Part shown: positions 1 to 64,000 of the stretch, piece by piece
Layout of the letters: each line of letters begins with the position of its first letter
How positions within the stretch are numbered: position 1 is the stretch's first letter
DNA from: Mytilus trossulus
Lineage: Eukaryota
Length of the DNA stretch: 64,000 bases
Direction of reading: 5' to 3'
Assembly: GCF_036588685.1 (NCBI RefSeq)
Contig: NC_086384.1
Coordinates: 41,602,001 to 41,666,000 of the forward strand
The notes under the pieces: generated by a model
Seen by the model: the letters and a program-made list of their open reading frames with translations, nothing else
Databases searched by the model: none
Told to the model about the DNA's origin: nothing
Made by a program: the position numbers and the translations under genes

Positions 1-501
1 GATTTGCAATTCAATGGTTTGACTGTTTTTTCTATATAAAGAAAACTTGTTAATTAATCGTATTATACAAAATATTTAAACAAATATCATTTTGTTTGGT
101 TTTAAAATCATTTTTTTCAAATGAGCCATTTAAGGGGAGTTAACTCTTTTAGTACAAAATTTATACTGGGCTAATAGGGTTTTTTTATATTTTTACTTGT
201 AGCAAAAAAACAAGTTCGGTGACACTATGTTTTCTTTTTATTTTTTTAAAACATATTATGAAATCTTTCTTCTCACAATTTATTTCAAAATTCTATCTCA
301 TAGAATTTTTTTTATGCACACTAATGTGTTTTTTCATGAACAAACTAACCAATTTTTTGCAATTTTCAACGACTCATAGCGTGAAAAATAGCACGGTGAC
401 CCATACTTTTTATTAAATTTTTGAAAAGAGCATAGTAAAATCTTCATTTTGGCAAATTATTAAAAAAATCTGTCTCAAAAAATATATACTGGTGATCTAC
501 C
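1..501. mobile_element. Right end of a probable Kolobok-type non-autonomous DNA transposon
   Basis: Ends ...GGTGATCTACC followed by TTAA (GG terminus plus TTAA target, Kolobok-like). The left end is outside the window. Confidence 0.35.
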
Positions 502-1059
502 TTAATAAAAAAATAAGAAGATGTGATATGATTGTTAATGAGACAACTCTTATAACAGACAAAATAACACAGGAATGAACGTAAGACATTCAACAATGAG
601 TAAAATCCTATACCGCGTAATCAGCTTGAAAAGAAACAGAAAGACAAATGTAAAACCATTCGAAGGAAAAAAGTACTGCTTGATTTTTGTGCAAAATAAT
701 GGACGAAAAACAAATATGATACGCAATTACCCCTTGGTAACCCCTTGCAGCCGCTAACTTTTAAAATATCTCCCTTTAACGATCTCCCGAATAGAAGATC
801 ACTTTACCTGAGGCGAAAATATCTATATACATTATATAAAACTTAACCTCCGCAGGTGGGGAGGTGGGTAGGGTCAGACAGGTAAGAACAGATTTATCAT
901 AAACAATGTTTTCACTTTAAAAAACCATAGTTTATATCAAAATCTGTGCTTACCTGTCTGAAAAACATTTGCAAGGAATTTGCAGCATAAACCCAAAGGT
1001 GGTGGGTAAGAGGAAGAAAGTAACTAGTAAATAAAAAATATCTACTTTAATACTTCTTC

Positions 1060-2094
1060 TGTCTTTTGTTAGCTGTATGAAAAATTGCAGCTTTTGCAAA
1101 CCGAGATTCCAAATCTGGTACATCCTTCAAGTAATATGAGGTGAATGTTGTCTCATTTGACCAATGAGCTGCTCTTAAAATTTATTGAGAGGAAAGTCCA
1201 TTGAATAAAGCCCAAGAAGTTGAGAGCTTTCTTGTATCATTAGCTCTCACAAACTGAAGTGTGTCTGTATCTGCATATTCATATGCATATTTACCCGTGT
1301 TCGCAATCCATCGTGCAATGGAATTCTTAGAAGCCTCTACATGATGATTCTTTTGATATGTTACAAAGAGTCTTTGTGATTTGCGCAAAACTTCAGTTCT
1401 TTTTATATAAGCTAGTAGTGCTCTACAAGGTACAGCAGTAAATCGTTTGGATCTGTAGCATAGTTTTCAAATTTGGAAATGAATACTGGTTCCTATGGTT
1501 TATTCAAAGCTTGAGTTTTAGCAAGAAATTGCATATTTGGCAACAACCGTATACCTCTTTGCTCTTTCCTGAAATGTTTGTCATTAATAGTGAAACTGTG
1601 TAATTCACAGAATCTTGCAGCAGAAGCAAATGTCATAAGAAAAACTGTCTTTAAGGTTAAATATTTCAATTCTGCCTCCTCTAGTGGTTAAAAGATGTCA
1701 TTGTCAACAATAGCAAAACCAACTGCACATCCCAATTTGGCGCCGACTGCCTTATCGGTGGATTAATGTTGTACAATTCTTTAAATAAATTACGCAAATC
1801 TATGTTAATAGAAATTCTATCTTTAGATGAATGTATTTAAGCTATTGCTGACTTGTAACCAGCTAAAGTGCTTGGCTTACAATTCTTTACAGTATGTAAA
1901 AACATAAGAAATTCAGCAATTTCTGGCACAGTTGACGTACTGAGATAGTTACTCCATCCTTGACACCAGCTGTCAAATAGCTTGAGTCTTACTTTATAAA
2001 CTTTCTGTGCTGATTGTTTTCGTGCATTGGAAATAATTGAAGCAATTTTTGGTGAAAATCCTTTTGCAGTGTAAGATCTTTTGACACTTTCCAA
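1060..2094 (-). pseudogene. DIRS tyrosine recombinase remnant
   Basis: ORFs 1837-2094 (SAM-like N-terminus) and 1182-1388 (degenerate HSTR box, 'NDTRK'), linked by a stop/frameshift-riddled LKTVFL..ASAAR segment. Confidence 0.8.
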
Positions 2095-2141
2095 GCTACA
2101 GATTTAGAACACTTGGATTTGGACGAAGAATTCCATTTTGA

Positions 2142-3497
2142 CTAAATAGATTTTGTTGGAAAGGCAGTTGTATTGGAAATTCTATCAACAGGTTGAGAAG
2201 TTAACTGTACCACGTCTGTCTCGGTCACATTGGCGCTATCAGTAAAATTACACAGTCCTCTTTCTGTATTTTTTGTAATACTCTGTTTAGAATGATCGGT
2301 GGGGAATGCATAAGCAAATAGATTTGTCCAATTCATTGACAGCGCATCTATTGACACTGCTGTTTCTTCCGGCCAAGGAGATCAGAACACTGGCTGCTTC
2401 TTGTTCATTGAAGTCGCAAACAGATCTATTTCTGATGTTCCTAGCTGAAGGAACAACAAATTCACTATTGTCATATTTAATGCCCATTCTGTCAAACGAA
2501 TGGTCATTTTCCCCCTTGACAGGGCCTCTGCTATAATATTCTTTTTCCCCGGAATATGAACAGCTTGGATTTTGACATTGTGATTTATACACCATTTCAA
2601 AAGATCCCATGCCAAGAAACAAAGGTATGGGGATCGCGTACCTCCCTGTTTGTTCAGATAACTGACGACAGTTGCATTGTCTGTTCTCACTAGCACACTT
2701 TTGAATTGTACTTTTATCAGAAATGTTTGCAGTGCTAACTCGACAGTTTTGAGTTCTAGCCAATTGATGTGTTTCACTTTGTACTGAGGCGACCAAACAC
2801 CTGCTATCTGATAATTGTTTATATGAGCTCCCCATCCCGACTGTGTAGAGGTGGTCTCCACCAAGCTAGAAGATAAAGCTGAAGTGGTCTCATATGCAGT
2901 CGGGCCCATGGAACTAAATCTACATGTATGCATGAAGCAATTAGACCAAGTAGTCTCAACATTACACGTGCCTCTACTGTTTGTGAATTTAGGAATATTT
3001 GAATCATCTGACTTATATTTTTTAATCTCTCTAGAGACGGAAACACAAGACCTTCTTTTAAGTGAATCACTGCTCCTAAATACTCTATTATTTGAGTCGA
3101 AATTAAACAAGATTTTTTCACATTGATTATCAATCCCAGATTTTTCAACAATTCTTGAGTGTACTGTAATTGTTTTGTCAGTTTTACTTTGCTGCTGTTT
3201 TTTAACATCCAATGGTCCAGGTACATAAATATGTGAATCATTTGTTTTCACAAAAACGCACCTACTACTGCCATCACTTTTGTGAAAATCCTTGGAGCCG
3301 ATCGTAGACCGAATGGTTGAGCTCGGTATTGATACTTTTTTCCCAAAATGCTGAAGCGAAGAAATTTTCTGTAATGTTTGTGAATGGGGATATGGAAATA
3401 TGCATCTTGCAAATCCAGTTTTACTGCCCAGTCCTTTATTTTCAGACTTTTTATAATTGATCGGAGGATATACAGCTATAAACGACAACCACATCAA
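2142..3497 (-). pseudogene. DIRS pol remnant (RT/RNase H/MT), multiple frameshifts
   Basis: ORF-track pieces 2382-3497, 2819-3241 and 2142-2357 carry consecutive RT, RNase H and MT motifs in different frames. Confidence 0.85.
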
Positions 3498-4656
3498 CTC
3501 ACAAGAACATCAGCTCAGCCTCGAGGGATTTGTGATCCAATATCGCACGTGTTCTTGAGTATGAACAACAAAAGGGCATAAAAAACGTAGCCAAAAAATA
3601 AACAACACTGCCAAAGGAAATTGTAAACTCAGTTTAAGTACCTTTAGGCATTTTATACTGCATTCGTTCTATAAGAGCAGTCAAAATGCATTGACTGTAT
3701 ATTTCAATGTCATATACAGTCACTGACCCGATAGCACTTTTCCTCGTGAATATTCATATAAAAGTTGCCGAAACTATATTCAATTATTCATACGACCTCT
3801 TCAACCTGTTCTTGTTTCCAATGTACACAACGGAGACTGGAACGACTCAAACTTATTACTTCTACAATTTTTGGAAAAGCATATTCACTTGTCATTATGT
3901 TGTATGCTTATAGTTGATATTTTAGTCCATACTTATTCAAATTTGTTCACCAGCGATTGCGGTAATGTACATGTTCATCATGATGTATATTTCTCCGCCT
4001 GATACGAGGCCTTTCTAAAGGTGGCATTTTTTTCAAATATTTAAATCAAATAAATAACATTAACACATTAAACAGTATTAATTTAGATAATAATAGTGCA
4101 TTCACTTGACATATAAACGATATAAGAATTCGCCCTGAAACGGGGGTACTAGTAATGTTATTATTGTTAATCGGTCAATACCTCTGTTAGTTGACTGATA
4201 GTACCGAAGCGTATAACCAGCCTAAAAGCCAGTGCACTAAAAAAAAGTAAGAAAAGAAAACCAAAATACCAATATAGAAATCTCAAAACAGAAAGTCTCT
4301 TCAAAAATGGCAATTTCAATTGCCTAAATAAATGTTTTATCCTGATTTTGAACATGCATTGCCTTACATAGAAATTGTTGGATTAAAACGGGTTTCGTGG
4401 TTACCTTACTCTCTCACTTGTATGACAGTTGCATAAATTCTATTATATTGACAACAATATGGGAGCAAAACAATAAGATGTGTTAGGTAAAAATGTGAAA
4501 AACAGTAAACATTGTGTTATTATTATGGTAGCTTAACTTATAATGTTATATTATATACTCATAATATTTGAATTGATAATTTTATAGTGGAGGCATGCAG
4601 TCAAAAAAGTATTATATTTAATATTAACAACTTGAATCCTTACTTTTTCAATGCTA

Positions 4657-5050
4657 TATCAGACTCGGACTTCTCTTGAACTGAATTTTAATGTGCGTAT
4701 TGTTATGCGTTTATCTTTCTACATTGGTTAGAGGTATAGGGGGAGGGTTGAGATCTCACAAACATGTTTAACCCCGCCGCATTTTTGCGCCTGTCCCAAG
4801 TCAGGAGCCTCTGGCCTTTGTTAGTCTTGTATTATTTTTATATTAGTTTCTTGTGTACAATTTGGAAATTAGTATGGCGTTCATTATCACTGAACTAGTA
4901 TATATTTGTTTAGGGGCCAGCTGAAGGACGCCTCCGGGTGCGGGAATTTCTCGCTACATTGAAGACCTGTTGGTGACCTTCTGCTGTTGTTTTTTATTTG
5001 GTCGGGTTGTTGTCTCTTTGACACATTCCCCATTTCCATTCTCAATTTTA
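4657..5050 (+). mobile_element. 3' fragment of the Penelope-like retroelement family also at 38480-42320
   Basis: Near-identical to 41930-42320; ends ...CATTCCCCATTTCCATTCTCAATTTTA. Confidence 0.75.
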
Positions 5051-6686
5051 TATGTTTGTTTTGTTTAATATCTATCGTTTTGTCATTAATATGTCTGTTT
5101 GTTTGTTTTGGTTTTGTTTTGGTTTGTTTAATTAGTAACAATTCTAATGTTTGGATTTTAAATTAATAAAATTATAATTCTTATTCTTATTTTATTCTTA
5201 ATCACTATAGAAACAAACCAATATGTCAACAATGAACAACAAAATTATATGTAGACACTCTATAAACAAAGCACATAAGCAAATATCAAAATGTGTGAAC
5301 AATCTAAGGTTAAAATGTGAATAACAATTATTTATTTTATTCTTTCTTGTTTTGTATTATATAAGTAATGAAGCACTGGATATTGGATATCGGTTAACTA
5401 CTGCAGATAATTTTCGATATTACATATTTTTTTATAAGAATTATTTCCCTTGGCTACAATTTGGCGGGATAAATGATTGATTTTCTTATTTGGCTGATCA
5501 CATTGAAAATGCCGAAAAATAATTCTATTAAACGATCCTTTGTATATCATAGTGATGTATCAAACACGACTTTGATAAACTAAAATAATTCAGAAATCAG
5601 CTTTTATAAGTCCAGCAGTCAGTTTAATGGGACTGTGATTTTACAATGAGGAACAACAAAAGAACTGTTCCTTTGCTTTTGTGTGCTTTTGCTGAACATA
5701 TACTCGGGTGTCATAGATGGATATCCTATATCTTTTGTTTGTCTACTATTACAAGTTGAACTTGACCGATTTATGAAGGAATATATGCACCTAGACCTCC
5801 AACATAGCGACAATACGGAAATAATTCTTTCTCAAATTATTTACATTAATGTATGATAATATTAGTCTTGGTAATGGTCGAAGTAGCCTTGTGACAGATT
5901 TTAGAACCGCTTAAAACAGTTTTATATCGCTAATTAAAGGATTTTAGACAATAAATAATACAACTCTACATCAAATGGCATAGACAACTGTTAGTCACCT
6001 TACAACCTTCCACAATGAACAAAACTTATAACGCATACTACGCTATAAAAGACCCCGAAATGACCATTGTAAAACAATTCAAACAAGACAAATAACGGTC
6101 TGATTTATATACAAAACACTAGCAGGCTCCTGTATGACTTTGGACAGGCAAATACAGAAAGCAGTGCGGTTAAAAATATTTGCAGGCACCAACCCTCTCC
6201 TAACCAGGGACAGTGGTGTAACGCTGCAACCTAAGAACAAACGATCATTTAAGAAGGAGAGGGGTTTATATATATCTGCGAAAACTAATATAACAAAAGC
6301 TAACACAGCAACTTAATGAAACGGCTATATAGTATGTCCACATGCACACTATAAGAAAAATCTTATAAAACTTAAAGTAAAAATATATAAGACCAATCAA
6401 AAGTTGTACATGTTGTAAGGAAAGGGAGGTAACTCTAAATTATTTAAAATATTGCGAATTTGTATTCAGCGCCCGGTGTGGGATTTTCTCGCTGTATTGA
6501 AGACCCATTGGTGGTCTTCAGCTGTTTTCTGCTCTTTTGGTCGGGTTGTGGTCTCGTTGACGCATACCCCATTCCCATTTTCAATTTTACCCCATATGTG
6601 GAAATGTTAAAGAGAAAGAAAACAAATCGATTGCCGCTCTACTTTCACTGCATAAGTTAAAAAGCCTACGAGTACACGTACTTGAA

Positions 6687-7515
6687 GATAAAATTGAGAA
6701 TGGAAATGGGGAAGGTGTCAAAGAGACAATAACCCGACCATAGAAAAAAACAACAGCAGAAGGTCACCAACAGGTCTTCAATGCAGCGAGAAATTCCCGC
6801 ACCCGGAAGCATCCTTCAGCTGGCCCATAAACAAATATATACTAGTTCAGTGGTAATGAACGCCATACTAATTTCCAAATTGTACACAAGAAACTAAAAT
6901 TAAAATAATACAAGACTAAAAAAGGCCAGAGGCGCCTGACTTGGGACAGGCGCAAAAATGCGGCGGGGTTAAACTTGTTTGTGAGATCTCAACCCTCCCC
7001 CTATACCTCTAACCAATGTAGAAAAGTAAACGCATAACAATACGCACATCAAAATTCAGTTCAAGAGAAGTCCGAGTCTGATGTCAGAAGATGTAACCAA
7101 AGAAAATAAACAAAAAGACAATAATACATAAATAACAACAGACTACTAGCAGTTAACTGACATGCCAGCTCCAGACTTCAATTAAACTGACTGAAAGATT
7201 ATGATGTCATCATATGAACATCAGGCATAATCCTTCTCGTTAGGGGTTTAGTATACCATCCTAACATATATGAGAAGAACATAGACCGTGTCATGCCAAC
7301 ATTTGGACTTTGAATAAATGTGTTTAGTTCCGATGCAAAGACCCTATAAGTGAATCAATATCAACGCCAAAATATGCAATCTTTAATGATCTGACAACAG
7401 TATCGTAACTATATCTCTTCTTAATAAGTTTATTCAAAGGTTTTGTTAGTTTCTGAGGTGAATACTGACACCTTTGTGCTTTATAAAGAATATTTCCATA
7501 AAAAATTGGATGTGA
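6687..7515 (-). mobile_element. 5'-truncated copy of the same Penelope-like element (RT C-terminus plus 3' region)
   Basis: Reverse complement matches 41515-42320, including the end of the RT-coding region. Confidence 0.8.
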
Positions 7516-10500
7516 GAAAAACCTGATGTATTTTAAACGACAAAGGAGAGTTCAAAAGAATTGAACAGTTCTGTAGGAGTTGCTAGATAACAAATTCAAT
7601 ATTCTTTGTACACCTTTCAGTCACGAAACAGTTGCTTTTTAGAATTTGTTTGCCAAAATAGAAACCATGCGTGCGTCTTTTTTAGTCAGCTTCGAGATGT
7701 AAAAAACACTTATATTTCCCGATAAAATAACTTTGATATGACACTCTAGTTTTGATTTGTAAAATAAGAAATTCCATGTACAAGCACGTGGCATCAAAAT
7801 TGATATGCATATGAGCTCGGAAAAGAAAGCAAATGAAACATCAAAAATTTTCAACTAAGCATTTGATTTAAGAAATAACATATCCAAATTCAATATTGAG
7901 TGTGTCGAACCTACTAACTATAGGACTTTTTAAACATTTTTCTTAATGCACTCTCTTTTCAAGACCGTATTTTCAAATACGAACAAATATTCTTAATTAT
8001 AACAATGCCTTGAGAAAATTCTGAGAATTTTATGTTTTGTCTTGTGTACTATTATTTGTATTTTGTCTTTTTCATTTTAGTTATGGCGTTGCCAGTTTAT
8101 TTTCGATGTATGAGTTTGACTGTCCCTCTGGAATATATCGCCCCTCTTTTATGGGAGTATTGCCTACCTCCAGCAAAGTGCAAGTTTTTTAAATAAAAGA
8201 GTGATGTTGAGGCTTAAAAATTCAACATTTAATTCTGCAAATTTGAGAAAAGGTAAAATACTGTAATAATTTCATTCAAGGACAAAATTTCCCCAAGTTA
8301 TAACTTATATATGATCAATTTAAAGATATTTATAATAATTATGATTAATAAGGACTGATATCACTGACATACGGGTCACTTATAATAAGACAAACAAAAA
8401 CCTTTAACAATTTCTTCTGTTATTGTATATAAATATATTTATGCATTGCATTTCAAATCTTTTCATTAAAGCGACAAGAGAAATAAATTAAAAATCCTAA
8501 TATTGTTACTTAAACCTCAAATATGTACCTAGTTTAGGGTTAATGAAAGTCTTGATTTAAATGTTCTGTGTAAAGTTTATAGCGCTTTATCAAATAACAT
8601 TGAAAGTTACTAAATGGCGGCTTTGTTCATTTTCAATATAAAAAATTCACGATATTGTCCGTTTAAAAAGAAATTATTTTTCACTTTTCTTTAATTTAAA
8701 CACGGGCTTTGTTACAGTCATGAGCCTTACTTGAATTTTCATAAATATCTGCCAACATGAGATGAGGGTAGGTTTTTTTATGACTTTTTAAAAAATGTAT
8801 GTAAAACATTTATTCTATAATGTAATATATTTTTTTTCTATTTTAGAGAATAATAAATATTCAAATTTGCAAGAGAGGCAAACGGGAACATGTTCCTAGT
8901 AAAACAAACTTCGCAATCAATATGTTCAACGATTTTCAATGACTTTATAAATTAAATATTTCAGTTTCATACCGGAAAATCTATTCAAACAATAACAACA
9001 AATTGAGACAAGGGGACCTGTTGTCTTTTTACTTTGTTAGTTTTCCGGTAATGTTTTTATAGAGTTCGAAAATTATGATGTTGATTGAATACTGTAAAAC
9101 CATCTTTAAGTATTGCTTTTATATGTACTCTCAGGGGCGGACCAAGCCATTTTAAAATGGGGGTTCCCAACCCAGAGTAAAAGGGGGTGGGGTTTAATTA
9201 CTTTTAGTATCAACAAATTATAACATACATGAATATATAAATATAACGAAACAGTGACGAACAGTTTAGGCGTTACATCCTGCTGATACTTAAATTTTAT
9301 CATGGCACAAGTCGTGTTTTTCTCAAACTGGTTGTAGCGTCATTGCTACCAATTCAATAAATGAGTTCAAACTGGTATTCGAGTCTTTGAAACATGACTT
9401 ATTTATCATTGTATATTGTAATTGAACTGTCAGTACTAATACTTTGTATATATAATGAAACGTCGCACGCTACTGGTGTTACTTTGGTGAAATCGCGGAC
9501 AAGACACATTCATCTTGTTAATTTTTAAACATAAACAATGATATTATGAAGTGTTGTATATCGTTTGAAAGCTTTTAAACTCTTCTTTCAGGATATTACA
9601 ATTTTGTATATATAACAGACCATTTTCATTCATAAAAACTCAATAAAACCTTTATTTTGCAATATTATTTCCTTGTCCCGCGTTACACTTTTAGTTTTGT
9701 GAAATTCTGAATACCGTAAAAAACATATAATCTTTTTTACCAAACGATATAAAAGTTTGTCTAGAACAAGCAATTTATAAGTGGGCGATGAAGTACTGTC
9801 AATTTTTCTCTCTCGAAAAGACGGAAATATAAGAAAAAGGGATCAAGATGATACAAATTATGTGTCCCATGCAAAAAAGGTTGCCGTAATTTTTTTTAAA
9901 TTGTCCCAAAAAGGGAATTCCAGAGCAATCCCCATGTCGAAAGTAAATAATTCTTATACTAGTAATTTGTACAAAGATCACACTTTCACCTCATGCAATA
10001 ATCAGGAAATTTTAAAACAAATTCTTTTTATTCGAGTTGATTAGCAATGTCCGACATTTTGTCCCCTTCAAACCAAATTAAACGTAGGGTTACGTTTGCT
10101 GTGTTCTCATGATGTTTATATAATACAGTGCCATACGCTACATATTTTTTTTTATAATGGATAAAAGTACAAACAGTTATCTCTATTTTGGTATTAAATT
10201 CCCATAGATTAAATCTAATATACAAAATATCAGATAAAACTAAAATGTCCGATACAATGTCCCCACACACGATTTTGACGTTATTTTTAAATGGCTGTCT
10301 ATGAGAAAACCATGCAAAATATGAAAATAATTATGAAAGGTATTTTGGAGATTGTAGTGCATTTTGGGTTTTTTATAAAGTATTTGGTACATCTAAAAGA
10401 CCTGTGGTTGAAAATTTACATTTTCCCTCAAATTCAGTAAATTATGGGTTATTCTATTTTTGGTCCTAAATTTGCTTAAAATGGTGTTAAAATCTATACA

Positions 10501-10946
10501 TTTCTTGATTTGTTTAAAAAGTAATTCAAAATAAATATTTTTATTTTTTCTTTTTTAATCATAAAGTTAAGATGTTGTTCTAAAATATTATGCAAAAGGA
10601 TTCTTCTATTCTCCCTCTGTATTTTCTGTATATTAATTTAAAAAAATGTTTTTTATAAAAATTGAATAAAAACTTGTACTTCAGATGGTTATAAAACCTC
10701 AAAAGTCACTCATTTTTTAATAAAATTTTGTATAGTGTTATATTTTAATATACACTAAATGTATGTAATTGGAATTCAGTTGCAAAATAATAATAGCTGA
10801 GTAAAAAAAAAAGAGTGATAAGGTAAAAACAATCAACAGTTAATTATCTCCCCTTGTTCCCAAGGAAGGAACTCTTCATATTAGAGATAGATTAAGTATT
10901 AAATAACATTAGGAGGGAAACTACTTCAAACAACAAAGATGACAGA

Positions 10947-13900
10947 ATGATGACAGGACAGTTTAACCAATGTGCATTTGATGAAAATTGTAAAGAGACA
11001 GAGTTGTTTTCACTAAAAGAATGTAACAAAGACACCATAAGTCATTTAAGATTTTTCAAATGTGGGACAGACATGAATATTCCAGAATCACTTCGTGCTG
11101 GGTTGGGTCTCAGACTTTCAAATGTGATCGACAAATATATATGCAACCAACACCGACAACAGTATGGACTGCAGTGGAAGAGAAAGAAAAGAACTTGCTG
11201 CCATCCATTGCATGACATTGCAAAATCAGCTAAAGTGGCCAGAGGCATCAATCTCACGCAAAGCAGGGAAATTTGGCTCAAGTTAAACTTGAACATAGCA
11301 GTTGGTTCTGGTAAGAAAAATAATGATATGTTTATAAATATAAAAATGGCAAGATACTCGTCTTCCTTGGAATATATAAATAAATCCTGCTTATTGAAGA
11401 TCCTGCCCCCCCCCCTTTCTCAAAAAAGAACAACATCAATTCATAACAAAAAAGACTGTACAGCGACAGGCCAACACTAACTCAGTAACTGATACAAATG
11501 GCAACTTTTATAGCTTGAATGTTTTATTTTTATAAACTGAATGCAATGTTTATTTATCCCTACAATAACTAGTCCGAGATTACTTTGACGTCCAACGGCT
11601 GTTTTGCCAGACAAGCTGGGGCCGGGGTCCAACGGCCCAAGCTTGTCTGGCAAAATAGCCGTTGGATGTCAGAGTAATCTCCACTATACAATAACATGTA
11701 TATGACAAAATGGAATATTTATAGATTATTACATGGCAAAAGCCCTCGGTTCGATATGGGAGTCTCGGGCTGATAATAGGGCCGATATGGAAAATGCCAT
11801 GTAATAATCTATTTATCACATATTTAGCAATTGAAAATTAAACGAGCTAAAGAGTAAACATGGTAAACATTGAATAAAGAGTGTTTATTTGTTTATTTTA
11901 TTTCTGTCATTTGTTTTTGTATGTTCGTTCTTCATTCTTTATTTGTCACATTTTCAAGATTCCTCAATAATTTCCGTAACCACATCTGGTCCTTTCCGAC
12001 AATGAACGAAGACTTATTGTTACTAGCAAAGACGTCATTATATAGAACGTCGCTCAAAAAATAAAAGAATTATTTATTTCGTTTGAACGCTGATATTTTT
12101 TTGTAAACAGCATAGGGTAATATTTAAACATTGAGTAAGTCTCACAGATTGTACATGACTCTTCAAACAGAAAATTGAGGGCTTTTGCACGAGAGGGCCA
12201 ATATTGATTTTGCACGCGAGGGCAGATATGGCTCTCCCATTGGAATAGCAGAGGAAGCCCATATTGGCCCTGGTTCAGGCCGGTTATTTGCCCCGGGCAT
12301 CAATATGGCTAGGGCAATTATGTGGTTATTACATATGCAAAACTCTATGTATTTGTAACAAATATGTGATAAAGTTGAGTTATTGCCTCCTGACCTACAT
12401 TTCTACACTTTTGTGTGTCCAACATAAGGACACACTAAGGGTTAAGCACTGTTTTAAGTCCAGATATGAGGTATTGTTGGTTACATGTATAAAAATTTCC
12501 ATATTTGGTACATGTATATATTTATAAAATAATAAAGTCATTTAAAAATTTTACATAAACATTTACATTGTACATGTGTAAATAAAGGGATATGGAGGAA
12601 ATGTACATGGGACAATGTACATTTTGTATATATATATTGCATATAGAAAGAACAATGTATCCTTTTTATGCCTACATGATATTCACTTAAAACATTCAGA
12701 ACAGCACTAAAGTGGCCCCTGTTAGGCAGTAAAAGAATGTACATGTACTGAAGAAAGGACATATTGTAGGCTACTGAATCAGAGATTTATAATATGGACT
12801 CTCTAGTAGATCATACTTACATGTTGTACCTTGACCTTTTCAGATTCATCATGATCATAAAAGTTAAGAAAGTTTTGTGCTATTTGTTATTTATGTACAT
12901 GTATGTACTCTTAAATCAGTCTATTGTATGCAATCTTCACTAATATAATTATCAATTGAACTTTCATTAATAATATGAAAAACATCAAAGTGGTACATGC
13001 ATGACATGAACAATATATGTTCCACATTATGTCTGTTGGTAATTTATAAATGCAACAATGTTCATTTTTTTTATTTACAGGTGTCTGTCGCAGATGTATT
13101 GAGTCTCACAAGAATGAGTTACAGATAGGAACACATATGAAAGAAGAACTAAGAGGTACATCTAGCTGTAAAAATGATATAAATTGCATTATGACATTGA
13201 CATTATCAATTGTTGTTACATGTCTACAAAGATGAATTTTCAGTTTGATGAATTAGTACCATAAGAACCATGTTTAAGTTTGGTTAAAAAATTTAAAAGT
13301 GATACATAGATCATGCAGAGTTTCAGATTTTTTCCAGCTAATCAGGTTATAGTTTTTGGTTTAAATCAAATTTAAGTCCCATTAAACTGGAAACTAAAGC
13401 ACATCACAAAAATGAATACCATTAATGGAAAACTTTACTTTCAAATAGGTTTATACATTGTAACACCCCCTCAACACTGTTCTAGGGAGTATATAAATCA
13501 TCCTGTCTTTTTGTCTGTTCATATGTCTAGAAAGCAGAATTTATCATTAGATATACTGATACTGATAATTCTTTACACACTCTGTACTTGAAGATAATAC
13601 TGTGGGACTATCCAATATATTTCAAGGGAGATAATGGAAATGACCAATATCAAGTTTAAAGTGTGACATTGCATCCTTATCTGAGTTAACTCACATTTGT
13701 AGTTTTTATTGATAACCATAATTAACATGATTGTAATTATATGTATACTGTGAATTTAGAATTACTAAAATCTATATTTTTTTTTATAAATTTTAGAAAT
13801 ATGCAGTTTTCTTGAAAATGCAACAGACAGGATTGATACAGTTGAAAATGTAACTGGTACAATAGGTATTTATCAATATATATAAAAACATACATGTATT

Positions 13901-16900
13901 TACATGTTAATACAATATATGAATTCAAAACAACAAAACAAAAATAAACATGTGAATAATCAACTGATAAAATTATGATTGTATATGTGCCCTAGCTGCT
14001 TGAAATTCGGTTGTGTCAGACACTAAAAGCTACATTATGACCAAAAAGATCTCTACTTCAAAAGTTTATTGCAACCGTTTAATGTGCATTGCTTGATAAC
14101 ATCAGCACAATAGATAGCAGACCTTTTGAAGACATGAAAAATCAAAAGTAAAAAAATAGGCATCTCTGTTTCTCATGTCTTATGTCATGTCATGGCATAT
14201 GTCATGTATGTTATGTCACATGTCATGAAATATGCCATGTCACATGTCATGTTATGTGTCAGGTCACATGTCATGAAATATGTCATGTCATATAACATGT
14301 CATAATGTTATATGCCATGCCATAATATATCACTTATCATGTCATATGTCATGTCATATTATCCATGTGTGAATATCTCACAATTCTAGTTAAATTTAAC
14401 TGTATGAGGGTTATTTTGAATAGCCCTAAAATAATAATTTTCATATTTCATACTTCATTATCTAAAAAGGAGTGACATAGACATAGACATACAATGCATA
14501 ATATTTAGAATAATATTTTTTTTAGAGCTTGTGACTGGAAATGGTGAAAATGAAGAAGACAACAATTCTGAAGCTTGTTCTGCAATAAGTAATACAGGTA
14601 TGATTTTTAAATGGTGTTTTTTAAACATTTAACACACAATGTTATAATTTAAGCTTTATGAAGACTTTTGAGAAGGAAATAATTAATACCAATAGTTGTT
14701 GGGATGTGAACTTGGCAATTGCAAATCTAGATTTAGATTTGGCTTTTGATCATGCTAATGTATTGAACATTTCTGCCATTTTCAGTTTATCTTTATTAGT
14801 CCCCTACCAACAAAGTTTAAGTGGACTTTAGGGTTTGCACTCTGTCCGTCTGTCTGGCAAATCAGCTTTCCACACTTTTTTGTCATGCTTGATGGTCTCT
14901 TGTTTGAATTGTTTTACTCTGGTCACTGACTATGGGGTATGCACTTTGCTCATTATTGAAGACAATTACAACCAAAACCAAGGAGATAATACAAACTCAA
15001 AAAACCAAAAGAAATTAACAACAACAATAAAAAATAAGAAATAAGAAATAACTCCACTGAAAAACAGGAGTGAAATTAGGTGTTCCGGAAGGCTGTACAG
15101 TGACCTATGGTTGTTAATTTCTATGTCATTTTGAATCTTGTGAAGAGCTATCCCTTTGGCAATCACACCACATCTTCTTTTTTGAAGATATTGGTTAGAA
15201 ATTTGGTATATAATAATTAATATAACCATTACAAGTAGGAGATCAGGTGCTAGTTTAGTTCCCTTCTGATGATTTTTTGCTGAGTTGTGGCCCTTGAACT
15301 TAGAAATATCACATAAGTAATTTCTTTTCGGCCCTTTTTTCATCATGCTTGAAGGTAGACTTCACATTTGCCATATAGTTTAACCATGAAAAGTTATAGA
15401 AAAAGTTTGAATTGAGTTCCGGTCTGGTATATTTTTTTTGCAGAGTTATGGTCCTTGGACTGAAAAATTCACTCTGATGTTCTCAAATTGTTGGTTTTTC
15501 ACATTTTGTTTTTTGATCTTTTTTAATTGCTTAAAAACATTGACTTGAAATTTGGCATGTAGTTAAACCTTGACAAGTTACAGGTCAAATGTGAATTGTG
15601 TTTCTGTATGATGATTCTTTGCAGAGTTATGGTCATCAGACATAGAAAATTAATGCAAGAAATAAATTTTCCACTCTTTTTTTTTCATACTTAATAGTTT
15701 TGATTTGATATTTGGTTTATGGTCAAACCATTACAAGTTATAGATCAAGTTTAAATTTTGTTCTGATTTGATGATATTTTTCAGATTTATATGATCATTG
15801 TACTTAGAAAATCACACAATGAATCAATTTTCTGCACTTTTTTTTTAGTCATGCTCGACTACCGTTATATTGATTTGATATATGGTATATTTAGTTTTTT
15901 TACATGTATCAAGTTCGAATTTTGTTTTCGGGAACAATGCATTTTAACTAAAAGGGAACTATACTTATTGCCATGCAATACTCTCAGAATGCAGATAGAC
16001 TAAATTCCGTTAATGTAATAGATTTAAGGGTACTGTATTGTCATCAATAGGCAAAACTCTGAACTATTTTTAGAGTTTTATATGCCATAACATGACTTAA
16101 TAAAAAAAACAATTGAAATTGCCTAGTCTATACACATGATACAATAACATGTATGAAAAAACCAGCAGCCAGATTTATATATAACAAAAAACAATCAACA
16201 AAAAAATACAAATAAGAAACACATCAAGTCCATTAAACATAAATTGTGGAAATAAATCCATCAAACAATGATCATTGTGATGTCATATATATAGCATTAT
16301 TTATCAAAATCAGTATATTTTTTATTCTTTTTTACAGAATTTGCAGCTGATGGCAAACTTGAAGATATCATGATGGATACTGCAATGTCTATGGATTCAG
16401 GTATAATATCTGTTTACTAAAATTGCACTTTTTGTCTCTTTTTCATTTAAAAAAAACTATGCAATTTAGGTTTGTTTTTATTATACCCAACATACAAAGT
16501 TTTAGAGGGTAAATAGGAAGTACTCTGTCTATCTGTCCATATTTCCTGTAAGCACAAAACCTCAACAAAAGGATAGATACTGATGAAACTTTACACAGAT
16601 GCAATAAACAATCTGAGGATGTCCATGAAGAAAATAATCCTGGTCAGAAATATTTCAAGGGAAATAATTAAACATACTTAGTTTAATATTACAATATGTG
16701 GCAACATATCTCATATGTGCAACTCATCCATAATGGCTTAATTCATATTTACACATTTGCAGTACACTACCTGAGAATGTGCACGAAAAAAAAAAATCCT
16801 GGTCTGAAATATTTAAGGGAGATAATTGAATGCACTTCTTTTAATATTGCAATATGTGGCAAGAGGTCTAAGTGTAACTTAAAAGCTTGATCAATATTGA

Positions 16901-19900
16901 TGAAACTTTACACAGTTAAATTATACAGCCTGGGAATGGGCATGAAGGAAATAAACTCCTGTCTGAATTTTGTCAAGGGAGATAATTGAACTAATTTAGT
17001 TTATTAAATATGGGATGTAGGGATATCCTTCAGTGAGTTGATTCTCAGTTCTATGTTATACTCTCAGAATGCTAAATACTATTAACACAGGTGTGTGTAC
17101 TCTTGTGACATTTGTTCTTGTCACTAGTCAAATTTTACCTCAATTTTGTCACCAATAAAAACATTCTGGCACTCATACCACATCTTATTTATAATATATA
17201 TATGTACTATAATTATACCCACGCTTTAAAAAATTGGGGGTATACCTCTGTCTGTCAGTCAGTCCCTCCGTCCGTCCTTCCGTCCCATAAATATTTTTCG
17301 TTGCATTTTTTTGAGGAACTACATTACAAGGATTTCTGAAATTTGGTTTCAAGGTTTATATGAGGGAGCTATACTTCATTTTCAGATGCATCACTCAACA
17401 ACATCCTGTTTACCGAAATTTTCTTCGCATTTTCTCAGAATGTACATATCACAGCTTTCTGAAATTTCGTTTTGAGGTTTATATTTATAAGTGAGCTATA
17501 CTGTGTGATGCATTTTAAGATTCATCACACAACAACTTCCTGTTTACCGAAGACTTATATATTTTAACACATAATAGCAAAGTTGTAAATTTTCGTCACA
17601 ATTTTCTCAGGAAGTACAGATCACATCTTTCTGAAATTTGGTTTCAAGGTTTATATGAGTGAGCTATACTGTGTGATGTGTTTTCAGATTCATCAATCAA
17701 CAACTTCCTGTTTACTGAACACTTACATACATCTATTTTAACACATAATACCAAAGTTGTAAATTTTCGTCACATTTTTCTCAGGAACTCCAGATCACAC
17801 CTTTCTGAAATTTATTATCAAGGTTTATATAAGGAAGCTATACCATGTGATGTGTGTTAAGATTCATCACTCAACAACTTCCTGTTTATCAAACACTTGC
17901 AAATTTTTACATATATACATGTAATAGCCAAGTTATAAATTTTCATTGCATTTTTCTCAGAAACTACATGTCAAGGCTTTCTGCAACTTGGTATCAAGGT
18001 TTAAATTAAAATTTTGCAAGCTTTACCCAGTGATAAGTTTTTAGATTCGACACTTAACAACTTCCTGTTTACCCTTTTCTTTTAGCGGGGGTATCATTAG
18101 TGAGCATATGCATTAGCTCACAGATTCACTTGTTTATAAAGCTATGTTTAACCATTATTACGTACACAGAAACGAAAACAAATCATTTTTCTATCCATCA
18201 AGGACCACAAAGAAGCAGCAAATTAAAGTAAAAATTGTACATATTAAACTTAACCTCAATTTTGTCATTAAAAATAATAAACAAAAAAAATAACATGAAC
18301 CAAATAATTGCTTGATAGCTATAGGTTCTTAATTATCCTATTTACATATTATTTAATAATAGTGCCTATTGCTTTTGAGGCCACTACATTCAAGTTCAAG
18401 GTTAATGTTGTGATAAATAAATGAACTGAAATTTGTATAGAAATGATTTTCAGATGCAATGTACATGTATGTGTGAGAAATGAATTTCATAAAATCGTTT
18501 TATTTTTCAGAACCTGATTTGTTTTCATCACAGACAATATCACAGGCAACAGCAACATCAAGTTGGTCCAGAGATGAGAGGTCACAGAAAGAAATATTTA
18601 ACTGGGCAATGGAAGTTATGTCTAATGGGCAGTACCCAACTCTTAAATCTCAAGCATCTATTAAATTTGAAGAGCTACAGTATTCTACTAAAATGTACTA
18701 TATAAGGCAAGCACGTTCAGCATTTGAAATAGTGTGTGAAAACATTGCTCCATCCCAAGGTTTAGAACTGATGACACAAGTATGCCATAGCATGAAATTG
18801 AAGACCTCAGAATCAAAGCAAAAAGATGCATTAACTGAGACTATCATATCAGCTTACAACAAGGCAGAAGATCACACTACCAAAGTCCAGGTTTTGTCTT
18901 TGATTGTGGAGAAGTATTCAAAATCTGAACTGTTATCCTTCATTCAAGGATTGACTATATATAAAATTGATGCAGCAAGAAAATATGCAGCAACTCATGG
19001 ACCAGGACAATATGTAACTCCACCAAAGATAACACGCATACGCTTGCCAAAACAGAAAATCCATCATTTCATTGAATTTATTTCTTCCCCATGCTACCTT
19101 CAAATTGTTGGATTTGGATCAAGACATCTAAAACTGTCATCAGGCTTGGTTGTTAAAGTACCAAAAGTAATAAGAACCATGATTGCATCACGACTCATCA
19201 ATGCTTATACCAACTACTGCAAGGAGAACTCCATCATTCCACCATGTAGAGCAACTCAGTTCAAGATCATAAAAGCTTGTGCTGCCTCACAATTAAAATC
19301 CCTACATGGACTAGACAACTACATTAGTGATGGCATGGATAGTATTGATACTTTAAAGAAAGTGGTATCAACTCTTGGCACAAATGGTATGATAACAAGT
19401 AAAGTAGATGATCTGAATGAAAGTTTAGACACCTTAAAATTACATCTAAAGAATGAATTTCAAAATCACCTGTCATCAGAAAGTGATTGCAATGAACATT
19501 GCATTCACTTAGCATTATCAGAAAAGGGTTGTGAACATGTGCACACAACAACATGTCAACCTTGCAGTAGGATGTACCAAATTAAAGATGAACTTCAAAA
19601 CCTCATGACCTCAAATTTCCCAGACATAAACTCAAAAGAAAAAGAGGAATTTGAACATGACATCTCAGTGTCAACAGAAAAAATTTGGGCATGGAGGGAT
19701 CATTTAATCAGAACAGTGAATCAAGACTCCTGCAAAAAGGACCTACTTCAAAACCTACAATCACATGAAGTATTGATTATTGCTGATTGGGCCATGAAAT
19801 ATATTCCACAAACTTTCCGAGAAACTCAGAGTGAATGGTTTGGGAAACAAGGTATCAGTTGGCACATGATCTGTGCCCTTGTCAGAAAACCACAATCTGA

Positions 19901-21862
19901 GAATGATAGCAATGATGAAGATGATAAGAACTATGACATATATTCAATGGTACACATTGTAGAAGAACAAAAGCAGGGTTGGCACATAGTATCTCAGATT
20001 TTCAGTAGTGCATTTAAAATGCTGAAGTCCATTCATCCACACCTAAGAGATGTTTACATCAGGTCTGATAATGCTGGGTGTTACCATGCCTTACCATTGC
20101 TGTCTTATCTATGGAAATTTCGTAATGATTTGTCATTGAATGTAAAGCAATACAATTTCAGTGAAGCCCAGTCAGGCAAAGATCTATGTGACTCAAGGAC
20201 AGGAACTTGTAGGCTTCATATGCTGAATTTCATAAATGAAGGTAATGACATCACCAATGGTATGGAGATGAAACAAGCTCTTGAAAGTCATGGAGGTATA
20301 AGAAATACATACATTTCCGTGGTGACAGTAGCATCTGAAACACAACCAGTTTTGTATGGACAGATAAAGAACCTACAGATTTCAAAATTCAACAATTTCA
20401 GCTTTGAAGATGAAGGCATGATAGCATACAAGGCTTATGGTATTGAAGGTGAACTTGTAAAAGCAACAGATATGACAAGAATATCCAACAAGTTGATGAT
20501 ATTTGATACTAATTTGGTAAGAATTTATTGCTCAATTTATAATACATTTGAAAATTAATATAATTAAAAGAATTGAAAATAAAGGGATATGGAGTATAAA
20601 TGTACATGGGACAAAATCACACAATACATAGAAAAATGCAAATTGTCAATGAACAGGGCTTATATTCATGTTTTTCAACTTGACAGTTGCTAGAGGGTCT
20701 TTTAAAATGAATGTGCAACAGTAATTACAAAAATACTGATCATGATTCTACCACTTTTTGCCATGCTTACTCTATACATGTACAATGTATGCGATGATAA
20801 TGTCACCAGTTCATATAAAAGATTAAAAAAATATATTTCTAAAAGCATGCTTCATTAATGGAGTAAGACCATATACATAATATACATAACTTATGTTGGT
20901 AATGAAAAATGTAAAATAACGATAATATACCTACACACATGTAGGATGTTGAAATTTAAGAGTTATGCACTGTTAATGATTTTGTTCAGTTTGATGGTCT
21001 AGTACAGAGATGAGTGTTTCATCTAAGGACAACTTTAAAATGAATTGCAAAAATCAATTAAAAGGGATGTATTATATGTTCTTAGTGTTATCAAAAAAAG
21101 AATACTCTTAAAGTTCTCATCATGATGTAAAAATTACTTATAGCATGTTAATATTTTTTACAGACAATTGGAGATCCAAAACAACCAGAAGAAAAACCAG
21201 CTTCCAAAAAAGCTATTAAGCAGAATTCTACTTTCCCATGCTTTGAACCAGATTGCCTTTTAGTATTCAAGAAAGAAGACCAATTAATAACACACATTTC
21301 CATTGGTAAACATGTATTTGACAATGAAAAAATTGATAATATTTCCGATACATGTAAAAGGCTATGGTATTCTAAATGTCAGGATATTAGATTTTTAAAT
21401 AAACCTTTGATGTCTACTGTTGGGTCAGAACAAATGCAAGTTCAAACTAATAACAATTACATTCAGGCTCCTGGTTATGCATTGAAAAAGAGGAAAAAGG
21501 CAGTCAGATTTTCACCCAAAGTGAAGGAGTATTTGATTGTGTTATTCAATGTTGGGGAAGAGTCGGGGAAAAAACCTAGTCCATATACAGTTTCCAAACA
21601 AATGAGAAACGAGACAGATTTGCAAGGAGATAGAATATTCTCACCATCTGAGTGGCTTTCCCATCAGCAAATTAGAAGTTTCTTTGGAAACCTGTGCATG
21701 AAAAAACAGACAGTGGACAAATCTAAAGATAAATCTGTCAAGCTTGTCAAAATTGAAGATAACCAAGAAGATGATGAAGACCTTCAAAATGTTCTTAGCA
21801 GTTTAGAGGCAAATGAACACAATACTATTTTGTCTGAAATTGTTTCTGTATTGACTGTTTAG
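10947..21862 (+). CDS. Sola3-like transposase, ~1115 aa, 7 exons (10947-11310, 13081-13155, 13797-13865, 14526-14597, 16338-16400, 18511-20516, 21164-21862)
   Basis: All introns GT-AG with compatible phases; total 3348 nt with no internal stop seen. Catalytic motifs IIADWAMKY..RETQSEWFGKQGISWH, RSDNAGCYH, SEAQSGKDLCD. Cys/His-rich N-terminus, C2H2 finger (CFEPDC...HISIGKH) and a homeodomain-like C-terminus. Family assignment is from recalled motif pattern plus the TTAA TSD. Confidence 0.8.
11576..11681. repeat. Near-perfect palindrome with ~48-bp arms
   Basis: GAGATTACTTTGACGTCCAACGGCTGTTTTGCCAGACAAGCTGGGGCC ... GGCCCAAGCTTGTCTGGCAAAATAGCCGTTGGATGTCAGAGTAATCTC. Confidence 0.9.
11716..12370. 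mobile_element. Probable non-autonomous (Crypton-like?) element in transposase intron 1
   Basis: Internal inverted repeat TAGATTATTACATGGCA...TGCCATGTAATAATCTA and a GC-richer distal block. Resemblance to Crypton-type non-autonomous repeats is from memory only. Confidence 0.3.
14175..14362. repeat. Degenerate (TGTCA)n pentanucleotide satellite
   Basis: Repeated TGTCA/TATGT units. Confidence 0.8.
14793..15995 (+). mobile_element. Degenerate Helentron/HINE (DINE-1-like) element
   Basis: 5' TTATTAGTCCCCT..GGACT hairpin, (GTCC/GTCT)n microsatellite, decayed internal tandem units, and a 3' GGGAACTA plus small hairpin. Confidence 0.5.
16481..17056 (+). mobile_element. Degenerate Helentron/HINE-like element
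   Basis: TTATACCC start, CTGTCTATCTGTCC, ~3 internal repeats (GATGAAACTTTACACAG...AAGGGAGATAATT), 3' GGGATATCC plus TGAG..CTCA hairpin. Confidence 0.5.
17213..18135 (+). mobile_element. Helentron/HINE (DINE-1-like) element with ~173-bp internal tandem repeats
   Basis: 5' TTATACCC with inverted GGGTATA, (GTCC)n microsatellite, ~5 units containing TTCTGAAATTTGGTTTCAAGGTTTAT, 3' GGGGGTATC plus TGAGC...GCTCA hairpin, ending in TT. Confidence 0.7.
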
Positions 21863-24617
21863 GTTATTGACCATACATGTACCTTTGAAATTGTTTTCAT
21901 CATCATTGACCTGTTAATTGAGAATTATTTTAACAATTGATATGAGATATATTACATTGAAATTTAAGTAAACTCTTAGACTGTTCGGAAAAAAAACATT
22001 TTTGGAAGAGTTATGGAACTTTGGCCATACTATATTAATTATAATACAACCATGACACCTTGATTCTTATCAATTATGACAATAGTAATGAATACCTCTA
22101 AATATCATATATTTATGCATCCAAAGATAAACATAAGATACTAGATTGTACATCAATTTAAAAAGTTGTTTTAAATAAGTGAGTACAGTTTGATACATTA
22201 ATCTTTTCTAGTTTTGTATTATGATATAAGGTTCAAAGAAAAAAAAAGAGTTTAAAACTTCCAAAAATGTAATGACAAGTCTTCATAACATACTGATAAT
22301 TTTGTTGTAAAATGAACATTATTAATTGATACTGATTAATTTAATGTTTTACTCTCTTGTGTAACTTTATTACCCTTTAAATATAAATTTGACGATTTTT
22401 TTACACCTGTTTTTTCACCTCGTCCATTGATCAATGCAGATGATCCATCACAACTTTGGATCTAAATGTTCAGCATGTCAGACATTTATCAGACTATCTG
22501 CAAGTGTGTACTGTACTCACACAAATAATTGATTTTGTAATTGTAATTTTATCAACAGCAATAAAATGTGTTGCAAACGTCATTTTTTTTTTACCAATCA
22601 GATACACACTTTATGTCCGCAAAACTTTGATTTTTTTAATATGTTAAATTTAAAAAAGAATTTTTTTGGTCAATATTTTATAAAGCTGACTTCAATTTAA
22701 TCATATAACACTTTGTTAAGACTTAATAACCTTTCAGAGTCTGTCAGAAAGGCAAAAAAAAAATATTACCGTGGCCAGTTCAAGCCTCCCCTTATGTTTA
22801 GCTAAGCTTCTCATTATTTTTCCATTAACTAAATCTTTTTAACTTAAAAGTACCTTCTTTTAAACATGTTTGAGTTTGGAATCTGTTTAATTCAGCTCTT
22901 AATTTAAAATGCATTATTGTTTAGGTATATATATCAGAATTTTCACTATGTATTGTCAAAATGCCTAAAAAAGGGGGGGGGGGCTTTTGCTTATATCATA
23001 ATTTCTCTAAAATTAATTTGCAACAAAATTCCATTCATTACAGTTTAAATCTTTAGAAATGGAATGCTTATGAAAAAAAAATAGATCATTTAAAGCGTTT
23101 TTTGGGACACAGTGCCTGTTTTTGTGTTTTTAGCTAAAAAAGTCATATTTATTAACAATTATGCATTTTCCTCGCCTGTCTTTTTTCTTTATACTATTAT
23201 GTTTTATGAAATTGTGCTATTTATACTTCATAAACATGCTTTGGGTGTTATAAATGTATTTAAACTTCCAGAAGTGTTATTGTATTTTTTTTAATTAAAG
23301 AAATCAATGAAATAGGTGCATTTGATGAAGTGGATCTGTTAATGAGCTTGGTAAAATCCATTGTCCATCCCGTTACCATGGTAACCATTGACCTAGGGAC
23401 ATCAAACTATCATGACTTTCATATGAGGTCAACTTGATCATTTAAGCAAAGTTTCATCAAAATCTAACAACCTTGCATGGATAGCCATCTGCATGGTTTT
23501 CTCATAGACAGCCATTTAATAAAATATGCTTCCAACGTTCCGTCAAATTGTCATGATTGCAGTTTTCACAGACGATTTGGAATACGACTATTTTATTTTG
23601 TTGCTTAATAAGAAAACTTTAAAATTAACTTTTTATTTTGAAGCTCTACCGATTCACAAAGAAGGCCGGGTGGGGAGACTCGGAGATTTCCTGGCGGAAC
23701 TGAAGTGTTTGCCGGACTATAATAGTCGGATCCGCTAGAATACAAATTAATAGAAAAAAACAGCTATAATAATCGTTCCCGCTAATTCCCTTGCATATAT
23801 TCAAGTTGTGCAGAACTGCCATGCTAGATATGCCGCAGTCCCTTTGCCTTGACATTATGGAGTGCAAAAATGAATGCATTTGCAATGCAAAGTGTATCCA
23901 TAAAAACAGAAATCGATTGCCCGTATACTTAAAATGTATAATTTAATGGTTTTAATTCAACTTACTTTTTTTATTTTTTATTTGTTAATTAAACTAAAGC
24001 TTAACATCTTTTATCTTAGAATAAAATTCCTTCTTAGGAAAAAAATCAATCCTTTATAATTTATTGTAAAAAGCCATCTGAACAACATGCATTCTAATAT
24101 TTTTATTTTGTCTTACGTCTTTGAGTGTGTAACGTTAGGTGACACCAGTATCGTGCGACGTTTCATAGTATTTTTTTATTTTTATTTTTGTCGATCTGTT
24201 GAGCTGAGCCTTGTTTTGATTCATTTTCACAGTTTGGTCTTATGTTTGCTGATACATAACATTGTCGAGTTGGGGAATGGTTGAGCTTGCAAATCTGCTA
24301 AAGCCCACCACAAATGGTATTTATACGACTGCAGAAAGCCCAGGGATTTTTTGTAGCACCGAAAGCTTCGTTGAACATATCTATAATAATATATGTAGGT
24401 GTTTTTCTATGTTCGTAAATTGGCCGATAGCTTTTCATCAGTATATTAATCCTACTTACAGTCAATGATATGTCTTGCTTGAAAATTTATTTGTTTATTT
24501 GTCATTTACAGGTACCAACGAACCGTTAATTGTCTGGGTTCCTGTCACAAAATTATCGAGCTTTTACTTGAAGTGAAGCTTCCGAAAAGTATTAACTAGG
24601 AAACCAGGCTATTTACA

Positions 24618-25319
24618 ATGCCACAATCAATGAATAAAAAGGTGCGTTTGGATTTAAGACTAGCAGCACCAGCTAGGAAAGACTCTTTTCGAGGAAACAT
24701 CTTCGATCTTTGTGCCGAGACAAGAAAGAGAGCCTTGCGAATGAACGAAGGACAGGACAATCGTTTGCACGAAAAGCGAAATATCATAGAAAGACATAAA
24801 CGTGAAAAGTATATAAAAGATGTCAAAGAAATTAGAAAAATAGACACATCAGTGAAAAATTTATTCATCTACAAACAAGCTCTCGAAAATTACAAATATG
24901 ACAAACTAGTGATCGTTAAACATGGTTTTCTGAACGATATTAGGCCTGAAAGAAAAAGAATGAACACTGAAACTAAATTTCTGCATTCTGGATTTTCCGT
25001 GAATTTATTGAAACCGGAAATAGATATTTTATCAGAAGAACTTGATCCAAGAAATATTCGGATGCATAAAATGCATCAACAGTATGTGATATCAAAAGCG
25101 CGAAGTGATATATCACTAAGTAGGACTGGAACTTTTTCTGCTTTAATTAGAGATTACAAACACCGAAGTGTAGAAGCAATAGAATTCCCAAACCATAACT
25201 TTAAAGCCCATCAGCATAAAACAGTTTACAAACACAAAAATGTAGAAGCAAAAGATTTCCCCACGGTCGAACTACAAAAGTCATCAAATGTATTAAAACT
25301 TCCAAAGATACAGAAATAA
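24618..25319 (+). CDS. Uncharacterised 233-aa basic, partly coiled-coil protein
   Basis: Long ORF in AT-rich DNA with an ACAATGC start context, an upstream acceptor TTTACAG at ~24511, and AATAAA signals immediately after the stop. No recognisable domain. Confidence 0.6.
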   Translation: MPQSMNKKVRLDLRLAAPARKDSFRGNIFDLCAETRKRALRMNEGQDNRLHEKRNIIERHKREKYIKDVKEIRKIDTSVKNLFIYKQALENYKYDKLVIVKHGFLNDIRPERKRMNTETKFLHSGFSVNLLKPEIDILSEELDPRNIRMHKMHQQYVISKARSDISLSRTGTFSALIRDYKHRSVEAIEFPNHNFKAHQHKTVYKHKNVEAKDFPTVELQKSSNVLKLPKIQK

Positions 25320-25471
25320 ATGAAATAAGTAAATGTGTTTCAGTGAGCGGAAATAAAACGGTGATTTCATTATTTGTAGAAAACTGAGATACAGTATGTA
25401 AAAATATATATCTTCAATAATGCAAATATTAACTGACGATTTATTGCAATATTAAAACAAACAAATGAGAT

Positions 25472-25475
<4 letters not shown>

Positions 25476-25532
<57 letters not shown>
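25476..25532. repeat. (GA)n microsatellite
   Basis: ~28 GA units. Confidence 0.95.
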
Positions 25533-25536
<4 letters not shown>

Positions 25537-27899
25537 TAACAGGTGAAACGAAGCGACGGTTACGTGTGTGTGCATTTTTACTTATATATATTTAGCAATC
25601 ACTTTTATTAGAAACATCTTTGTATTTAAAATAAAATAAAACAACTAAATAGTTCTTGATGTTATTCGTTCGTTGATATTTGAGATAAAAGGAGGCCTTT
25701 ACCTCATTACCATTTATACCCTTGTGTACCCTTTTATATTACCACAAGTCAAACTTATACCACATTTGTAGGCCTCTTTTCAGTGATATTCAGATAGAAA
25801 TTCCCCTCAAATTGGTCACTTAGGCTTAAACTTCATGTGCGTTTTAACTTTTGATTTATTTTGATGGTGTGTGCGATTTAAACAATAAAGCGTTGTTCTT
25901 TCGCTTTGGTTTGTCAAGTGCATGCAATAATTTTCTGTCGTTTATAAATAAACAATATCCCATTATTTATGTATTTATCAAAAGAGCAAATCAAAGACGA
26001 TATTGTGATTTAATATCAATGATACCACAAATGACTTTTTGTCAATGAAGTGTTTAGAATATACATTCGATTTATTTCTCAATTGGAATTTCATCGAAGT
26101 GTTGGATTTTTCTTAAATACAATTTAAGGAGTCAAATAATGGCTCTTGTACTCTAGCGGCTCAGTCAAAACAATGACTCTTTTGATCCCTGTACCTAGTG
26201 TCAGCCATCTTTAATTAAGTGACCATTTTGAATGGGGTTTTTTCGTGGCTCCATATCTCAATTTTGTTTATACCCTTTTATCTTTCATTGTGCCAACTTT
26301 CATGCTGTAACCATACAGCAGTGATCAATTATTCTTATACCCGCTTAATTGACTGTTATAATAAATCCCCCTTACAGAATATTTATTCGAGAGTGTAATA
26401 GAACTTAAGTAAAATTGTGTGTTTGAGGGACCATACAATCTATGTGACATATGTAACATTATTACAGACTGTATGGGGATCTTGAAATAGGGGGTCGTCC
26501 TGAATATGCATGAAATATTTGCCACTGGACATTAAGCAACCAAAAATCAATGAAATAGGGGGAGGGGGTCTTCATTTCTTTACTCCTTGATATGTTGAGG
26601 CATTTTTTTTTTTATATCTTTCTAAAAAATACGCATAGTCTGAAAAATGCTCATGTAAATTATTTTACGATTATCTTTATTTGTCATTATTTTATTTCCT
26701 TTTTTTTTTTTGCAGACAGCTTATTTTTCGAATTAGTATTTTATTAACTTATTCAATTATTTTCCATAGTTAATCTTCATTCTTTATTAAAATCAGCTTT
26801 ATCTCTCATCTATTTTTTGTGGTCATTATTTTTTATTCTGTAAGCCCTCCAATTTTCTAAAGTAACAATTGTCATTATTGTCAAATATTCAGTGGTTGTT
26901 TTATATGCCACTTTTAAAAAAAAATCGATGCCATTGAGAGCTAACCATATTGTGTAGATGTCGTTTGATGAAAACTTGTATATAAAAAAAAGAAAGATAT
27001 GGTATGATTGCCAATAAGACAACTGTCCACAAGAGACCAAAATGACAGACATTAACAACTATAGGTCACCGTACGCTGACATCAAAAGGATTTCATTTCT
27101 CTATTTGTGTTGGAATTCCTTATCATTAAAGAAGACCGCACACTTCCTTTTATCCATGCTAACACTTATCGCTCCTTTAATTAACTTATACTGAAAGGCT
27201 ATCCTTTCAACACTGTAATAAGATCTTTAAATATTGTTTTATCGGTATAAATATTGATTTTGTTATCAGTAAATTTAAACCAAATTAAATATTATTATTA
27301 TACATATATGTCGATACCTATATATTGGCATTGCACAAGGTTATGTTTTATTCTGACTGTCAATGGCGTCTTGACACTAAATCAATTGGATTATAGTGGC
27401 GGATTCAGAACTTTTCATAAGGGGGGAGGTTTCAGTCATGCTTCATTGATTCCCTATATAATCAAACATTTTTTTCCTGCGGGCCCCCAGTCCCCCCCCC
27501 CCCCCCCCCCCCCCCCAGGATCCTTCTATGGATATTGGATGCGTTCTGAATGATATTTTAGTCTTAGACATTTGTTATTTTGTTAGGGTGTTTATGTGCT
27601 TTTTATCGTTTCTAATGAGATTATATATTTACATATATAAAATAAGATGTAATATGAATTCAAGAAGACAAATAACACGGGCATTAATAACTATAGGTCA
27701 CCGTATGGCCTTCAATAATGACGGGTATGGGATTTGCTCGTTATTGAATGTCGTACGGTGACATATCATACTTGTTATAAATTTCTATCCCATTTGGTTT
27801 ATGGTAGATAATTGTTTCATTTAGGTGCGGATCCAGCCATTTTGAAAAATGACTACCAAGTGAGCGGAGTGACTTTTGTCCGCGTGAAATGACTGATAT

Positions 27900-28420
27900 A
27901 AAGAAGAAATACCAGATACATATCTATAAAATTTTGGATTCTAGTGGGTCCTATTCATGGTTCACTTTTGCAAAAGATTTTCTTTCTGAATCTAACATTG
28001 ATATAGATAAACTAAAAACCTGTAATAATTTAAAACAATTAAAAAATATTAAAAGCTATATTAAACCCCAAATAAACTCGTACTACAACAACCTGTTTAT
28101 GGATAAGTTGAGATCTATTGATGATAAGAGTAAATTATTTTTTTATAAAGAACTGGAGCCAAATCTATTGATCAAACCTTACCTCTCTAACTAAAACTTT
28201 GAATTTAGAAATTGATTACAAAACTTAGAATCAGTTACCATTTATTATTAATTGAAAAAGGAAGGCATTTTAAAATCCCCGCGAAGAAAAATGCAAAGTA
28301 CTAGATGATGAAAAAAATTTCTTAATAAATTGTTCTCACAATTCATTAACATATTCAAATTGCATAAACAGAGAAAATAATTCATTTGCTAACCTCACTG
28401 ACAATGACAAAGTTATATAT
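27900..28420 (+). mobile_element. 3' fragment of a CR1/L2-group LINE ORF2
   Basis: SKLFFYK..KPYL, then frameshifted ITKLRISYHLLLIEKGRH..C..LDDEK.FLINC, the typical post-RT cysteine motif region. Confidence 0.65.
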
Positions 28421-28662
28421 ATGACGCCCGACAAGCAAAAACGACCCTTATGGCAAAAATTATGTATTATCAGATTTTATATTACCTCAACAGAAAATAC
28501 TAATGCCAATCCAATGTAAAAAAATTGACAACGATCGTTTGAAAACTAGTTGAGAAATTTTAATTTGAATAACGTATACAAATTTGTTCTAACGTAAATA
28601 AAAATCAGTATAACGTTGGAAGAATGTACTTGACGTCGATTTAAGTTTTGACATTTAAAAGT

Positions 28663-31100
28663 TTACTCTTCTCCTGGTGCTTGACAAAATGCAGCCTGAT
28701 GTTCCTTCCTAGCATATGGACGGACTTTTGAATATAGATATTCATGCCTAGTACGTGAAAGTCCGGCTGCAGGAATAACTTCTGGACGAGCCAACGGATC
28801 AAACTCTTCTAAGGGACGGCGAAGAATGTTTATTTCTTTTTCAATCCCATCTTATTTTTCTTTAACAATAACAATACCCGGTTTGTCATGACGGAAGACG
28901 AAATGATGATACTTTCTGATACCTGGAACAGGTTTAAACAACACAGATAAAAAAGATTTCCAATCTTTCCATTGCCAGGTTATTTCATTATTCTCTTGGT
29001 TATACTGAACAACTTCATTTGATGATGATGATTTTCGGAATACGTCCGCTAAATGAGATACAGTATCGCAGTTTGATCGTCGGAACAGTTTTTTTGCTTG
29101 ACCAAATCCAGCGTCTACCAAACATTTTGTATGACCAGGAAACTGCATCATTAGGCTTATTTTCTGGTGTTGTCCAGTTAGCACACGCCAAGCAAGATAG
29201 CCAGTCATATATCGATTTTTGTTTTCTCCTACAATAAAAGAACAAGTATTAAAATACTTTTATTTGTTGGGTGTTAAATATATTTACGCTTCATTTAATT
29301 GGTAGTTTTATTTTCAATTTAATTCCTCTAAATTGTTCAGTTTTATCTTAAATAGAACAGATGTATTGAATAACATGAACTCCTAATACTCCCATAGCAC
29401 TTTCGGTTTTTTATAAGGTTCGTATTGCTCAATTTTTAAACTTTGAATTGCAAGACGAAGAAAAAATGTTTTTTTTTAAATGGAACAGATTAATTTTCTT
29501 AGTTGTGTTGTTTTATATTCTTTGAATCGGGGTCTTTCGAAGTCGACTGTGCGATATTGAGTTTTCTCATTGTTGAAGTACGTGTTTGTCCTATAAATGC
29601 TTACATCCACTTTATTTCTACTTCAATGGATAGTTGTCTCATTTACATTTATACCACATCTCCTTATTATACGACCGCAAACAATTTTAAAGTCGTATAT
29701 TGCTAATTGGTATCATTTTTAAATTGGTTAAGAGGTTATTAATATAAACAAAGTCAATGTACTGAAATTTAAGTGAAAGTAACTTACCTGGACAATTATC
29801 ACAATGGTTCCACATTCAGACTCATTCAGACCGTAACACTCAACAGCATGGTCAAACATGGAAATTGTTGCGTTTGGACCCTTTGTATCTGCACAATCTT
29901 TAAAAATTCCCTCGTCTTCATCAACCAAATAGTTATACTGTTTCCGTTTTCCTTCCATGCATACCCCAAAAACTTTAACCTTTCTACCGGATAAAAAATA
30001 CAGTTGACCGACTTGATCGGTATGATGTGGCAAACTAATACTTTGAGCAAAATCAATTGTATAGTGAACATTCTTTAAAACCTGTCCTTGATTATAGTTA
30101 CTAAACTCGTCGCGAGATTTTGACAACCATCCGTTGTACAGCTCTCGTTCTCTCCTTGCAGCTTCAATATGGGATATGTAATTTTGGGATGTTTCAATTT
30201 TGTCCTCCTCAGTTTGTGCTAGAGTGACAGATTCTCGTAACCTTTTACAAGTAGTACACACATCAGAATGTAAAGAGGCGAATCGTATGTGCGGACAGCA
30301 AGACGACCAGACATTTTTGAATGTTGTTAAGTGGACACTTCTATTTCCATCTGCCTGACATGCTGATATATATGTGTCAAACACAGACTGTTTTGATTCA
30401 CACGTAGGTAACAAAACATGAGGTTCTGAGTCATGTCTGTTAGGTGGGGCAGCTTGTGGTAAACCATGCAGACGAGCATAATTTTTCAAGTATTGTACTA
30501 TATTTGAAATTTCCTCAAATGAAAATGCATTTTTCGGACGTCTATTACAATTTCCATGTTTTCGTGGAGCAATACCATTAGTGTTCATGTGTTTGAGCAA
30601 AGACTTTAAATAAGACTCTCCAATATCATGCGTAAGAAGAAATACATCGCGACAAACCTCTCTGTCGTCAAAGGTATAAGCATATCTAGTTCGCTTTCGC
30701 TCTCCATATCTTGAACGGGATTTATCGACTCCTGTTGATTTCAATTTACCCATTAAGTACATGTCTTTACCTTCTTTTGGTAGTTCATGCATAGATAGTA
30801 TATGAGTTATTATTTCATCTTGTTCAAATTGTTTTATACATTTTGCAAGACAACCACAATCTCCAGTTATTTTGGCCATATTCAAACCTTCATTGTTTAT
30901 ACATATATTATCTCCATTTTGATGTTGAACGAATGCTTCAGCTGCTTGTGCAATTTCATCAGTCTCGGATAAATGTGTGACAGGTTCTGTGTCTTCAAGT
31001 TCATTGTTTTCATTACCATTAATATTATCATTGTCTTCATCATTAAAGTTATTTGAAGGTGGTACATGTAGATATTCCCGATAAATTTCATCTAAATCCT
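28663..31100 (-). pseudogene. Sola1-like DDD transposase (DUF7869-type), disrupted
   Basis: Exon ~31100-29788 (TIDFAQSISLP..QVGQLYF..RKVKVFGVC; a 1-nt frameshift restores HCDNCP), intron 29787-29229, exon 29228-28663 (GENKN, PGHTKCLVDAGFG, WKDWKSFL, GIRKYHHF, GLSRTRHEYLYSKVRPY). Premature TAA at 28852. Confidence 0.8.
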
Positions 31101-31477
31101 GCAATAAACATTTATTAATTTTAAAAGTGTTTACCAAACAAACAAAAATGTAAGCTAAATTAAATAATTATATAGTACAAAAAATAACAGATGAACACTT
31201 TTTTTTAACTAAGAACAATGCGAATGTATCTCTTGTGCAAAATCTCAATCTGTTCATGTTCGTCATCAATATCGACTACTTGTATGGATTACAATAAAAA
31301 GTTTCGCCTAGATATTCCTTATGAGAACATTTTAAATCTGAATAACAACAAAATTATTTGATATAGCCTGACTATACATTTGTTAAGCTTCACTGGTTCA
31401 ATTATACTTAACCCATCAACACAAACACAAGTGGATAAACTAGGATTCTTTATAAAAAAAAGTTAATGGAACTGAGG

Positions 31478-31799
31478 NNNNNNNNNNNNNNNNNNNNNNN
31501 NNNNNNNNNNNNNNNNNNNNNNNNNNNNNNNNNNNNNNNNNNNNNNNNNNNNNNNNNNNNNNNNNNNNNNNNNNNNNNNNNNNNNNNNNNNNNNNNNNNN
31601 NNNNNNNNNNNNNNNNNNNNNNNNNNNNNNNNNNNNNNNNNNNNNNNNNNNNNNNNNNNNNNNNNNNNNNNNNNNNNNNNNNNNNNNNNNNNNNNNNNNN
31701 NNNNNNNNNNNNNNNNNNNNNNNNNNNNNNNNNNNNNNNNNNNNNNNNNNNNNNNNNNNNNNNNNNNNNNNNNNNNNNNNNNNNNNNNNNNNNNNNNNN
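31478..31799. other. Assembly gap (N run)
   Basis: Run of n characters. Confidence 1.
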
Positions 31800-32689
31800 A
31801 ACATATAGTGATATAGTGGCAATACCATTTCAGAAAAACGCGAACCCAACTAAAAACTGATTTTGTTAAGGGCAATATTTGATAATTCAAACTAATGATC
31901 AGTAAAAATATTTGAACAATTTTTCTGAACTTGTTGTAAATTTTATACTATAATTAATAATATGGCTAGCTACATGTAGCTATGTTACAGATGATGATTT
32001 ACAATTTATACACATACATGCAGATGTTACTGTAGTGAGAGTAAAACCTGTCGTCACTTTACTCTGTTCTTGTATGGCGGTAGGTTTATTCAATTACTTA
32101 ATATTCTTGATATTTTAAAGTGTTCAAAACAAGTTTTAATGAATTTAAGCGATATTGTGCGCAATGCAACTTTACAATTAGCATCTTAAATGTATAAATT
32201 GAGAAATATTAATTGAAACGAATTCAAATGAAATCGATGAAAAATCTGTCTTTGTGACACGTTTGACTGTATATGTACATAATTTACAAGTATACTGTTC
32301 GAGAAAAGAAAAACTGTTCCTAAATCATGCATACTGTGTAAAATTATAATTTTGATTTTTCGTGAAAAGTACAGTATTATCAAGATTATTTAAAAATTGA
32401 ACCCATTCCTGTCATTTCGTGAAATGATGAATGTAACTGGTTTTCAAGATAGCTTTTGTCATGTAGTTTCCAACAATAATTATCAAATAATGTCAAGAAA
32501 CCATAAAGTGTATAAGAAAACGATTAATTTTCATTTTCAAATGTTTTTTTTTCAATAATGTTATTTCTATATTATTCCTTGGGGGAGAGGGATTTCAGAA
32601 GTCATTACATTTTCTCATTTTAGGTATAAGTCTCTGGTTCTTTTATTTATTATATTTTGAAGGTATCCATTCGTCGAATAAAAATCTGG

Positions 32690-35410
32690 ATGGGAGAAAA
32701 ATGCTGTTATTTCATTGTCCTGTCCGTTATCTATTTTGTATTCTGGGGTTATATGGCCGGACTATTCGCTCGGCTGTTTCGAGAACCTCGGTGTATTATA
32801 CCTGATGAAGACATGGAAAAGATCGTACAGCAAGAGATAGCCGAACACTACCCTGAGGTACAGAACTATCTTCTGAAATCTACTAATAAGTCTAAAGAAG
32901 CTTCTTATTGTGCTTGGCCGCCTTTGGAATTCGGTAAGTATATACATAGGCAGCTTAGAACAAATGTTCTTGGGAAATGAACCCCTCTATCTATATTTTC
33001 AATGTTTTAAAGTAAATTCTTTTTTATTTATTGAACTTATTTATAAATACATGAGTCGATTTCTCATACAACTTTACAACAACAGTTGTTTTATATGTTT
33101 CTCCTCTACTTTTATTTTCCACGTGGCTTAATAAGTATAGAACACACTATTTTGAGCTGAAAGTACCATTTAGTTGACAGTTTTACTATTCTAATAAACA
33201 CTACACTGTTTTTATATGCATCCAAACTAAGGTTTTTGACCCAAATTTCAACGGTTCCACTGAACATTGTATTAAAAAAAAAATCTTACGTCAGACACTC
33301 AAATCAATCAATGTGTTGATAGTAGATGTTTTTGTGTTCTGTTAAATTGTTCCTTATAGAACTGTTATACTATAATGACTGATGTACCCATATTTTGACT
33401 ACTTTATTTATTGTGTCTGTTTATTTAACGCATCAATGTAAATATAACGGAATTGGATGAGACTGTCATTAAAGTGAGAGGGTTAGCGCTATGGAACCAG
33501 GTTTAATCCACCATTTTCTACATTTGAAAATGCCTGTACCAAGTCAGGAATATGACAGTTGTTATCCATTCGTTTTTGATGCGTTTTGTTATTTGATTTT
33601 GCCATGTGATTATGGACTTTCCTAATTGATTTTCCTCTAAGTTCAGTATTTTTGTGATTTTACTTTTTGAAATGTAAAGCCTGAGGAGCGACCGGTTATC
33701 ACTGTCTTATGGTTAAAAAATGTATTTCAAGATGGGTTATTTTTTTTAATTTATTTTAGAAGGCAGACGTCCTGTAAACAAAGCCGTTTTATCCTGGGAT
33801 AAACTAGAACAAAAGTTTGTTTTCATGGCGGATGGTCATTATAAGCCAAAGTTATGTATCGCATACCAAAAAGTAGCCATTATTGTGGTTGTATACAAAA
33901 CTCCAGAAAGTGAGAAACTATTTCAGATCTTCCTTAACAACATACTACCAAAGTTACGTCGACAACAACTTGAGTTTGGAATTTACGCTGTAAGAGAGCA
34001 GGTCAGTAATCAATATAAAGCCTCCTCATGGGTTTTGGATTTTGTGATAACTTGGCAGTTTGTATAGCGATTATTATATTTTAAAAAAAACTTCAAATGT
34101 TCGTTACTTGACAAAACTTTACTAACTTACTTAGATTTTTTACGAATTTCAAAGAAATCACTATTCGGGGTACTTGTCCACCCTGAAAAATTCGCAATGA
34201 AGTTACATGCATGCCTTAAGTTATAACAGAATTTATCATGCACACTTTAAATTTTGTCTTAGAATACAATGTGAACAATATATGATTAAAATATATTTTC
34301 AAAGGTATCCGGGTTTAGCCTGGCAGAGTTAAAGTCAATCTTTATGGTTAAAAGTTTTAAAAATCATTTCATAGCACATTCATGTCATAGCACATTGTTG
34401 ATATATGCTTAAAAGTTTATGCAGAGATAAAAGGAGACATTCTTAAGAAATTAAATTAAGTACTGTCATCACAATTGCATGTCAGTTTTAGCTTGATATT
34501 TGAAGCCCAATAAGTGAACAAATTTTGCTCTTGTTATCTGTCCTGATTGGTACTTAGCCCACATCTCAAATAAATGATCGAGTTTCTCATTCTCAATTCT
34601 TGATTGGGAAGCCTGTTCATCAATGTACCAAATCTTAATATAATTTACTGACTATTGTTTAATAATGCTCTTCAAAAATATAAAAATGGCAGGATGAGTC
34701 ATGTAAAACTGTGCATTGTAGTGAGCATGGGAGGATTCTGGACCATTTGCTGTACGCTTACTGTATGATGGCTGTTCAGCCTATAATATTCTTCTCATTA
34801 AGATTACAGGTAGTCGACGATAGGTAAAAAGCGCAAATGTCCGGTCAGTTTAATACAGGTGAATCAAAATTAAAAGCGCAAATGTCCATAGTATTTGAAG
34901 CGCAAATGTCCTATCATTTTACAGGTAAAAAAGCACAAATGTCCTGTGCCCGTTATTATATTATTCATATTTCATTATATACCCTTTTTTACCTGAGTTT
35001 ACCTGTAAGATGAATGCGCGCAAATGTAATCAAAAGCTGCGCACAAACGTTAAACATTTTGTCCAATAGAACTTTACTAATATTAGCACTAGTAGTAGAA
35101 GTAGTAGTAGATGTTATTATTACAGTAAAATCGAAAGTACAAGAAGCAGTAGTATAGTAGTAGTCTAGATGTGATCCGTGTGGTAGTAGTAGCAGTTGTA
35201 TTACAAAAAAGAAGTAGATTGAGAGGTATTAGTAGATGTTTAAGGATAAACAGAAGTTACTGTAGTAGTATTGTAATAATAGAAGTGATGATAGCAGAAG
35301 TAGTAGTAGAATAGAAATGGTCATGATGGTGGTACATTGTAGTAGTAGTAGTAGTAGTAGTAGTAATAGTAGTAGAATGTTGTTAGTTTAAGTATATGTT
35401 TAAATAAAAT

Positions 35411-35444
<34 letters not shown>

Positions 35445-38400
35445 TTGAATAAGATAAGTTGTAAAAGTAGTAGTTTAAATTAAAAAAAAAAGAAAGAAAA
35501 AGAGTAGTAGTAGTAGTAGTAGTTGTAGTTTAGGTGTCAGACCACCAATTACTCCCTCCAATTTAGAACGTATGTAAAAGTAACCCTAATCTGACACAAA
35601 ATAGTGCTTTTGATGTCCTTGTTTACTTAAACTAACCAACAAATATGCAGAAATGAAACTTTTGGTGAAAGAGACATATATCTAGATCATTTTGAGTCAA
35701 AATTTACTTGTCTATGAGTTTGCATTAAAAATTGAGGATTAATGCGCTCCATAGTATACTTATTTTAGATTTCCAGAAAACCAGGTTGTTTTTTTTTAGC
35801 ATCTCTGTTGGAAGGTCAGTTAATTTGTTAGAAGGCTTTAAAGGTATGGTGAAAATTGGCATGTAGAATGCTGATACATATACAATTCAGAATATACCTG
35901 GTTTCTATGAAGTTAAACTTAAGGTAAAATATTTAGAAAGCTGTGAAAATTGCAAAATTTGGTTGAACAGATAGGGATTTTTAATTGGTGGTCTGACACC
36001 TATAGTACAAGAGATGCTGTAGTTGAACTTATAGTAGTAATTGCTATCAAAGTATAACTTCAATATTCTTAGAAGTAATTTATTTAAATTACAGATGCCA
36101 GATATTCCAAATCGAGGCTTGCTGTTCAACATAGGGTTCCAGAAAGCCATGACCAATATGAAGTATGATTGTGTGATATTTCACGATGTTGATGTGATAC
36201 CAGAAGATGACAGGAATTATTATGCCTGTGAATATTATCCACGTCACATGGCAAAGAGGATAGACAGAAATAAATATACGTACGTCATGCATTAGACTAC
36301 GAAGACGATCATTCTATTTATCTAGGAGAGAGTTTGAAAATAAAATTTTAGGCCTGTTACAAAGTGAAAATAAACAGTTTGATTAAGACGTGATTAAAAT
36401 GAATATGATTCAACAAAAGGCAGGCAATAGTTGTAAACACATGTATAAATATTTGTTTGTGTTGAAAAAAATCATACATAAACCGAGACCAAATAATCTA
36501 GTCGCTGGATTCGATCACTACGATTGATTGACTGTGATCATAAGGCCAAATAAAAAAGTATGTGTGGTTCCAATTGCATCTTAAAAAAGGTTAGGGTAGG
36601 TAGGTAGGGATTTTTTTTTTTTTTTTATGTTTTATTTTTACATTGAGTCTATGGGAGCAACATTCTGACATTAACATTACTTAATAAAAAATGGCAAAAC
36701 AATCTTTAGGGTAGGCTATTATAGAGACTAAAAAGTTGGGTAGGTAGGGTTACTGGAACCACACATATATTTTTATTTGACCTTACCATTTTTCCGCCAA
36801 AATTTCGTTGGTTCTTTACATGTATTTTAGCTTCCTCAAGCCACAAAATATTGACCATATGATAAAACCATGAATAATAAAACACCATAAATTAATGATA
36901 GTAAGAGGAAAACAGATTATTCAAAAACATGACTATGTGCACAGAATATGATATTTTTAATTTGATCTTAATTTAGATTTGATTGTTTTCACCTTAAATA
37001 CATATGCTGAGATTTTGTCATTTTAGATTGAATTCAGCCAAGCACATACTAAATTGCTCACTTTTATGCATAACATTATTAACATTTAATCATTTGTATT
37101 CAGGCTTCCACATAAAGACTGGGCTGGTGGTATCATTTCCATGAATCCGGAGCAGTACACACAAATAAATGGATGGTCCAATATGTATATTGGAAACCAC
37201 ACAGACAACGAAGACATTTATAGAAGGTATGTCTCGCAATTAAAACTGTACGTTGTGGTTTTGTTGACCACATACATGTACAAATGCATATATATGTCAA
37301 TGCATACTAATATATAGTAAACAAGTTAATCGGCACATATGCAATAACAATACTGAGTAATAAGAAAAGGTGTATAATAAAAAAAGTACACAACGAAATT
37401 GTATATATACGTATCAATAATGCATAGAGATATCCGGAATCACCGGTAAAAAATACAGAACAGTAGAATAAACCCCATTAATCATCATCATCAAATCATC
37501 GGAACAACCAGAAAAAGAAATATTTACAAAAAACAACAGAAAAAACATGATCCGGACAGCATTACTTGTTACAGACCCAAGATACAGTTAAAATTAACAA
37601 GTATTAAGTGCTCTTATCCCCTTTTTGTGTTACCAAACGAGACCAAGGTTAAGCTAGCTATAAAACCTGATTAATCCACTTTTTTCTACATAAGAAAATG
37701 TCCGTACCAAGTCGGAAACATGACAGTTATATCCATTGGTTTGATGTGTTTCAGTTATCAATTTTGTTTAAGGACATTGAATTTTTAATTTTCCTCGGAG
37801 TTCTCCCTGTTACACTAAAAAAACAAAAATGAAAATAGCTCCAGCTCTCAACAATATAATCGATTATAAGAATAAAAAAAAACACATAACGGTGTCCATA
37901 AAAACACAATAAGGTCATAATTGAATCCGAAGGTAAAAGTATACAAGATCACTGAGATGAAGCACACCTCCGAGTGCGGGGTTTTCTCGCTGTGTTGAAG
38001 ACTAATTGGTGGTCTTGGACTGTTTTCAGATCTTTTGGCGGGTTGTTTTCTCGTTGACATATTCCCCATTTCAATTCTCAAATTTATACATATAATCCCT
38101 ATACCTACCGGTAGCCAAATATATTTTCCGAGCTGCTGAGTTCACCTCATTAAAAGTTACCCAACCTTTAAAAGTAATTATTCGAAATACAAACTGAATC
38201 TGTGTTAAAACAACTATGTTCTCCTACTTCAACACCATGTACATTAGTAGGTGAATAACACATAAGAATGCTTGAATAGAATAGGTTAGAATGATAGATC
38301 TATCAAGTTATATTGCTCTATTATTTTCAATTTACTGCACAAATACAAAACTGAGTGCCATGGATGTATTTTGTAGAATAGTGACCCATTATGACTTAGT

Positions 38401-41400
38401 TCGAACTGAAGATAAATACTCGTACTGTGGCAGTACATCTGATAAAACAGAACTTCCTAACAAGGAAGGGTAAGTATAGAGCAAGCAACAAAAGTTCAAT
38501 TTTGAAGTTGAAGTTTTTAAAATTATTTCAAGTAAGGGTGGAAGATACTAAGGAGACATACAAGGAATTTGTTTTGGTGCCGGCTGATAAAGCAGCTAAT
38601 AATATGATTCATTATGGTTTGAAGTAAATTTTATATTGAGGTTCTGCAAAATGAAATCACGAATTCACCAACATTCCAACTGACTTCATTTAAAAAAAAC
38701 TACATCTGTAACAAACACAAACTTTTAGCTTCTTCTTTACTAGCCGAACCAAATACAATGAGAGTTCCAACTATGTACTGGCTTCCTAAGCTACACAAAA
38801 AACCTTACCAATATAGATTTATTTCATCTTCAAGCCATTGCTCCACTACTAAATTGTATATTCTACTTATTTGTACACTTGGTAAATAAAAAAACTGATA
38901 ATGAATTGTTCAAAGTTATCAAAGGTACCAGGATTATAATTTTGTACGCCAGACGCGCGTTTCGTCTACATAAGACTCATCAGTAACGCTCATATCAAAA
39001 CATTTATAAAGCCAAACAAGTAAAAAGTTGAAGAGCATTGAGGATCCAAAATTCCAAAAAGTTGTGCCAAATATGGCTAAGGTAATCTATGCCTGGGATA
39101 AGAAAATCCTTAGTTTTTCGAAAAATTCAAAGTTTTGTAAACAGGAAATTTATAAAAATGACCACATTATTGATATTCATGTCAACACTTCGGTGTTGAC
39201 AACTGGGCTGGTGATACCCTCGGGGACGAAACGTCCACCAGCAGTGGCATCGACCCATTGGTGTAAAAAGTTATCAAAGGTACCAGGATTATAATTTTGT
39301 ACGCCAGACGCGCGTTTCGTCTACATAAGACTCACCAGTGACGCTCATATCAAAACATTTATAAAGCCAAACAAGTAAAAAGTTGAAGAGCATTGAGGAT
39401 CCAAAATTCCAAAAAGTTGTGCCAAATACGGCTAAGGTAATCTATGCCTGGGATAAGAAAATCCTTAGTTTTTTCGAAAAATTCAAAGTTTTGTAAACAG
39501 GAAATTTATAAAAATGACCACATTATTGATATTCATGTCAACACTTCGGTGTTGACTACTGGGCTGGTGATACCCTCGGGGACGAAACGTCCACCAGCAG
39601 TGGCATCGACCCAGTGGTGTAAAAAGTAATCAAAGGTACCAGGATTACAATTTTGTACGCCAGACGCGCGTTTCGTCTACATAAGACTCATCAGTGACTC
39701 TCATATCAAAACATTTATAAAGCCAAACAAGTAAAAAGTTGAAGAGCATTGAGGATCCAAAATTCCAAAAAGTTGTGCCAAATACGGCTAAGGTAATCTA
39801 TGCCTGGGATAAGAAAATCCTTAGTTTTTCGAAAAAATCAAAGTTTTGTAAATAGGAAATTTATAAAAATGACCACATTATTGATATTCATGTCAACACT
39901 TCGGTGTTGACTACTGGGCTGGTGATACCCTCGAGGACGAAACGTCCACCAGCAGTGGCATCGACCCAGTGGTGTTAAAAGTTATCAAAGGTACCAGGAT
40001 TATAATTTTGTACGCCAGACGCGCGTTTCGTCTACATAAGACTCATCAGTGACGCTCATATCAAAACATTTATAAAGCCAAACAAGTAAAAAGTTGAGGA
40101 GCATTGAGGATCCAAAATACCAAAAAGTTGTGCCAAATACGGCTAAGGTAATCTATGCCTGGGATAAGAAAATCCTTAGTTTTTCGAAAAATTCAAAGTT
40201 TTGTAAACAGGAAATTTATAAAAATGACCACATTATTGATAATCATGTCAACACCTCGGTGTTGACTACTGGGCTGGTGATACCCTCGGGGACGAAACGT
40301 CCACCAGCAGTGGCATCGACCCAGTGGTGTAAAAAGTTATCAAAGGTACCAGGATTATAATTTTGTACGCCAGACGCGCGTTTCGTCTACATAAGACTCA
40401 TCAGTGACGCTCATATCAAAACATTTATAAAGCCACAAGTAAAAAGTTGAAGAGCATTGAGGATCTAAAATTCCAAAAAGTTGTGCCAAATACGGCTAAG
40501 GTAATCTATGCCTGGGATAAGAAAATCCTTAGTTTTTCGAAAAATTCAAAGTTTTGTAAACAGGAAAATTAGGCCTTTGAAAATTGTGGAATTAATTACT
40601 TTTGGAGTGTCAAAAACTAGATGAAAGTACTTGATAAATTGCATGCATACCGGTATATTGCTGATTTTAATCTGTACAAAGTTTTGATTTGTCTACCCTA
40701 TATACCACTTTGCCACATATTCTTATGAAGAAAAAAATCACATCCCTAATTAACTGGGCATTTAAAGAGTCAGAATGCGAGTACATATGTTCAAACTCTT
40801 TTAAGTAGCTATAAACAAAAAAAATATGTTAATTGGAAATGCTTTTATACTATATTTGTGCTTGAATTTTTACTTGATAATATTTTTCTTCGCTTTGGAG
40901 ATTCCGTATATCGTCAAGTTATTGGAATTCCAATGGTGTCTAACTGTGCACCAATTATTGCGGACATGTTTTTGTATTGTAATGAGTTACAATTTATGAC
41001 TAAAAACTAGCAAAGACATATCGAAACAACATTTGATACAGAAATTTAACAATAATTTTATATATTTGGATGATATATTGGCTCTCAATAATGACACCCT
41101 CAGTATGTATTCTTAAGAAATTTATCCGGTAGAACTTACTTTAAATAAAGCGAATACTAATAATGACCATTGCCTTTTCCTCGATTTTGATATCTATATC
41201 ATTAACGGGAAGCTTAATACAAAAATTAATGATAAAAGAGATGATTTTTCATTTCCTATCGTTAACTATCCATTTTTAGTAGGTGACGTTCCCTTGTCAC
41301 CATCTTATGGTGTTTACATATCTTAACTTGTACGATTCGCTCGTGTATGTAACAACGTATTATATTTTAGCGAGAGACATTTATGTATTAATGAAAAATT

Positions 41401-44400
41401 ATAACACTAGGTTTTCGATATCACAAACTAATCAAAACTTTTACTAAATTTTATCATCACATAAGGAAATTCGTAAAAATAACTCAACATGCAGACATTT
41501 TATACGTTCAGGTATTTCACATCCAATCTTTTATGGTAATATTCTTTACAAAGCACATAAATGTCAGTATTCACCTTAAAAGCTTACACAACCTTTAAAC
41601 AGACTTATTAAGAAGGGATATAGTTACGATACTGTTGTCAGGTCATTAAAGATTGCATTTTTTGGCTTTAATATTGATTCTCTTGTAGGTTCTTTGGACA
41701 GTTGTTGGCATGAAACGGGTTATGTTCTTTTCATACATTTTATGATAGTAAATGATGATACTAAACCCCTAACGGGAGGGATTGTGCCTGATATTCATAT
41801 GATGAAGACATTATCTTTCAATCAGTTTAATTGAGGTTTGGAGCTGTCATGTCAGTTAACTGCCAGTAGCCTGTTGTTATTTCTGTATTATTGTCATTTT
41901 GTTTATTTTCTTTTGTTACATTTCTGACATCGGACTCGGACTTTTATTGAACTAAATTTTAATGTGCGTATTGTTATGCGTTTACTTTTCTACATTGGCT
42001 AGAGGTATATGGAGGGTTGAGATCTCATAAACATGTTTAACCCCGCCGCAATTGTGCGCCTGTCCCAAGTCAGGAGCCTCTGACCTTTGTTAGTCTTGCA
42101 TAATTTTTAATGTAGTTTCTTGTATGTAATTCGGCGTTAAGTATGACGTCCATTTTCACTGAACTAATATACATATTTTTAAGGGATCAGCTGAAGAACG
42201 CCTCCGGGTGCAGAAGTTTCTCTCTACATTGAAGACTCATTGTTGGCCTTCGGCTGTTGTCTGCTCTATGGTCGGGTTGTTGTCGCTTTGACACATTTCC
42301 GATTTCATTTCTCAATTTTATACACACTGATAAATTGATAGACACTGAAAACGCCATGACATAAAATAACAATAGACGACAATACCTGTGGTGAAATTCT
42401 TCCCAAAACTTCAAATCATTTCTTTAACCTCTGAGCACATTTTTTCCTAAACCTTTATGCAAACCGTTTCCCTAACCTCTGTTTATATTCGAACCTACAC
42501 CTCAGATCATATCCTTTCTTCAACCTCTAGCCGGATTGTTTCATTAACCACTGGTCATATTCTACACTAAACATTGGTCATACTTTCCCTTGAAACTCCG
42601 ATCATATCTATCTTTTAACCTTTGATTATATTCTTCCTTCAATCTTATACACCAAACATCTTCGACCACAAGGGTGTAAAAATGTAAAAATCAAAACCTT
42701 CCTATTGCTTCTGTTGCCTAAACTTAATCATATTCCTAAATTACATGTTTTGTTCATTACTTTCCCTGTACACGTTATATTTGTTTAAACCTCTCTAAGT
42801 TTGTTACTGGCGTTCCTGATGAAGGTTATGAAATTTCATTTTTACATTGTGTTTTGTTTCAATTTCTAGCAGCGGGTCAATAACACTTCTGGTGGACTGT
42901 TTGTCTCTAGGGTCGTCAGTCCTGTAGTAATTGCTTAGCTAATGACATGATTAATGCAATAGAAATTGTAAAGATAGCACGGTTCCTTCTCTCTCAGGGA
43001 AAGTTGCCCTTCAATGATTTTGATTATTTATTTATTTATTTCCCTTTTGTAATATAGATCATGTAGTCATACATCCCCGGTTTTGGTTTCAACTGTTCCT
43101 ATTAACCATGGTAAAGTTTGAAAAACGACTCGGTGCATCACATGCGAGTAGTTTTATCCTTCGTCGTATTTTAACCTCTTACCATACTTTGTCTTAAAAC
43201 TTTAAGAATATTATAACATAAGCATGAAATCTATTTAAGCTATCCTCCAATTGAATGTAGATGATATTTCATAGTTTCCTCAGTTCTGTATTCTTCAATT
43301 CTTTTGTACGTTGTACACATTATTTACCATTTTGTTGACCGTTATATTCTGTTTGACAGGTATTCTATGTTCTTTCTAATTTCGCACACCATAATTTTCT
43401 CACTTCATTGTTTTAGCTTTTTTCCTTTATTCTTTTTACATGTTTTATCAATCATTTCCTTTTGCTTGCCCCATCCACAACTTCATCTCATCCCATCATA
43501 AGAAAGGGAAAATTTAGTTTGATAAGCATACAAATCAATTACTGTAACCCAACGTATTTCCGCAGATACTTATTTGAGCGTTTAGCCCTTTCTAGCCCAT
43601 TTCACAATTCTCAAATTCACTGGATATAAATTAGGGGGAAATCCAAGTTATACACATTCGCGAAGATTTATATTCGCGATATTTTCTACTCGCGGAAATA
43701 AATCGCTCGCGGAAATAAATCGCTCGCGAAAATAAATTGGTTAACAGTACTATTTGATTGATTATGATCGTTAAGGATAACCCTATAGGACATGACAGAT
43801 TTACATCATGTATCAACACTCGGCAAATTTCTTAGATAATTATATCAAGATAATTTTCTACCAGTGGAGTATATTACTTAAGCTGGTTTTTGTAAAACCT
43901 TTCCAGATTCCTGAATGTCCTTTCACTTTTTAGCCTTTTGTATTCGAGGATTACTGACGAGTCTTCAGTAGAAGAAAATCGCGTTTTGATTTATGTTATA
44001 AATAAAAGCAATAGTTGTATGCCGCTGTTCAATAGTCATAAATCAATTTAACTCTCAACCAAAACTGAAACAAATCAAATAAAAGAAGAAAACAATGGAG
44101 TAACAGGAACACAAAAGTTCTACAAAACCTAAGGCCAATTTACATAGAAACTGACTGTGATAACAACTGACATATATCTGAATTATGTATGTACATTGTT
44201 TAAAAAATGGTGGGTTGAATCAGGTTTTGTGGCTGGCCAAAACTCCCGCTTATAAAATATGCAAAATACAAAAAATGCTTTATGTATTTTATCTTATTTC
44301 GAAGATGTTGGTCGTTTGAGAAAACCGGTAGAACCTGGCAAATCGATGGTCTCAACAACACAGCATATGAGAAAGCAGAAATACTTAACAAAAAACTCTT

Positions 44401-44593
44401 CACTTTAGTAGATATCGGATTATTTTCTCAAAAAATCAGGAATGTGAGTATATTTGTTAAGAATAAAAATTATTATAGTAGCACAAATGTGTCATTGAAT
44501 ATACTGACTATAACATATATTATACTAACTTTCTATTTTATAACACTTAAAAGTTATTTTGCTAGTTTACCTGTATCTAATGTTTTATACTAG
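32690..44593 (+). CDS. Divergent glycosyltransferase family 7 (B4GALT/bre-4-like) protein, ~391 aa, 6 exons (32690-32933, 33760-34001, 36095-36279, 37104-37226, 38377-38469, 44305-44593)
   Basis: N-terminal TM; GHYKPKLCIAYQKVAII; LRRQQLEFGIY; NRGLLFNIGF; YDCVIFHDVDVIPEDDRNYYAC..PRHM; GGIISM..INGWSN; DGLNN. Splice phases are consistent (1176 nt). Confidence 0.85.
33290..33670 (+). repeat. Dispersed retroposon 3'-end repeat (family B)
   Basis: Further copies at ~37640-37805 (+), 54190-54347 (-) and 55270-55378 (-), sharing CCTGTACCAAGTCAGGAATATGACAGTT. Confidence 0.7.
35090..35530. repeat. Degenerate (TAG)n microsatellite region
   Basis: Several AGT/TAG runs. Confidence 0.9.
36544..36782. mobile_element. 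MITE, Zator/Harbinger-like
   Basis: TIRs GGCCAAATAAAAAAGTATGTGTGGTTCC / GGAACCACACATATATTTTTATTTGACC, flanked by TAA/TTA. Confidence 0.65.
38914..40568 (-). repeat. Retrozyme array 1: ~4.65 tandem copies of a 355-bp unit, one hammerhead each
   Basis: Unit starts at 38916, 39271, 39627, 39982 and 40337; highly similar copies. Confidence 0.95.
40012..40055 (-). ncRNA. Type I hammerhead ribozyme (array 1; other copies at ~38946, 39301, 39657, 40367)
   Basis: Minus strand GCGUCA-CUGAUGA-GUCU UAUGU AGAC-GAAA-C GCGC G-UC^-UGGCGU: full core, stems I and II, minimal palindromic stem III, GUC cleavage triplet. Confidence 0.92.
43542..43748. mobile_element. Small TA-flanked MITE
   Basis: TA|CTGTAACCCAAC ... 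TTGGTTAACAG|TA, with internal TCGCGGAAATAAA repeats. Confidence 0.55.
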
Positions 44594-45159
44594 CATATTC
44601 ATTTAAGGTTTGACCAAACTTTTTCTACTTAGGTTGGTGTACTCCAACTATTACAGGAAGTTTATAGAATAAAGAAGACGTAAATTAATTTGCGAAAATG
44701 TAGATAATATATCATCATAAATTATTAAAAAAATATATAATAGAAAGTACATCACAGTACGTTTTGCAGTCGTAAATACGTTCGGTAACTCTGTACATTA
44801 CTTGTTTATGATTTTGTATACAAGACGAAACTCATCATTGATACCAGGGTTACAATTTTAAACGCCAGACGCACGTTCTTTTCTTATTCAGACCTACTAT
44901 TAAAGAGTTAATAATACCAAATAAAGTACTAAGGATTGACCAAGAATTCAACTAAGACTATCTTTTTCCCGGGGTGGACAATTCTTAGCATTTCGAAACA
45001 ACGAAACAATTAAAGTTTTGTAATCTTATTGACAATTCATGTTGACAACTGGACTGGTTACACACTCGAGGCGAACTTGAATTATTCAAAAATGCTAGCG
45101 TTGGAATTAATGTCTGTGCTGAAATTGACCTCGGAATTCATTATTGTAACCTCAATATT

Positions 45160-46432
45160 TTATAAATTTATTATAAATTAAGTAATGAATCTCCCTCATG
45201 CAAAGCTCTGATTCCTTTCACGGATTTTGCTATACTTTTGGGATCTTTTGGATTATAGCTCTTCATTTTTTATCTAAGCTTTAGGTTTCAAATATTTTGG
45301 GCACGAGCATCACTGAAGAGACATGTATTGTCGAAATGCGCATCTGGTGCAGAATTTTTTTTACCGTTAATGATATAACTACCACTGGGTCAATGCCTCT
45401 GCTGGTAGACTGTTAGTCCCCGAGGGTATCACCAGCCCAGTTGCCAGTACTTCGGTACTGGCATAAAAATACGGATTTATTTTTTTTATTATTAAAATTT
45501 CTGATACAAAATGTTAGCAATTATTATAAATTAAAGACTGCATCTCCCTCATGCAAAGCTCCGATTCCTTTCACGGATTTGGCTATACGTTTTGGACCTT
45601 TTGGATTATAGCTCTTCGTCTTTTATCTAAGCTTAAGGTTTCAAATATTTTGGCCACGATCATCACTGAGAGACATGTATTGTCGAAATGCGCAACTTGT
45701 GCAGAAAAATTTGTACCGTAAATGATATGACTACCACTGGGCCGATATCTCTGCTTGTGGACTGTTAGTCCCCGAGGGTATCACCAGCCCAGTAGCCAGT
45801 ACTTCGGTACTAGCATGAAAATACGGATTTTTTTTGGTTATTAAAATTTGCTGTAACAAAATGTTAGAAATTATTATGAATAAAGGAATGCATCTCCCTC
45901 ATGCAAAGTTCAGATGCCTTTCACGGATTTGGCTATACTTTTTTGACCTTTTGGATTATAGCTCTTCCTCTTTTATATAAGCTTTGGGTTTCAAATATTT
46001 TGGACACGAGCATCACTGAAGAGACTTGTATTGTAGAAATGCGCATCTGACGTAGGAAAATCGGTACCTTTAATGATATTACTACCATTGGGTCGATGCC
46101 TCTGCTGGTGGGCTGTTAGTCCCCGAAGGTATCACCAGCCCAGTAGCCAGTACTTCGGTACTGGCATGAAAATACTGATTTTTTTTGGTTATTAAAATTT
46201 GCTGTTACAAAATGTTAGAAATTATTATAAATTAAGGAATGCATCTCCCTCTTTTAAAGCTCTGATTCCTTTCACGGATTTGGCTATACTTTTTGGACCT
46301 TTTGGATTATAGCTCTTCATCTTTTATATAAGATTTGGGTTTCAAATATTTTGACCACGAGCATCACTGAAGGGACATATATTGTCGAAATGCGCATCTG
46401 GTGCAGGAAAATTGGTACCGTTAATGATATTA
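45160..46432 (+). repeat. Retrozyme array 2: ~3.6 tandem copies of a ~351-bp unit, one hammerhead each
   Basis: Hammerhead motifs at 45307, 45660, 46010 and 46361; units more diverged than array 1. Confidence 0.92.
45307..45350 (+). ncRNA. Type I hammerhead ribozyme (array 2, intact copy)
   Basis: GCAUCA-CUGAAGA-GACA UGUAU UGUC-GAAA-U GCGC A-UC^-UGGUGC; AUC cleavage triplet. Confidence 0.9.
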
Positions 46433-46597
46433 TCAGTCTCGGCAACTTACAGTGCGATCAAATCACTTAACATACTACTGTCTAATTCGAGAAATAGAAA
46501 ACGAGAATATATGAATTGTATGAAACGGTTTATTTGAAACATTACAATGAAGGTAACCATCCGAGAAAGTAACAAACATGAGAGACTTGTAGGTTAA

Positions 46598-47339
46598 GGT
46601 TTATGTACCCTTCTGTAGCCATTTTTGTACGAACTTTTGAAACTTCAATTGTATCAAGACTACAGATATAATGAATAATAGAGATAGGCCATGTTATACA
46701 TATTCCAAGGGGAAACTTGATGCAAAGCATTATTTTTTACTGTTCCATTGCATTTAATAGAAAAAGAGGACTTTATGGCAAATAAATCAAGAATTTTATA
46801 GAAAATCCACAGCCTTTATCCTTGTACTCTCATATTTGGCAATTTGATGCCTGAGAGATATAGGATTATTGCATGCAGTGCTAGCATTGATTTCCTTAAA
46901 ACTTAAAGTTTATAAATGTAGTTATTGGTTAAACAAATATGAATATGGCCAAAATCAAGTACACCTTTTAGGGTGCACTCGACTTTAGTGACTCAGCACG
47001 AGGTGTTTTGGAATTTACAAGTTGCTTAAAACCTTTTAGAAAAAAATAAACACTAGCACATCATAGAAAATCAAGTGAGTAATTTATGTTTCAAATTTTA
47101 TAACAAAAATCTCTATTAAAGGCTGTGGATTTTCTATAAAAATCTTGATTTATTTGCCACAAAGTCCTCTTTTTTTCTATCAAATGCAATGAAACAATAA
47201 AAAATAATGCTTTGCATCAAGTTTCCCCTTGGTTTATGTACAAAATGGCCTATCTCTATTATTCGTTTTATCTGTAGTTTTGATACAATTGAGGTTTGAA
47301 AAATTCGTACAAAAATGGCTACAGAAGGTTACATTAACC
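46598..47339. mobile_element. Non-autonomous DNA transposon with ~220-bp TIRs (Kolobok-like)
   Basis: 46598-46820 is the imperfect reverse complement of 47117-47339; GG termini; TTAA on the left, TTCA on the right. Confidence 0.75.
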
Positions 47340-50214
47340 TTCATTAATTATTTACAGATGTCTTTCTCTCTATGGGCGCCTTTTCATACTTCATTAGTGA
47401 CAGAGCATTTGACAAACATTATAAATATCACAGCTGTTCATGCCAAGAAATATTGTCAAGTCGGACTATAAAAACTCACCTTTTAATAGCCGTATCCTTT
47501 ATTGAGCTTCAAAGTGTACTTATATTGATACAGCGGGACAAGATAAAAAAAAATACCATTAAGAGGCGATCATTAGACAGGTTTGACTGTAAATGCAATG
47601 TGTTACCTCCTTTTCCCAATTTTATGATAAAAAAAAAGACTAATAATTGCTTTTTTTTTACATTTTTTGTAGAGTTACTTGAAACGAATGCGAAATATAA
47701 CAAACTTCGACAGTCTTCCGAATGCAACACTGACGCTAAACAACATGGTCTGTGAGCAGTTACTTGGAAGAAAGCTTGATTTTAATACAATATTAAAAAC
47801 ATAATGATGACTTTATAAAATACTACAAAAAGTAATGTGTGCATTGATCTGAGGAAAAAGTGTCATTAGATTTACTGAAAAGAAAATGTTTTTGAAGATC
47901 CCTAAATGTTATTTTCAATTCTTCTCCAAAATATTTATGTACCTTTGATCCAGAGCTAACCCCAAAGTATAAATAAATATAAAGAATACGTCAATAAGAC
48001 GACACAAATAGCAAAATACATTTAGAATTCGATGCAAAGTCTTCAACAATGTGTAACAATCTGTATTATAAAAGAATGTTTACCTTTGTTGAATCTACCA
48101 AAGGTGCACTTGATTATGTTCAATTTTTAAATTCAGATTTCACACTAGTAACGAAACGTTAGTCAATACCTTTTAGTTTCGTAGTAATCACATTGCATGT
48201 GTTTGATATGAATTCCTACTTTTAATTGCCTGAAAGTGTATTTCAACAAATTCAACTTTCATGACTGCACGTGTTTCTCGTGACAACGTCAATACATTGC
48301 ATAGGAAAATCTTGATATTTATCGTTATGTTCGTACAATAATTAGAAGATGAGGTATAGTTGTCTATGAGAAAACTCTCAATCAGAGATAAAGACATAGA
48401 AGTTCGTAGAATGTAAATTACGTGCGTATGGCGTAAAAACAAAATTCAAATCCTGCAATATATGATGAGTTTATTTTGTATCTTCTAGGGTTGCAAAATC
48501 GTTGATCGTGTGTACAAATTTTAGTATAAAGCTCTTAAATGCTTTATCCAGAATGCACTTTGGTCAACACTTTTACACTTCAATCAAATTAAAAACAGAA
48601 TCATTCAATTTTTAAATCTATATTTTTTTATATTCTGTATGTTATTTTGAATTTAATTGGTCAACATTCTGAAATGAAATCTGAAAACAAATATAAAATG
48701 ATGATTTTCATTTTATGACGTTTTCTACATAAATTCGTACACCATTAAGTACTAGATAAACATTAATTGTTGAACATTGTGTTGAATATTTAGATTATAA
48801 AGATCATACAATAATGCTCGTCTCATTTAGTAAATTGTGAGATAATATGCCATAATGTACATGAAATTTGTCTGGTGAACGATTTTTTTTATCAGGGTAT
48901 CTCTGATGATGTTTTACACTTAATTAATTTCATACAAATTACATTTATATCTAAAAAATTGATATACAAAAAGTCACATATTTCTTTAAGCACGTACATT
49001 CATTAACAATTGATCAACCAAACATGTTAAAGTAAACACATTGACATTAGGGTACATATGATTATAACAGTATATAATACAAAAGAATAAGGCTCATATA
49101 ACGATTTATCAAAAAAGAGAAATTTTAAAAGAATTTGATTGTGGATGTAACACGTCTTCTGGTTGGCTGAAAGTGTTTTTTGTCTATAAGCTCATAGATC
49201 CAATAATTTTGTCATGTGACCGCGACGTCATTAACGTTTTTTCATTACATACTCCTGTTAAGAATTAAAATATAAGAAATAACTTTAAAATACAATAACA
49301 ATATAATAAACACTTTTTTAAAAACCCGCTACACGGGTTATTCAGTATGCACCACGGTTTTTTTTTTTATGTTATTTCTAAATACACAGAAAGAATATTA
49401 CAGTCATTTCTCAATTGTATAATAATCTCACTTGTTATTGTCACATTGTTTTTTTAAGCCCCTGTTGTTTATCAATACTTAACCTCTTTAAATCTAAACC
49501 TGTGTTGTACCAATCGTTTGCTAACATTAAATTTTTTTTTAAAAAATAAAAAAAACTCTTTTTCGTAATATTTTTTTCTTCAAAGAAAAAAAAATAACTT
49601 TAAATGAAAAACAAATTATATAAAAAGATACACGCTAATTGTTCTACCACTTGTCAGTTCAAATCACATGTGTATACAACTATACTACCATGCGTTGGGT
49701 ATTATTATCAATATTTCCAAATCTGGAAAAGGGTAAATCACGCTTTGGCTGAACAATTTTGGTTCATAATCTAACATTTGAAAAGTTATACCGACGAGTA
49801 GCAATCTGAAGTAGTTAGGATGAAACATAACAGAGACCTATAAAATTTAGACTATTAAAGCATTTGAGTAACCAGACGAAATGATGAATTCCAGTTATTT
49901 TTTTCTCTGTAACATAAAATAAACTTGAAAAAAACTGCACAGTAAAATGCACAATAATTCAAATTGTTGTTAATTTAAAAACATATATGATTTGCACAGC
50001 ATTTCTATTTCGAAATTTAAAAAAAAATGATAAATAAACCCTTCAAATTAAATCACTTAATATTTAATTTCCAAAATGTAATTTTCTATTAAGTTTGGAT
50101 AGTTTTATTATAATTCACTTGTTTTCTACTTATCTAATAAACTCTATAAAAACCATCACAGTTAATTTAAGCATATTCATAAATCATTTTAAACACAGAT
50201 TAAACACAACTAAG

Positions 50215-53200
50215 TCAGTCGTCGTCGATTATACCACTTTTTTTCAACTGTTCATATACTCTATCCAAATATTCCGGATCGGGATAGCCATATCTGAAAT
50301 ATTGATGTAAACATATTTGAATCAGATATATATATAATAAAATAAGAGTATGATTGCCAATGAGACAACTCTCCACATGACCTAATGACACAGAAGTTAA
50401 CAACTATAGATCACCGTACGGCCAATATTTGCTTAGCATAAAAATCGGTTATAAAAGTAATCCACACGACTGGTGGGCGGCAAATAGGAATTGTTTAGAA
50501 TTCATTTTACCTAATCCTAACCTGTTATTTAGGGGTTGTGCAGATTTGTCTTTAGTCTTATCTTTAGTCTATGATACATTTGTATACTGTTTGTCACAGG
50601 TTTTGTTTAACGTGCCGTAGTTGTTTGTCGTCATCTTATAAGTATACATATTGATTTGGTATGTTTTGCCGCTCTTTAATATATTGATGGATGGGATGAA
50701 GTAATTGGAAATTAAAAAAAAACATATTGAATATCAGTGTGTCCCTACTAATATTTTTGTAGAGTGTATGAATAGTAATAGGAAACACTAAAAATTATCG
50801 AAATGAAGTTAACAAGACATTTTTAAAGAAATAATTTACAGCGGTCCTTGGTGATTGAATATAAAATCCTATTGAAACCGCAGGTTTGACTAAAGGTTTA
50901 CCTTTGGTGGAGTATAATTGATTCGAAACCCCATTTCAAAAACAGAAAGGCCCACCCAAAATCACTTGGTGTAGAATATTAACGAAAACATGATCTCTAA
51001 TAATAAACAGATATATAAAAGCATTACCTTTCTGGACCTCCATCAGCACGTGTTTTGTGGTGGATGTCGTTCCACGTGACCACATTATCTCGGCCTGAGG
51101 TAGCTGATTTCCCCACTGTAAAGACTAACTGTTGATCAAACGCTTTTTTTAGCATTCTATGGATGAGTCTGCCTTGTTCATTATCAGGCAGGTATGCTGT
51201 TCGGTGGGCTCCTTTAAACTTAACACCAGGGTTTGGGTGTCTCTCCTTATGTGAAAAACAAAATATAAATAAACATTTAATTGTGTATTTATTATTTATT
51301 TATAAATATGTACAAAGTATGTGAATGGTTTTTTTTCAAACATACTGTATTAGTCACATAAACACAGGCAACAGAAGTATAGCGGTTTCAAAAGTCATAA
51401 ATCGATTGAGAGAAAGCAAATCCGGGTGACAAACCAAAACCGAGGGAAACACATCAACTATTAATACTAACATCATCAAAAATGCCGGTCATACAATTTA
51501 GTATTTTTCGTTTTTTGTGGTTTATATTAAGTCTTTGGCATATTACCGTCTTTCTATTTAAACCGATGTAACTTTTTCATCTGTCTGATCTGTACTAACC
51601 TGTTAACTCAAATATTGTTTTATCGCCCCACGTACTTGACTGATCCGAATTTAATTGCATTTTAACCATGATATGTTTCGTGTACACTCATAAGATATAC
51701 CGTGACACACCAATTACTTTCTATGTCAACTCTCTTGTTTTGCTTGTGTAGACCCATATGGCCGGAGCACCTGAGTTCACCCTTGTTTTGCTTGTGTAGA
51801 CCCATATAGCCAGAGCACCTGCATGAGTTCACCCTTGTTTTGCTTTGTAGACCCATATAGCCGGAGCACCTGAGTTCACCCCTTGTTTTGCTTGTGTAGA
51901 CCCATATAGCCGGAGCACCTGAGTTCACCCTTGTTTTGCTTGTGTAGACCCATATAGCCGGAGCACCTGCATGAGTTCACCCTTGTATTGCTTGTGTATA
52001 CCCATATAGCCGGAGCACCTGAGTTCACCCTTGTTTTGCTTGTGTAGACCCATATAGCCGGAGCACCTGCATGAGTTCACCCTTGTTTTGCTTGTGTAGA
52101 CCCATATAGCCGGAGCACCTGAGTTCACCCTTGTTTTGCTTGTGTAGACCCATATAGCCGGAGCACCTGAGTTCACCCTTGTTTTGCTTGTGTAGACCCA
52201 TATAGCCGGAGCACCTGAGTTCACCCTCGTCTTTTCCACCCTTAATTTGCTATGTAGTGTTTTGTGGACTATTGGTTTTCTTTTTTTCAAAATATGTTAA
52301 ATGGATATCATATTTGTTTAAATCAAGGTCATTGTAAAACCTTGTCAAAGATACCATGTCTCAAAGCTTCCTCGTTTTACTTTGACGATAAACAATGGTA
52401 GGTATGCTTTCGAAAAGCAGCATGACCAATTGGGGCAACAGTTTGTTGTACTAATTACAAGCTAGATACGTTGCATAGAGTGAGTAATAAACGGGGAAGG
52501 CATACGGTGTTCTGGCTTAGCAACGGAAAATAATCATGTTTGTCCATGTCACACATATATTCTACGTTGATAAAAGAAAGTCGAACGATACCAAATGGAT
52601 AACTTATCAGTCTAAAACAAACGAAAACACCTTGCAGTGCCATGGTTAACGATGAAAGACGACATAAAAATCAACAACTGAACAGTCCTTAAACACAACA
52701 TGGCAAGAAAAGCAAACACGGACCACACCAACAATTAACCGAGGTTGATCTCAGATTATCAAAAAGGGTAGGCAGATCCTGCTCCAAATGTGGCTCTCGT
52801 TATGTTGCTCGTGTATGTACAAACCTGGTTTTAGGTCTTATTCGAAAAATCAAAAAAGGTTTAGGTATTCGAAGAACAGAGGGCGGGATTGTGGTTACGG
52901 CAATTTAAAGATAAACGTCGTCTTAGCGGGAAACAAATCATGTTGTTTTCTGTAAAACTTTCAGATGCATATAAATATTTCATGAAAATAATGAAAAATT
53001 ACCGTCTGAACTCCGTCTGGGATGTCATAATCAATTATGATAGTGTCTGTTCCAGGGAAACCAGGAAGGTACTGGTTCACAGTCCTGCATGACATAACAC
53101 CATATGGCTGGTTACCAAGAGGTTTCCCATAAAATGTGTTACAGTTGGGGCAGGACGGTTTTTCTTCAAAATGTTTTTTAATGCATTCGGAACAAAACTC

Positions 53201-55165
53201 GTGTCCACATTTTTCTAAAACTCGTTTAGTTGTCTCATGTTTCTTTGACTGGCAAATACTACAGAAGAATGCTTCTGTTGGTGGTGGTGATGGTGATGGT
53301 GGGACCTCTGATTTTTTAGATTTAGGTTTAGGTTTTCTTGGTCGTCTAATTTTACGTTTTGATGGATAATTTGTAAAATCCAACATCACTTCATCAACAC
53401 TAGACTGTGAAAGTGTTCTTTGTACTGGTCTGCCCTCCATAGAATATTCGTCTGCAACTTCATCAAATAGTACAGATTTTGGACGTTTTGTACGCTTAAT
53501 GTTTTCAAAATCATCATGTGAACCAGCATAGTATTTCCATATACTTTCCTTCTCGGGAAACTTGTCCACATTTTTTCTAAATGGAATTATTTCCTCGCAA
53601 CTACTTTCAGATGACATTCTATGAAGATGTTCTCTCTGTATGTTGTTCGGATACTCATCCCATCTAGTCTTATCATCATTGTCATCATCATCGTATCCAT
53701 TTAGGTCTTCCTCTGAAGGTTCTGTCATGTCGATTCCTGTTAGAGTTTGAGGTGTTGCATCACCACTATCTTCAGACTCGTCATTCGTCGTATCATCGAG
53801 TTTTTTCTGAGCAAATTCCTTAAAGTTCTGCAATGTATTCTCGAGAACTTCTTTCACAGGAAGGTTAGAAGCAAGAAAATGTATATGTGTTGTAGTGTCT
53901 GAACTTAATCCCATCAACCAAAGAAAAACGTTGTTCATTATCTTTACGTGGGTTTCGATGTCCATACCTGCAAAATACATACTTTTCAATCACAAAAACG
54001 ATCCTATCAATAGTTTTGTCTGTTGAAAATATTATTATATACAGGATTTGAAAGACACAGAATTTAATTTCAATAACTATGGTGACGGAAACTGAGAAAT
54101 ATGCTTCACCAATAACCTTAAATTGATCGGAATGGTGGATTACATTAGGCCTTATAAAAAAAATGTGTGTAGAAAACAATTTAAAATTGTTAATAAAAAG
54201 AGTAAAATGTTTAAAAAGTAAAATCACAAAAATACTAAACTTAGAGGAAAATCAATTCGGAAAGTCCATAATCACATGGCAAAATCAAATAACAAAACGC
54301 ATCAAAAACGAATAGACAAGAACTGTCATTCCTGACTTGGTACAGGAATAATGTTTTCTTTGTTCTAGCTTCGTGTAAATCAAACGGAATTTGGTTCATA
54401 AAGAGAAGGGGAGTTTGCCTAGAACATACTTACAAATGGAAATAACTCATCAAATTACATCATATATGTCTTCCAAACTTTCTGTAGATGGTATTTTGTA
54501 GTTTCGGTATATATACTTAACTAAGTTATGTACAAGCACGTTTGACTTTGATAAAAGTATCTCATCTCAAGTGTTATATTGGAAATGATGAAGATTCAAG
54601 TCTAGATAAGTCCAATAAGTAACATGCAAATGAGGGAAAGGGGAGATGCTTTACAAAGTTATATTTATGTTTCATTATATATTCGTCTTCTATATACTGG
54701 TATGCGTTTAAACTTTTATTCGTATATGTTACTATTTTACTATTTATAAAACGTACCATCGCCCATTGGAATGGCTATGTTGCAAACTTTATCGTCCAAT
54801 TCTTTTGCCCTCTCCAGCATATTTTGTACAATGAAATTAAACTGCACATCGGTCGTATCTTTTGCATCTCCTTCCCGCCAAACTGCAAACAGTAGATGGC
54901 GACACTGGATACCACCGGAAGGAACGCGAAATACATCGCCAACCTGACAGTTATTAGCTTTCGTGTCTTTTAGTTTGTCCCATTCCGAAACGAACTTGTT
55001 TTTACCAATAGCTGCCAAAACTTTTATTATTTCATCATCTTGGCTCCAACTGGTATCCACAAATACTACCAACGCATCAGTTGAGCTTTCGACTATTTCT
55101 TGGTTGATTTGTTCTACAAATATTTCCTTAGGAACCTTGTCTTCTGTCGATGTTGTATTTCCCAT
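50215..55165 (-). CDS. Deltex-family (DTX3/DTX3L-like) E3 ligase with N-terminal divergent macrodomain, ~556 aa, 4 coding exons (55165-54757, 53967-53003, 51245-51028, 50293-50215)
   Basis: C3HC4 [24 protein letters not shown] domain [83 protein letters not shown]. Phases consistent (1671 nt); in-frame stop upstream of the ATG. Confidence 0.92.
50340..50422 (+). repeat. Abundant dispersed SINE-like repeat fragment
   Basis: GTATGATTGCCAATGAGACAACTCTCCAC..ACAGAAGTTAACAACTATAG; related copies at ~515-720, 15095-15180 (-), 26995-27075, 27640-27720 and 63625-63800. Confidence 0.65.
51730..52228. repeat. Intronic minisatellite, ~10.5 copies of a 46/50-bp unit
   Basis: GAGTTCACCCTTGTTTTGCTTGTGTAGACCCATATAGCCGGAGCACCT, with or without GCAT. 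Confidence 0.95.
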
Positions 55166-55439
55166 AGTTAAATTTTAAAAGTTCTATAAAAGAAGTACGA
55201 TTAAATTATTTTTTTGTTTTCTTATTGAAATATATGTTTAACATTTGTGTTTTAAGCAAAAACGAAAAATTCAAAAAAAATTCCCTAATCGAATTGCAAA
55301 ATCAAATGATTAAAACACATCAAGCGAATGGACAACAACTGTCAAATTCTTGACTTGGTACAGGCATTTTCAAATGTATCCGGGTGTAAAAACTAAACAT
55401 GTGTTAATGTTTTTTTTTAAATGTTGCATCTTGCTTTAA

Positions 55440-56137
55440 TGGGGCACTAGCAGTCAAATTCATGTTCACCGATCATAATCAAATTCTCATATTTGATTTA
55501 TAACAATGTAAAACATGTACCCAAACTAGCAAAAGTCTAAATAAAACAATAAACAAGGCACAGGTATGAAAATAAGTAGCTTCATTTCGTGTGTATTTGA
55601 GTGTAAACGCCATCTAATTGTTTATCGAGTTGACCTCTATAGTCAGCCGATAACCATATAAGCGATGTAAACATAAATATAGATATAAATAGATTAAGCA
55701 AACACGTGCTGTTGAATTATTCTAGTTCTATTTAATTTCATATTACAGATAAAAAACAAATATTTATCATCGTTTTTACCTGGAATAGAATGTTTATTTG
55801 TGGATAGAATCAGTCAATCAAATGATTAACCTTGGTTTCACGTTCAATGTTAATGACATTCTCTTTCTATAAATAACTTTACACATTCAATTCACGTGTT
55901 ATCCATCTCAAGCTAAGGGGTTAAACTAAAGTTCACATGAATACAGATACAATGAGGTCGAAGTATTCACTTGCAAGTGAATAACTCATAATCAATGTTT
56001 TTTTGCTTATTTTGACAAAATTGAACATTATTGGCTACTAAAAAGGAATAACTATTTCACTTTTTGTATTTCATTACTGATTGAGACAAAAAAAAAAATA
56101 TGTTAGATTTTTGATATACCTCGTAGCTAGTGCCCAT
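55440..56137. mobile_element. Kolobok-type non-autonomous element or KolobokP-like solo repeat
   Basis: TTAA|TGGGGCACTAGC ... GCTAGTGCCCAT|TTAA; ~700 bp with short TIRs. Confidence 0.6.
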
Positions 56138-57237
56138 TTAAACATGTTAAAGATAATAGAGTAAAATGTAATTTTGTGTTACTTTGCACACCTTTTTAGT
56201 CCTACTTATATTTCTAGGTCTAGTCTCAAAACATATATAAATCAAATTACTTAGTTGAATTTGCTATTGCAATGTTGAATATTTAAGTCTTATATGTTAG
56301 AATTTGAAGGTATAGTCCCATTTTCAAAGAAATATCTGATCAAATAAATTTCTTTTGATTAATACATATGACATTATTGGACTAGTTCATTTTAAAAGGA
56401 GTTTATTTCTATATATATTTATCTGAAAATGAAGAGAAGAATAAAATACGAGTTGATGATAATTTTTTATTAATTCTTTTTTTAGTGAAATTAATTATTG
56501 TACTGTAGTACATGCATATATGTTGTGCTTAATCTTGAGGTATCACCTATAACATTTCACATTTACATACGATTGTGTTTGTATCATGTGTACGCTTATT
56601 ACACATATGAACACTTAATAAGTTTCTTCTGTACTATTTTAAACATTAACATGATTAAGGAAGTTTAAATCTGTAAATCAAGCTACATGCCAGTGTAATA
56701 TTGAGTTACACTTGAAAAATATACTACATGTTTATCATTTTAAAGGTGTATTTATTGCTAAAAATAACTCATGCAATCCAGAATATCATCAGAATAAATT
56801 AAATTGCAATCGAGTTTCAACAATTTTAGGAATCTTTTGATAACACCGAAAATAATAAAAACAAATTAAACAAATTCCAGAAAAGACGTATTTTGGTATT
56901 AAATACTTGCTAACATGTAGATCTAGACATATGCTATAAACCTGTAATGATCATTTATGTATTCGTGTTTGTATACTTTTAATAGTGTAATGATCTGTAA
57001 TTTAAGTAGTTTAAAAAGGGGTGACTGTTCAGAAATAAGTTAACAGTACAAAACGAACAAATAACCAAACTACAGCATGCAAGGAATATTATAATATTAT
57101 TGAATATTATAAAAAGTTTACTTACTCCACTCTCGTTGCAATAAAGCATGAATAAGAAAAAGAAGGAAATGTGAGAACAAAAATTTCCGCTTTCGATAGC
57201 TAAATGCAGCAAACACACATCTTTAATTGTTATGGCC

Positions 57238-57475
57238 AACCGGAAGAAGGAAATCTTTTATTACACGAAAAGGAGTGATGATCTTTATTTCCAGAGGAGT
57301 CTGCAAATTAATTTACCTAATATATATATGTCTGTTTCTTTCACTTTTGGCATGAATAAAATTCCAAAGTTTGAGTCTACTTTCGATTTGTGTGTGTCTA
57401 TCTAAAATATGTTCGGTCTCGGTATTAAAACGTTATCCGGGTTTAATATTATTTACTTTCGAAACGGAAATTCCT
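57238..57475 (-). promoter_or_regulatory. Putative promoter of the macro-Deltex gene with IRF-E/ETS/kappaB-like sites
   Basis: Minus-strand AAAAGTGAAAGAAAC (57334-57348), AAATCGAAAGTA (57378-57389) and TCGAAAGTA; GGAAATTCC (57466-57474); CCGGAAG (57240). Candidate 5'UTR donor GA|GTAAGT at ~57125 and acceptor at 55184. Confidence 0.4.
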
Positions 57476-58429
57476 TTAATATAATCAATTTTAAAATATG
57501 TACCAGTTATGTTCAGGTATTATAACAGGTGATGAATATATTATGTTCTGACTAGACAGCTATGTGTCCAGATTACACAGGTTAAACATCATAAATTGCG
57601 TGTCGCCTCTAAACTAATATTTTTTGAACTTTTATTTTAAAAGATCTTAAAAGCCTTATAAAATAACCATCGGAGACATACAACAGTTTGTCTGTTATCA
57701 ACAAAATCTTACAAACACGCAGTAAATCATTTCTGCAAAATATTGATTACAACAGTCATTTTTAAAATTTGTACCTGTATGGATTTCAGTAATGCAAATG
57801 GTCCCAATGATAGTGAGTCAAATACCCTACCATGCTATTGTGGCCCTATTTTGGTGAAAACATGTTTTTGGGGCAAATCAGTCAATGGCGTGGGATATCC
57901 TGGCTTGATAAGAAGTGGGGGAAAACACTGCTATAATTATTATCCTGTCGTCACATAAAAGAAAGTATAGATAGTGAACAACGTAAAATGAATAAACGGA
58001 GCTCACCACAGGTGTATAATAAATATAGTGAAATAAACTAATACTCATGATCAAGTTTAAAACAAAATTGCTAAATTACAAAGGAATGCACCACAAAGAG
58101 AATACAGAAGGGCAATCACTGAACAAAAGATGAACCGAGGATCCGATAAAACACAAAACGACAATCAACACTGAAAACTAAAAATAAATAAGAAACATAT
58201 GGATTCCGAAAAACAGTGACTACGTTCAAGGGAGAACAGACTTTACTTCTTGCTGAGCTATTTATTTTCAATACATTGTAAGTAGGGTTATTTATTTATT
58301 TCCAAATTACCACAGAACAAACCATTATTTTTTTGTGATTATCAAGGCTGAGTTATTTATATTCAAAATCCTCCTGGCACCCCCACCCCCTTTCCCCTCG
58401 AATATCAAATATTCGTCCCATTAGATTGA

Positions 58430-59285
58430 CAAAAATGCTGTCAACATTGAATGAGGCTCTTCGAAAATACTGTTAAACGGTTTACTCGCGTAGGGCTATA
58501 ATATACCAATGAAGATTCTTTAAAAAAATAGATAATTCAAAAAAATCTCTGACACTAGTTCTATAAAAACTTTTGATTTTCAACCCTGAATACCACCAAA
58601 GTTGTCTTAAAAAGATTATCCAAAATGCTTTTCAACATAAAAATGGTATCATACGCTATACATTTATTTATTTGGGATACCATATGACATATTTTGTTTA
58701 TAGTGAACCAAAAGATAAAATATGCTACGTAGAGGAACAAGTGATCACTATGCTTGGGTTTCTTATTGACAACATATATTTGTTGAATTTGGAGGTAGAC
58801 TTTTTGAGAGAAAAAAATGTTGGCATTTTAAGACGCACTATACCTCGAATTTGACATAAGCGAGCTGTACCAGTCGGAATCAATGACAAATAGACGATTT
58901 ATAAATTTTGCAACTATTAATTTTCCCCAGCCTAGAAGCAATCAATCTAACATATGTAGTATAACGTAATCAGATATCAATATTCTAGTTAGATAGACTG
59001 AAGCAATATACCAACTTCACATGCATATGAGACAAATATTCATTACCGAGCTCATTCGGTATTCATGAGTTTGATGCTGACAAGGATTTGAATAGTAAAC
59101 TATATATACAAATCATTGATGCTGCAACTAAGACTTTGTATATAACGTTACCATAGTCTTAGCAGAGAGTTGATGAACCAGGCTTATGTCAAAGAACGTC
59201 TCGTTCTCTTTCTCAATAAGTTCATCGTAAGATATCAAGTCTGTATTGATAAATAACTCGTATCAACTTCACAAACAATACACGA
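58430..59285 (+). mobile_element. Highly degenerate second Penelope-like RT fragment
   Basis: KTFDFSTL, NAFQHKNG..RY, MLGFLIDNIY, and a later ELIRYS remnant. Confidence 0.55.
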
Positions 59286-61314
59286 AGATTCTAGGTACTG
59301 ACGTTGTTTATCAACTTGATATCGTGTTACAGTGTTCTTTTATATGGCTTTGTAAACTATCACTTTTACTGTTTAGTATATATATCTGGTAACATTCATT
59401 TGGCGTGGCTCGGTACTCATGCATCCCGTCATTGGGTTATTGTGGTATGGTATTTTTTTTTATTCAAGCTTTCATTTTGCTTATGTTCTTGGTATGCCTT
59501 TTTGTGTTTCTTTGTTAAATTTGACGTGCCGGCTTTGCCGGTACCGTTTTATACGTCCCGTCATTGTGTTATTGTGCTATGGTAAAACTTTGTAGCCTTG
59601 TCTCTGTCTTTCATTCACTTTTGCTAATATGTGCTTTGTCTATATGCCTATTTTTGTTTCTTTGTTACATATGAGTTGGCTCTGTACTTAAATAAAGGCA
59701 ACAGTAGTATACCGCTGTTCAAAACTCATAAATCCATGGACAAAAAACAAAATCGGGGTAACAAACTAAAACTGAGGGAAACGCATTAAACATAAGAGGA
59801 GAGCAACGACACAACATTAAAATGTAACACACACAGAAACGGACTAAGCATTAGACAAGATCCTATAAAAACAACAAATAGTACATCAAAACCAAATTGA
59901 AATACCTGATAGATAGGTCCCGTGACACGTCTTATAGTAATGTGAATTTACACTAAAAAAATGAGAAAAAAACAAACAACACAACGGAAACACAACGTTA
60001 ATATGTAACACACACAGAAACGAACTATAATATGATAACAATGGTCATATTCCTGACTTGGTACAGGACATTTTTAAAGGAAAAATGGTGGGTTGAACTT
60101 GGTTTTGTGCCATGCTAAACCTCCCTCTTTTATGACCATATGAAATATAACATTAAAATGACAACACAATATGCTTAGTTATACCTGGGAACAGTATGTA
60201 TAGGTTAGAATATATGCTCCTGGCCTTATACATCTTGTTATTTCGTTATGGGGAAAAGATGTGTATCATTGTCGTTCAATTTTGCTAATGTGCTATGAGT
60301 GTTTTGTCTTTTGTGTTTCTTTGTTACATATTTCTTTGTTAAAAGTAGTGTCAGAGTTCTATATTTCTGTGATTTTTGTGATTTTACTTTTATTTATTTA
60401 TCTAAAGGCTTTTTTAATTTCTTATTTATTCAAAAAAAAAAAAAAATTTATGTTTACCTTTTTTGTTTTTCTTTTATTATTTGCTTATTTTGTTCCATTT
60501 TATTTGTCACTTCCGGGTTTTGTGCTGTTCTGTCAAATCTTTGTCGGGTTTTGTATGACTACTTTTAGGTGTATCGTCACAGAAATAAACTTCCGGTTGA
60601 AAAAAAGACCGAAAACTCGCCACGTTTGTTTATTCCTGACATATGTTCATTATGCTGTGTCTATAGAGATCTGTTCCAGAAAAAAATATTTTGAAACATA
60701 TTATTGAACAAAACAAAATGATGATAAAATAAGGTACGCAGTAATGCCATAACTTTAAATACTGAGGTCTGTAGTGTACAAAGACGTATACACTGGTATA
60801 TTTTTTACAAAAACTGAAAAAGGTAGCTATAGGATGCACAACCATTCTGCGACAACAACTGTTAAACCTACTTGTCCTAATGATCATTTGATAAAATGCT
60901 CCTATATCTAAACATTTTTTCAAAAACAATAACTTTTATTAGTGCAGACCAGTGAACATTATGGCTAATTATCGGCTGGTCAATATTGTTTGTGTCACAT
61001 ACTGCTAGAAAACTGGTACAATTGTTCTTTGATGATAGTAGCTTATAGTATAGCAATGCAATTTCCAAAGACAGAAAGCTCTATTGACTATAGTTTCCAC
61101 ATATTTATAAAAATGCTTTACTTATTCCATGTTGTGCATCAATGTCCTAAATGCTGCCCTTCGACATCTGAGGGTATACAGCTTATCACTATTTGGGAAT
61201 CTGTTCCACTTGAACTTTTAATGTCATACAGCAAACACTTTTCCATTGTGGCATAAGATAGTTTTTATTATAACATCAAAACTCTTACGGGAACTTTTGT
61301 CGTGTCCAGTAATG

Positions 61315-62392
61315 GGAGCGTCTTTTTACCACAGAACACCACAGAATACCACAGAACACTAAAAATATACCACAGAACTCATTAAATAGTAACAATTCAG
61401 ACATTGCAGTAGTTGTTATGGCTAATTATGTCTATAATATGACTTTATTAGTCAAACAAATTAAAAATTTCAATCTAGTGTCGACTCATTGTCCTTACGA
61501 CCCCAATCGACTTGGCCTTTAATTGGGACCAGACTAAAAAATTAATGTAAGACCAATTATCAAGAAAACCACATAGAATTGTACCTATATATTTTTTTAA
61601 ATACCTATAAATTAAAGTTTACATGTCATGCATGTATTTGTATTTAATTGTTGAAAATTGAAGGTCGAAGACTGATTTACGTTTGTGTGTGTGTGTGTGT
61701 CTTCCTTAAATTTAAAGTGAAAAAATTCTAGTTTAGATAAGTCTTGTCTGTGGTCAAATTTCAATAATAATAATAAAGAGATATAAAATTAAGTTGAAAA
61801 TTTTAATTTGATAACATCAATAACAAAACAATTCAATAAATACATTAATGTCTTTTTTCGGCTCTTTCTGTTCTTGGTCTCTTTCTCTGCATAGGTTTCT
61901 TGTCTATTGTCTTAGCCTTGTTCACAACAGAGTAGAGTCCATCGGATGAAGTTATGATATTTTCGTGTTTTCTTTTTTTACTGTCTGTCCTGCAGGAAAT
62001 TATTAAAGAGTTTTCGTTTTTCCTCGTCTGATTTTGTTTTCCAGATGGCATCTGCTATAGTGTACTGTTTGTATGAGTTGACCAGCATGTAGTCCCCAGA
62101 ATGATGAAGGGCTGACCGTAGATTAATGAACTGGAAGTCAACCATGTCAAATAGTTTATCAACCAAATCTGGTGCATGTTGGGGCTTCCAGTTGACTGCC
62201 ACTTTCATCACCCGGTTCATGGATTCTGCATTGTTGTTCGTCCACATTTGCTTAGTGCCTAAACGTCTATTGGGTGCATTAGTGGTATATTTTGAGTGTT
62301 CTGTGGTATATTATATGTGTTCTGTGGTATATTTTTAGTGTTCTGTGGTATTCTGTGGTATTCTGTGGTGTTCTGTGGTAAAAAGACGCTCC
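61315..62392 (-). mobile_element. Internally deleted MULE/Mutator-like DNA transposon
   Basis: TIRs GGAGCGTCTTTTTACCACAGAACACCACAGAATACC...; 11-bp TSD GTCCAGTAATG (61304-61314 and 62393-62403); retains the transposase C-terminus WTNNNAESMN (62247-61845, frameshifted). Confidence 0.88.
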
Positions 62393-64000
62393 GTCCAGTA
62401 ATGGCAGACAAATACACCTTATCAACTGAATCCCGGTCTGTTCACCCTGTTCTTTATATTTTCTAATTGTTGTCCAGTTGCATATTGTTAATTATCTGCA
62501 ATCCTACAGACAACAAATGATAGCATACACAAACCTGCATGTTCATACATTGAATTGGATATTGCTGTTGATGTAGAACTGGGTGGATCATTACAAGAAG
62601 AACTAATTGACATACATTGTAAGCAGCATGCAAGAAGATGTTTCTAATTCAAACAGTAGTTCAAATCAGCTAGAACATACAACACCTTCAAAACAAACGT
62701 GAAAAAGAGGCAGACATAAACCCCTTTAAACTAAAGCAACTTACATGACCCCTCCAAAGAAGAAATTGTCTATGAATGGGAAAAAAACAAACATCAATGA
62801 CGTAGACTATCTGGAATAGAATATATACTTCACAAAGAGGCAAAGCTGGTCCAAGAATACAAAATGTACCATATACATGTACCATATAAATATCTGAATA
62901 AGTTAATCCAACTTCAAAGCCCTTATTAATCAGTTAATATCTTTTTAGTATAGGGCGAACAGACTCTATGGGCAAACAAACTAAGGGCAAACAGACTTTG
63001 CAATTTGGAAATATGTCCCTCTTGAACTTTTAACGTCATACAACAATTTCTTTTGTGGCGTCAGATATTTTCTACTATGATTTCAAATCTTACAGAAAAG
63101 TTTGTGATGTCCAGTAATGGCAGACAAATAGCAATAAGGTGTATTGTTTTGGTAGCGAATTCCATATTTCACCCATCCCGCTAAATGATCATAATCATAT
63201 GTTACAGTTTAATTTTTGGGGTGCTAATGAAACTCTTTCCTCAGACACTAGCTATATACATGTATATTGAAAGCAAGTTGTTTCAAAGTTGTTTCTTTAT
63301 AACTTGATCAACAATTACATGTATATATGAAAACTATTCACCAGAGACTAAATGATGATGATGTAACTACCTTAAAATTTGATATTAGACAGTTGCTTGA
63401 TTAGCATTCCAAAATACAATGTAAGTAATCAGTAAACTGGGCATGCTGGGTGAAATGGGATGTCTTGTGAAAAAACATGAAAAAGGTATTTCAGTTTCCT
63501 AAAGTTATTTTATATTCGTAAAAATTAGAAATGGATCATTACTTTAAATTACCTTGAAGGCCTAACATCTATATATAGGTAAACATGGTAAATGATACAA
63601 TGTAGGCTGATCTAAAATATTAAAGCAGATGTGGCATGATAAATGTACCAATGAGACATCTATTCACAAAAGTTCAAATGACATGGATATAAGCAATTAT
63701 AGGCAATCATATAGCTACCAATTCTCAACAATGAAAAAAACCTATACCATATGTTTGGCTTTAAATATGTTAAAAGGCCCGGACATGAAAATTAAAAGAC
63801 AACTTTCAAGTTCATTCCATTTCTGTTAAACTTTTGGTTCAAGTTAACATCAACCATGCATTTAAGGACGTCATCACTTCCTTCCCATGTTTAGTTACTG
63901 GTTTAAAAATTGTAATGCTTTATTCATCTCTTTTTCAGGTTCTTCAAATTGTGAAACAAAACGGAGTCGAAAGATAATTTTGTATTGACAATTGAAAATC

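What the first reader, a model, noticed from the sequence alone, without database searches (positions are those of the whole stretch)
38914..40568. Tandem hammerhead-ribozyme (retrozyme) array inserted inside a Penelope-like reverse transcriptase
Seen: five minus-strand type I hammerheads spaced exactly 355-356 bp apart. The array splits the RT remnant cleanly (...TGTTCAAA | array | TTAGGCCTTTG...). Copy 2 has a core mutation (CUGGUGA), copies 1 and 3 have stem I mismatches, and copies 4 and 5 are intact. Established: metazoan non-LTR retrozymes self-cleave into ~350-nt monomers that circularise, and are thought to be mobilised by Penelope-like RTs; a palindromic minimal stem III favours dimeric cleavage. 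Inference: a young rolling-circle-type insertion that could produce a 355-nt circRNA antisense to the host GT7 intron, sitting in a dead copy of a candidate helper family.
Basis: partly seen in the sequence, partly recalled or inferred. Interest (0 to 1): 0.8.

Follow-up and report, generated by a model that had tools for sequence, protein, structure and literature searches.

The report
Mussel hammerhead retrozyme array in Naiad remnant
This is a real 4.7-unit copy of the published mussel "retrozyme", a non-coding jumping repeat with one self-cutting hammerhead ribozyme per 355-base unit, that landed inside a dead Penelope-like retrotransposon; the kind is known and the location looks coincidental.

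Summary
There is a 355-bp tandem array at about 38912-40571, 4.7 units at 97% identity. It carries five minus-strand type I hammerheads spaced 355-356 bp apart, one of them with the CUGGUGA core mutation.

It belongs to the published Mytilus retrozyme family (Cervera & de la Peña 2020, PMC7229834). Their cloning primers match every unit with 1-2 mismatches, and the genome holds thousands of copies. This scan already has about 75 notes on such arrays elsewhere in this genome.

The host element is a 5'-truncated, decayed Penelope-like element of the Naiad clade, which lacks hammerheads. Eleven paralogs show an uninterrupted site, so the insertion is clean and has no target-site duplication.

- All 18 complete family insertions sampled end about 37-45 nt after the cleavage site, while their 5' ends vary.
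- The four full units here differ only by private changes, consistent with copying from one monomer template.
- RNA-seq shows very high, mainly ribozyme-sense, family-level expression with head-to-tail junction reads.
- This array's own diagnostic variants appear in only a few percent of reads or fewer, so expression of this locus is not shown.
- Flanks of 18 other insertions show no preference for Penelope-like elements.

Verdict: a known kind, of low to moderate interest.

The parts
38912..40571 (-). Retrozyme array: 4.7 units of 355 bp. In ribozyme-sense orientation it starts 5'-truncated at unit position about c157 (window ~40568) and ends at about c40 (window ~38915). c1 is the first base after the GUC cleavage site.
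   Evidence: Tandem Repeats Finder; unit dissection; paralog empty site.
40367..40410 (-). Hammerhead copy 5, intact. Predicted cleavage between 40373 and 40372.
   Evidence: RF00163, 33.0 bits, E 1.3e-5.
40012..40055 (-). Hammerhead copy 4, intact. Predicted cleavage between 40018 and 40017.
   Evidence: RF00163, 33.0 bits.
39657..39700 (-). Hammerhead copy 3, with one A-G mismatch in stem I. Predicted cleavage between 39663 and 39662.
   Evidence: RF00163, 33.4 bits.
39301..39344 (-). Hammerhead copy 2, with the core mutation CUGGUGA (A6 to G). Expected to be inactive.
   Evidence: RF00163, 25.7 bits; the change is private to this unit.
38946..38989 (-). Hammerhead copy 1. A C-to-U change in stem I leaves a G-U wobble. 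Predicted cleavage between 38952 and 38951.
   Evidence: RF00163, 30.2 bits.
38912..38951 (-). 3' tail of the insertion (c1 to about c40, ...GGTACCTTTGATAAC+TTT). It occupies the same end position as every other sampled insertion of the family. The last TTT overlaps the target's TTT.
   Evidence: 18 of 18 complete insertions end at c36-c45. RNA loose ends at c38 run into heterogeneous sequence.
40248..40328 (-). Conserved structured domain (about c45-c125, one example unit): nested helices plus an 8-bp hairpin. In a multimer or circle it lies immediately 3' of the fixed insertion end. It is shared with the published Mg353 clone and with the second family at 45160-46432.
   Evidence: Published primer 110R matches here and at 45772 and 46123; minimum-free-energy fold; supplement sequence compared by eye.
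38561..38911 (+). Left part of the host Naiad Penelope-like element remnant. It runs from the DKA motif (KEFVLVPADKAANN) onward and is broken by stops and frameshifts.
   Evidence: 88-90% identical to at least 40 paralogs, all starting at this point; translations.
40572..42324 (+). Right part of the host Naiad remnant: the reverse transcriptase core (FDLSTLYTT, GIPMVSNCAP, YLDD, KRDDFSFPIVN), the thumb and the 3' untranslated region. It is decayed.
   Evidence: 85-88% identical to paralogs over about 1.45-1.75 kb; translations; a model of the paralog ORF matches telomerase reverse transcriptases.
37955..38090 (+). Pseudo-LTR-like direct repeat of 42189-42324 (77% over 136 nt), upstream of the truncated Naiad body.
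   Evidence: blastn of the two flanks against each other.
36041..36295 (+). Exon-like segment of the host GT7 (beta-1,4-galactosyltransferase-like) gene. Further plus-strand GT7-like segments lie at about 32657-32980, 33825-34067 and 44282-44400.
   Evidence: Pfam Glyco_transf_7N, E 7.7e-17; ORF translations. The 44.3-kb segment rests on a motif only (DGLNNTAY) and has no Pfam hit.

Best explanation
The array is one genomic copy of the Mytilus non-LTR retrozyme, a non-coding, non-autonomous retroelement with one type I hammerhead per unit of about 355 nt.

Shown here:
- The family is dispersed in thousands of copies.
- Every sampled insertion shares one 3' end, about 37-45 nt downstream of the ribozyme cleavage site. 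5' ends and lengths vary from 0.25 to more than 9 units.
- This copy sits cleanly in an older, dead Naiad-type Penelope-like element, with only a 0-3 nt A/T microhomology and no target-site duplication.
- Its four full units differ only by private mutations.
- Family RNA is very abundant, mostly ribozyme-sense if the libraries are of the usual first-mate-antisense kind, and it contains head-to-tail junctions.

Inferred mechanism:
- Arrays are transcribed, hammerheads cut them to 355-nt monomers, and a host ligase closes them into circles. These steps were shown at the bench for a close relative by Cervera & de la Peña.
- A reverse transcriptase supplied in trans, most likely from a Penelope-like element, then primes on a nicked target at the U-run after ...GAUAAC of a circular (or multimeric) RNA.
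- It runs round the template several times and stops at a random point.
- That gives a multi-unit, 5'-truncated array with a fixed 3' end.

This particular copy has since picked up about 1.2% changes per unit, including one that should kill ribozyme 2. It contributes little or nothing to the RNA pool. It is a decaying passenger in a GT7-like gene intron, antisense to the gene.
For: - Array and ribozymes.
- Same family as the published, bench-tested Mytilus retrozyme. Primers 109R and 110R match each unit with 1-2 mismatches against 0 expected by chance. The Mg353 construct in the supplement is visibly homologous. The paper reports about 5000 hammerheads in 350-390-bp repeats, in vitro self-cleavage and abundant circular RNA.
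- Copy number and dispersal: 3947 first-look candidates spread over the chromosome-scale contigs at 92-97% identity.
- Fixed 3' end with variable 5' end: 18 of 18 complete insertions.
- About 375 RNA reads per run leave the unit at c38 into heterogeneous sequence.
- The second family's array in this window ends at the equivalent point.
- Clean insertion compared with 11 paralogs.
- Star-like units: 17 singleton columns and 0 informative columns. All pairs are 97.5-97.8% identical, and 7 differences from other loci are shared by the whole array.
- RNA depth is 1000-3000x on the unit against 0-35x on the flank. 'Goes back 353' joints appear in 106 to 1241 reads per run. There is no pile-up of read ends at the cleavage site.
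- Host element is a Naiad: GIY-YIG C-terminal part, KR-rich block, CxC, GPKYRPP and DKA in paralogs, matching Craig et al. 2021. The fold is closest to telomerase reverse transcriptases.
Against: - All five hammerheads score just below Rfam's gathering cut-off.
- Self-cleavage and circularity were not tested on this sequence. Head-to-tail reads cannot separate circles from multimeric transcripts.
- Strand assignment assumes the usual library chemistry.
- Star-like units would also arise from a multimeric transcript of a homogeneous source array, or from a very recent local amplification.
- The reverse transcriptase that moves the family is not identified.
- Target-site duplications are absent here and only weakly enriched elsewhere: 33% of insertions have a repeat of 7 nt or more, against 11% in mismatched controls.
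- The 18-locus sample is drawn from the best-scoring copies and is small.
Confidence: 0.85

Rival explanations
1. Ordinary satellite DNA that happens to contain a hammerhead-like motif. It would have expanded locally by replication slippage or unequal crossing-over, with no RNA intermediate.
For: It is a head-to-tail tandem array. At least one family array (L016) shows higher-order structure, with 46 informative columns, so DNA-level amplification does occur after insertion.
Against: Thousands of dispersed copies share a fixed 3' end and have variable 5' truncation. The insertion sits precisely in a site that 11 paralogs show uninterrupted. This array has no shared sub-array variants and no neighbour effect. 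The RNA is very abundant and strand-biased. Bench evidence is published for the family.
Confidence: 0.04
2. The array was copied from a linear multimeric transcript of an older, homogeneous array by target-primed reverse transcription. No circular template and no rolling-circle reverse transcription would be involved.
For: It predicts the same fixed 3' end and 5' truncation. About a quarter of reads at c38 run on into flanking DNA, which shows that read-through transcripts of genomic copies exist. Junction reads cannot tell circles from multimers.
Against: The insertion 3' end (c37-45) is not at a transcript end that any known signal would create. It lies inside every unit of a multimer, so internal initiation is needed either way. 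Zero informative sites among 4 units requires a perfectly homogeneous source. The published northern blots found mostly circular RNA in mussel tissues.
Confidence: 0.25
3. The hammerheads belong to the Penelope-like element itself, as pseudo-LTR ribozymes, rather than to a separate inserted element.
For: Canonical Penelope-like elements carry hammerheads in their pseudo-LTRs.
Against: The array is on the opposite strand, in the middle of the reverse transcriptase coding region, and absent from all 11 paralogs examined. The host is a Naiad, a clade reported to lack canonical hammerheads. No hammerhead is found elsewhere in the remnant.
Confidence: 0.01

Closest known systems
Mytilus galloprovincialis non-LTR retrozymes (Cervera & de la Peña 2020, NAR 48:5054; clone Mg353)
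   Same: Unit size of about 353-355 nt. The hammerhead is nearly identical (…GAGCGUCACUGAUGAGUCUU(A/U)UGUAGACGAAACGCGCGUC/UGGCGUA…). The same conserved second domain is present (CCACUGGGUCGAUGCCACUGCUGGUGGA…CCGAGGGUAUCACCAGCCCAGUAGUC). Composition is AT-rich, the organisation is tandem, there are thousands of copies, and the RNA is abundant. Their primers match with 1-2 mismatches.
   Different: This is a sub-family with a somewhat different tail and inter-domain sequence. Most RNA reads are only 90-95% alike. The fixed 3' end and the star-like units were not found in the parts of that paper searched by keyword.
Newt and axolotl satellite 2 retrozymes and other metazoan type I hammerhead repeats (Rfam RF00163)
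   Same: Type I hammerhead with a minimal, palindromic helix III (ACGCGCGU). Tandem repeats of about 330-350 bp. Unit-length and circular RNA.
   Different: There is no sequence similarity outside the ribozyme core. Amphibian ribozymes need dimers for good cleavage, whereas the mussel clone cleaves from a single motif at about 0.1 per minute.
Penelope-like elements and their non-autonomous derivatives (Craig et al. 2021; Li, Clavereau & Pollet, bioRxiv 2026)
   Same: 5' truncation, head-to-tail partial tandems and weak or absent target-site duplications. The hammerhead sits close to the 3' end. Retrozymes are proposed to be non-autonomous relatives of Penelope-like elements.
   Different: No Penelope-like element in this genome was found that shares the hammerhead plus tail. 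The only shared piece is a 29-nt tail motif that is internal to a young Naiad's 3' untranslated region repeats. The (TA)n target preference reported for Naiads is not seen for this family.
Plant LTR retrozymes
   Same: Hammerhead-bounded unit, circular RNA intermediate, non-autonomous.
   Different: Plant elements have type III ribozymes, long terminal repeats, a primer-binding site, a polypurine tract and 4-bp target-site duplications, and are moved by Gypsy elements. None of these is present here.

Membership tests
Metazoan non-LTR retrozyme | One type I hammerhead per unit with the conserved core CUGANGA / GAAA / UH and three helices | tested here: met
   Five RF00163 matches cover the whole model. 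The core is intact in 4 of 5; copy 2 has A6 to G.
Metazoan non-LTR retrozyme | Short head-to-tail tandem repeats (about 170-400 bp) with low GC and no coding capacity | tested here: met
   Period 355, 4.7 copies. GC is about 0.33-0.36. Only short ORFs lie inside the array (up to 88 aa); they were not searched against protein families.
Metazoan non-LTR retrozyme | Dispersed, multi-copy, with hallmarks of retrotransposition | tested here: met
   3947 candidates across the chromosome-scale contigs. Fixed 3' end with variable 5' end in 18 of 18. Paralog empty site.
Metazoan non-LTR retrozyme | Self-cleavage at the predicted site | not testable with these tools
   Published for the close relative Mg353. 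Reads show no excess of ends at 40372/40373, which fits sealed (circular) or uncut RNA.
Metazoan non-LTR retrozyme | Unit-length circular RNA | tested here: inconclusive
   Head-to-tail 'goes back 353' joints appear in 106-1241 reads per run at family level. Circles and multimers cannot be told apart. Array-diagnostic variants are seen in only a few percent of reads or fewer.
Rfam Hammerhead_1 (RF00163) | Score at or above the curated gathering threshold (34 bits) | tested here: not met
   The best score is 33.4 bits, and there are no hits at gathering. E-values of 1e-5 to 3e-3, full-length alignment and five-fold periodic recurrence make the motif real despite the 0.6-bit shortfall.
Published Mytilus retrozyme family | Sequence identity with the cloned family | tested here: met
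   Primers 109R (1 mismatch, 5 sites) and 110R (1-2 mismatches, 4 sites here plus 2 in the neighbouring array), against 0 expected by chance. The full Mg353 sequence was compared by eye only.
Penelope-like element, Naiad clade (host of the insertion) | N-terminal GIY-YIG, KR-rich block, CxC motif, GxKF/Y, DKA instead of DKG, then the reverse transcriptase | tested here: met
   Paralog L037 reads ...WIKKLQTAYPLGLN..., RKNRSHGRRKNRNQRK, MSCNCS, GHKCRPP, VPADKAANN. Paralog L035 carries GPKYRPP and a 480-aa reverse transcriptase frame. The criteria come from Craig et al.. The window copy keeps only DKA onward.
Penelope-like element, Naiad clade (host of the insertion) | Reverse transcriptase fold related to telomerase reverse transcriptase | tested here: met
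   AlphaFold model with pLDDT 81. The top 14 Foldseek hits in the PDB are all telomerase reverse transcriptases, E 5e-9 to 4e-6. By sequence, Pfam RVT_1 is only weak, matching 8 of 23 homologs with best E 0.0012.
Penelope-like element, Naiad clade (host of the insertion) | No canonical hammerhead of its own | tested here: met
   There is no RF00163 hit in the remnant outside the inserted array.

The most novel reading that the evidence does not exclude
Retrozyme cDNA synthesis may not start at an RNA end at all. It may start at a fixed internal site about 40 nt 3' of the ribozyme cut, directly 5' of the conserved structured domain. In that reading a telomerase-related Penelope-like reverse transcriptase docks on that domain of the circular RNA and copies the circle repeatedly. 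The 29-nt start-site motif (UUAUAAUCCUGGUACCUUUGAUAACU.UU) recurs at the end of the 270-305-nt repeats in the 3' untranslated region of a very young, apparently active Naiad family. That would name the hammerhead-less Naiads, not the canonical hammerhead-bearing elements, as the mobilisers of mussel retrozymes.
Probability: 0.15. Interest if true: 0.65.

Novelty: already known. Interest (0 to 1): 0.25.

Why it matters
As a locus it matters little. It is one of thousands of copies of a family that was already cloned, cleaved in vitro and shown as circular RNA in mussels, and its position in a dead Penelope-like element appears to be chance.

Its modest value is as clean natural evidence for how animal retrozymes are copied. 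An empty-site comparison, a fixed 3' end that is not the ribozyme cut site, and strictly private inter-unit differences together fit target-primed, multi-round copying of a single monomer template. The published model proposes this step but does not document it.

A genome-wide version of these three measurements, plus identification of the partner reverse transcriptase, would make the retrozyme/Penelope relationship directly testable in an invertebrate.

Tried and rejected
- The Rfam gathering scan of the whole window returned nothing. The ribozymes only appear with E-value thresholds.
- The plus-strand CUGGUGA...GAAAC...GUC stretch in each unit looked like a second hammerhead. It does not fit one: its flanks do not form helix I, and the 'core' is part of the GCUGGUG/CACCAGC stem. 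No Rfam ribozyme matched the plus strand.
- I first read the own-genome hit table as showing a canonical 1.25-unit insertion with a fixed 5' end at query position about 306. Remapping showed that this came from how hits were split, and 5' ends are variable.
- Pfam and PDB sequence searches could not classify the host protein: no Pfam hit and no PDB hit. Classification needed motif comparison with Craig et al. plus a fold search.
- Target-site duplication: none at this site and only weak enrichment elsewhere.
- Preference for Penelope-like elements: 0 of 18 other insertions interrupt a Penelope-like coding region. Coding content of flanks is 2.6%, against 3.9% in this window.
- Five of the 30 GIY-YIG loci did contain retrozyme pieces. 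The one examined closely (L060) lies outside the element, because homology to its sister copy ends 209 nt after the stop.
- Search for the helper element. A canonical C-terminal-endonuclease element (L043/L060/L061) has no matching tail. A young Naiad (L073-L075) shares only the 29-nt tail motif, which is internal in 20 of 20 copies.
- The GT7C-type exon expected between 36.3 and 44.3 kb was not found by motif search. The ORF at 44282 has no Pfam hit.
- Exons of the host gene were searched one by one.
Full report
**What is there**

Tandem Repeats Finder reports one array at 38912-40571 with period 355, 4.7 copies, 97% matches and no indels. The default Rfam scan of the window gave nothing. With E-value thresholds, Hammerhead_1 (RF00163) matches the minus strand five times, each over the full model:
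- 38946-38989 (30.2 bits)
- 39301-39344 (25.7 bits)
- 39657-39700 (33.4 bits)
- 40012-40055 (33.0 bits)
- 40367-40410 (33.0 bits)

The family's gathering score is 34, so the three best copies miss it by 1 bit or less. Spacing is 355, 356, 355 and 355 bp.

Copy 2 has CUGGUGA (A6 to G). Copy 3 has a C-to-A mismatch in stem I. Copy 1 has a C-to-U change that still pairs as G-U. Copies 4 and 5 are intact.

Helix III is the 8-nt palindrome ACGCGCGU, which is two base pairs plus a GCGC loop within one molecule. A co-fold of two 60-nt ribozyme segments pairs the two palindromes with each other, at -33.1 against 2 x -12.6 kcal/mol. A dimeric form is therefore possible.

**It is a known family**

Cervera & de la Peña (NAR 2020, PMC7229834) reported the following for Mytilus galloprovincialis:
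- about 5000 type I hammerheads in 350-390-bp repeats;
- in vitro self-cleavage of a cloned genomic unit, at about 0.1 per minute;
- abundant, mostly circular RNA in gonad and mantle.

Their primers 109R and 110R match every unit here with 1-2 mismatches, against 0 matches expected by chance. Their construct Mg353 shows, by eye, the same ribozyme, the same second conserved domain and a similar AT-rich body.

The window's genome is 1.30 Gb in 541 contigs. A search with one unit gave 3947 first-look candidates, and the scored ones lie on the chromosome-scale contigs at 92-97% identity. This scan already holds about 75 notes on retrozyme arrays in this genome.

**The host element**

The flanks carry a broken plus-strand reading frame. 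The left flank from 38561 and the right flank to about 42026-42320 are 85-90% identical to many paralogs, with 1569 first-look candidates.

Paralogs with open frames show the C-terminal part of a GIY-YIG domain, a KR-rich block, a CxC motif (MSCNCS), GPKYRPP and VPADKAANN, followed by the reverse transcriptase. This is the diagnostic architecture of the Naiad clade of Penelope-like elements, which has DKA in place of DKG and an N-terminal endonuclease (Craig et al. 2021, PMC8557442).

Sequence libraries did not classify the protein:
- Pfam has no hit for it.
- RVT_1 is only weak, matching 8 of 23 homologs.
- A profile search of the PDB found nothing.

An AlphaFold model of the 480-aa paralog frame reached pLDDT 81. 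Its best 14 structural matches are all telomerase reverse transcriptases, with E 5e-9 to 4e-6. That is what is expected of a Penelope-like reverse transcriptase.

The window copy is 5'-truncated at the DKA motif. It has a 136-nt direct repeat (37955-38090 against 42189-42324, 77%) that resembles a pseudo-LTR. Naiads are reported to lack canonical hammerheads, and none is found in this remnant outside the array.

**The insertion site**

Eleven paralogs read ...AATAAATTGTTCAAATAAGGCCTTTGAAAAT... without interruption. The window reads ...TTGTTCAAA[array]TTAGGCC....

The array is therefore a later, precise insertion without a target-site duplication of 4 nt or more. In element orientation the 3' junction is ...GAUAAC-UUU-GAACAA, where the UUU could come from either the element or the target. 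This is the kind of microhomology expected when a nicked target primes on the RNA.

The array lies between plus-strand GT7-like coding segments. The segment at 36041-36295 hits Pfam Glyco_transf_7N at E 7.7e-17. Further GT7-like ORFs lie at about 32.7, 33.8-34.0 and 44.3 kb. The array is thus most likely intronic and antisense to the gene. The 44.3-kb segment rests on a motif only.

**How the family inserts**

I mapped 26 family loci against the unit, with c1 defined as the first base after the GUC cut. All 18 distinct complete insertions end at c36-c45 (...GGTACCTTTGATAAC, then T or TATT). Their 5' ends fall anywhere in the unit (c2, c78, c122, c216, c247, c297, c330, c341 and others). Lengths run from 0.25 to more than 9 units.

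The window array starts at about c157 and ends at about c40. The second retrozyme family in this window (45160-46432, plus strand) ends about 33 nt after its own ribozyme's cut site, in an equivalent GGTACC...TGATATT tail.

RNA reads give independent support. In each of four runs about 375 reads leave the unit at window 40335 (c38) and continue into heterogeneous AT-rich sequence. These are read-through transcripts from many loci that share that boundary.

The fixed end is not the ribozyme cleavage site. The template therefore cannot be a linear cleaved monomer copied from its 3' end. Initiation must be internal, on a circle or a multimer.

**Unit genealogy**

The four full units are 97.5-97.8% identical in every pairing, with no neighbour effect. 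All 17 variable columns are singletons and none is parsimony-informative. Seven further positions are shared by all four units but differ from the majority of 29 units from other loci.

Each unit therefore carries about 4-5 private changes (about 1.2%) acquired after a single-sequence origin. This fits several rounds of copying of one monomer. The A6-to-G change of ribozyme 2 is one of these private changes.

A six-unit array elsewhere (L006) is also star-like, with 15 singletons and 1 informative column. A nine-unit array (L016) shows higher-order structure, so DNA-level amplification also occurs.

The host Naiad copy differs by 10-15% from its paralogs, so the insertion is younger than its host.

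**Expression**

Four RNA-seq runs with the same species label were laid on 40214-40900, which covers one unit plus the flank.
- Depth is about 1000-3000x on the unit and 0-35x on the flank.
- In three runs the first mate lies on the plus strand several times more often than on the minus strand (roughly 2- to 12-fold by bin). In the usual library chemistry this means minus-strand, ribozyme-sense RNA. The fourth run is unstranded.
- 'Goes back 353' joints (40566 to 40214) occur in 530, 632, 1241 and 106 reads.
- No excess of read ends is reported at the cleavage site. This fits ligated circles or uncut multimers, and the two cannot be separated with these data.

The RNA is not shown to come from this locus:
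- At most about 1% of laid reads are 99% or more alike.
- The array-diagnostic bases at 40256-40258 are replaced in about 84-100% of reads, depending on position and run (about 98% in the largest sets).
- Other variants of the laid unit are replaced in about 84-100% of reads (40242 in nearly all; 40334 and 40422 in most).
- Reads crossing 40571 continue as the next unit rather than into the Naiad flank.
- Flank reads carry paralog variants.

**Is the location meaningful?**

I used 53 Penelope-like protein queries covering Naiads and canonical C-terminal-endonuclease elements from this genome. None of the 18 other insertions interrupts a Penelope-like coding region. Such sequence makes up 2.6% of their flanks, against 3.9% of this window.

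The sample is small, with a 95% upper bound of about 15%, but it gives no sign of targeting. Five of the 30 GIY-YIG loci did contain retrozyme pieces. I did not test whether that exceeds what general clustering of transposable elements would give.

**Which element moves it?**

This was not resolved. [quoted passage not shown]

The only link found here is a 29-nt stretch of the retrozyme tail (c13-c41). It is 86-90% identical to the last 29 nt of a 270-305-nt repeat unit in the 3' untranslated region and pseudo-LTR of a very young Naiad family. That family has frames of 965-1056 aa and at least 40 copies that are 100% identical over 399 nt. The local alignment score is 38, against 21 +/- 2.7 for shuffles.

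In 20 of 20 copies the motif is internal and is followed by GTATGCAC.... It lies about 420 nt from that element's 3' terminus. It is a lead, not an identification.

**Verdict**

The kind and the family are already published, and the scan has met them many times. The locus itself looks like a decaying, poorly expressed or silent passenger. Its position inside a dead Penelope-like element appears coincidental, and that element is of the hammerhead-less Naiad clade. The modest added value lies in the fixed internal 3' end, the empty-site proof and the star-like units.

Noticed in passing
L073:1464-6598 (G000:C9:~8153967-8159101); also L074, L075: A very young Naiad-type Penelope-like family. It has frames of 965-1056 aa, 535-946-nt pseudo-LTR repeats at 96-99% identity, and at least 40 genomic copies 100% identical over a 399-nt 3' untranslated region query. 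That region contains 1-2 or more tandem units of 270-305 nt, each ending in a 29-mer that is 86-90% identical to the retrozyme tail c13-c41.
   Followed up: partly
window 45160-46432 (+): A second, more divergent retrozyme array on the opposite strand, about 69% identical to this unit. It shares the structured domain: primer 110R matches at 45772 and 46123. It ends about 33 nt after its own ribozyme's cut site, the same relative 3' end as the first family. Rfam did not score its hammerheads at E of 5 or below.
   Followed up: partly
window 43945-43990 (+): A decayed hammerhead-like stretch (…ACUGACGAGUCUUCAGUAGAAGAAAAUCGCGUU…), 81% similar to c323-354 of the retrozyme. It is probably a relic of an older insertion. 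Weak similarity to the second domain also appears at 42874-42928.
   Followed up: no
window 40328-40248 (-) and the equivalent in each unit: In a multimer or circle, the conserved structured domain begins immediately after the fixed insertion 3' end. It is therefore the first thing downstream of the inferred cDNA start site, which makes it a candidate docking site for the reverse transcriptase.
   Followed up: no
L043, L060, L061 (G000:C2:70.80 Mb; C4:3.04 Mb; C6:21.66 Mb): A canonical C-terminal GIY-YIG Penelope-like family whose 3' end abuts (TA)n microsatellite sequence. It shows no similarity to the retrozyme tail.
   Followed up: partly
L043-L072 (30 GIY-YIG loci): Five of the 30 Penelope-like loci of 3.3 kb each contain retrozyme fragments. 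That is more than the genome-wide density would suggest, even though retrozyme flanks are not enriched for Penelope-like coding sequence. It may simply reflect clustering of transposable elements.
   Followed up: no
window 14174-14335: A long palindromic or hairpin-like stretch that gives weak, sub-threshold Rfam hits on both strands (MIR4371 at 36.5 bits against a 110-bit cut-off; Mu-gpT-DE). It is probably an inverted-repeat element.
   Followed up: no
window 29728-31137 (-): A 469-aa open frame next to the N-run at 31478-31799. It was not examined, and the N-run was left untouched.
   Followed up: no

Follow-up and report, generated by a model that had tools for sequence, protein, structure and literature searches.

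The family 2 retrozyme array at positions 45164–46432 (+ strand) of the window, i.e., the whole stretch of 64,000 nucleotides of Mytilus trossulus contig NC_086384.1 that was analyzed, is very probably a high-copy mussel repeat that inserted into an intron and is now decaying, and a sister subfamily of family 1, the retrozyme array in the preceding intron; it probably multiplied as a non-autonomous retrozyme, and a role in the host gene is unlikely. The locus itself matters little, being one decayed copy among very many. Taken as a pair, the two families test the mussel hammerhead fold in a clean natural experiment and draw attention to structured portions of the element beyond the ribozyme, and the best remaining lead is a fixed 3′ end that comes with a conserved structured domain.

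The Array and Its Unit

The array consists of 3.6 units of 351 bp, beginning 181 nt before the first predicted cut site and ending 34 nt past the last one, and was called by Tandem Repeats Finder at 45153–46432 (period 351, 3.6 copies, 88% matches). The region has a GC content of ~33%, and the unit contains no ORF, all of its stop-to-stop frames being short (≤70 aa). Family 1, which serves as the comparison family, occupies 38912–40575 on the − strand, antisense to the gene (38912–40571, period 355 and 97% matches in Tandem Repeats Finder), and the original prediction of a different ~351-bp tandem unit on the strand opposite to family 1 was correct, with the family 2 hammerhead on the + strand and that of family 1 on the − strand. 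The units of the two families align end to end, at 61–64% identity in the full MAFFT alignment and 68–70% by blastn, so that their stem columns are comparable. Judged by this alignment, the two are sister subfamilies of common origin, and what had been announced as a second, distinct retrozyme family is indeed a second family, for which "distinct" is better put as sister subfamily.

In metagenome contigs, a pattern scan returned one locus, L001, which comes from a marine metagenome and represents family 2 independently of the window; pattern scans for the hammerhead returned none in the viral contigs of one scan and none in bacterial genome contigs, and a candidate from viral contigs (L002) was dropped as a chance match in coding-like DNA. 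Positions 1–734 of L001 resemble a microbial coding sequence joined to the mussel repeat, and L001 is probably a chimeric metagenome contig. Each full unit of the array is 90.5–93.7% identical to L001, compared with 87.4–89.5% to the other units of the array, and the variants of the array are mostly private to one copy; copies 1 and 2 have four in common, which indicates that the array also underwent local duplication or conversion. Family 2 units diverge from their own majority by 4.6–8.0% (the unit of copy 1 being the most diverged, at 8.0%), compared with 0.8–1.4% for family 1 units, and hence the family 2 array is the older of the two, as had been proposed. After the cut site of copy 3, the letters at 46048–46075 resemble family 1 (TGACGT, GGTACCTTT), which could reflect a chimera, a third variant or chance.

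Family 2 is a very common repeat. In sequencing run X24, the summed contig depth is 3.08 million at a family-2-specific bin and 110–127 at the exons of the host gene, a difference of about four orders of magnitude that is not to be read as a copy number, and many flank-like loose ends are found among the run contigs. The ratio of family 2 depth to that of the neighboring repeat is 9.0–12.4 in three runs guessed to be RNA and 3.4 in X24, which is at most a hint, summed contig depth being a poor measure of expression. According to the depth table, another very high-copy repeat, which carries no hammerhead, lies at 46494–47417 in the same intron.

The window holds further repeats and frames. A degraded family 1 monomer (44828–45090, − strand) lies directly upstream of the family 2 array and is also present in the empty-site contig described below, and is therefore older than the family 2 array. 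Degraded retrozyme pieces on the + strand occur at 43900–43990, 42862–42950, and 4145–4233; they comprise one decayed hammerhead, at 43954, and the conserved domain in two copies. Broken reverse-transcriptase-like frames, identified by eye at 38400–41830, flank the family 1 array as if it had inserted into an old retroelement; of four such fragments around the array, none gave a Pfam match at a useful E-value. A 479-aa open frame at 29728–31167 (− strand), just upstream of an assembly gap (~31476–31800), looks DNA-transposon-related.

Gene Context and Empty Site

With an exon of the GT7 gene as query, one protein was retrieved (P0001), which by its source name is a Mytilus edulis beta-1,4-galactosyltransferase 4-like protein, and Pfam reports the GT7 N and C domains. 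Seven strong tblastn blocks fall on the window, the last two at 44303–44443 and 47673–47801. Together with the splice sites, they place the penultimate coding exon of this B4GALT4-like (GT7) gene at 44305–44443 (+), its last intron at 44444–47672 (+; GTGAGT donor, and CTAAT, T-tract and TAG acceptor), and its last coding exon at 47673–47804 (+; 84% identity over 43 aa, E 1.6e-17), which ends with the true stop codon TAA (47802–47804). The exon junction at 44443/47673 is in phase 0. The array is contained in the last intron and, as predicted, is sense to the gene, with 901 nt from the donor to the cut site of copy 1 and another 2328 nt from there to the acceptor. It had been placed just 3′ of the GT7 stop, from where the ribozyme could cleave read-through or 3′UTR RNA; this rested on a wrong gene model, as the array is intronic rather than downstream of the stop in the mature mRNA, and a further coding exon follows, for which both tblastn and a spliced contig speak. 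The stop that was used is likely the one at 44591–44593, which is reached only by reading through the GTGAGT donor at 44444, and the read-through peptide up to 44593 has no match in P0001. Canonical beta-1,4-galactosyltransferases carry a WGWGGEDDD motif. At this site (37099–37230), the GT7 protein reads YIGNHTDNED, as does P0001, and a protein of such sequence may have altered or lost activity.

Contigs of 4 of the 24 listed sequencing runs were compared with 44250–48200. Record 16 of run X4 (1269 nt, depth 14.5) joins 44304–44440 to 47673–47850 through three intervening letters, exactly as many as 44441–44443 would occupy, and is therefore a spliced transcript. It differs from the window at 10 of 137 and 3 of 178 letters, which marks it, by sequence, as derived from a relative or another allele; it thus shows that the site is intronic, and not the normal splicing of the array-bearing allele. 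Contigs of X24 (records 8 and 15) run through both exon junctions as genomic DNA. An empty site is seen in record 1 of run X1 (476 nt, depth 4.3, ~90% identical), where 45159 is joined directly to 46430, and record 9 of X24 stops at 45163. The empty-site contig, a single one of low depth, could come from a paralog or another species. The letters TTAT occur once in the empty-site form and at both ends of the array in the window (45160–45163 and 46430–46433, both +), forming a candidate 4-bp target-site duplication, of which the right copy also matches the element's own end at three of four letters.

Hammerhead Copies and Their Decay

Copy 1 (45307–45350, +) is an intact type I hammerhead with a predicted cut after C45344, and is identical to the hammerhead of L001. 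It is composed of stem I GCAUCA/UGGUGC, core CUGAAGA, stem II GACA/UGUC, GAAA, and stem III AU/AU around GCGC. All 12 invariant positions of the core CUGANGA/GAAA/UH are present in copy 1 and L001, and the three helices (6 + 4 + 2 pairs) are backed by the four double changes discussed below, helix I being open-ended and helix III short with a palindromic loop. Copy 2 (45660–45702, +) is broken by a core deletion, U16.1>A, and two stem I mismatches, while copy 3 (46010–46053, +) keeps its core letters, with G10.1–C11.1 and another stem II pair broken and one mismatch in stem I. Copy 4 (46361–46404, +) carries A9>G in the core, its cleavage site and the 3′ strand of stem I being intact, and neither copy 2 nor copy 4 has the full invariant core. 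The cut position after C45344 matches the hammerhead layout of copy 1, as had been claimed. It had also been stated that only the first copy retains a perfect core; copy 1 is indeed the only fully intact hammerhead, but copy 3 has kept the core letters, with broken stems.

Mutations affect 11 of the 176 nt in the four hammerheads (6.25%), compared with a background of 6.2%, and the intactness of copy 1 hence needs no selection; there is no sign of selection on the hammerheads at this locus. Monomer release requires two intact ribozymes in succession, which the array, with three of its four hammerheads broken, does not have, and by the rule that an active retrozyme has two consecutive complete hammerheads (Li et al., 2026), an array with one intact among four is inactive.

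Covariation Between the Two Families

As described in the original prediction, stem I reads GCAUCA/UGGUGC in family 2 and GCGUCA/UGGCGU in family 1, stem II reads GACA/UGUC and GUCU/AGAC, respectively, and stem III has a U-A instead of a C-G pair around GCGC. Of the 44 hammerhead positions, 12 differ between the families, nine of them in stems, two in loop II, and one at core position 7. Position 7 of the hammerhead core is free to vary. All 12 pairs are kept through four double changes, two of them in stem II and one each in stems I and III, and through one G-C/G-U change; upon random placing of nine stem substitutions, 12 kept pairs with at least four doubles were obtained in 10, 40, 18, and 46 of 400,000 trials under four settings. 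The unpaired invariant core is kept at 12 of 12 positions, the chance of 12 differences missing all of them being 0.011. Among 43 pairs in an 8-row alignment, 8 have both partners changed (four of them outside the ribozyme and not mentioned in the original prediction), compared with 0–3 when the partners are slid by 1–3 columns, yet the rows represent only two independent lineages, and this shuffle control is therefore not a probability. The compensatory changes had been put forward as direct evidence of selection on ribozyme structure. They are good evidence that the fold was selected; however, they record selection on the mobile parent lineages and not on the locus at 45164–46432, where the hammerheads have mutated at the background rate.

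Predicted Folding

The hammerhead is not the minimum-energy fold in family 2 or family 1. The probability of stem I is ≤0.45 in short fragments and ≤0.06 with at least 20 nt of upstream sequence, family 1 behaving alike, and the whole family 2 unit folds no better than shuffles (z ~ −1). In both families, stem III forms a perfect palindrome of 8 nt, which allows an 8-bp intermolecular helix (modeled at −10.5 kcal/mol) and thereby makes cleavage as a dimer possible; in a cofolding model, the 5′ fragment of copy 1 and the site of copy 4 form a double-hammerhead-type duplex of −19.0 kcal/mol, equal to that with its own site. Across the whole window, the family 1 array included, Rfam yielded no match at the gathering score and no hammerhead among the five matches at E ≤10, an absence that is weak evidence, since the Rfam models miss the form with a short helix III.

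A Structured Domain and Fixed 3′ Ends

Downstream of the ribozyme, a conserved structured domain at 45384–45441 (+) is ~90% identical between the families, compared with ~62% for the whole unit, and contains one double change. It is followed at 45443–45462 (+) by an 8-bp hairpin with a UUCG cap and three double changes between the families, which were reached in 123 and 179 of 200,000 random trials; domain and hairpin are also found in copies 2 and 3, and their family 1 counterpart lies, e.g., at 39530–39615 (− strand). The hairpin loop of family 1 (39180–39200 and other units) reads CGAA on the hammerhead strand, and run contigs of family 1 match through TTCG, from which it appears likely that the founder of the family 1 array had this loop inverted. 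A second hammerhead antisense to the conserved domain was rejected by eye, as its CUGGUGA forms one strand of a stem and the GAAA is missing from family 2.

In four of four readable elements, the 3′ end lies shortly past the cut site, namely at +34 in the array at 45164–46432, at +27 in L001, and at +40 in both the family 1 array and the family 1 remnant near 44830 (end positions 46432, ~1202 of L001, 38912, and 44828, respectively), with seven extra letters in family 1 in the stretch between the cut site and the 3′ end. The 3′ ends fall just past a GGTACC-like motif, and low-agreement loose ends of run contigs at 46422, 46425, and 46432 accord with the 3′ end. The 5′ ends vary (181 and 203 nt before the first cut), that of L001 being unreliable, with a left part that looks unrelated.

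A 3′ end inside the monomer would fit priming on a circle or an uncut multimer, and the conserved structured domain adjoining it is possibly a reverse-transcription start signal. More specifically, the ~80-nt structured domain might recruit a Penelope-type reverse transcriptase that primes 27–40 nt past the cut on a circle or an uncut multimer, a proposal that we make tentatively and about which our doubts outweigh our confidence. If it is true, the fixed 3′ end would constitute genomic evidence for rolling-circle reverse transcription of retrozyme circRNA, and the two mussel families would expose a cis-signal for retrozyme mobilization. Recognition and priming by the reverse transcriptase of animal retrozymes is left open in the discussion of PMC7229834 and in the available text of Li et al. 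(2026), and the fixed 3′ end together with the conserved domain makes the priming question testable on any Mytilus assembly.

Proposed Mechanism and Alternative Explanations

Active arrays elsewhere would be transcribed by read-through, whereupon the tandem hammerheads would cut out ~351-nt monomers that a host ligase circularizes, as can be inferred from PMC7229834. A borrowed reverse transcriptase, probably Penelope-like, would start 27–40 nt downstream of the cut site, cross the ligation joint, round the circle, and insert tandem copies whose 3′ end is fixed and whose 5′ end is ragged. Families 1 and 2 descend from one ancestor and have kept the hammerhead and the two downstream hairpins by double changes, with selection presumably acting on propagating copies; selection on this cycle of cleavage, circularization and retrotransposition would explain the covariation. 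After insertion, the copies decayed evenly, with three of the four hammerheads breaking, and copy 1 may still slowly cut the pre-mRNA inside the intron, which splicing would mostly tolerate.

Copy 1 could instead have been retained because, as a ribozyme within the intron, it competes with splicing of the last intron and tunes the output of the gene, for which the CPEB3 ribozyme provides a precedent (PMC10919898). It is intact even though its unit is the most diverged, the chance for copy 1 alone staying intact over 44 nt at the mean rate being ~0.06, and it is sense to the gene and upstream of the acceptor. However, the chance of at least one intact hammerhead among four copies is 0.22–0.43, an empty site exists in one contig, and the hammerhead fold is poorly populated in its context. 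RNA polymerase II covers the 2.3 kb to the acceptor in one to a few minutes. The rate published for a mussel hammerhead, whose family is not stated, is slow (kobs ~0.1/min, i.e., a half-life near 7 minutes; PMC7229834), and splicing persists when slow hammerheads cleave an intron (PMC2995048, citing Dye, 2006; Fong, 2009), so that retention for a host function appears very unlikely. For cleavage of 3′UTR or read-through RNA by a ribozyme 3′ of the stop, an intron-retaining isoform with the stop at 44593 that extends past 45344 would be needed. The frame is open through the donor to this stop, and AATAAA-like hexamers occur in the intron, but five AATAAA/ATTAAA hexamers (44668–45009) lie between the stop and the ribozyme, donor and acceptor are canonical, the last exon is in frame and conserved, and both the spliced contig and the unmatched read-through peptide argue against such an isoform, which makes this scenario hardly credible.

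The double changes, in turn, could partly result from DNA template switching at inverted repeats rather than from selection on RNA, the repeat being plain satellite DNA. The mechanism has been described (bioRxiv 10.1101/2021.04.15.439925), stem III offers a perfect palindrome in both families, and the UUCG loop is apparently inverted in the family 1 array of the window relative to run contigs (loose ends at 45808), so such events do seem to occur here. Nevertheless, the unpaired core is fully kept with a change at the free position 7 alone, the arms of stem I stand 32 nt apart around nested hairpins, and mussel retrozymes cleave in vitro and form circles (PMC7229834); we consider template switching of this extent very unlikely. 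The preferred reading is thus that of a decaying intronic insertion of a mobile retrozyme.

Comparison With Known Systems

The CPEB3 ribozyme is HDV-like, single-copy and conserved in mammals. The array resembles it in carrying a sense self-cleaving motif, here a predicted one, in an intron (PMC10919898), but the motif of family 2 belongs to the hammerhead class and to a high-copy repeat, its site is empty in one contig, and its decay is neutral. The hammerheads in the pLTRs of Penelope-like elements are likewise of type I and located near the 3′ end, with a 30–40 bp tail (Craig et al., 2021; PMC8557442), similar to the ends found here 27–40 nt past the cut. In contrast to these elements, the family 2 unit has no ORF, and their tail, as that article describes it, extends the insertion unit and is attributed to endonuclease resolution; the match in tail length may be a coincidence.

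Animal non-LTR retrozymes, which are Penelope-like derivatives, consist of tandem type I hammerhead units (Li, Clavereau, and Pollet, 2026; bioRxiv 10.64898/2026.07.22.740005). Family 2 agrees with this class in its tandem units within 150–450 bp, each with a type I hammerhead (351 bp × 3.6, four hammerhead positions), in being, like this class free of LTR, PBS, and PPT, of low GC content and non-coding (~33% GC, frames ≤70 aa), and in being dispersed, high-copy, and mobile, as indicated by L001, the summed depth, the loose ends, and the empty site. Target-site duplications of non-LTR retrozymes, when present, exceed 4 bp; the candidate here is the 4-bp TTAT that is partly common to the element end. 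A partner pLTR was not found for family 2. Most families in the preprint of Li et al. (2026) have ≤7 units, and 42–44% of Xenopus retrozymes are intronic, which makes an intronic location ordinary; no mollusc is examined in its available text, which has no match to Mytilus, mussel, bivalv, or mollusc.

The closest likeness is to the non-LTR retrozymes of Mytilus galloprovincialis, which combine a type I hammerhead, ~350-bp low-GC tandem repeats, two families, and a very high copy number (Cervera and de la Pena, 2020; PMC7229834). In its main text, that article reports ~5000 type I hammerheads in mussel, in two families of similar sequence with repeats of 350–390 bp and without most conserved loop 1–loop 2 contact nucleotides, and its Mg353 monomer is close in length to the 351- and 355-bp units of the window. 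Two hammerhead families in mussel are thus already in print, and family 2, likened by description rather than by sequence, is likely the second of them; in a literature search of main texts, mussel hammerheads were treated only in this article, its preprint, and a review. The consulted text of that article gives no account of compensatory changes between its families, of a UUCG hairpin and a conserved domain past the ribozyme, or of 3′ ends at a fixed place, and the array at 45164–46432 differs further in having decayed. The family 2 element is likely an ordinary selfish element of the kind already described in mussels.
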